DNA of 25,148 nucleotides from contig JBNJDB010000009.1 in the NCBI GenBank assembly GCA_051744465.1, positions 1 through 25,148 on the forward strand, in the 5' to 3' direction. Source of the DNA: Bacillota bacterium (lineage in GTDB: Bacteria; Bacillota; Halanaerobiia; Halobacteroidales; Halobacteroidaceae). The translations under genes and the position numbers were made by a program. The notes below the pieces were generated by a model. The model made no database searches and was not told where the DNA came from. It was given only the letters and a program-made list of their open reading frames with translations. Below are positions 1 to 25,148 of this stretch, one piece after another; position 1 is the stretch's first letter, and each line of letters starts with the position of its first letter.

Positions 1-30
1 ATTTTACATTATCAATTGCTCTTTACTGTC

Positions 31-837
31 TCACTTACAAATCCCTCGTTGAGCATTTCTTAGAAAACGCAAGAAATGTTCAACCATCGGGCTATTATCA
101 AGCTCTTGATCCATCTTCTCAATAGCTTCAGAAACATTCAGATTAGAACGATATAAAATCCGATATGCTTTTTTGATCTTCTGTCTATCATCTGGTTCGA
201 TATCATTTCGTCTTAAGCCAACTACATTAATTCCATTTGATGTAGCAGGATGTCCATCTACTAAAATATAAGGTGGAACATCCTTAACAACTTTCGAATC
301 TCCACCAATCATTACCATTTCACCAATCCGAACAAACTGATGAACTCCTACAAGAGCACTAATTACTGCTTTATCTTCGACTACTACATGACCAGCCAAT
401 TGAGCATTATTAGACATAATAATATCATTGCCTAATTTACAATCATGGGCAACATGAGTATAAGCCATCAATAAATTATTATCACCAATTTTAGTAATAC
501 TACCGCCTTCTTCAGTACCACGATGAATAGTAGCAAATTCACGAATAGTATTATTATCTCCAATTTCTAGAAAGCTCTTTTCTCCCTGAAATTTCAAATC
601 TTGTGGCTCTTGGCCAATAGAAGCACTATTGAAAATATGATTATTCTCGCCAATTTCAGTCCAACCTTTAATCACTGCATGCGCTCCAATTTCAGTACCA
701 TCACCAATTTGTACATGTTCTCCAATTACTGCATATGGGCCAATTTTCACTTCTTTACCAATTTGAGCATCAGGATGAACTACAGCAGTTTCATGAATAT
801 CTTTTAGTTGTACTACATTATCTTGTTCTGTGCCCAT
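31..837 (-). CDS. lpxA: Acyl-ACP--UDP-N-acetylglucosamine O-acyltransferase (LpxA)
   Basis: The 268-aa ORF carries hexapeptide (left-handed beta-helix) repeats over most of its length, e.g. IGKEVKIGPYAVIGEHVQIGDGTEIGAHAVI. A C-terminal helical domain follows (GLRRNDIEP..IKKAYRILYRS). It is collinear with E. coli LpxA from memory and sits in the classic fabZ-lpxA order. An SD (GAGAGGAG) lies upstream of the ATG. Confidence 0.92.
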   Translation of the reverse strand: MGTEQDNVVQLKDIHETAVVHPDAQIGKEVKIGPYAVIGEHVQIGDGTEIGAHAVIKGWTEIGENNHIFNSASIGQEPQDLKFQGEKSFLEIGDNNTIREFATIHRGTEEGGSITKIGDNNLLMAYTHVAHDCKLGNDIIMSNNAQLAGHVVVEDKAVISALVGVHQFVRIGEMVMIGGDSKVVKDVPPYILVDGHPATSNGINVVGLRRNDIEPDDRQKIKKAYRILYRSNLNVSEAIEKMDQELDNSPMVEHFLRFLRNAQRGICK

Positions 838-859
838 TTCTATCTTAACTCCTCTCTAA

Positions 860-1291
860 TTATTTATCCTGGACAAAGCAAGTTAATTTTCCATCTGCTA
901 CCAACTCATCATCAACATAAGCCTTAGCTTCTACTTTACCCATGCGTCCTCTTAATTTTAAAATTTCAACTTCCATCCGTAACTGATCACCTGGTTTAAC
1001 AGGCTTTCTAAATCTTGCTCCATCTACTTTACCAAAATAAGGTACTTTTTCTTCTGGGTTTTCAACCGTCTGTAACAGACCAATACCTGCCACCTGAGCC
1101 ATTGCTTCAATAATTAATACACCAGGCATAATTGGATGTCCTGGAAAATGTCCAGAAAAGAAATGTTCATTAGTAGTAACATTTTTAATTGCTACTATCT
1201 TTTCTTCTGGATCAGCTTCTAAAACTCTATCTACCAATAACATAGGATATCTGTGGGGTAAAATCTCTTTAATTTGATCAATGTCTAACAT
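860..1291 (-). CDS. fabZ: 3-hydroxyacyl-ACP dehydratase (FabZ)
   Basis: The 143-aa ORF has hot-dog fold motifs [13 protein letters not shown] and [23 protein letters not shown]. It starts 4 nt after the lpxC stop and lies between lpxC and lpxA. Confidence 0.95.
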
Positions 1292-1295
1292 TTTT

Positions 1296-2150
1296 TCAAT
1301 TCCTCCCTATTAATTTCTTTTTTATTTTTTTAGCTAATTTAGAATTAAGACTATGACCAGACCTAACAGCAATAATATGACCAGTAAATGAAGGAGCTAA
1401 CTTGATATCTCCAATCAAATCAAGCACTTTATGTCGCGCAAATTCATCTTGAAAACGCAATTTATTAATTGGCCCACTATCATCAACCAAAACAGCATTA
1501 TCAAGACTGCCTCCTAAAGCTAAGCCTGCTTCTTGTAATTTTTTTATTTCATTAGCAAAACCAAAAGTCCGCGCTGGAGCAATCAAATCCTGATAATCAT
1601 CACTAGCGAAATCAAATTCAAAAAATTGATCTGAAATTGCTGGATGATCACCTACAAAAGTATAACTTATTTTTAATTCTTCAGCCGGCAATAAAGTTAA
1701 ATATTGATTACCATCTCTAATATAAATAGCTTCTTCTATTTGATGAATTTTTTTAGCTACTTCTTGTTCTTTAATCCCTGCTTCAGTAAACAAATCATAA
1801 AAAACTTTAGCACTTCCATCAGTAACTGGTGGTTCATCAGCATCAATTTTAATCAATAAATTATCTATCTTTAATGCATTAATTACAGACAACAAATGCT
1901 CTATAGTATTAATTTCTGCTCCAGAATTACCAATAGTAGTACACCTCTTAGTAGATGTTATATTATTAACATCAACCTCTATTTCCGGTTCCTCAGGTAA
2001 ATCTACTCGTTTGAAAATGATTCCATTGTTAACAGGGAGAGGATGACAACTAATGCTAACATCCTGACCAGTATGAAGGGCAATTCCAACATAACTAAAT
2101 TCCTTTTTTATAGTATGCTGCATCCTTTCCAAATGATCTCCCCCTTTCAT
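1296..2150 (-). CDS. lpxC: UDP-3-O-acyl-N-acetylglucosamine deacetylase (LpxC)
   Basis: Collinear with E. coli LpxC: [58 protein letters not shown]. The coordinate given is the ORF maximum. No SD precedes the ATG at 2150. GGGGGAG lies 5 nt before a TTG at 2132, and the ATG at 2123 (MQHTIKK) best matches the E. coli N-terminal length. The true start is therefore probably 2132 or 2123. Confidence 0.92.
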
Positions 2151-2164
2151 ATGAATATTTTCAG

Positions 2165-2905
2165 CTAATTTTGATAATACTCCAATAACTGTTTATACTT
2201 CTGACCTAGTTCAGACTGCGGATTATAAAAAATCTGTTCAGGTCCACCTTCTTCTACAACCACACCCTGCTCTAATAATAAAATTAAATCAGCTACTTTT
2301 AAAGCAAACGATACTTGATGAGTTACAATAATAACAATTCGATTGTTTTCATCAGTAGTTAATTCTTCAATTACATCTAAAACTTCTTTAACCAAAATGG
2401 GGTCTAAAGAAGCAGTAGGCTCATCTAATAATAATAATTTAGGATCTATAATTAAAGCGCGGGCTATTCCCACCCGTTGTTTCTGCCCGCCACTTAAATT
2501 ACTAGGGTAATCATCTTTTTTAGCTAATAATTTAACCTGCTGCAAAGCAATTTTAGCTCTTTTTTTTATTACTTTTCTATCTAATTTTTTCTTGATTAAA
2601 GGTAACATAACATTTTCTTCAACAGTCAAATGATGGATTAAATTAAACCCTTGAAAGACAAATCCAATTTGTTCTCTCAATTGTAATAATCTCTCAGTAC
2701 CTAATTCTAACATAGATACTCCATTTAATAAAATTTTTCCTCCATCTGGCTCAGTCAACCGATTCAAACACCGAATAGTAGTCGATTTGCCACAACCACT
2801 AGGACCCATAATAACAACTGTTTGACCAGCTTGGGCAGTAAAATTAACCCCTTTTAAAACTTGATGAGAATCATAACTTTTAGTTAAATTAATAACTTCT
2901 AACAT
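2165..2905 (-). CDS. ABC transporter ATP-binding protein, polar-amino-acid (GlnQ/ArtP/HisP)-like; not LptB-like
   Basis: Walker A is GPSGCGKST, Q-loop VFQGFNLIHHLTVEENV, signature YPSNLSGGQKQRVGIARAL, Walker B LLLLDEPTASLDP and H-loop IIVTHQ. It aligns nearly end to end with E. coli GlnQ as I remember it. A GGAGG SD lies 5 nt upstream of the ATG, in the 12-nt gap after the upstream membrane-protein gene. Confidence 0.9.
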   Translation of the reverse strand: MLEVINLTKSYDSHQVLKGVNFTAQAGQTVVIMGPSGCGKSTTIRCLNRLTEPDGGKILLNGVSMLELGTERLLQLREQIGFVFQGFNLIHHLTVEENVMLPLIKKKLDRKVIKKRAKIALQQVKLLAKKDDYPSNLSGGQKQRVGIARALIIDPKLLLLDEPTASLDPILVKEVLDVIEELTTDENNRIVIIVTHQVSFALKVADLILLLEQGVVVEEGGPEQIFYNPQSELGQKYKQLLEYYQN

Positions 2906-2917
2906 AATTCCTCCATC

Positions 2918-5305
2918 TTAGAAATAAGTTTTACGTTGATTTAAAAATTTTAAAATCCCTGGTTTTCCAGCCGGAATAATAATTTCCTGCATTATTTCAC
3001 CATAATTAAAACCTAAAGCCTCTCCAGCTCTAAATTCATCCCAAGAAACACCAGTTATAGCTTTAGCTTCTTTAAAAACTAATAAACCTAAACAAGTTCC
3101 TAAAAATAAAATAAGCCACCAAGGAAGGTAATAACTATCAACACCTGTTAAATAGATAATTCCTCCAAAAGTTAATATTCCAGCCGCTAAGCTATAATAA
3201 AAAGCAATATTACGATACCAACTTTTATCAGAGTTAAGCTCTTGTAAAGAACTAATAATTAATCCTTGGTCAAATAGCAATGATAATACTGTACAAAGGA
3301 GAGCAGTTATAGCAGTTAACAAGATCTTAACTTCACTCAAAATCTGATAAATTTGGCTCCGCAAGTTAGGAACTATAGCTCCTGGAGCAGAAGATTGAAA
3401 ATTAATTTCTTCATCTACAATTGCTCTTATTTCTTGCTTAACTTTTTTAAAATCAAGATCTGTAGCAGGTAATAACAACGAAACTTCTCCTCCTGGTATC
3501 ACCTTGCCCGCTAAATAATTATCTAACAGATCAATACTAGAAGTTATTTCCTCATCTTTTAGTTTAGGTAAAGACCGCTGAATATATTCTATTTCTTTGG
3601 TAATTTCTGCAAAGTCAATCGTTTTAAGCTCATCTAATTGATTCTTAATTCTTTCTAATTTCTGTTCTAAATTTGCACTTCTATTTTCTTTAATCTCCGC
3701 TATTAAATTTGAATTAGTAATTTCCTCTAAATTAGTAGCAAGTTCAGTCTTATCTTCGACTATCAATTGCTGACTAACAACTTTAATTTCCTGCACTCGT
3801 TGTTGCCAAGCTTTAATTTCTGTTAATAAAGGGTTATATTGATTAATATAATCTATAATACCATCAGTATTAGACTCTAACTCTTTTGACAAATTAGAAA
3901 CTGTTATCTTTAATTCTTCTAAGTTATTATAATACATAGATTCAGGGCTAAACTCCTGTTTAGCCACAGTTACCTGTGATTTTATATCTGCTAACTCTTC
4001 TTCAAAACTTAAAATCATTTCTCGCATTAACTCTAATTTTTCAATAACAAACCGCAACTGAGCTAATCTCTGTTCTAGAGAATTAAGATCTGATTTTAAA
4101 ACTTGCCCATCAATTTTTTCTATATTTTGAGTGTAAGAAGCTAATTTATGATTTAAAGATTCTACATCTTCTAGAGCAGTATCTAACAAATCAAAAGAAG
4201 AAAATAATTCTTCTAAGTTATTAATTAAAGAATTAGCATCAGTAAACAGATGATTTAACTGTGGTACTAACTTATTTAACTCAGTTACTAAATAAGCTAA
4301 ATCTTGCCGAGGATTATTAATTTCTACACTTCCAATTGCTTCTGTTTGGGTAGTAGAATCTATTTTATAAGCTAAATTGTCCAAAATTTGTCTACTATCT
4401 CCAACAGTAACTACCGCTGTTGCTATCATATCATTTACACTACTAACCCGCAAGTGTAGTTGACCATCGTTTTTAGCCGGCATTACTAATTCATCACCAG
4501 CTTTTAAGGATTTATTTTCGAATAATTCAATTTTCACTTCTGTTGCATAACTTGACAAAAAACCTTTCATCTGATTCATTGTCTTTACTAATGAATCCAT
4601 ATCACTAGATTTTGTCTCAGTTATATTAGAAGCTGCTACTTCAAAATCAGAACTCACTTTAGATTCTAATTTTTCTCCTAAAGCAAATAAATCATCTCGT
4701 TGATTATCAATGGGAAATCTAAGATTCAAAGTTTGATATTGCTCTAAAATATCATTAACTTCTTCTTTAACTTGACCACTAAATTGTGGTTTGCTAACTA
4801 TTACCTCTAACTTATCACCATTAGGAAAAGTAAAATCAACATTTTTTAATTGTCCTATTTTATTTCTTAATAATTTTTTAGTCTCTGTTTTAACCCCATC
4901 AATTGTCAAACGTGGTTCAGTCATAATTGAAGTAGTAGTTACTCCTTTAATCTTTTTAAAATAATTCTCTAGTTCTAGAAATGTTTCTCGATTCTTATAT
5001 TTATCAGCTAAAGCAATAAATGAATTACTCTTGCCCACTAAACTAATCCCTGTAATTAATTCAGAGCCAGGTATTTTCTCTGCTATAACTTCTTCAATCT
5101 GCTCTATGGTTACTTCTCGTCTTTGTTGGTCTATAATTAATAATAAATCATTATTTTCATAATCACCAATTAAGCTGTTAATAGCATCACCAAAATAATA
5201 ATCACTTGCATATCCAATTACTAATGAAAGTACTGAACTCAATAAAATTGTAATTACGAACAAAATTACCAAATCTTTTTTAAAATAGGATTTAAAAAGC
5301 AGCAT
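2918..5305 (-). CDS. Large membrane protein of unknown function, presumed partner of the adjacent ABC ATPase. One N-terminal TM, a ~620-aa extracytoplasmic alpha/beta plus coiled-coil domain, three C-terminal TMs and a cytoplasmic EAA-like tail
   Basis: The ORF track runs to a TTG at 5326 (802 aa). I prefer the ATG at 5305 (MLLFKSYFKK...) because GGGAGTG lies 8 nt upstream and a TATAAT box at 5329-5334 would place the transcription start downstream of 5326. In ORF-track numbering, hydrophobic helices are at residues ~19-40, ~668-693, ~706-728 and ~733-752. Residues ~340-640 are heptad-like and helix-rich (LNKLVPQLNHLFTDANSLINNLEELF..., LEQKLERIKNQLDELK). The tail is RAGEALGFNYGEIMQEIIIPAGKPGIL. 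Confidence 0.8.
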   Translation of the reverse strand: MLLFKSYFKKDLVILFVITILLSSVLSLVIGYASDYYFGDAINSLIGDYENNDLLLIIDQQRREVTIEQIEEVIAEKIPGSELITGISLVGKSNSFIALADKYKNRETFLELENYFKKIKGVTTTSIMTEPRLTIDGVKTETKKLLRNKIGQLKNVDFTFPNGDKLEVIVSKPQFSGQVKEEVNDILEQYQTLNLRFPIDNQRDDLFALGEKLESKVSSDFEVAASNITETKSSDMDSLVKTMNQMKGFLSSYATEVKIELFENKSLKAGDELVMPAKNDGQLHLRVSSVNDMIATAVVTVGDSRQILDNLAYKIDSTTQTEAIGSVEINNPRQDLAYLVTELNKLVPQLNHLFTDANSLINNLEELFSSFDLLDTALEDVESLNHKLASYTQNIEKIDGQVLKSDLNSLEQRLAQLRFVIEKLELMREMILSFEEELADIKSQVTVAKQEFSPESMYYNNLEELKITVSNLSKELESNTDGIIDYINQYNPLLTEIKAWQQRVQEIKVVSQQLIVEDKTELATNLEEITNSNLIAEIKENRSANLEQKLERIKNQLDELKTIDFAEITKEIEYIQRSLPKLKDEEITSSIDLLDNYLAGKVIPGGEVSLLLPATDLDFKKVKQEIRAIVDEEINFQSSAPGAIVPNLRSQIYQILSEVKILLTAITALLCTVLSLLFDQGLIISSLQELNSDKSWYRNIAFYYSLAAGILTFGGIIYLTGVDSYYLPWWLILFLGTCLGLLVFKEAKAITGVSWDEFRAGEALGFNYGEIMQEIIIPAGKPGILKFLNQRKTYF

Positions 5306-5328
5306 TTTCTTCACTCCCATCCGCAAAA

Positions 5329-5357
5329 ATTATACCTCAAGTTCGCGACAGAGTAAA
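5329..5357 (-). promoter_or_regulatory. Putative internal promoter upstream of the membrane-protein/ABC-ATPase/lpxC/fabZ/lpxA genes
   Basis: On the minus strand, TTTACT (5352-5357) is followed by a 17-nt spacer and a perfect TATAAT (5329-5334). This lies in the 64-bp lptA-to-ORF gap. No convincing terminator follows lptA. Confidence 0.4.
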
Positions 5358-5390
5358 CAAAATCCTGCTAGTAAATTATGGATATTGCAA

Positions 5391-6053
5391 TTATTCCCCA
5401 AATTCAAACTCCATTTCCACCTTGCCAGTTGCATCAATACTACCTGTTTCTAAATCAATTATAATTTTATCACTTTGAATCCACTGTTCATCCTCTTTAA
5501 TTTCAGCTTCTTTATTAACTACCATCTCTTCTTCTTCAGCATTATATTCCAAATTTTCTCCTCTAATCTGTTGTCCATCATAATCCATTTCTACATTTTT
5601 TCTAGCTAACATCTCATCAGTTTCTAGCCATAATTTCAAATATTCGCTAGTCAAATGTAATTCTTTATCATTTTTCTTAGTATCTAAAACGACATTATCT
5701 TGAGCTACTAGTTGATCTTCATCTAAATCCAATTCAATCAATTCACTAGTTATTGTTTCATTTGGTCGCTTTAATTTAACTTCATCTGTAAAAACTAACA
5801 TATTAGTATCATTATACATTTTTAGTTTATTTGACTGAACATTATTCTTTTGAAAATCCAAACTGACATTACCAGTTGCTACCCGCAAATTCTTCTTCTT
5901 TTTATATTGCACTCGATCTGCTTTCAAATCAACTTTATTGTCTTTTTCTACTTGATTATTAGTTTTATTATTGGGATCAGAATTTGCTCTACTAGGGAAC
6001 CCGATACTAAAACTTAATAGCATAATCAGTAGTAAAATTAGTTTATTTCTCAT
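5391..6053 (-). CDS. lptA: LptA-like periplasmic LPS transport protein (OstA N-terminal-type beta-jellyroll)
   Basis: 220 aa with a signal peptide (LLIMLLSFSIGFPSRANS). It has the OstA-type pattern KADRVQYKKKKNLRVATGNVSL followed by repeated 'D.V.L' strands. It sits immediately after lptC, with an 11-nt overlap at its start. Confidence 0.75.
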   Translation of the reverse strand: MRNKLILLLIMLLSFSIGFPSRANSDPNNKTNNQVEKDNKVDLKADRVQYKKKKNLRVATGNVSLDFQKNNVQSNKLKMYNDTNMLVFTDEVKLKRPNETITSELIELDLDEDQLVAQDNVVLDTKKNDKELHLTSEYLKLWLETDEMLARKNVEMDYDGQQIRGENLEYNAEEEEMVVNKEAEIKEDEQWIQSDKIIIDLETGSIDATGKVEMEFEFGE

Positions 6054-6627
6054 CCTTGTCAGCTCCCTTTACTTGAAAATTCATTCTTACATTATCAGTA
6101 AAATCAATTATATTAGTTTCCAAATCTAAATTCATCTTTTCTGCTGTTAAATTTCCTGTTTCCATTTCTACTCTAACACCATCATCAGTCTTCAAATTCT
6201 TATCTTCTTCATCCCACTTGAAAAAATCAGAGAATATTTTATCCCCATTAACCTCTTCTAAACAGACATCACCACGCAATTCAATATCTTTACTTTTCTC
6301 AAAATAAATTATTTTAGCAGCATCAACCTCGTATTTTAATTTATTATTAGAATAAAGTTTTGCTTCTTTAATATCTTCCAGAATAACTTTTACTTTACTA
6401 TCTTCTTCAGATTTAGGCTGGGTAATAGTTTCTGATTCAACATGCCACCTTTTTTCACCATTACTATAACTTAACAATTGAGGCTGTTGGACTTGGTATT
6501 GATAATCAGCAACCTCATCTGAGGTTTCTGATTTTGACTTGTCATTTGAATAAAGCCATAACAAGCTAACTCCTACAAATATTATGATAATTAATATAAT
6601 ATATAATTTATTCTTTCTTGACATCAT
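6043..6627 (-). CDS. lptC: LptC-like inner-membrane-anchored LPS transport protein
   Basis: 194 aa with a single N-terminal TM anchor (LYIILIIIIFVGVSLLWLY). A beta-rich periplasmic domain follows with LptC-like strands (IELRGDVCLEE..., LKTDDGVRVEMETGNLTAEKMNLDLETNIIDFTDNVRMNF). AGGAGG lies 8 nt before the ATG. The start overlaps the lptD 3' end by 20 nt. Gene order is lptC-lptA as in E. coli. Confidence 0.7.
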   Translation of the reverse strand: MMSRKNKLYIILIIIIFVGVSLLWLYSNDKSKSETSDEVADYQYQVQQPQLLSYSNGEKRWHVESETITQPKSEEDSKVKVILEDIKEAKLYSNNKLKYEVDAAKIIYFEKSKDIELRGDVCLEEVNGDKIFSDFFKWDEEDKNLKTDDGVRVEMETGNLTAEKMNLDLETNIIDFTDNVRMNFQVKGADKDEK

Positions 6628-9073
6628 CCAGAAAACCTCCTAGCTCTCCCTCCTCATTAAATAACCATCCTTCTTCTTCATTAGAACCAATTTCAGCTCT
6701 ACCTTGGGGAAAAGCTAAAATATCATATTTGAACCTGATTTCTTCTTTACTATGGTCATAAGACAAAGAAACACTTCGACAATGCAATTGTTTTTCTATA
6801 CTAATTTTAGCTGTAGTATGCTCTTCTTTTTCAAAATCATAGCTATTCTTTAAAGCTAAGTTCCATTCCCACTCGGAAGGGCCAAACTCCCAATCTAATT
6901 CATTATCCCATTGTATCATCTTTGACTCATTTAAATCAAATTCTGCATCAGTATTATAGGTTAAATCATTATATTCCACATCTAAAGCAGTAGTAGCTTT
7001 CTCAAAAAGGTCATCATTCAAATCATAAGTTACAGCTGCTTGCCAATCATAATGTTCATTAAATTCAATATTCAACTCACTTTTCAACGGGTCATAAGTT
7101 TCATCTAACAGATCATAAGCAGTTTTAATATAGAATCGACTATCATCTGTTTTCCACTCCAAACGTTCATCAATAGTATGTTTTTCCTCTTTCTGCCGAA
7201 ATCTATCTGGAGCTTTCCCTTGACCAAAATTATAATTATATTTCAATTCGTTATTCCAATTCTCCAATATCTTAGTATTAAATTCTAATCTACTCTCGTG
7301 AAACCAACGCATTAGACCATTGCTATAAATATCTTGCTGTAACTGTTGATCAATGATAATACTATTATTTAAAGGAGCACTAACTACATCTTTATAGCCT
7401 AGTTTATAATAAGCATTCTGTTCTCTACGTCCCCAGCTATTGGCATATTTATTAGCACCACCTAAAGACAGATCGAAGTTACTCACATATTTATTATTCC
7501 AAATTGAACCTGGATAAATAGTTCCTTCTACTTCTGGTAAATAGTAATAACCTATTTCACCATCTTGCTGAAATGATTGAGTAATTAATTCCCAATCATA
7601 AAAACTATTCCCTTGGTCTTTACCAAACTCCAAATAATGCAATTCACCAATTTTATCATCTTCAATTTCTTCTACATAATTATCCTCAATCAGACCTTTA
7701 TCTAAAGGATTATCATAATTGTATTGGTAATCAAAATAATGTTCCTCAGTAAAGTGTTTTTTTACAGCTAAATCTGCTCCATGCTCCTCTAATATATCTC
7801 GGCTTTCATCATAGTCATAATCTAAATCTAATTCTAAATCATCCCCATAATGTTCTTTACTTAATTCACGGTCATATTCAATAGCAAGGTCATAATTTCG
7901 TTCCATATTAGACTGGCTATCATTATCTTGCTCAAATACATGATTAATATCCACTTCTAGTTCATCTTGACTACTTAAATCTCCGCTAAGATTAATATTT
8001 GAATCAGTTTTATGCTCATAGCTACTATTTTTATCATAATTAAAATCCACTTCACTCTCTAAATTTTCCCACTCATTATCTTGACTAAACTCAAAATCAA
8101 TATCTGTTACGTTTTGTGGATTACTCCAATAATTACTTTTATGATTACTATACTTTAAATTGTATTTACGAGTTAGATTATGTTCTTTTAAATAACTATC
8201 AAGTTCTGCAGTTACCAAGGGAGAATAACTAGGATTTAATTTATCCTGTTCTGTATAGATGTAGAAATAAGCATGTTTATCTTCTTGATAATGATAATAA
8301 TGTTTTAATCCAAGGGCCCAACCAGTTTCTTCAAAATAATCAACATAAAGTTGACCCTGATCTTCAGCTAGTTGATTCGCTAAAACATTTTCATAATTAT
8401 TAGCAAGGTGATAGTTATAAGTATTCTTTAAAAACCAACCCCGCTTAGCACTGCGACCAATTTCATGTTCTAAAACTTGTTGTTCATTCTTTAAAGAATA
8501 AACTAAAATTGGAGAATATAAAATAGGAACTGTCCCATTAAACTCCCAAATAAAATTATTATAGGCAATGATTTTATCATCAGGATAAATAACTATGCTA
8601 CTAGATGTTATTTCATAATGCGAATGATCATAATCACAACTAGTTGACACTACATCTTCTAATTCACTTTTGTCCTGACTATGATTAATTTTGGGACTAG
8701 TTAAGTACAACTCATCGTTAAGACTATCATCTACAATAATACTCTCTGCTTCAATAAAGAGTCCCTCAGCCAATTTTAAATCATATTCTAATTTTTCACT
8801 CTCTATTGTCCCATCATCATCTTTAACTTTAACATTATCAGTAGCAATTACTTGTTCTTTATTCATATCAATCTCTAGCTTATCAGCCGATAAATCAATT
8901 TCTGATGTTTTTAAATTAGCATTTCCTGTAGCTACTACTAAATTTTCTTGTTTGTAATACTGCACATCATCTGCCGTTAAATCAACCTTAGTCTTAGCCC
9001 AAGAAGCAGAACTAAAAATAACAACTACAAGCACTACTACTAATAAATATCTAACAACTTTAATTCTCCCCAC
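6608..9073 (-). CDS. lptD: LptD (OstA) LPS-assembly outer membrane protein
   Basis: 821 aa with a GTG start after AAGGAGAAAGAG and a signal peptide ending SASWA. The N-terminal OstA domain reads DLTADDVQYYKQENLVVATGNANL. The segment STSCDYDHSHYEITSSSIVIYPDDKIIAYNNFIWEFNGTVPILYSPIL is collinear with E. coli FTSCLPGSDTW...GPVPIFYSPY. A long Y/D/N-rich beta-barrel region follows. Confidence 0.88.
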   Translation of the reverse strand: MGRIKVVRYLLVVVLVVVIFSSASWAKTKVDLTADDVQYYKQENLVVATGNANLKTSEIDLSADKLEIDMNKEQVIATDNVKVKDDDGTIESEKLEYDLKLAEGLFIEAESIIVDDSLNDELYLTSPKINHSQDKSELEDVVSTSCDYDHSHYEITSSSIVIYPDDKIIAYNNFIWEFNGTVPILYSPILVYSLKNEQQVLEHEIGRSAKRGWFLKNTYNYHLANNYENVLANQLAEDQGQLYVDYFEETGWALGLKHYYHYQEDKHAYFYIYTEQDKLNPSYSPLVTAELDSYLKEHNLTRKYNLKYSNHKSNYWSNPQNVTDIDFEFSQDNEWENLESEVDFNYDKNSSYEHKTDSNINLSGDLSSQDELEVDINHVFEQDNDSQSNMERNYDLAIEYDRELSKEHYGDDLELDLDYDYDESRDILEEHGADLAVKKHFTEEHYFDYQYNYDNPLDKGLIEDNYVEEIEDDKIGELHYLEFGKDQGNSFYDWELITQSFQQDGEIGYYYLPEVEGTIYPGSIWNNKYVSNFDLSLGGANKYANSWGRREQNAYYKLGYKDVVSAPLNNSIIIDQQLQQDIYSNGLMRWFHESRLEFNTKILENWNNELKYNYNFGQGKAPDRFRQKEEKHTIDERLEWKTDDSRFYIKTAYDLLDETYDPLKSELNIEFNEHYDWQAAVTYDLNDDLFEKATTALDVEYNDLTYNTDAEFDLNESKMIQWDNELDWEFGPSEWEWNLALKNSYDFEKEEHTTAKISIEKQLHCRSVSLSYDHSKEEIRFKYDILAFPQGRAEIGSNEEEGWLFNEEGELGGFLDDVKKE

Positions 9074-9083
9074 CTCTTTCTCC

Positions 9084-10154
9084 TTAAGTAATAACTTTAT
9101 CTTCTCTAAAGATTAAAAAACTACCTAATAGAATAAAGATTAAATTAGGCAACCAAGCTGCCATAAATGGATTCAACATGCCATTCTTCCCTAATGACTT
9201 TGCTACAGACAATAATACATAATAGATAAAAATAATTACTACACTAATAATCACACCCACTATTCGCCCCCGGTCAGATTTAATACTCAAAGGAGCTCCA
9301 ATTAAAACAAAAATTAAACAAGCTAAAGATTGGGCTAATTTGAAATGATATTCCACTAGTAATTTAGTAGTTGCCATACCACTTTCTCTAAATACTTTAA
9401 TCCTTCTTTTTAATTCATTTCGATTAAGTTCACTAGATTCTTTCTGTTTATTAATCAATTTATTTAAATTTGTATTCAACTTTATTTCTTCTGTTTCAAA
9501 TTCAGATTGACTATCTAAATAACCATCATTACTAAGACTAGATATAATTCCTGATTGCAAATTAATCGTAGTCCCTGCTACTTTAGCTGACTTAGCAGTA
9601 ATTAATTGCTCGTTTTTAAGATCATAAATTAAAATATAATCTATTTGATTGTTTTTATTATTTAATTTTTTAATATGAAAATATCTATTATTTGAGCCTT
9701 TAAAGAAAATATCTTTTTTTAAATGAGGCTCCTCCTTTTGATTAACTAGGGTATCTTTAATTGTTTCATATCTAGTAGTAGCCCACGGTACTATCCGCTC
9801 ATTAAGAAAGAAAGTTACGCCACTAATTAAAAAGCCTAAAATTAATAACGGCACTAACAACCTACTAAAAGTGATTCCGCCCATCCGTAAAGCAGTATAC
9901 TCACTATCTTTGACTAATCTACTCAAAGATAATAAGGTAGAAAACAAAACAGCCATAGCTAAAGTTTCTACTACAAAAGATGGTAACTTATAAATCAATA
10001 ATTTAATTACTGTTGTTACAGGGACCTCCTTAATAATAATAAAATCAGTTAATTGAAACAAAAAAGTACTAATCATAATTACAGTCAAAGCAAATAATAC
10101 TATAAAAAAGGGTTTGATAAACTCTACAGCTAAATATTTATCTATTATTTTCAT
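9084..10154 (-). CDS. lptG: LptF/LptG-family (YjgP/YjgQ) LPS export permease, second paralog
   Basis: 356 aa with three N-terminal TMs, a periplasmic beta-rich insert and three C-terminal TMs. The motif IFVLIGAPLSIKSDRGRIVG and the tail AAWLPNLIF are shared with the upstream paralog. The F versus G assignment rests on gene order only. AAGGAG lies 9 nt before the ATG and overlaps the stop of the upstream gene. Confidence 0.85.
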   Translation of the reverse strand: MKIIDKYLAVEFIKPFFIVLFALTVIMISTFLFQLTDFIIIKEVPVTTVIKLLIYKLPSFVVETLAMAVLFSTLLSLSRLVKDSEYTALRMGGITFSRLLVPLLILGFLISGVTFFLNERIVPWATTRYETIKDTLVNQKEEPHLKKDIFFKGSNNRYFHIKKLNNKNNQIDYILIYDLKNEQLITAKSAKVAGTTINLQSGIISSLSNDGYLDSQSEFETEEIKLNTNLNKLINKQKESSELNRNELKRRIKVFRESGMATTKLLVEYHFKLAQSLACLIFVLIGAPLSIKSDRGRIVGVIISVVIIFIYYVLLSVAKSLGKNGMLNPFMAAWLPNLIFILLGSFLIFREDKVIT

Positions 10155-10167
10155 AATTATTCGCTCC

Positions 10168-11268
10168 TTAACGTGAAAAGCTTAGAAATTCTTCTTTAAG
10201 TAATAATCCGAGTCCTAAGATTGCAAATATAATATTAGGCAACCACGCTGCCAATATCGGATGTAATAATCCATTACCACCTAACGAACGACAAAAGGAC
10301 ATAAAGACATAATAAATTAAAATAGTAACAATACTTGCTATAATTCCAAAAACCTTACCTTGTTCTGATTTAATACTTAAAGGCGCACCAATTAAGACAA
10401 AAATCAAACTGGCAAAAGGTGTAGCTAACTTACGATGATAATCAACAACTAAAGAATCAACTTCTAAACCGCTTTTCTTAAAAGTTTTAATATCCTCTTG
10501 TAACTCTTTACGACTCATCTCTGAAGTGGTTTTTTGTTCACCATAGAAATTATCTAGTTTTTTATTAACATTAATCTCGAAATCTTCAAAGCCTGATTGA
10601 TAAACTACTTTGCCTTCCTTATCAAATTTCTGCACTTTACCCTGCTGCAAATGCCAAACTTTATTTTTAAAATAGCCTCGTTCAGCTGTAATCATCCGCG
10701 GGTATTTTTTATCTTCTTGGAGTTCATAAACAATTATATCTTTTAATATACCCTCATCTCGATCAATTTGATTTATATATAAATACCTATCTTCAACCCC
10801 TTTAAAAAATACTCCCGCTTGCAAAGTAGGAATCCCATCCTGTAAAATAATCCTACGCACTATATTCTCGGAACGATGATTAGTCCAAGGAACTACTTGT
10901 TCATTAATAAAATATGTCAATCCACTAATGAAAATAGCTAATACTAAAAAGGGAACCATAATACGATGTAAACCAATGCCCCCCATCCGCATAGCTGTAA
11001 ACTCATTATTTTTTACTAGTTGAGTCAAAGATAATATAGTAGAAAATAAAACTGCTACACTAAAACTATTAACCATTATATCAGGCAATTTATAAACTAA
11101 TAATTTTAATACTTTACTAGTTGCAACCTGTTTAACAAGAATCATATCTATCATTTCAAATAAAGTACTGCTAATAGTAATTACTGTAATAGTAAAAATA
11201 GAAAACAAAAATGGCTTTAAAAATTCCCACAGCAAATAACGGTCAACTAAAGGTAGCTTTAATCGCAA
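10168..11268 (-). CDS. lptF: LptF/LptG-family (YjgP/YjgQ) LPS export permease, first paralog
   Basis: 366 aa with the same architecture as the downstream paralog (IFVLIGAPLSIKSEQGKVFG, AAWLPNIIF). A TTG start is preceded by GAGGGGGA at 6-nt spacing. The F versus G assignment rests on gene order only. Confidence 0.85.
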   Translation of the reverse strand: MRLKLPLVDRYLLWEFLKPFLFSIFTITVITISSTLFEMIDMILVKQVATSKVLKLLVYKLPDIMVNSFSVAVLFSTILSLTQLVKNNEFTAMRMGGIGLHRIMVPFLVLAIFISGLTYFINEQVVPWTNHRSENIVRRIILQDGIPTLQAGVFFKGVEDRYLYINQIDRDEGILKDIIVYELQEDKKYPRMITAERGYFKNKVWHLQQGKVQKFDKEGKVVYQSGFEDFEINVNKKLDNFYGEQKTTSEMSRKELQEDIKTFKKSGLEVDSLVVDYHRKLATPFASLIFVLIGAPLSIKSEQGKVFGIIASIVTILIYYVFMSFCRSLGGNGLLHPILAAWLPNIIFAILGLGLLLKEEFLSFSR

Positions 11269-11288
11269 TGCTTGTCCCCCTCACTAAA

Positions 11289-11328
11289 ATTATAAACTAT
11301 TTCTCCATAAATTTCCATACCATTTCCA
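11289..11328 (-). promoter_or_regulatory. Putative promoter for lptF-lptG-lptD-lptC-lptA, overlapped by three phased direct repeats
   Basis: On the minus strand, a perfect TATAAT sits at 11289-11294, and TGGAAA at 11312-11317 lies 17 nt upstream. Direct repeats TGGA(G)AAAT occur at 11322-11328, 11311-11317 and 11299-11307, with 11- and 10-bp spacing. The implied leader is only about 14 nt long, which lowers confidence. Confidence 0.4.
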
Positions 11329-11364
11329 ATAAAATTCATTTAATTTTAAACACCACGCAAAATT

Positions 11365-11400
11365 ATGTAAAAAACCTTTAACCATTATGGCTAAAGGTTC
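11365..11400 (-). terminator. Rho-independent terminator after the small OMP gene
   Basis: The minus strand reads AACCTTTAGCCATAATGGTTAAAGGTT followed by TTTTAC. Arms at 11373-11380 and 11392-11399 pair perfectly (8 bp), with 3 further inner pairs after one mismatch. Together with the stem end the T-run is 6 T. The element starts about 8 nt after the stop codon at 11408. Confidence 0.8.
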
Positions 11401-11407
11401 AACTAAT

Positions 11408-12052
11408 TTAAAATTCATTTGTGAAATTAACTCCTACAGTTAATTCAACATCATCTAATGTATCAACAAGTCCCAAATCAGCACTAATATATTGATTAAA
11501 AGCAAACTTAGAACCTAGATTAAGACCTTCATTATATTCACCCATTATAGTAGTCACAGGTAACTCTAAATTATTACTACCAGTAGAAATTGTAACGGGA
11601 TTAAGCACTTTACTAGCTCCCATAAATGCTCTAGTACCTTGATGCTGGTCATCAAAAATCCCTAAATGTCCTCTAATTCCTGCTAGAGAAGTATCTTTAC
11701 TGGCTACTAGATAGTATTCCCGATCAACAAATCCTAAAGAAAGATCTGGTTTAAATTCCTCATTTTCTTCTAGTAAATTAACCTTAATAGATGGATAAAT
11801 ATCTCCTCCATTATTTAAACCTTGGGGCCATTTTAAGTTAGCACCAACTTGCACTTTATCATTAAAACCATAATTTAGTCCAATTAAATCACTGCTACCT
11901 TTCATCTGATAGCTCAAATTCAAATCTTGTGTTGTTAAAATTTCAGCAGTTGGAATAGTTAATAATCCAGTATCACCAAAAGTATTAGCCTCTACAACAG
12001 GTACTAAAGCAAAACAAATGAGCAAAACAAGAATTATAACTTTACTTTTCAT
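11408..12052 (-). CDS. Small secreted outer-membrane beta-barrel-like protein of unknown function
   Basis: 214 aa with a signal peptide (VLLICFALVPVVEA|NTF). Alternating hydrophobic/polar strand patterns run throughout and the protein ends in a C-terminal Phe (VGVNFTNEF), as OMP sorting signals do. The N-terminal FGDTGLLTIPTAEIL motif is reminiscent of YjbH-like OM proteins. GAGGAGGA lies 6 nt before the ATG and overlaps the lpxD stop. An intrinsic terminator follows the gene. Confidence 0.6.
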   Translation of the reverse strand: MKSKVIILVLLICFALVPVVEANTFGDTGLLTIPTAEILTTQDLNLSYQMKGSSDLIGLNYGFNDKVQVGANLKWPQGLNNGGDIYPSIKVNLLEENEEFKPDLSLGFVDREYYLVASKDTSLAGIRGHLGIFDDQHQGTRAFMGASKVLNPVTISTGSNNLELPVTTIMGEYNEGLNLGSKFAFNQYISADLGLVDTLDDVELTVGVNFTNEF

Positions 12053-12054
12053 GA

Positions 12055-13089
12055 TTAATCCTCCTCTAATTCTTCTTCTAAATCAGAAATTTTATTCTCT
12101 AAGGTTCTAATTCTTTTAATCATATCAGGCAACCGCTTTCTAGCAGCTTTAATCCTTCGCTCCTGACGATGGTCATGGGCAGGATAACCAGAAACAAAAG
12201 AATCGGGCTCTATATCATGAGTGATTACACTATTAGCAGCTAAAGTCGTATTTTGACCCACAGTTATATGACCAACTACTCCACTTTTACCAGCTAAAGT
12301 TACACGCTTATCAATTGTAGCGCTACCAGCAATGCCCACCTGAGCAATAATTAAACATTCAGGGCCAACCTGAACATTATGAGCAATATGAACTAAATTA
12401 TCAATTTTAGTACCCCGCCCAATAATAGTAGAACCCGTTGCCCCTCGATCAATAGTTACATTAGCCCCAATTTCAACTTCATCTTCGATAACAACATTTC
12501 CAAATTGAGGTACTTTAACATAACCAGTCTCATCTTCTTCATAACCAAAACCTTCTGCCCCAATTACTGCCCCAGAATTTATTTCCACATTAGAGCCCAA
12601 CTCGCAATCATGCTCTACTACTACATTCGGATATAGAATACTACCAGAACCTATTTTTACATTTTTACCAACATAAACTCCAGCAGCCAAAGTAACTTCA
12701 TCTCCAATTTGAGCCCCCTCTTCAATCACAACCCCAGGGTTAACAGTTATTTCAGAACCCAATTCAGCCCTATCATCAATTACAGCCTGATCACTAATTA
12801 CAAAATTTTGGTGATGCTGGGACATAAACTTATTAGCAACCTTTGAAAAAGATAAACGCGGATTATCAACTACTATCACAGGTATTTCTAAACTATCAGT
12901 TACTAAATCTGCCGCCACTAAAACTGCTGCTGCATTGGCACGAGCTAAATCCAAATATTCTTTGTTTTGAGCAAAAGTTAGCTCCTCCTCAGTTGCATTT
13001 TCTGCTCCACCTACACCACTAATTTCTATATTAGAACCAATTACTTTGCCATTAACTAATTCCGCTAATTCTTCTAATCTATATCTCAT
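12055..13089 (-). CDS. lpxD: UDP-3-O-(3-hydroxyacyl)glucosamine N-acyltransferase (LpxD)
   Basis: 344 aa with an N-terminal uridine-binding domain (LAELVNGKVIGS...EELTFAQNKEYL) and a long hexapeptide beta-helix. The segment GAEGFGYEEDETGYVKVPQFGNVVIEDEVEIGANVTIDRGATGSTIIGRGTKIDNLVHIAHNV is collinear with E. coli LpxD. A C-terminal helix follows. AAGGAGGA precedes the ATG. Confidence 0.93.
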   Translation of the reverse strand: MRYRLEELAELVNGKVIGSNIEISGVGGAENATEEELTFAQNKEYLDLARANAAAVLVAADLVTDSLEIPVIVVDNPRLSFSKVANKFMSQHHQNFVISDQAVIDDRAELGSEITVNPGVVIEEGAQIGDEVTLAAGVYVGKNVKIGSGSILYPNVVVEHDCELGSNVEINSGAVIGAEGFGYEEDETGYVKVPQFGNVVIEDEVEIGANVTIDRGATGSTIIGRGTKIDNLVHIAHNVQVGPECLIIAQVGIAGSATIDKRVTLAGKSGVVGHITVGQNTTLAANSVITHDIEPDSFVSGYPAHDHRQERRIKAARKRLPDMIKRIRTLENKISDLEEELEED

Positions 13090-13094
13090 CCTTG

Positions 13095-13135
13095 TCCTCC
13101 TTATGTAAACAGGAGCAAAACTCCTCTCCTGCTGT
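13095..13135 (-). promoter_or_regulatory. Hairpin / possible SD-sequestering element in the skp-lpxD intergenic leader
   Basis: The minus strand reads CAGGAG-AGGAG-TTTTG-CTCCTG-TTTACAT-AAGGAGGA-CAAGG-ATG. CTCCT(G) can pair with either upstream AGGAG copy or with the lpxD SD. There is no proper U-run, so it is not called a terminator. Confidence 0.3.
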
Positions 13136-13177
13136 CTATATATTAAGTTATCTTAGCTAATCTATAGGACTAATAAT

Positions 13178-13588
13178 TTACAAGTGATCTAACACCTCTT
13201 CAGTTATATCTTCTCCACCATATCTAATTTCATCCTTATTTAAAACAAGATCATAGCCTTGTTCCTCAGCTATATCTTCGACTGCTTTAGCAATATCTTC
13301 TCTAAATTTTTCTTTTAATTGCTGCCGATATTCATTTATCTCTTGATAAGCATCTTCTTGTTTCGGTGAATTTTCAGTTTCAGGATTGTAATCTTGTTTT
13401 AGTTCTTCTACTTTAGCATTTAATTCTTCTTGATAATTCTCTGCTTTTTTACTCTGCCCCCATAACTGATCTTGGTCCACTACAGCTACTTTAAGCTCTT
13501 TCATTTTTACTTCTGGCTCAGGAGCACAACCACTAATTATACCAATTAATACTATTACTAATACTGCTAATAAAAGCTGTTTTTTCAA
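13178..13588 (-). CDS. Skp/OmpH-family periplasmic chaperone paralog with a lipoprotein signal peptide
   Basis: 136 aa with a TTG start 6 nt after GGGGGGAG and 1 nt after the upstream stop. The signal peptide ends in the lipobox I-S-G-C (Cys21). The OmpH-like core reads VAVVDQDQLWGQSKKAENYQEELNAKVEELKQ ... IAEEQGYDLVLNKDEIRYGGEDITEEVLDHL. Confidence 0.75.
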   Translation of the reverse strand: MKKQLLLAVLVIVLIGIISGCAPEPEVKMKELKVAVVDQDQLWGQSKKAENYQEELNAKVEELKQDYNPETENSPKQEDAYQEINEYRQQLKEKFREDIAKAVEDIAEEQGYDLVLNKDEIRYGGEDITEEVLDHL

Positions 13589-13589
13589 C

Positions 13590-14738
13590 CTAGTCTCCCC
13601 CCATTTGTATACCTTCTATTACTTCATCACTAAGGTCAATCTTTCCCGAATTATTCTGATAATCAGTTAATATTGTATCCACTTCTTTTTCGGCACCTAA
13701 CTGATTAACAACTTGCTGAATAGAATCTTTTCTTTTAACAATTAAATTTTCTTTTTTCTCCTCTAATTCAGCAATATTTTTCTGTAAATCTTCAGTCTTA
13801 TTTTTTACTTTTGTTGCTAATTTATTCTCAGTTGAGTTTAAATTTTCCTCAATATTAGAACTCAATTTATTCTTTCGCTTTTCTATTTCTTGTTCTAGCT
13901 CTTGATTCAATTCAGCAACTTTAGTTTCTAGCTCTTCTTCTAATTGATCTCGCTTCTTCTCATAATCAGTTTCAGCATTTTCTTCTAATTCTTTTTTATA
14001 AGCTGTTAATTCATCTTTGATTTCCTGCTCTTTATTTTTAACTTCTGGCTTTATCGTATTCCATTGTTCTTGCTCATAATCAGCTAATTTTTCATCCTTT
14101 GTTGCCTGTAATTCTTTTAATTTTTCTTTTTTTTCTTCTCTAGAACTATCAGATAAATTATTTAAACTTAATTTTAATTTCAAGTTTAAAATTCGTGAAT
14201 TATATTCTTCTTTTAAACCAAGCTTATAATCTTCGATTTCAGTATCAATCTTTTCTTTTTCAGTTGCTATATCAGCTTCTACTTGGCTTTTTAGTTTTTC
14301 TCTTTTAGTTTTAAACTTTTCAGTTACTCGCTGATTTAATTGTTGCTTATAATCAGTTAATTGCTCTTTAATTATTTGTTGTTCTTTATTTATCTGTTGT
14401 TGATAATTATCTTTTATCGCTTCAATTCTAGATTCTAATTGTTGATTAAAATTATTTGATTGTTGCTCAGTATTATTGATTATATTAGCTAAATTATCTC
14501 TTTCATTTTTTAAACTTGATTCATAATTAACAATCTGTTTTTCTAATTCTTGAATTTGCTTAGTTAAAGGATGTTTGGCTCTAATTTTTTCTAAATTTAC
14601 TACAGCCACTCTACTTGACTTATTAGCTAAATCATCTTCTAATTCATCAGTAATATTGGCATTACTATAATTGACTATTGCAACAAGAAAAATAATAAAT
14701 ATAATTGCTATAATCTCAACTAATCGCTTGTTTAACAT
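13590..14738 (-). CDS. Giant Skp/OmpH-like coiled-coil protein with an N-terminal membrane anchor
   Basis: The ORF track starts at a TTG at 14762 (390 aa). The ATG at 14738 (MLNKRLVEII...) follows AGGTGG and is preferred. A hydrophobic anchor (LVEIIAIIFIIFLVAIV) is followed by an OmpH-like N-terminal strand (RVAVVNLEKIRAKHPLTKQIQELEKQI). About 300 aa of uninterrupted charged helix follow, then an OmpH-like C-terminal strand region (EKEVDTILTDYQNNSGKIDLSDEVIEGI). Confidence 0.65.
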   Translation of the reverse strand: MLNKRLVEIIAIIFIIFLVAIVNYSNANITDELEDDLANKSSRVAVVNLEKIRAKHPLTKQIQELEKQIVNYESSLKNERDNLANIINNTEQQSNNFNQQLESRIEAIKDNYQQQINKEQQIIKEQLTDYKQQLNQRVTEKFKTKREKLKSQVEADIATEKEKIDTEIEDYKLGLKEEYNSRILNLKLKLSLNNLSDSSREEKKEKLKELQATKDEKLADYEQEQWNTIKPEVKNKEQEIKDELTAYKKELEENAETDYEKKRDQLEEELETKVAELNQELEQEIEKRKNKLSSNIEENLNSTENKLATKVKNKTEDLQKNIAELEEKKENLIVKRKDSIQQVVNQLGAEKEVDTILTDYQNNSGKIDLSDEVIEGIQMGGD

Positions 14739-14772
14739 TATTCCACCTGCCTTTTTAATCAATAAATTTAAA

Positions 14773-15219
14773 TTATTCTTCCATTTCTGCTAATACTTCT
14801 GAGGTTAAATTATACCCACCATAAATTACAGCAGACTTATCTAAGATAATTGAAATTTCTTGTTCATCAGCAACTTTTCTAATCTTTTCATTTATATCAG
14901 CAAGTACTTCGTCAATTAATTCCTGTTCTTGGCTATTAAGTTCTTCTTGATATTTTTTTAATAATTCTTGCCGTTCTTCTTTATCCATTGTCTTTCCTTT
15001 AGTTTCTAATTCTTCTTTAAACTTCTTAGCATCCCCTTCTAACTTTTGTTCTGATGATTCCTTTTGGGGATGATTTTCAAATAACTTTTGCATATCTACA
15101 TAACCTATCTCCTCTTTTAATTCCTCTTGCTTAACTTCATCCTCCGCATTAATTGGATTAGTTATAATCAAAGCTATACTTAAAATTAATAACAGAGAAA
15201 AAATAAGATTCTTCTTCAT
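14773..15219 (-). CDS. skp: Skp/OmpH-family periplasmic chaperone (canonical size, cleavable signal peptide)
   Basis: 148 aa with a signal peptide (LLLILSIALIITNPINA). Motifs are IGYVDMQKLFENHPQKESSEQKLEGDAKKFKEELE and a C-terminal ISIILDKSAVIYGGYNLTSEVLAEM. It sits directly downstream of bamA, as skp does in Proteobacteria. Confidence 0.85.
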   Translation of the reverse strand: MKKNLIFSLLLILSIALIITNPINAEDEVKQEELKEEIGYVDMQKLFENHPQKESSEQKLEGDAKKFKEELETKGKTMDKEERQELLKKYQEELNSQEQELIDEVLADINEKIRKVADEQEISIILDKSAVIYGGYNLTSEVLAEMEE

Positions 15220-15234
15220 TTCTAAAACTCCTTT

Positions 15235-16977
15235 CTAAAATTTATTCCCTAAACTAATACTAAAGTCTGATTTTTCTTCTAACTGTCCCTCAGGAGCATA
15301 TCCATAATCTAATCCTAATTGGCCCACAGGAGTATCAAACCTAATCCCTAACCCAGCTGAATAATTAAGATTATCTAACTGGAAATCATTCCGATCAAAA
15401 GCATTACCTGCATCAAGAAAAACAACACCAGTAACCTTATCTAATAATTGGGCCCGATATTCCAAATTGGCCAAGACTAAAGAATCACCAATAAAGCCAT
15501 TTTCTCCTGGCAGATAATCCTCAACTCCATCACCAGTAGTGTCCTGAGACTTATAATAGTCACTACTATAGCCTCTAACAGCATCTAAAGATGACAAATA
15601 ATAACGTTCACTACTAGGCAATTGCCCCTCACTAGTTGCTACTTTAAATCTAGTCGCTATACTATTATCATCACCAGAAGGAAAATACTCACGCCAATCC
15701 AATTTATACTTAGAATAATCAGTACTACCCCAAAAACCAGATTTCTTAACTGATATTTCTTGTCGCTCACCAGTTCGGGGGTTTAGCAAATCATCTCTAG
15801 TATCGCGAATAGTACGCATAGTTAAACTAACTGTATCATCTGATTCATTAGCTCCATCAGAAAATTCTTCATCAATTGTACTATAATCAAAATCTAAATA
15901 ACCTTTAGTATTTTCAGTTATGGGGTGTCCTACTGTTATATTTCCCCCAGTTTTGTTGACATCTACACCATCTTCAGTAGTTTCATTCTTATCATATAAA
16001 TTAAAGTCTAAACTAGTTCTAGTTCCTAAAGCCCACGGTTCATAAAAACCAATCTCAAAGTTATTTTTCTCTCCACCAAACTCCCAATTAAGATTAACCT
16101 TCTGACCGCGACCACCTAAGTTATCTTTTTCAATATTAATCTTTCCTGTGAATTTTGCTGTTGAATTATAACCAGCTCCAATATTAAAACTACCTGTCTT
16201 CTGCTCTTCTACTTCAATAATTACATTAACTTTTTGTGAATCTTCTAAACTATTGAATCTAGGATTAACAGTTTTAAAATAACCTAGGTTATAAATACTA
16301 CTAATATCTTCACGCAATTGTTGAACATCTAAGACAGATCCAGCTCCAGTAGCCATTTCTCTTCTAATTACATAATCTTTAGTAGTCTGATTCCCATTAA
16401 TCTTAATTTCGTTAATAGAACCTTCATCAACCGTCACGTGTAACTCTTCTTCATTTTTGATTGTAGCATCAGTTACCCTAGCTAAAATATAGCCTTTTTC
16501 TTGATAATATTGATTAACTTTCTCCATCCCAGAATTAAGGTTAGCTACATTTAAAATTTCTGGCTGATTAACCCCTAATAACTCTTTAACTTTAGCCGCC
16601 GGAACTTTACTAGTCCCTGAAACTTTAATTTCAGTTATCTTAGGGTTTTCCACAACTTCAAAAATCAGTTTATAACCTGCTTTATACTCTTCAAATAAAA
16701 CTTGCACATCGAAAAAGTAACCAAGATCAAAAATTGCCTGCAAATCATTATTTAATTGTTCTTGGTCAACTTCTTGACCTACTTTAGTTTTAATTTGTTC
16801 TACTATCTGCTTTTCTTTTATGACCTTGTTTCCTTTAATTTCAATATCAGTAATCTCTTTTCCTGCTAATTTATTCACTTTATCATTAATTTCTTGACTT
16901 TGAGCTGTTGCAATACCAAAATTTAATACTAATAGAATGACTACTAGATTGACTATTATCAGCTTCTTGCTCATCAC
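15235..16977 (-). CDS. bamA: BamA/Omp85 outer membrane protein assembly factor with three POTRA-like repeats
   Basis: 580 aa with a GTG (or the next ATG) start after AAGGAGG and a signal peptide ending ATAQS. Three POTRA-like units each open with I(T/N)(D/E)I(E/K)(I/V)xG(N/T): ITDIEIKGN, ITEIKVSGT, INEIKINGN. The Omp85 barrel shows RRE..., GSFNIGAGYNS and GLGIRFDTPVGQLGLDYGY, with a C-terminal Phe. Confidence 0.92.
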   Translation of the reverse strand: MMSKKLIIVNLVVILLVLNFGIATAQSQEINDKVNKLAGKEITDIEIKGNKVIKEKQIVEQIKTKVGQEVDQEQLNNDLQAIFDLGYFFDVQVLFEEYKAGYKLIFEVVENPKITEIKVSGTSKVPAAKVKELLGVNQPEILNVANLNSGMEKVNQYYQEKGYILARVTDATIKNEEELHVTVDEGSINEIKINGNQTTKDYVIRREMATGAGSVLDVQQLREDISSIYNLGYFKTVNPRFNSLEDSQKVNVIIEVEEQKTGSFNIGAGYNSTAKFTGKINIEKDNLGGRGQKVNLNWEFGGEKNNFEIGFYEPWALGTRTSLDFNLYDKNETTEDGVDVNKTGGNITVGHPITENTKGYLDFDYSTIDEEFSDGANESDDTVSLTMRTIRDTRDDLLNPRTGERQEISVKKSGFWGSTDYSKYKLDWREYFPSGDDNSIATRFKVATSEGQLPSSERYYLSSLDAVRGYSSDYYKSQDTTGDGVEDYLPGENGFIGDSLVLANLEYRAQLLDKVTGVVFLDAGNAFDRNDFQLDNLNYSAGLGIRFDTPVGQLGLDYGYAPEGQLEEKSDFSISLGNKF

Positions 16978-16997
16978 TAAGTTCCTCCTTATATTAA

Positions 16998-19900
16998 TTA
17001 AAATGGAATAGAAGCTTCTAATCCTAATTCATATTCACCCAAACTATCATAATTACCTTGAATCATTAAATTGTCTAATCCCTGATTAAAATAATACTCA
17101 AAGCCAATTTTTTTATTCTCTTCCAAAAACGAATGGTTATACTTCAACATGAAATCATCAAATATAAACTTGCCAAGTTCAACTTCAATACTATCATTAT
17201 CCTCTAACAATGATTTGATTCTAACTTGGTCTAAATCTAGTGATTCCTCAAAAGATCTCTCTACTTTATATATCACTTCAGTCTTAATTCCTTCACCAAT
17301 AACTCTACGCAATTCAGATGTTAAGGCCTGTTCATAATCTTTCTCTAATAAACTTCCAATACCTCCTTGCCCAGTTAATAAGGCAATAATCTCTTCTTCT
17401 GAAAGAGAAGAATCAGAACTAAGTTGATAATTAAGTTTATTAGCTGGACCAGTTAAATTTAAATAAAGATTATGATAAGGACTGGCTAAATTGTTATCAT
17501 TTTGAGCAATTGATTTATCATATATCTCAGTCTTAGCTTCTAGTTGTAAACTAGGAATATAATTATGCTGGCGGAAAACCGCTGTTCCTTCCTCTAATTC
17601 AAACTCAGTATTATAATAAGTGAAACGACCTGTATTAGATTTCAATTCTCCAATAATCCTAATTTGATCATCTATAGTTTCTAAATTTAAATCCCCGCGT
17701 TGAACTAAAATATTAATTTGATCATTAGCAACTTTCACATTTTCTTCTGGTTTAACTGTTAAATCAAGTTGCGGTTCGATTTTACTATCTCCACCAGAAC
17801 CAAATTTAGGCCAATTTACAGGAAGATTAAATCTTGTATCATAAGCTATTATTTCACCGGTGATTTCAGGTCTTAATTTGCTTCCTCTAATTTTAATATC
17901 TGCATCATTTAAACCTTGCCATGAACCATGTTCAAAGGCTATCTTTTCTCCAGCTATATCTAAATTATAATCACCTAATGCCAAACCATCTAGGCTAATA
18001 CTCCCTTGACCGCTGAAATTACCAACTCCGTAATATCCTGTTAAATCTTCTAATAATAATTTATCATTTCTAAATTTGATTTTACCATTTAAATTATTAA
18101 TCTCTCTATCCAAAACAGGATAAGAAAAGCTTCCTGCTACTACTTCTGCAGCACCAACTATTTGAGGTTCTTGCAAAGTACCCTCAATCTGCAAATTAGC
18201 ATTTCCTTTACCAGTTGCAGTTTCAATTTCGGGTACCAATAATGGTAATATACTCAAATTACCTTCTTGTAAATCTAAATTGAAATCAAATTTCTCATCA
18301 TCACTAACAGGAATTTCCCCTTGAGCTTGAACTACATTATCCCCTTCAACCTGCAACCTTTGGTCAACGATTATTTTTTCTCCATTTATTAGTTCAATAT
18401 TACCAGTTAAACTTTTATAATTCAAATTAGCTATTTCACCTGTAGTAACTTTTAACTCAGATTTAATATTAGGATTAGTAAGCTCACCTGTTAGGTGTCC
18501 AGTCAAATTAAGATTACCAGTAACTTGATAAGGCAATAAATCCAACTTATTTAAAAAATCCAAATCAAAATTCGTAGCCATTAACTCTAAATCTGAATTT
18601 TTTTGCCACCAATAATCACCCATCACTTCTAATCTTCCTTCTCCATCATTATCTTCAACTGCTAATTCTACATCAAAATAAGGCTCTTCTATAGCACCAT
18701 TAACTTCTATTTGACCACTAAAATCATAAGCAAGATTGAGAGGTAAAGGATGAAATTGATTTAAATAATCTACTGTTCCTTCTTCTACTTTAACTTTTAC
18801 TTGTTTTATCTGATTTTGCTCTAAATCTAAATTACCATTTACTTGGTATTTATTATCACCACTAGTAACTTTTATATCAGTCAAATATAGATTGTTATTT
18901 TTATAATCTAATCTACCATTTAAATCGCCAATCGATTTTTCAGCAAATTCTAAATTGTGTGTATTAAATTTTGAAGCAACTTTAGGATTATTTAAATCCC
19001 CATAAATACTACCACTTAGTTGAGCACTACCTACCAATTCCTCTAATCTAGTAGTATAATTAATATCTTCCCAAACCAAGTTAGAGCTATCAAACTTGAA
19101 GTTTAATTCTTCTTCTACCATGGTACCACTTAAACTAAGTTGACTATCTCCATAACTTATATTACCAGAAGCTAAATTTAATTCCTCTTGTTGTTGGTCA
19201 TAATTCAACTTCAAATCTAGCTGATCAAATTTCTGTTGCTCCCCGATAACTCCTGTAGTCACTTCTAAATCACTGCTAAGCTGGGGATTAGAAAAAATAG
19301 AATCAATCTCAGTAGTAGCACTCAAATCACCTGTTAAACTCAAATCAGGAGCAATCAATTCAGAAATTTTCTTAGCTTCTAAACCTGCTGTTTCCAATTT
19401 TAAATTCGATTTTTGATTAGCAAAATCAATCACACCAGTTAACTCACTAGAATATTTTGGAATAGAGGACTCTCTAAATTGAACTTGTTCATTAGTAATA
19501 TTTAATATAGCAGTTGTACTTCCTATTTCATTTTGATCATAATCAAGATTAGTAGTAGTTACATCAGCAATTAGCTGCGGGTCAGATAGTTGACCACTTA
19601 ATTCACCAGCAAGATCTACCTGCCCTGATAGCTTATCTAATTGATGAACTTGCTCTAATTTTTCTAAATCTAAATTATTTAATTTAATATCTAAATCTAG
19701 ATTACCATCAAGATTAATTAAACCATTTGCAGAACCTTCACTTTCAGAACCCCTAAACTGGGTATTATTCAAAAATAATTTACTATTATTCAACCAAAAT
19801 TTAGTACTTATTTTTTCGAAATCATATGCTTTTATTGCCCCAGAATCTAATTTTAATGAGCCTAAAACATTTAAATCATCAGCACTTAAACCAGTACCTG

Positions 19901-21239
19901 AAATTATACTTTCTCCACTAGCAGTACCAGTTAAATCTAAATCATCTAAAAAATTCTGTTCAATATCAGATATAGCTATATTATTAAACTTAGTATTAAT
20001 TATATAATTAAGTGAATCACTAAAATCAAAATTACCATCGAGTTCAAGCATTCCCTGTTGATAGGCTAAATCAACTTGCTCTAAATTCAAAACTTGATCT
20101 TTATAATATAATTTTGCTCTTATATCTTCCATGGTAACTCCCTTAGCTTTAGCTTCCGGTATTTCAACTACACTCCATACTGTTGGATCTAAAAGAGTAC
20201 CTTTAATTTGACCTGTTATCTCTGCTTGTCCGCTAGCTCCAATCGGTTCAGAGACAAAATCATCAACAGCTGCTAATTGAAAGTCACTGAGTTCATAATC
20301 AAGATTTAATTGTGGTTCTTCCCAACCATAAATATCACCCTTGATCTTGACAGAATTATCTTTATATTGTCCAATTAACTGCTCAATATTAATTCCATAA
20401 TCATCAACTTCAAGAGCACCACTAATATTATCTAAATTTACATCCTGATAGTCTAGACTTCCATTTTGCAAAGATAAATCACCATAAAAATCATTCTGCT
20501 GGTTTAATTGGCCATTTAATTTAACTTTTCCTGCCATCAAACCTCCTAAATCTAAATCAGATGGTAAGTTTAAATAGCTTTCATCAGTTAGATTATCAAG
20601 ACTCAAATTAGAAAATTCAACTTCACCTCTGTACTTATTTTTTTCAATGATTAAATCAGTCTTGAAGTCCGCTTTTAAATCTTCTAACTGTCCATCTAAA
20701 AAGACTCCAATATCTTTATTTAAATCAATTATCCCATCAATTTCAGTTATTTTTTCAGTTAATTTAGGCGTTTCTATCTCAGCTAATCCATTATTAATAT
20801 GAATAGAAAATAAATCATTTTTTGCGTCATTGCTAGCCCCATTAGAGGATAATAAAAAACTATAATTCCATTTATCTTGTTGGACTAAATTGATAGTAGG
20901 GCTATTTAATTCAATATCTCTAATAACCTCTAAAGGTTTGGAATGATTAAATAATAAATCTATAATACTATAATTAATAACTAATTCATGGGCTTTAATT
21001 AGATCTTTTGAACTTTGATCTTTAATCACAACATCTTTAGCAGATATTTTATTAATACCACTAACTATTAATTCTTCTACTTCAATTTTAGTATTTAAAT
21101 TTGACTCTAATTTAGTTATTATAGACTCCTTAGATTCTAATAATATTCTATTTATATTAAAGTATAAGCCAATTAACAGAATAAAAACTAAACTTAATCC
21201 TATAATAACTTTTTTAGATTTTAGAAACTTTAGTTCCAT
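16998..21239 (-). CDS. tamB: TamB/AsmA-like translocation and assembly module protein (DUF490-type C-terminus)
   Basis: 1413 aa with an N-terminal signal anchor (VIIGLSLVFILLIGLYF). A very long repetitive beta-rich region carries recurring 'L.G.L.dP....dl' units. The C-terminus VELGKFIFDDFMLKYNHSF ... LEASIPF resembles the E. coli TamB DUF490 end (LGKYLSPDLYVSY). It sits directly upstream of bamA. Confidence 0.88.
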   Translation of the reverse strand: MELKFLKSKKVIIGLSLVFILLIGLYFNINRILLESKESIITKLESNLNTKIEVEELIVSGINKISAKDVVIKDQSSKDLIKAHELVINYSIIDLLFNHSKPLEVIRDIELNSPTINLVQQDKWNYSFLLSSNGASNDAKNDLFSIHINNGLAEIETPKLTEKITEIDGIIDLNKDIGVFLDGQLEDLKADFKTDLIIEKNKYRGEVEFSNLSLDNLTDESYLNLPSDLDLGGLMAGKVKLNGQLNQQNDFYGDLSLQNGSLDYQDVNLDNISGALEVDDYGINIEQLIGQYKDNSVKIKGDIYGWEEPQLNLDYELSDFQLAAVDDFVSEPIGASGQAEITGQIKGTLLDPTVWSVVEIPEAKAKGVTMEDIRAKLYYKDQVLNLEQVDLAYQQGMLELDGNFDFSDSLNYIINTKFNNIAISDIEQNFLDDLDLTGTASGESIISGTGLSADDLNVLGSLKLDSGAIKAYDFEKISTKFWLNNSKLFLNNTQFRGSESEGSANGLINLDGNLDLDIKLNNLDLEKLEQVHQLDKLSGQVDLAGELSGQLSDPQLIADVTTTNLDYDQNEIGSTTAILNITNEQVQFRESSIPKYSSELTGVIDFANQKSNLKLETAGLEAKKISELIAPDLSLTGDLSATTEIDSIFSNPQLSSDLEVTTGVIGEQQKFDQLDLKLNYDQQQEELNLASGNISYGDSQLSLSGTMVEEELNFKFDSSNLVWEDINYTTRLEELVGSAQLSGSIYGDLNNPKVASKFNTHNLEFAEKSIGDLNGRLDYKNNNLYLTDIKVTSGDNKYQVNGNLDLEQNQIKQVKVKVEEGTVDYLNQFHPLPLNLAYDFSGQIEVNGAIEEPYFDVELAVEDNDGEGRLEVMGDYWWQKNSDLELMATNFDLDFLNKLDLLPYQVTGNLNLTGHLTGELTNPNIKSELKVTTGEIANLNYKSLTGNIELINGEKIIVDQRLQVEGDNVVQAQGEIPVSDDEKFDFNLDLQEGNLSILPLLVPEIETATGKGNANLQIEGTLQEPQIVGAAEVVAGSFSYPVLDREINNLNGKIKFRNDKLLLEDLTGYYGVGNFSGQGSISLDGLALGDYNLDIAGEKIAFEHGSWQGLNDADIKIRGSKLRPEITGEIIAYDTRFNLPVNWPKFGSGGDSKIEPQLDLTVKPEENVKVANDQINILVQRGDLNLETIDDQIRIIGELKSNTGRFTYYNTEFELEEGTAVFRQHNYIPSLQLEAKTEIYDKSIAQNDNNLASPYHNLYLNLTGPANKLNYQLSSDSSLSEEEIIALLTGQGGIGSLLEKDYEQALTSELRRVIGEGIKTEVIYKVERSFEESLDLDQVRIKSLLEDNDSIEVELGKFIFDDFMLKYNHSFLEENKKIGFEYYFNQGLDNLMIQGNYDSLGEYELGLEASIPF

Positions 21240-21276
21240 AATCTATCCCCCAGTCCAAAATATCTAGTTCTCCTTC

Positions 21277-21305
21277 ATAATATTATATTTAAGAAAATCT
21301 TGCAA
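21277..21305 (-). promoter_or_regulatory. Putative sigma-A-type promoter for tamB-bamA-skp...
   Basis: On the minus strand, TTGCAA (21300-21305) is followed by a 17-nt spacer and TATTAT (21277-21282). This lies downstream of the terminator and about 40 nt upstream of the tamB ATG (SD GGGGGA). Confidence 0.5.
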
Positions 21306-21349
21306 TGAATATTTTTAGTTAGTTATTGGGAACAAAGTAACGTATTACC

Positions 21350-21377
21350 AAACAAAAACCTCCTCAAGGGAGGAGAA
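21350..21377 (-). terminator. Rho-independent terminator after the S55 peptidase gene
   Basis: The minus strand reads CTCCTC-CCTT-GAGGAG-G-TTTTTGTT. The 6-bp GC-rich stem is 21370-21375 paired with 21360-21365, with a 4-nt loop and a 5-T run. It begins about 8 nt after the stop codon at 21385. Confidence 0.75.
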
Positions 21378-21384
21378 GTATAAG

Positions 21385-23295
21385 TTAATTTTTATCTTTT
21401 TTTTCTTTCTTGGAGGAACTATTAACTTTTTCTTCTTTTTTGATTTTAATCTGTTTTCTTACTGCACCTTGTAATACATAATCTGTATCTAGTACTGATT
21501 CAGCTAAACTGTTATTATATTCAGCTGCAGGTGCTGCTTCTTCTGTATTTGCATCCTCCCCCTCTTTATCACTGTTTTGGGGATCTTCTTGAGGGTTTTC
21601 TTGAGGCTTTTCTTCTCGATTAGTTTCTTCAGATTTTTCTTGCGATTGCTGGGCTTGAGGAGAAAAACTCTTTTTCAATTGAACAACTAATTGATTATTC
21701 TGCTTTTGCTCATTATAAATTTCAATTAATTCTTCTAAACTTTTAATATTATTAGTTTTAAAATTAGAATCTCCATTTTGAGATTGAGAAGTAATCTGCT
21801 CTACATTAGCATTTTGACCACTTAATACATAAAACTCTAGATTACCATTATTAACTTCTTCTGGTACTTCAAGAGTTACATTTTTTGTGATTACTTCTTC
21901 GCGATAAGGTCTAAACTTTATTTCAGCTTCTATTTGACCACCTGGTTTCACTTCTTTTTTATCTAAATTTACTTCTTCTAATAAAGCTACTCGGGGTTCC
22001 TTATCAACTTTTACTTCTAATTTAATATTAGCAAAATTAACTTCTTGGAAGGGATTAGTTGTTAACAAACCTAAGACCTGAGAAAAATCCTCCACAGAAC
22101 TAGCTGCAACATCGCTAGAACTATTGTATAAATTATCAATTTTTAATACTTTATCTGGTAAATCACTACTCATTATTTCTAAATCAACTTGGGCTGTTCC
22201 TGCCCCTTGTCGATCAATAGTACTATCTATAGCTTGTAATAAAGCAACTGATGATAATTGTGGCAATAATTCTTCATCATGAATAATTTGCAAATTGAAA
22301 TTTTGACTAGAATCTAAATTCTTATCTACAACTTCTATTTCTAGAGGCACTACATTAGGAAATTTGCCTATTTCTCCGGCTAATCCTGCTGATCTATCTT
22401 GAGTAACCACACCTTTTAATTCAGCGGGAGATCCAATTTTAAACGGCATTTTAACACTAGTAATCATTTGATGAATATAAGCAGACGATAATAAATAATT
22501 GCTAGCTCCTTTAGATAAAAACGGATGTCCGAAGCCTAACATTTTATTTTGGTCAAGATAAGTTAATGTCCCAATAGCAGACACATTTATATCTCCACGC
22601 ACTAATTGAACGGCCACTGCACTACCTGGCTTCAATGGTATATCTTTCTTCTTAGTAGCTAAGCCGGCACTCTTAACAGTTTTCACATCATAATCATCTA
22701 ATTTATCTGCTAATTCATTCTTAGCCCTTCCTGTTACTCCATCTACTGAAAGAGGGGTGCTTACTGGCTTAGCAACTAACGTTTTGGAATCCTTAGTTGT
22801 TTCCTCGTCCGCACTAAATTTAATCTGATTGTACACATCTCCACTAACTTCAACTGGTTGATCAAGCATTATTTCTTCATTATTTTTTTCTTCTAAATTA
22901 AAAACATTTAACATATCTTCAATTGGAGTTACCATCCCAATTTTATGATTAGCCATCTGCCAACCATAACCAATTGCTCCAATTAACTTCCCTTCTACAT
23001 AAACTGGACTACCACTCATTCCCGAAGCAATCCCACCGGTTCTTTCTATTACATCACCACTGGTTTTCACTAAAATTAAATTTTGACCTGGATTTTGATC
23101 TTCTAAAATACTAACTACTTCTACAGCAAACTCTTCAACCTCTGTTCCTCTTAAAACTGTTTTACCTACTCCTTGCATTCCTGATTCTAATTCTTCTAGA
23201 GGCATAATTTCTGGCTTTGCTAATGCTAGATTAGATAATAATAAAACAAATAATCCAGCTATAAAAATTTTACTCCAAACTCTTTTCAAATCCAT
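21385..23295 (-). CDS. Secreted peptidase S55 (SpoIVB-type) domain protein with reversed lobe order and a low-complexity charged C-terminal tail
   Basis: 636 aa with a signal peptide (FIAGLFVLLLSNLALA|KPE). Residues ~31-130 align with the SpoIVB C-terminal Ser lobe (EVEEFAVEVV...ERTGGIASGMSGSPVYVEGKLIGAIGYGW...IEDML). Residues ~225-300 align with the SpoIVB His lobe (SAIGTLTYLDQNKMLGFGHPF). The tail is rich in Q/E/K/P. Confidence 0.8.
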   Translation of the reverse strand: MDLKRVWSKIFIAGLFVLLLSNLALAKPEIMPLEELESGMQGVGKTVLRGTEVEEFAVEVVSILEDQNPGQNLILVKTSGDVIERTGGIASGMSGSPVYVEGKLIGAIGYGWQMANHKIGMVTPIEDMLNVFNLEEKNNEEIMLDQPVEVSGDVYNQIKFSADEETTKDSKTLVAKPVSTPLSVDGVTGRAKNELADKLDDYDVKTVKSAGLATKKKDIPLKPGSAVAVQLVRGDINVSAIGTLTYLDQNKMLGFGHPFLSKGASNYLLSSAYIHQMITSVKMPFKIGSPAELKGVVTQDRSAGLAGEIGKFPNVVPLEIEVVDKNLDSSQNFNLQIIHDEELLPQLSSVALLQAIDSTIDRQGAGTAQVDLEIMSSDLPDKVLKIDNLYNSSSDVAASSVEDFSQVLGLLTTNPFQEVNFANIKLEVKVDKEPRVALLEEVNLDKKEVKPGGQIEAEIKFRPYREEVITKNVTLEVPEEVNNGNLEFYVLSGQNANVEQITSQSQNGDSNFKTNNIKSLEELIEIYNEQKQNNQLVVQLKKSFSPQAQQSQEKSEETNREEKPQENPQEDPQNSDKEGEDANTEEAAPAAEYNNSLAESVLDTDYVLQGAVRKQIKIKKEEKVNSSSKKEKKDKN

Positions 23296-23325
23296 CCCTT
23301 CCTTTCATGTAATTAAGTCTAATCG

Positions 23326-23655
23326 TTACTTATTCTTTAATTGTTCATACATCGACTCAGCAATCCCTATATTATCTTTTAGTGCTGCTTTTTTGGCTAT
23401 CTCATCATGATACATATCTTTATATACATCTTCACTCATACCTGTATCTACTAAATCAGATTTAAACCCTGCTTTATCCATTTGCTTAAACATCATTCCA
23501 ATAAAAATAGATTCAAATTCTTCTGCTAATTCTTTTATTTCCTTGTTAGTTTTTTCTTTTGTACTTGTCATTTTTTCTGATTGCTTTCGTTTCTGCTGAT
23601 TATTAGCTTGCTTAGCTTTAAATTGTTGCATATCTAAATTAGCTCCTACTTTCAT
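23326..23655 (-). CDS. flgJ: Flagellar rod-binding protein (FlgJ N-terminal domain only; no muramidase domain)
   Basis: The ORF track starts at a TTG at 23676 (116 aa). The ATG at 23655 (MKVGANL...) follows GGAGTG at 6-nt spacing and is preferred. The rod-binding motif is ELAEEFESIFIGMMFKQMDK...SEDVYKDMYHDEIAKK. It sits directly downstream of flgI. Confidence 0.75.
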   Translation of the reverse strand: MKVGANLDMQQFKAKQANNQQKRKQSEKMTSTKEKTNKEIKELAEEFESIFIGMMFKQMDKAGFKSDLVDTGMSEDVYKDMYHDEIAKKAALKDNIGIAESMYEQLKNK

Positions 23656-23688
23656 TTTATTCACTCCAATCATCAACTATTAATTTAT

Positions 23689-24867
23689 TTACATAATTTC
23701 TAAATCAGCATGTAAGGCACCAGACTGTTTAATGGCTTGTAAAATCGAAATTACGTCACGAGGTTTAGCTCCCACACTATTTAACGCTTTAACAACATCA
23801 GAAATACTAGATCCTTTTGGTAATACTGTTAATCTTTGTTCTTCTTCATCAACCTCAACATCTTGATTTTCATTTTGTACAGGATCTTGTTGTTCCTCAT
23901 CATCCTCATCACCCTCATCATCTTGCTCTGGTTGAACAACTTCATTTTCAGTTGAAATAGTAACTGTTAAATTACCATGGCTAACTGAAACTTTAGAAAG
24001 CCGGACATTATGGCCCATCACAATTGTTCCTGTTCGCTCATTAATTACAACTTTAGCTTTAGTATCAGGCCTTACTGATAATTTACCCACCTGCGATACA
24101 AATTCTACTTTTCTATCGCGATAATGTTCAGGTACTTTTACTTCTACTTGTCCTGCATCTAAAGGTTTAGCATATTTTTCACCTTCAGGTGAATACCCGA
24201 ATTTACCATTAATTACCTTCGCAATATTTTCAGCTGTAGTAAAATTAGCCTCATTTACAACTAAATTGATTCGCTTATTATCACTAAAATTGCTAGGTAG
24301 AGTTTTTTCTACAAGAGCACCATTAGGAATTCTACCAACGGTTGTATGATTTTGTCGGACTTGGTCCCCACCTTGACCAGCATTAAAACCACCTATAGAA
24401 ACAGACCCTTGGCCTACTGCATAAACTTCATCTCCACTTGGCCCTTGTAAAGGAGTCATTAATAAAGTACCTCCTTGCAAACTATCAGCATCACCAATAG
24501 AAGATAAAGTTATATCAATCTCATCTCCACTCTGAGCAAAAGGGGGCAAATCAGCTGTTACCATTACTGCTGCTGCATTATTCAAACTTAAATTATCGGG
24601 ATTAACATCCACCCCAAAATTCTGTAACATATTTGCTACTGAACGAATAGTAAATTGACTACTTTGCCCATCACCAGTACCAGATAAACCAACTACTATT
24701 CCATAACCAATTAATTGATTATCTCTAACTCCTTTTACTCTAGTTATATCCTTAACCCTAACTAGTGGTTCATTATTCGATGACTGACTAGGAGTTAAAG
24801 CAACTCCTGTGTTAGTTACTAAAATTAATAACACTACAACTATAACTAGTTTAGCTATTTGCCTCAT
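23689..24867 (-). CDS. flgI: Flagellar P-ring protein FlgI
   Basis: 392 aa with a signal peptide. [31 protein letters not shown] matches the E. coli [30 protein letters not shown]. The C-terminus is [45 protein letters not shown] SD. Confidence 0.95.
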   Translation of the reverse strand: [392 protein letters not shown]

Positions 24868-24884
24868 TTCTTTCTCCCCCCATT

Positions 24885-25148
24885 TTAAAACAACCAGTTG
24901 AAGATTCTACTTAAAATTCCTGGGTCTTGCTTATCTCCTACTATTCCCTTACCAGAATAATTTATATTCACGTTTGCTAAATATCGGGATTCTACAGTAT
25001 TATCTGCTTCGATATCAGCTGGTCGAACAGAACCTGTTATCTCAATTTGTTGTTTTTCTCCATTAATATCTAATTCCTTAGTTCCAGCAATTTTCAAATT
25101 ACCATTAGTAGTTTTTTCAACTACCTTAACAGTCATATCAGCATCCAA
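24885..25148 (-). CDS. flgH: Flagellar L-ring protein FlgH (C-terminal part; the 5' end lies beyond the window)
   Basis: This is an 87-aa open frame reaching the window edge. GNLKIAGTKELDINGEKQQIEITGSVRPADIEADNTVESRYLANVNINYSGKG...GILSRIFNWLF is collinear with the E. coli FlgH C-terminus (VRPQDISPDNTV...WLSRFF). Confidence 0.9.
   Translation of the reverse strand: MDADMTVKVVEKTTNGNLKIAGTKELDINGEKQQIEITGSVRPADIEADNTVESRYLANVNINYSGKGIVGDKQDPGILSRIFNWLF

Follow-up and report, generated by a model that had tools for sequence, protein, structure and literature searches.

Between the lptA and lpxC genes of a bacterium with an LPS outer membrane we found a gene pair encoding an ABC ATPase of the importer type and a large membrane subunit, here called FAM, whose cytoplasmic tail carries an EAA coupling loop as known from type-I ABC importers. 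The reading that we favour on balance is that this pair constitutes a new ABC architecture, a mechanotransducer engaged in the outer-membrane or LPS biogenesis of those Firmicutes that possess an LPS outer membrane. The initial annotation had not recognised the combination as a described family, and this view has held: nothing in Pfam, NCBIfam, the PDB or the literature searched describes it. No model in Pfam or NCBIfam and no sequence in the PDB covers the large FAM protein, and neither the family nor the pair is named in the papers retrieved by our literature search, although the outer-membrane genes of diderm Firmicutes have been surveyed many times.

Gene pair and partner ATPase

The window, the whole stretch of 25,148 nucleotides that was analysed, carries the pair on the minus strand. 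The FAM gene (2918..5326, minus strand) was initially annotated as encoding an 802-aa protein, and an open reading frame of that length, starting with TTG at 5326, is indeed present, but the real start is probably the ATG at 5305 (M8), which yields 795 aa. This start is preferred since it is the one used in the NCBI gene model and in the majority of homologues, and since GGGAG is found upstream; the NCBI model, 100% identical to FAM, comprises 795 aa, and MLLFKS forms the N-terminus in FAM homologues. A promoter-like TTTACT-17-TATAAT in the lptA-FAM spacer (5329..5357, minus strand; 10/12 positions match), ending at 5329, is a further point for this start, although it serves as a hint only because promoter-like sites in this region are not above chance in number. 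The FAM stop codon (2918-2920) is followed by a spacer of 12 nt, gatggaggaatt (2906..2917, minus strand), with a GGAGG at 2910-2914 and the ATG of the ATPase gene at 2905, which suggests translational coupling of the latter. Together with the occurrence of FAM-ATPase fusions in some Limnochordia, this spacing bears out the earlier proposal of a coupled ABC module. The ATPase gene (2165..2905, minus strand) encodes 246 aa, and lpxC (1296..2150, minus strand), a neighbour and not a part of the module, begins 14 nt past its stop, with no terminator-like site in this gap of the window. Upstream of FAM lies lptA (LptA, 5391-6053), so that the pair sits between lptA and lpxC. Besides lptA, the window carries lptF, lptG, an LptD-like gene and lptC; lptB is absent from it.

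All catalytic motifs of the ATPase are present (Walker A GPSGCGKST, Q-loop, LSGGQKQR, Walker B LLLLDE and H-loop). Its best NCBIfam matches are TcyN, GlnQ and HisP, with 225 bits for TcyN and 215 for GlnQ versus 174 for FtsE and 170 for LolD, and the best PDB match is ArtN from Art(QN)2 (4yms_J, 6e-63). When analyzed by phmmer, importer ATPases score 158-185 bits (HisP 185, GlnQ 183) versus 116-131 bits for MacB (131), FtsE (125) and LolD (116). Judged by these matches, the protein is an ATPase of the polar-amino-acid importer type and belongs to the same clade as GlnQ, HisP and ArtP/ArtN, as the initial GlnQ/ArtP-type assignment had it. FAM-linked orthologues reach 206-411 bits against the ATPase of the window, compared to 185 bits for E. 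coli HisP, and the FAM-linked ATPases are a coherent group nearest the importer ATPases.

In the classical gene order lptC-lptA-lptB, the ATPase gene would occupy the place of lptB. Since the window lacks lptB but carries the other lpt genes named above, one may ask if the ATPase is the LptB of the neighbouring LptF/LptG, with FAM as an accessory of the Lpt bridge. We regard this as extremely improbable. Neither the 25 top-scoring NCBIfam families of the ATPase, each with 156 bits or more, nor its 60 best PDB sequences include LptB, the ATPase of some Limnochordia is fused to FAM and not to LptF/G, and in Selenihalanaerobacter and Sporomusaceae lptFG do not adjoin the pair. Moreover, Orenia marismortui possesses a FAM homologue and a separate lptB that accompanies lptC, lptA and lptF/G (Antunes et al. 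2016, supplementary file 1). LptB2FG as well as MlaFEDB/MlaEFD resemble the FAM module in being ABC-driven, directed towards the envelope and encoded in the outer-membrane cluster of diderm Firmicutes, but they are unrelated to it in TM fold and in the clade of the ATPase, and FAM harbors no OstA/LptC-like or MCE domain detectable by Pfam.

Topology, external domain and tail of FAM

Hydropathy places TM1 at residues ~19-40, TM2 at 661-685, TM3 at 707-729, TM4 at 733-757 and the tail at 758-802, positions with which the helices of the AlphaFold2 model coincide. The charge bias in 59 family members obeys the positive-inside rule for an N-in/C-in protein, and in naturally fused members the tail runs into the ATPase domain, which likewise places it in the cytoplasm. 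These lines of evidence agree with the topology initially deduced, in which a TM1 with its N-terminus inside leads into a large external domain that is followed by three more TMs and a cytoplasmic tail. The signal-anchor TM1 (residues 19-40; 5207..5272, minus strand), assigned by hydropathy, charge bias and an AlphaFold2 helix spanning 2-53, is preceded by a K-rich N-terminus on the cytoplasmic side. TM2, a cytoplasmic loop, TM3, a short outer loop and TM4 (3056..3346, minus strand) were delimited by hydropathy, AlphaFold2 and charge bias.

The external domain, which comprises 400-620 aa in the family, begins with an alpha/beta domain (residues 55-338; 4313..5164, minus strand; AlphaFold2 secondary structure) predicted to consist of ferredoxin/ACT-like repeats of the type beta-alpha-beta-beta with a beta-rich part behind them. 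This alpha/beta domain is the best-conserved portion of the external domain and contains invariant motifs; Foldseek searches with FAM models gave ACT and RND-porter-like matches, and no consistent Pfam match was obtained for 25 family N-terminal domains. The likeness to FtsX extracellular domains noted in the initial annotation appears to be that of a generic beta-alpha-beta unit; 0 of 25 members match FtsX_ECD or MacB_PCD. The adjoining helical arm (residues 339-605; 3512..4312, minus strand; AlphaFold2) is predicted to contain three long helices of 62, 50 and 61 residues and five short ones, and an invariant LPxLxDEEI (residues 586-595) marks its end. Its predicted span is ~9 nm, and both its sequence and its length, ~150 to 400 residues, are variable in the family, whose members comprise 560-995 aa, the short forms lacking profile positions ~410-474. 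The 20-nm periplasm-spanning hairpin that had been envisaged is thus not in line with the model, and the variation in arm length makes a bridge of fixed length to the outer membrane less plausible. A membrane-proximal beta-alpha-beta-beta unit (residues 614-652; 3371..3487, minus strand; AlphaFold2) directly precedes TM2, and G649, P653 and R656 are invariant in the family.

The best Foldseek PDB matches for both FAM-family models are the periplasmic domains of MmpL4/MmpL5 (E-values 7.9e-6 and 2.5e-4 for 9mvz_D, 6.4e-4 for 9syt_B), which share with FAM ferredoxin-like 'porter' subdomains near the membrane and an inserted coiled-coil arm into the periplasm. With TM-scores of at most 0.15 and an identity of 9-13%, this likeness is an architectural analogy and not evidence of homology, and the MmpL proteins are, unlike FAM, 12-TM proton-driven RND pumps. 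A membrane fusion protein (HlyD/MacA), in which lipoyl and beta-barrel domains flank an alpha-hairpin, was considered as well and rejected: the NCBIfam model TIGR01843 matched at the coiled-coil level only (E 0.015, 14 bits versus a 209-bit cut-off), and the top 50 Foldseek matches of either model contain no membrane fusion protein.

In its overall arrangement FAM resembles the type VII ABC proteins MacB, LolCDE and FtsEX, to which the initial annotation had likened it. Common to both are TM1, a large external domain, TM2-TM4, cytoplasmic location of both ends and beta-alpha-beta units beside the membrane, and both have no obvious translocation pathway and hence probably perform their work outside the membrane. 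FAM might thus be a divergent member of this class (MacB/FtsX/LolCE) that acts by mechanotransmission via stalk helices, the more so as its beta-alpha-beta units lie directly after TM1 and before TM2 like those of the Porter subdomain, LolCDE appears at Foldseek rank 48 (E 0.28) and hhalign of the whole C-terminus against LolC/LolE/MacB/FtsX yields a weak match of the TM2 regions (18.6%, P 1.3e-3). This membership appears very unlikely to us. The hhalign value falls to 3.6% for the TM part alone, the FtsX domain (PF02687) is matched neither by the FAM of the window nor, at E <= 1, by 41 family C-termini, and matches to MacB_PCD and FtsX_ECD are likewise missing from this set and from the 25 N-terminal domains. 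The partner ATPase is of the importer type, scoring 158-185 bits against that group, whereas type VII employs the MacB/LolD/FtsE clade (116-131 bits). Furthermore, type VII proteins couple via a helix between TM2 and TM3 and have no EAA loop, whereas FAM would couple via its C-terminal EAA loop, and no coupling helix is predicted in its TM2-TM3 link: the AlphaFold2 model places 9 non-helical residues between helices 655-697 and 707-727, and a short-form member shows a similar link. Given the missing FtsX match, the weak hhalign result, the ATPase clade and the Foldseek rank, type VII is a likeness of topology and not of family membership, so that of the initial assignment the 4-TM topology stands and the membership is not supported.

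The tail (residues 758-802; 2921..3055, minus strand) contains the EAA coupling loop AGEALGFNYGEIMQEIIIPAGKPGILKFLN, recognised by Pfam, PDB profiles and hhalign. In type-I importers this loop follows the pattern EAA-x3-G-x9-I-x-LP. When 41 family C-termini were compared to Pfam, BPD_transp_1 topped the list in 27 (best E 1.9e-5), while the C-terminus of the FAM of the window scored 14.9 bits against PF00528, under the gathering threshold of 26.4. PotC and ArtQ ranked on top of a PDB profile search with the tail, hhalign of the tail alone against E. coli type-I permeases gave 96.3% (P 2e-9), and in the fused Limnochordia forms the tail reads VEAARAAG...VVAP. Profile comparison thus shows the FAM tail to be a true EAA loop of the type-I importer kind. 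It fits the GlnQ-type ATPase, as suggested earlier. The FAM of the window ends 13 residues past PGI, ~15 past the loop, and all 128 tails examined either stop ~15-45 residues past the loop or pass into a fused ATPase. FAM hence terminates, as first noted, where an importer continues into two more TMs; no family member examined has these two helices, which form the lining of the pathway of type-I importers.

The EAA loop is shared with the type-I polar-amino-acid permeases GlnP, HisQ/HisM and ArtQ, and TM2-TM3-TM4-EAA of FAM is collinear with, and in the same orientation as, TM1-TM2-TM3-EAA of GlnP. FAM differs from these permeases in that the last two TMs are missing right after the loop, in its extra N-terminal TM with the large external domain, and in that a binding-protein gene is not nearby. 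Compared on their own, the TM helices of FAM do not significantly resemble the TM domains of type I or type VII in sequence, and Foldseek could not assign them to any ABC fold. Since they match no ABC fold, the description of FAM as a truncated type-I permease draws on the tail, the collinearity and the type of the ATPase.

An importer-type ATPase with intact catalytic motifs and a genuine EAA loop may also belong to a working transporter, an importer or an exporter, be it of a lipid A/LPS precursor, a lipid or an amino acid, formed as an unconventional 8-TM dimer or with an unlinked partner, and the lipid A gene neighbourhood could then reflect a common substrate. A dimer of 4-TM subunits could indeed still form an unconventional pathway, and an unlinked gene could supply the two missing TMs in trans. 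We nevertheless consider a transporter fairly unlikely, as the two pathway-lining TMs are missing in all members and the large conserved external domain is unparalleled in importers. In addition, neither the window nor the 20-kb surroundings of four relatives nor the conserved neighbours of the family loci include a solute-binding-protein gene, and the neighbourhoods examined contain no conserved third gene beside the pair.

Distribution and synteny of the family

An exhaustive profile search identified 258 cluster representatives at E <= 1e-3, 121 of them at < 1e-30. A DNA pattern of the tail motif retrieved at least 120 genome loci, and 119 of 120 among the matches listed proved to be true members as judged by HMM, which makes the motif a simple and highly specific marker of the family. 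Among the matches listed, 24 loci belong to Sporomusaceae, Pelosinus or other Negativicutes, 13 are labelled Halanaerobiales and 8 are Limnochordia-type; the remaining ones stem mostly from unclassified Bacillota MAGs. An ABC ATPase gene directly follows FAM in every locus with room for one, and in four representative clusters, including Carboxydochorda and Limnochorda, both are joined in a single chain. The gene next to the pair is lpxC in 56 and fabZ in 10 of the 81 scorable loci among the matches listed, the usual order after the ATPase being lpxC-fabZ-lpxA, and genes for LptD-like/LptC/LptA or lpxD are found upstream. The link to the outer-membrane/LPS cluster of diderm Firmicutes, originally drawn from a single window, thus extends to more than 100 genomes from three lineages. 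Sporomusaceae possess a second FAM/ATPase pair away from LPS genes.

The position of lpxC directly after the pair in most genomes of three classes, the terminator-free 14-nt gap in the window and an architecture in which an ATPase in the cytoplasm is paired with a large domain outside would suit a sensor or regulator that tunes lipid A synthesis, e.g. the level or activity of LpxC, to the state of the envelope. In function, such a system would correspond to the YejM/LapB-FtsH control of Proteobacteria, and it is compatible with the architecture of a mechanotransducer. We judge this role distinctly unlikely: gene order is its sole evidence, the whole outer-membrane cluster is syntenic so that adjacency may be inherited rather than functional, and the second pair of Sporomusaceae is located away from lpxC. 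That the linkage to lpxC shows co-inheritance and not function is a counterpoint to our preferred reading, too, as is the second pair of Sporomusaceae.

Proposed mechanism and implications

In the mechanotransducer that we favour, the two proteins would form a self-contained complex, presumably of two ATPase and two membrane subunits, that is restricted to Firmicutes with an LPS outer membrane. ATP binding and hydrolysis would make the ATPase dimer close and reopen. With the EAA helix docked in the ATPase groove, this motion would be conveyed by TM2-TM4 to the conserved membrane-proximal alpha/beta module and the helical arm. The machine would then work like MacB, LolCDE and FtsEX though it is unrelated to them. 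Since a canonical pathway for translocation is precluded, the machine more probably performs mechanical work beyond the cytoplasmic membrane than carries a solute, and the fixed place of the pair by lpxC-fabZ-lpxA and Lpt genes makes LPS/outer-membrane assembly or its control the most likely field of this work. As a bolder and tentative proposal, which we hold to be possible without favouring it, the pair would represent a class of ABC machine not recognised so far, in which a lineage of type-I importers was truncated, enriched by a domain and turned into an extracytoplasmic mechanotransducer. This machine would be ancestral to the diderm Firmicutes and a missing energy-driven part integral to their LPS or outer-membrane biogenesis. 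On this view the pair may stand in for functions such as LptE, LapB/YejM or Lol, which these lineages either lack or have in a form that defies recognition. Alternatively, it may drive the inner-to-outer-membrane remodelling required by diderms that sporulate, as the family seems to follow Sporomusaceae, Halanaerobiales and Limnochordia and not the non-sporulating Negativicutes.

Diderm Firmicutes are key lineages for the question of how bacterial outer membranes arose and were lost. A conserved ATP-driven machine that keeps its place by lpxC across three deep lineages is a direct candidate for a hitherto unexplained step in LPS/outer-membrane assembly or control. If the reading is true, FAM would be a type-I permease reduced to its coupling-helix half, of which we know no earlier case, and would represent an independent, convergent route to the design of four TMs plus a large periplasmic domain realised in MacB, LolC and FtsX.

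Gene order around the large membrane subunit and its ATPase

All of the window's genes are encoded by the minus strand. Read as transcribed, the series starts with FlgI, an S55 (SpoIVB-type) peptidase-domain protein and a 1413-aa ORF whose counterpart in Selenihalanaerobacter carries TamB Pfam domains. It continues with BamA, three OmpH/Skp genes, LpxD and a 214-aa ORF without Pfam match, followed by LptF, LptG, an 821-aa LptD-like protein, LptC and LptA, and ends with the 802-aa ORF of the large membrane subunit (FAM; 2918–5326), the 246-aa ABC ATPase (2165–2905), LpxC, FabZ and LpxA. The FAM stop codon and the ATG of the ATPase gene are separated by 12 nt (gatggaggaatt). The 802 residues of the initial annotation apply to the ORF at 2918–5326, while translation is likely to start at ATG 5305 rather than TTG 5326, giving a protein of 795 aa. 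Since no terminator-like site was found between FAM and the ATPase gene or between the latter and lpxC, FAM and the ATPase gene may share a transcript with lpxC-fabZ-lpxA. The 64–85-nt spacer between lptA and FAM holds a promoter-like site (TTTACT-17-TATAAT, 5329–5357, minus strand).

Several features of the surrounding outer-membrane (OM) cluster were recorded alongside. The protein with the SpoIVB-type S55 peptidase domain comprises 636 aa (21385–23295) and lies upstream of the TamB-like ORF; an S55 peptidase gene also opens the cluster in a Limnochordales contig (L130, 1–1503). The OmpH/Skp genes are arranged in tandem (13178–15219), the middle one encoding 390 aa with a long apolipoprotein-like helical extension. 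The 214-aa ORF directly after lpxD (11408–12052) recurs at this position in many Halanaerobiales and Sporomusaceae loci, and a precomputed YjbH (PF06082) match exists on its Selenihalanaerobacter orthologue. The Lpt set (LptF, LptG, the 821-aa LptD-like protein, LptC and LptA; 5391–11268) is without lptB, and a separate lptC-lptA-lptB-lptF/G group further downstream is listed for Orenia (Antunes et al. 2016). Two sets of Lpt-like genes may thus be present in these genomes.

Topology and external domain of FAM

FAM has no above-threshold Pfam or NCBIfam match and no sequence relative in the PDB. Its hydropathy profile displays one N-terminal and three C-terminal TMs, and the helices of the AlphaFold2 model coincide with these positions. 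Among 59 family members, K and R are enriched before TM1, in the TM2–TM3 loop and in the tail, and depleted after TM1 and in the TM3–TM4 loop. In four representative clusters, with Carboxydochorda subterranea (WP_324716177) as an example, the tail continues into an ATPase domain, and because of these natural fusions the tail must lie in the cytoplasm and the large domain on the outside. Hydropathy, model, charge bias and fusions thus all agree with the topology initially annotated, in which TM1 is followed by a large external domain, TM2–TM4 and a cytoplasmic tail. A cleavable signal peptide in place of TM1 was rejected, as the helix runs without a break as far as residue 53, and an invariant DYYFG motif comes next.

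AlphaFold2 modeled the window protein with a mean pLDDT of 75 and a pTM of 0.37, and a natural 573-aa short form from Limnochordales with a pLDDT of 80 and a pTM of 0.64. Both models contain a long TM1 helix, four beta-alpha-beta(-beta) units, a helical arm, a further beta-alpha-beta-beta unit and TM2; in the window protein, a beta-rich part follows the four units. Conservation is highest in the alpha/beta part and in the segments adjoining the membrane, with the motifs DYYFG, GEYD, AGKxNFF, TEPR, TLxEMKxFLxxYA, NPR, LPxLxDEEI and GxxxPxxR, and the arm is variable in length and sequence across the family. The longest predicted arm helices comprise 62, 50 and 61 residues, that is about 9 nm, which falls well short of the roughly 20 nm that had been estimated for the helical part.

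No Pfam family or PDB sequence matched the alpha/beta N-terminal domain consistently. As coiled coils prevailed among the Foldseek matches of the full-length model, the search was rerun with the 573-aa short form. MmpL5 and MmpL4 rank first in the PDB for both models (E 7.9e-6 to 6.4e-4), followed by ACT domains and the periplasmic domains of AcrD, CusA and SecDF; TM-scores do not exceed 0.15, LolCDE appears no higher than rank 48, and neither model retrieved a close structural relative. What FAM has in common with MmpL4 and MmpL5 is architecture: a coiled coil inserted into ferredoxin-like subdomains of the porter type. The idea of an HlyD-like adaptor within the loop was considered and rejected.

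Coupling loop, membrane part and ATPase

When C-terminal fragments of 41 diverse members were searched against Pfam, BPD_transp_1, the family of type-I importer permeases, was the top match for 27 (best E 1.9e-5) and FtsX matched none. A family profile of this region retrieved PotC and ArtQ as the top three sequences in the PDB (E ~0.1), with an alignment spanning the last TMs and the EAA coupling loop; a shallower profile gave no match there. Compared profile to profile with nine type-I permeases of E. coli, the FAM C-terminal profile reached a probability of 94.4% and the tail alone 96.3% (P 2e-9); for TM2–TM4 alone, the values were 1% (type I) and 3.6% (type VII, MacB/FtsX/LolCE). As only the tail scores high when the profile is split, these comparisons show the sequence-level similarity to type-I permeases to be located in the tail. 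A relaxed alignment is collinear, pairing FAM TM2, TM3, TM4 and EAA loop with GlnP TM1, TM2, TM3 and EAA loop in agreeing orientation, and we infer the identity of these FAM helices with type-I helices. Every FAM tail examined ends 15–45 residues past the EAA loop or runs on into a fused ATPase, whereas PotC and ArtQ extend for about 80 more residues that form two TMs. In the simplest history, a permease of the polar-amino-acid type would have been shortened by its two final TMs and extended by an N-terminal TM and a very large first external loop.

The complete set of catalytic motifs is readable in the window ATPase, with E162 in Walker B. Its top family models are TcyN, GlnQ, EhuA, ProV and HisP, each below its equivalog cut-off; among solved structures, ArtN from the amino-acid importer Art(QN)2 matches best. 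FAM-linked ATPases score 206–411 bits against it, E. coli HisP, GlnQ, GltL and ArtP 158–185 bits, and MacB, FtsE, PotA and LolD 116–131 bits. Given this gradation, the FAM-linked ATPases are, judged by sequence scores, a distinct orthologous group within or beside the polar-amino-acid importer clade. An assignment of the window ATPase as LptB was rejected, since LptB is not among its top matches; a separate lptB is on record for Orenia, where a FAM homologue occurs (Antunes et al. 2016).

Distribution of the pair and its proposed working mode

A word-indexed homologue search with the single protein returned 16 relatives, all from Halobacteroidaceae, and 11 with the family profile. An exhaustive profile search showed this narrow picture to be an artefact, apparently of coiled-coil words swamping the first search: at E ≤ 1e-3 it found representatives of 258 clusters of 50% identity (121 below 1e-30). 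These range from 560 to 990 aa; their two terminal parts are conserved and the middle varies, and the named members include Limnochordia MAGs and Carboxydochorda/Limnochorda. The Halanaerobacter jeridensis homologue P0005 is named 'Nucleic acid-binding Zn-ribbon protein' in UniRef, probably a misannotation driven by the coiled coil, as sequence and model give the name no support; other members are called 'hypothetical protein', and our literature search found no paper describing the pair.

A hand-made degenerate DNA pattern of the tail motif matched at least 120 loci in GTDB species genomes, and among the matches listed 119 of 120 were true FAM members by HMM. By record title, these listed matches comprise 13 Halanaerobiales (including Halothermothrix, Orenia, Natroniella and Halanaerobacter), 8 of Limnochordia type and 24 Negativicutes (of the Sporomusa, Pelosinus, Dendrosporobacter, Lucifera or Massilibacillus kind), the remainder being mostly unclassified Bacillota MAGs; none lay in a recognisably monoderm context. 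MAGs labeled as Betaproteobacteria, Bacteroidota, Patescibacteria, Aneurinibacillus and Syntrophothermus (loci L047, L079, L090, L093, L051 and L050) carry the same Firmicute-type FAM-ATPase-lpxC cluster, so that their labels or binning are probably wrong.

In every listed locus with room for one, a same-strand ABC ATPase gene directly follows FAM, and the next gene is lpxC in 56 and fabZ in 10 of 81 scorable loci. Upstream lie LptD-like/LptC/LptA, or else LpxD plus the 214-aa ORF. One Limnochordales contig mirrors nearly the whole window (S55 peptidase, BamA, OmpH, LpxD, LptF/G, a 718-aa protein, LptC, LptA, FAM, ATPase, LpxC). The association with LPS genes is strict in three diderm Firmicute lineages. 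In genomes of Sporomusa and Pelosinus, a paralogous further pair sits away from the LPS cluster (L010, L016, L053, L067, L071, L089, L100 and L114). The neighbours of this second pair are unrelated (MFS transporter, radical SAM, CheB/CheR/CheY/CheX) and provided no functional clue; its presence elsewhere shows the two genes to be a self-contained unit. By accession adjacency in supplementary file 1 of Antunes et al. (2016), lpxD-waaM-lpxC would leave no room for the pair in Phascolarctobacterium, Megamonas, Succinispira and Acidaminococcus, all non-sporulating Negativicutes, and two unlisted genes (EGO62940 and EGO62941, between waaM and lpxC) occupy this place in Acetonema longum. The family may track sporulating diderm Firmicutes.

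FAM and its ATPase constitute a two-gene module, fused in some cases, with an intact ATPase, a cytoplasmic EAA loop and a conserved external domain; TMs after the coupling loop are absent, and no binding-protein gene was found with the module. We propose that the complex would be a 2:2 assembly in which the EAA helix (residues 762–786) fits into the groove of the ATPase and ATP-driven closure is passed via TM2–TM4 to the external module, the output being mechanical work or signalling in the periplasm rather than solute translocation, with a target within LPS or OM biogenesis. We regard the existence of the family, its gene linkage and its homology to EAA loops as nearly certain and a reading as mechanotransducer as about evenly balanced, and we lean slightly towards the proposed mechanism as a whole. 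The type VII reading of the initial annotation holds for topology, and MacB, LolCDE and FtsEX are closest in the proposed working mode, but FAM and its ATPase do not belong to this class by FtsX-domain sequence or by ATPase clade. With type-I importers the module shares coupling loop and ATPase, yet it departs from their defining core architecture. FAM and its ATPase form an ABC system, and there is a real chance that it represents a new ABC architecture class.

Follow-up and report, generated by a model that had tools for sequence, protein, structure and literature searches.

Few enzymes have been studied as closely as the chymotrypsin-fold proteases, and the linear order His-Asp-Ser of their catalytic residues is treated as a signature of the clan. 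In chymotrypsin itself, His57 follows strand 3, Asp102 precedes strand 6, and the two are 45 residues apart. Family S55 includes SpoIVB, the sigma-K checkpoint protease of endospore formers (MEROPS S55.001; PF05580; PDB 9LNF). Other periplasmic proteases serve the cell envelope: HtrA, DegP, DegS, DegQ, and MucD (family S1C) act in outer-membrane-protein and envelope quality control, and BepA, an M48 metalloprotease associated with the BAM complex in the Escherichia coli periplasm, edits outer-membrane-protein assembly. In SpoIVB, His236 lies ahead of Ser378 (PMC12502668), as a sequence-only reading of the locus described here had correctly stated.

The window analysed is a stretch of 25,148 nucleotides from a member of the Halobacteroidaceae (contig JBNJDB010000009.1), and it includes a gene encoding a lobe-swapped S55 peptidase, here called S55p (Table 1). 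We consider it probable (about 0.72) that S55p is exported by Sec to the periplasm, that it is a serine endopeptidase with the S55/chymotrypsin fold whose two barrels are circularly permuted, and that it most likely takes part in outer membrane (OM) biogenesis. The signal peptide has a hydrophobic core and a cleavage site between ALA and KP, lacks a lipobox cysteine, and falls in a region (residues 3 to 23) that forms a helix in the AlphaFold2 (AF2) model.

Table 1. Features of S55p and of the neighboring genes, in positions of the window.
Feature	Residues	Position	Strand	Basis or remark
S55p, whole gene	1-636	21385..23295	(-)	636 aa, secreted
Signal peptide, Sec	1-26	23218..23295	(-)	Read from sequence
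Ser lobe	28-131	22903..23214	(-)	Pfam profile 117-209, hhalign, DSSP on model
GMSGSP motif	92-97	23005..23022	(-)	Invariant in homologue alignments and 80 loci
Ser94 codon	94	23014-23016	(-)	
Insert bridging old C and N termini	132-225	22621..22902	(-)	
His/Asp lobe	226-312	22360..22620	(-)	Pfam profile 13-79, hhalign, invariance, DSSP
GFGHP	254-258	22522-22536	(-)	
His257 codon	257	22525-22527	(-)	
Asp300 codon	300	22396-22398	(-)	
Family-specific C-terminal module	313-545	21661..22359	(-)	
Acidic Q/E/K/P low-complexity loop	546-595	21511..21660	(-)	
Conserved terminal strands	596-620	21436..21510	(-)	T604, Y606, L608, G610
flgI		23689-24867	(-)	Upstream, co-directional
FlgJ-like protein gene		23326-23676	(-)	116 aa, rod-binding domain only; upstream, co-directional
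tamB		16998-21239	(-)	Downstream of S55p
bamA		15235-16977	(-)	Downstream of tamB
Terminator-like hairpin and T-run		21359..21376	(-)	Just past S55p stop codon; consensus scan only
Promoter-like site ahead of tamB		21305-21277		Consensus scan only

The swapped order proposed in the sequence-only reading is borne out by several alignments. S55p contains a single GMSGSP motif, no histidine precedes its serine (the only histidines are at positions 117, 257, 275, and 339), and the GFGHP motif lies after it, all as first reported. The Pfam profile PF05580 (Peptidase_S55) matched S55p with 56.8 bits (E value, 4.2e-15; gathering cutoff, 25 bits), and the match was split in the predicted swapped order: residues 35 to 128, the better of the two stretches, aligned with profile positions 117 to 209 or 210, and residues 238 to 301 aligned with positions 13 to 79. 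The native sequence gave no single collinear match with His before Ser, but when the pieces were rejoined in silico in the canonical order, one continuous match to positions 13 to 209 was obtained and the score rose from 56.8 to 67.8 bits. Searched alone, the fragment from residue 179 to 313 matched S55 and none of the others among 24,736 Pfam families (residues 238 to 301 against positions 13 to 79), with a score of 16.2 bits (E value, 0.011) that lies under the 25-bit cutoff.

Since a linear whole-length hidden Markov model (HMM) cannot align both lobes, each lobe was aligned with canonical SpoIVB as a separate subalignment. The claimed likeness of the Ser region to the C-terminal end of SpoIVB was recovered by hhalign with a probability of 99.3 (E value, 8.6e-21), and the S55p profile matched a single PDB sequence, SpoIVB itself (9LNF; E value, 1.4e-10); a peptidase (3N55/3NJJ) with an E value of 0.6 in the same search was taken as chance. 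The likeness of the later segment to the SpoIVB His region was weaker, yet its register was correct and paired H257 with the catalytic His. The best match of the His-lobe HMM fell on the region equivalent to His236 in each of 120 canonical SpoIVB proteins, with a median score of 4.5 bits versus -2.9 bits for shuffled sequences; the hhalign E value of this lobe was 0.018 compared with 0.12 to 0.48 for unrelated control segments, a similarity that is weak when taken alone. The Ser lobe corresponds to the C-terminal barrel and terminal helix of the chymotrypsin/S55 fold, and the His/Asp lobe corresponds to the N-terminal barrel.

The AF2 model of S55p (pLDDT, 78.6; pTM, 0.72) contains two six-stranded barrels with the layout of clan PA, His and Asp on one and Ser with the oxyanion hole on the other, in the linear order Ser94, His257, Asp300 rather than His, Asp, Ser. 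Six strands assigned by DSSP lie at residues 41 to 124, with the loop bearing the GMSGSP motif after strand 3 and a terminal helix at residues 125 to 129, and six more lie at residues 226 to 309, where H257 follows strand 3 and D300 precedes strand 6. The spacing between H257 and D300 is 43 residues, and their predicted placement among the strands appears to mirror that of His57 and Asp102 in chymotrypsin. When the full model was searched with Foldseek, HtrA/DegS, Rv3671c, 3C protease, trypsinogen, and 9LNF were matched with probabilities of 0.97 to 1.00; these alignments span only 109 to 130 columns with E values of 0.008 to 0.14, all above 1e-3, and cover one barrel only, which is what a sequential aligner should return for a permuted protein.

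Both catalytic motifs of S55, the GMSGSP serine and the G-x-G-H histidine after a GT.T[FY] strand, are present in S55p. Residues S94, H257, D300, G92, G95, and P97 were invariant in 78 homologues with 27 to 54% identity and across 80 loci drawn from about 20 phyla; D235 in the His/Asp lobe was nearly invariant and was intact in the 80 loci. Ser94 presumably acts as the nucleophile and Gly92 as the glycine of the oxyanion hole, and conservation of this kind makes S55p a putative active peptidase. In the arrangement that we propose, the first barrel would supply the GMSGSP motif, with Ser94 as nucleophile and the oxyanion hole, together with the old C-terminal helix, an insert of about 95 residues would connect the old C terminus to the old N terminus, and the second barrel would supply His257 as general base and Asp300 as its partner, so that the new termini would lie in what is canonically the linker between barrels. 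The two barrels may then pack as in ordinary clan PA proteases, with Ser94 and His257 juxtaposed in a Ser-His-Asp triad, and the family-specific C-terminal module (residues 313 to 620) would come after the protease. Two other residues were considered as catalytic and set aside: H117 is nearly invariant in the Halanaerobiales but is unconserved in the wider family, and D81, near SpoIVB D363, is likewise unconserved in the wider S55p family. The distance between D363 and the His in SpoIVB is about 24 Å (PMC12502668).

The same genome separately encodes a canonical SpoIVB on another contig, where its gene adjoins a response-regulator gene that by eye reads as Spo0A-like. S55p is distinct from this sporulation protease: it scored 47.9 bits against the SpoIVB equivalog TIGR02860, whose cutoff is 305.25, and only profile positions 313 to 397 were covered. 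The two proteins share a homologous Ser barrel (28% identical to 9LNF in a Foldseek alignment of 116 columns), the Ser motif (GMSGSP in S55p and GMSGSP[I/V] in SpoIVB), and a homologous His motif (GT.T[YF]...G[FA][GL]GH), and both are exported into a space bounded by two membranes. They differ in that the barrel order of S55p is reversed, its signal peptide is cleavable where SpoIVB has a membrane anchor, an extra C-terminal module of 320 residues is present, and the position of its invariant Asp300 is occupied in SpoIVB by an Asn that is likewise invariant. S55p also groups in a clade of its own, set off by a branch about 3 substitutions per site long, and is not limited to endospore formers. 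Canonical homologues carry a PDZ domain (PF17820 or PF13180) N-terminal to the protease, whereas S55p has none detectable by Pfam, an HMM of the middle region, or hhalign, in agreement with the sequence-only reading. The insert between the lobes consists instead of a variable hairpin region and a conserved beta-alpha-beta unit (TPLxVSGxxGRA...). A PDZ remnant at this position was considered because hmmsearch aligned it faintly with the PDZ of SpoIVB (score, -2.9) and was rejected, as the HMM performed about as on shuffled sequences and hhalign gave E values of 0.12 to 0.17. Such a remnant would have fitted a duplication-deletion route in which two copies of PDZ-His-Ser give rise to Ser-PDZ-His.

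Among the envelope proteases, HtrA, its Deg relatives, and MucD share with S55p the chymotrypsin fold and a periplasmic location and provided the best Foldseek matches over one barrel; their established quality-control task resembles the one proposed for S55p, but their catalytic residues follow the canonical order His-Asp-Ser, they carry C-terminal PDZ domains, and they show no detectable sequence similarity to S55p beyond the fold. BepA is a periplasmic protease associated with BamA, and coimmunoprecipitation in Acetonema longum together with synteny suggests that S55p may be associated comparably, although BepA is a zinc metalloprotease of unrelated fold with tetratricopeptide (TPR) repeats.

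The two lobes could be read in other ways. They may pair between chains, each Ser lobe with the His lobe of a different subunit in a domain-swapped dimer or oligomer, so that activity would depend on assembly. The linker of about 95 residues, partly disordered, and the two tandem paralogues found upstream of tamB in some genomes (loci L022 to L024 and L031) would suit such an arrangement, which we nevertheless regard as very unlikely given the confident AF2 monomer, the single copy of S55p in most genomes, and the fact that none of the data specifically requires swapping. A slimmer chance still is given to the view that the second barrel is unrelated to the S55 His barrel and resembles it fortuitously, S55p being a half-protease with other catalytic residues or a noncatalytic binder. 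The marginal bit score and hhalign E value of the His lobe are in keeping with this view; it is opposed by the exclusive match of the fragment to S55, the consistent placement on canonical proteins, the continuous alignment of the de-permuted sequence, and the invariance of H257 and D300 across about 20 phyla at chymotrypsin-like spacing and strand positions, and a clan PA active site cannot be built from a lone C-terminal barrel.

The swapped order is widely distributed. The S55p family comprises 6,714 cluster representatives from at least 596 species, and among 80 loci sampled from the matching species, the swapped order, which had been suggested as something to look for in S55 homologues of nonsporulating diderms, was present in all 80 with S94, H257, and D300 intact. 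This identical collinear architecture excludes chance or an assembly artifact. The family occurs in nonsporulating phyla, including Planctomycetota, Gemmatimonadota, Acidobacteriota, and others. It is probably ancient and mostly vertically inherited, and as far as sampled it is restricted to bacteria that possess an outer membrane. Among 121 genomes sampled from the phylum of the window, S55p was detected in 26 of the 29 that carry BamA and in 0 of the 92 that lack it, and it lay 3 to 11 kb from bamA in 18 of the BamA-positive genomes. The usual neighbors are tamB-bamA or mlaEFD, with a beta-propeller protein taking the place of tamB or bamA in several other phyla.

In the window, the described placement of S55p in an OM/flagellar cluster was confirmed: flgI and the FlgJ-like gene lie upstream, tamB and bamA lie downstream, and beyond bamA come three skp genes, lpxD, lptFG, and others. 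S55p might serve the flagellum rather than OM biogenesis, processing components of the P/L ring or rod or replacing the missing hydrolase half of FlgJ, since the FlgJ-like protein retains a rod-binding domain only. The gene begins 30 nt past the FlgJ-like gene. A terminator-like hairpin behind it parts it from tamB and leaves it in one group with flgI-flgJ, which counts against a role in OM biogenesis, and the order flgI-flgJ-S55p is common to many flagellated Halanaerobiales and Negativicutes. Veillonella, however, is nonmotile, and S55p is kept in its loci and in many loci from other phyla, with flgI and flgJ undetected within 6 kb; in these loci S55p adjoins mlaEFD or tamB, and the protein with which an S55-domain protein coimmunoprecipitated was BamA. 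We therefore judge a flagellar function quite unlikely. In Veillonella parvula, S55p is encoded directly upstream of mlaEFD-tolC-tamB, an operon that has been studied experimentally.

A role in OM biogenesis appears most likely from the gene neighborhood and that one coimmunoprecipitation, and S55p may carry out proteolytic processing or quality control together with BamA, TamB, or Mla. In a 2026 study of A. longum, only two proteins copurified with BamA, and one of them was F7NM31, which has an S55 domain and was represented by three peptides in one experiment (PMC13018214). The accession adjoins those of MlaD (F7NM28), TolC (F7NM27), and BamA (F7NM23), an order that makes F7NM31 the likely orthologue of S55p. 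Our literature search found nothing on the family beyond one sentence on this coimmunoprecipitation and no paper describing a circularly permuted protease of the S55 or chymotrypsin-like kind; the S55p gene is unmentioned in two papers on the outer-membrane cluster (Antunes 2016; Grasekamp 2023). Databases label these proteins simply as S55 domain containing because just half of the domain is recognized. Within Firmicutes-type lineages the family tracks the outer membrane, which, with the tamB-bamA/mla neighborhood and the copurification of its likely orthologue with BamA, makes S55p a candidate for a missing accessory factor of OM biogenesis in diderm Firmicutes and other Terrabacteria. A large, natural barrel-swapped family would also bear on the evolution and folding of the chymotrypsin fold. 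It is a more speculative proposal, and an unlikely one, that S55p is an ancient periplasmic protease dedicated to BamA/TamB/Mla, as a subunit or a partner, in Terrabacteria-type diderms, which lack BamB to BamE, that it descends from the diderm ancestor of Firmicutes or earlier, that SpoIVB is a relative recruited for signaling in the forespore intermembrane space, and that this is, as far as we found, the first natural permutation of barrel order in the chymotrypsin fold. If such recruitment did occur, sporulation signaling would be tied to OM biogenesis.

The C-terminal module gave no matches in Pfam and NCBIfam searches. In the model it forms two beta-beta-alpha units followed by a beta-sandwich (pLDDT, 86.9). 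Fold comparison with the PDB (best E value, 0.006; probabilities of 0.66 or less) yielded faint beta-grasp and immunoglobulin-like resemblances that were unconvincing, and a degenerate second Ser barrel at residues 313 to 420 was dismissed because hhalign E values for this segment were 0.12 to 0.48 in comparisons with SpoIVB and with both lobes of S55p. The Q/E/K/P stretch, originally taken for a tail, proved to be an internal loop of varying length that is predicted to be disordered; the conserved strands after it (residues 596 to 618; motif T.YVL.G) pack back onto the C-terminal module in the model with pLDDT values above 90.

The minus-strand ORF encodes a protein, here called S55p, that belongs to a large and essentially undescribed family of S55 proteins with swapped lobes, whose distribution follows the outer membrane. 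Against the Peptidase_S55 profile (PF05580), S55p scored 56.8 bits (cutoff, 25) in two stretches, the better of which placed residues 35 to 128 on positions 117 to 209 of the 210 in the profile. When residues 179 to 313 were searched alone, S55 was the sole Pfam match among 24,736 families, with residues 238 to 301 aligned to positions 13 to 79 (E value, 0.011; 16.2 bits). The match is therefore split in swapped order (117 to 209 before 13 to 79), as the sequence-only reading of exchanged lobes had anticipated, and it became continuous only after de-permutation in silico: joining residues 216 to 338 to residues 28 to 133 gave one match spanning profile positions 13 to 209 (67.8 bits), and a shorter construct (216 to 313 joined to 28 to 133) scored 63.6 bits. 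A single continuous match after rejoining is a sequence-level signature of circular permutation, and the new termini are predicted to fall at the canonical inter-barrel linker. At the level of sequence and modeled topology, the circular-permutation reading is well supported. We found no literature on barrel permutation in the S55p family.

Features of S55p, its neighbors, and related loci
Feature	Position	Strand	Remarks
S55p ORF	21385-23295	minus	636 aa
S55p signal peptide, Sec type	N-terminus		hydrophobic core and ALA-KP cleavage site, without lipobox cysteine
GMSGSP of S55p	residues 92-97, nt 23005-23022	minus	single occurrence
GFGHP of S55p	residues 254-258, nt 22522-22536	minus	
Terminator-like hairpin with T-run	21376-21359		after S55p
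FlgJ-like protein	23326-23676	minus	116 aa; rod-binding domain alone, without peptidoglycan hydrolase domain
Three consecutive Skp/OmpH paralogues	13178-15219	minus	after bamA
802-aa ORF	2918-5326	minus	inside lpt/lpx cluster
214-aa ORF	11408-12052	minus	inside lpt/lpx cluster
Canonical SpoIVB, same genome	contig C57, L001:40-1413		457 aa
Second flgI, flgJ-like, S55p block	contig C86, 1-2930 (L003)		same assembly
Genes immediately following S55p (Reg_prop/Ig-like; Ig-like alone in L077), fetched loci	L040:7937-10132, L054:7697-10000, L056:7670-9781, L066:7801-9957, L069:7814-10048, L077:7667-9709		
AMIN-domain and phosphodiester-glycosidase (NAGPA) protein, Veillonella parvula	L033:4275-5615		upstream of S55p; preceded by mreB

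On translation, both motifs singled out earlier, the sole GMSGSP and GFGHP, fall where they had been placed, and the claim that no histidine precedes Ser94 held, the only histidines being residues 117, 257, 275, and 339. S94, H257, and D300 are invariant in 49 Halanaerobiales homologues, in 78 homologues with 27 to 54% identity, and in 80 of 80 loci from about 20 phyla; D235 is nearly invariant in the same sets, and within the serine motif G92, G95, and P97 do not vary in either homologue alignment. An AF2 model (pLDDT, 78.6; pTM, 0.72) has six strands in each lobe, with S94 after strand 3 and a short helix (125 to 129) closing the first barrel, and with H257 after strand 3 and D300 just ahead of strand 6 in the second. 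These are the textbook chymotrypsin positions, that of Asp300 being the position of Asp102, and chymotrypsin also ends in a C-terminal helix. The spacing between H257 and D300 is 43 residues, and that between His57 and Asp102 of chymotrypsin is 45. The segment GSPVYVEGKLIGAIGYGW of S55p also resembles GGPVVCSGKLQGIVSWGS of trypsin, which is a lead only. Foldseek searches of the PDB with the full model returned HtrA/DegP/DegS, MucD, Rv3671c, picornaviral 3C, trypsinogen, and SpoIVB (9LNF) at a probability of ~1.0, with alignments of only 109 to 130 columns (E values, 0.008 to 0.14). That length corresponds to one barrel, as a sequential aligner should give for a permuted protein.

In the 95-residue connector between the lobes (132 to 225), a conserved beta-alpha-beta unit accompanies a hairpin that is variable; neither a connector HMM nor profile-profile comparison gave a PDZ signal there, in agreement with the PDZ domain having gone unseen in the sequence-only reading. 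Residues 313 to 636, modeled from 61 diverse sequences (pLDDT, 86.9), form two beta-beta-alpha units and a beta-sandwich, for which a fold search gave no convincing PDB match. The low-complexity stretch described previously as a tail exists but is not terminal, since in the model the acidic residues 546 to 595 form a loop, after which conserved strands (596 to 618) fold back.

S55p is not SpoIVB. The canonical SpoIVB of the same genome matches positions 2 to 210 of the S55 profile (264.6 bits), its gene adjoins that for a Spo0A-like response regulator (read by eye), and its canonical homologues contain PDZ domains. In profile-profile comparison (hhalign) with 36 canonical SpoIVBs, the Ser lobe aligned with a probability of 99.3 (E value, 8.6e-21) and the His lobe with an E value of 0.018, compared with 0.12 to 0.48 for unrelated S55p segments; in this register, H257 falls opposite the catalytic His, and GT.TY opposite GT.TF. 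An HMM of the His lobe, made from 78 diverse members of the family, had its best match in the His region (0.51 to 0.65 of the protein length) for 120 of 120 canonical SpoIVBs, with a median of 4.5 bits versus -2.9 on shuffled or reversed sequences. The His-lobe signal is thus real but weak, and it is persuasive only when combined with residue conservation and the outcome of de-permutation. The SpoIVB residue aligned with D300 is an Asn that is invariant in the canonical proteins (N318 in the C57 protein; alignment A2). If that alignment holds, S55p may keep a classical triad that SpoIVB may have lost. The Asn may also be relevant to the unusual triad described for crystalline SpoIVB. In the crystal structure, Asp363 lies ~24 Å from the His, and His236 precedes Ser378 in a two-barrel protease domain (PMC12502668), which bears out the order given in the sequence-only reading.

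An exhaustive HMMER search recovered 6,714 cluster representatives (50% identity) at an E value of ≤1e-3 and 2,150 at ≤1e-30, some relatives reaching 1,340 to 1,515 aa. A genome scan returned at least 600 stretches; a relative is encoded in at least 596 of them, in every case collinear with the query. Among the matches listed were Negativicutes (Veillonella parvula, Megasphaera, Dialister, and Sporomusaceae), Limnochordia, Synergistota, Caldatribacteriota, Armatimonadota, Thermotogota, Planctomycetota (Kuenenia), Gemmatimonadota, Acidobacteriota/Aminicenantes, Latescibacterota, Zixibacteria, Dormibacterota, and Bipolaricaulota. In a Ser-lobe tree, one fully supported branch of ~3 substitutions per site separates canonical SpoIVB from S55p, within which the tree roughly tracks taxonomy; this fits one ancient origin followed by largely vertical inheritance.

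The window is an outer-membrane cluster of diderm Firmicutes, in the order flgI, flgJ-like, S55p, tamB, bamA, three skp genes, lpxD, lptF/G, lptC/A, lptB, lpxC, fabZ, and lpxA, which agrees with the flagellar and outer-membrane setting first described. One Skp/OmpH paralogue (390 aa) has a long apolipoprotein-like coiled-coil extension. The S55p start lies 30 nt downstream of the flgJ-like gene, and together with the terminator-like hairpin and a promoter-like site ahead of tamB, this makes S55p look like the last gene of a flagellar-ring unit in this organism. S55p is also retained in Veillonella loci and in many from other phyla, with neither flgI nor flgJ detected within 6 kb, which speaks against a purely flagellar role. 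In a sample of 121 genomes from the same phylum, searched for S55 as well as Omp85, 26 of the 29 genomes with BamA carried the half-domain signature of S55p, against 0 of the 92 lacking BamA. Since relatedness makes the genomes non-independent, this is a pattern rather than a statistical test. The three exceptions all come from a single family (completeness, 72 to 86% for two and 97% for the third). In 18 genomes, S55p and bamA share a contig and lie 3 to 11 kb apart.

Across the fetched loci, the genes that come after S55p differ: tamB-bamA in Halanaerobiales, Limnochordia, and one Armatimonadota MAG; mlaE-mlaF-mlaD-tolC-tamB in Negativicutes; and mlaE with a gene for an ABC-ATPase in GBS-1 and a Synergistaceae MAG. 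In V. parvula, the S55p gene ends 30 nt ahead of mlaE; a study of the operon with mlaE as its first gene does not mention it (PMC10665443). F7NM31, an S55-domain protein and one of only two proteins copurified with BamA in Acetonema longum, has as neighboring accessions MlaD (F7NM28), TolC (F7NM27), SonB (F7NM24), BamA (F7NM23), and SonA (F7NM22) (PMC13018214); because these reproduce the Negativicute gene order, we infer that it is the S55p orthologue. A protein of ~700 aa, which may be a conserved partner in the phyla concerned, is encoded immediately after S55p in Zixibacteria, Kuenenia/Planctomycetota, Gemmatimonadota, and Aminicenantes. It combines Reg_prop beta-propeller repeats with bacterial Ig-like domains and runs in the same direction as S55p, often overlapping it; the Latescibacterota neighbor (L077) has an Ig-like match alone. 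Two tandem S55p paralogues lie directly upstream of tamB in four loci from an Armatimonadota MAG and unclassified MAGs (L022, L023, L024, and L031).

The 802-aa and 214-aa ORFs have no Pfam match and are uncharacterized candidates for outer-membrane-cluster components; in another Bacillota MAG (L032), a homologue of the 214-aa protein is encoded at the corresponding position. The S55p of the second block is ~65% identical to that of the window (P0012), and a second full-length bamA lies on contig C124. These copies reflect either a cluster duplication or a MAG mixing two related populations despite an estimated contamination of 0.83%.
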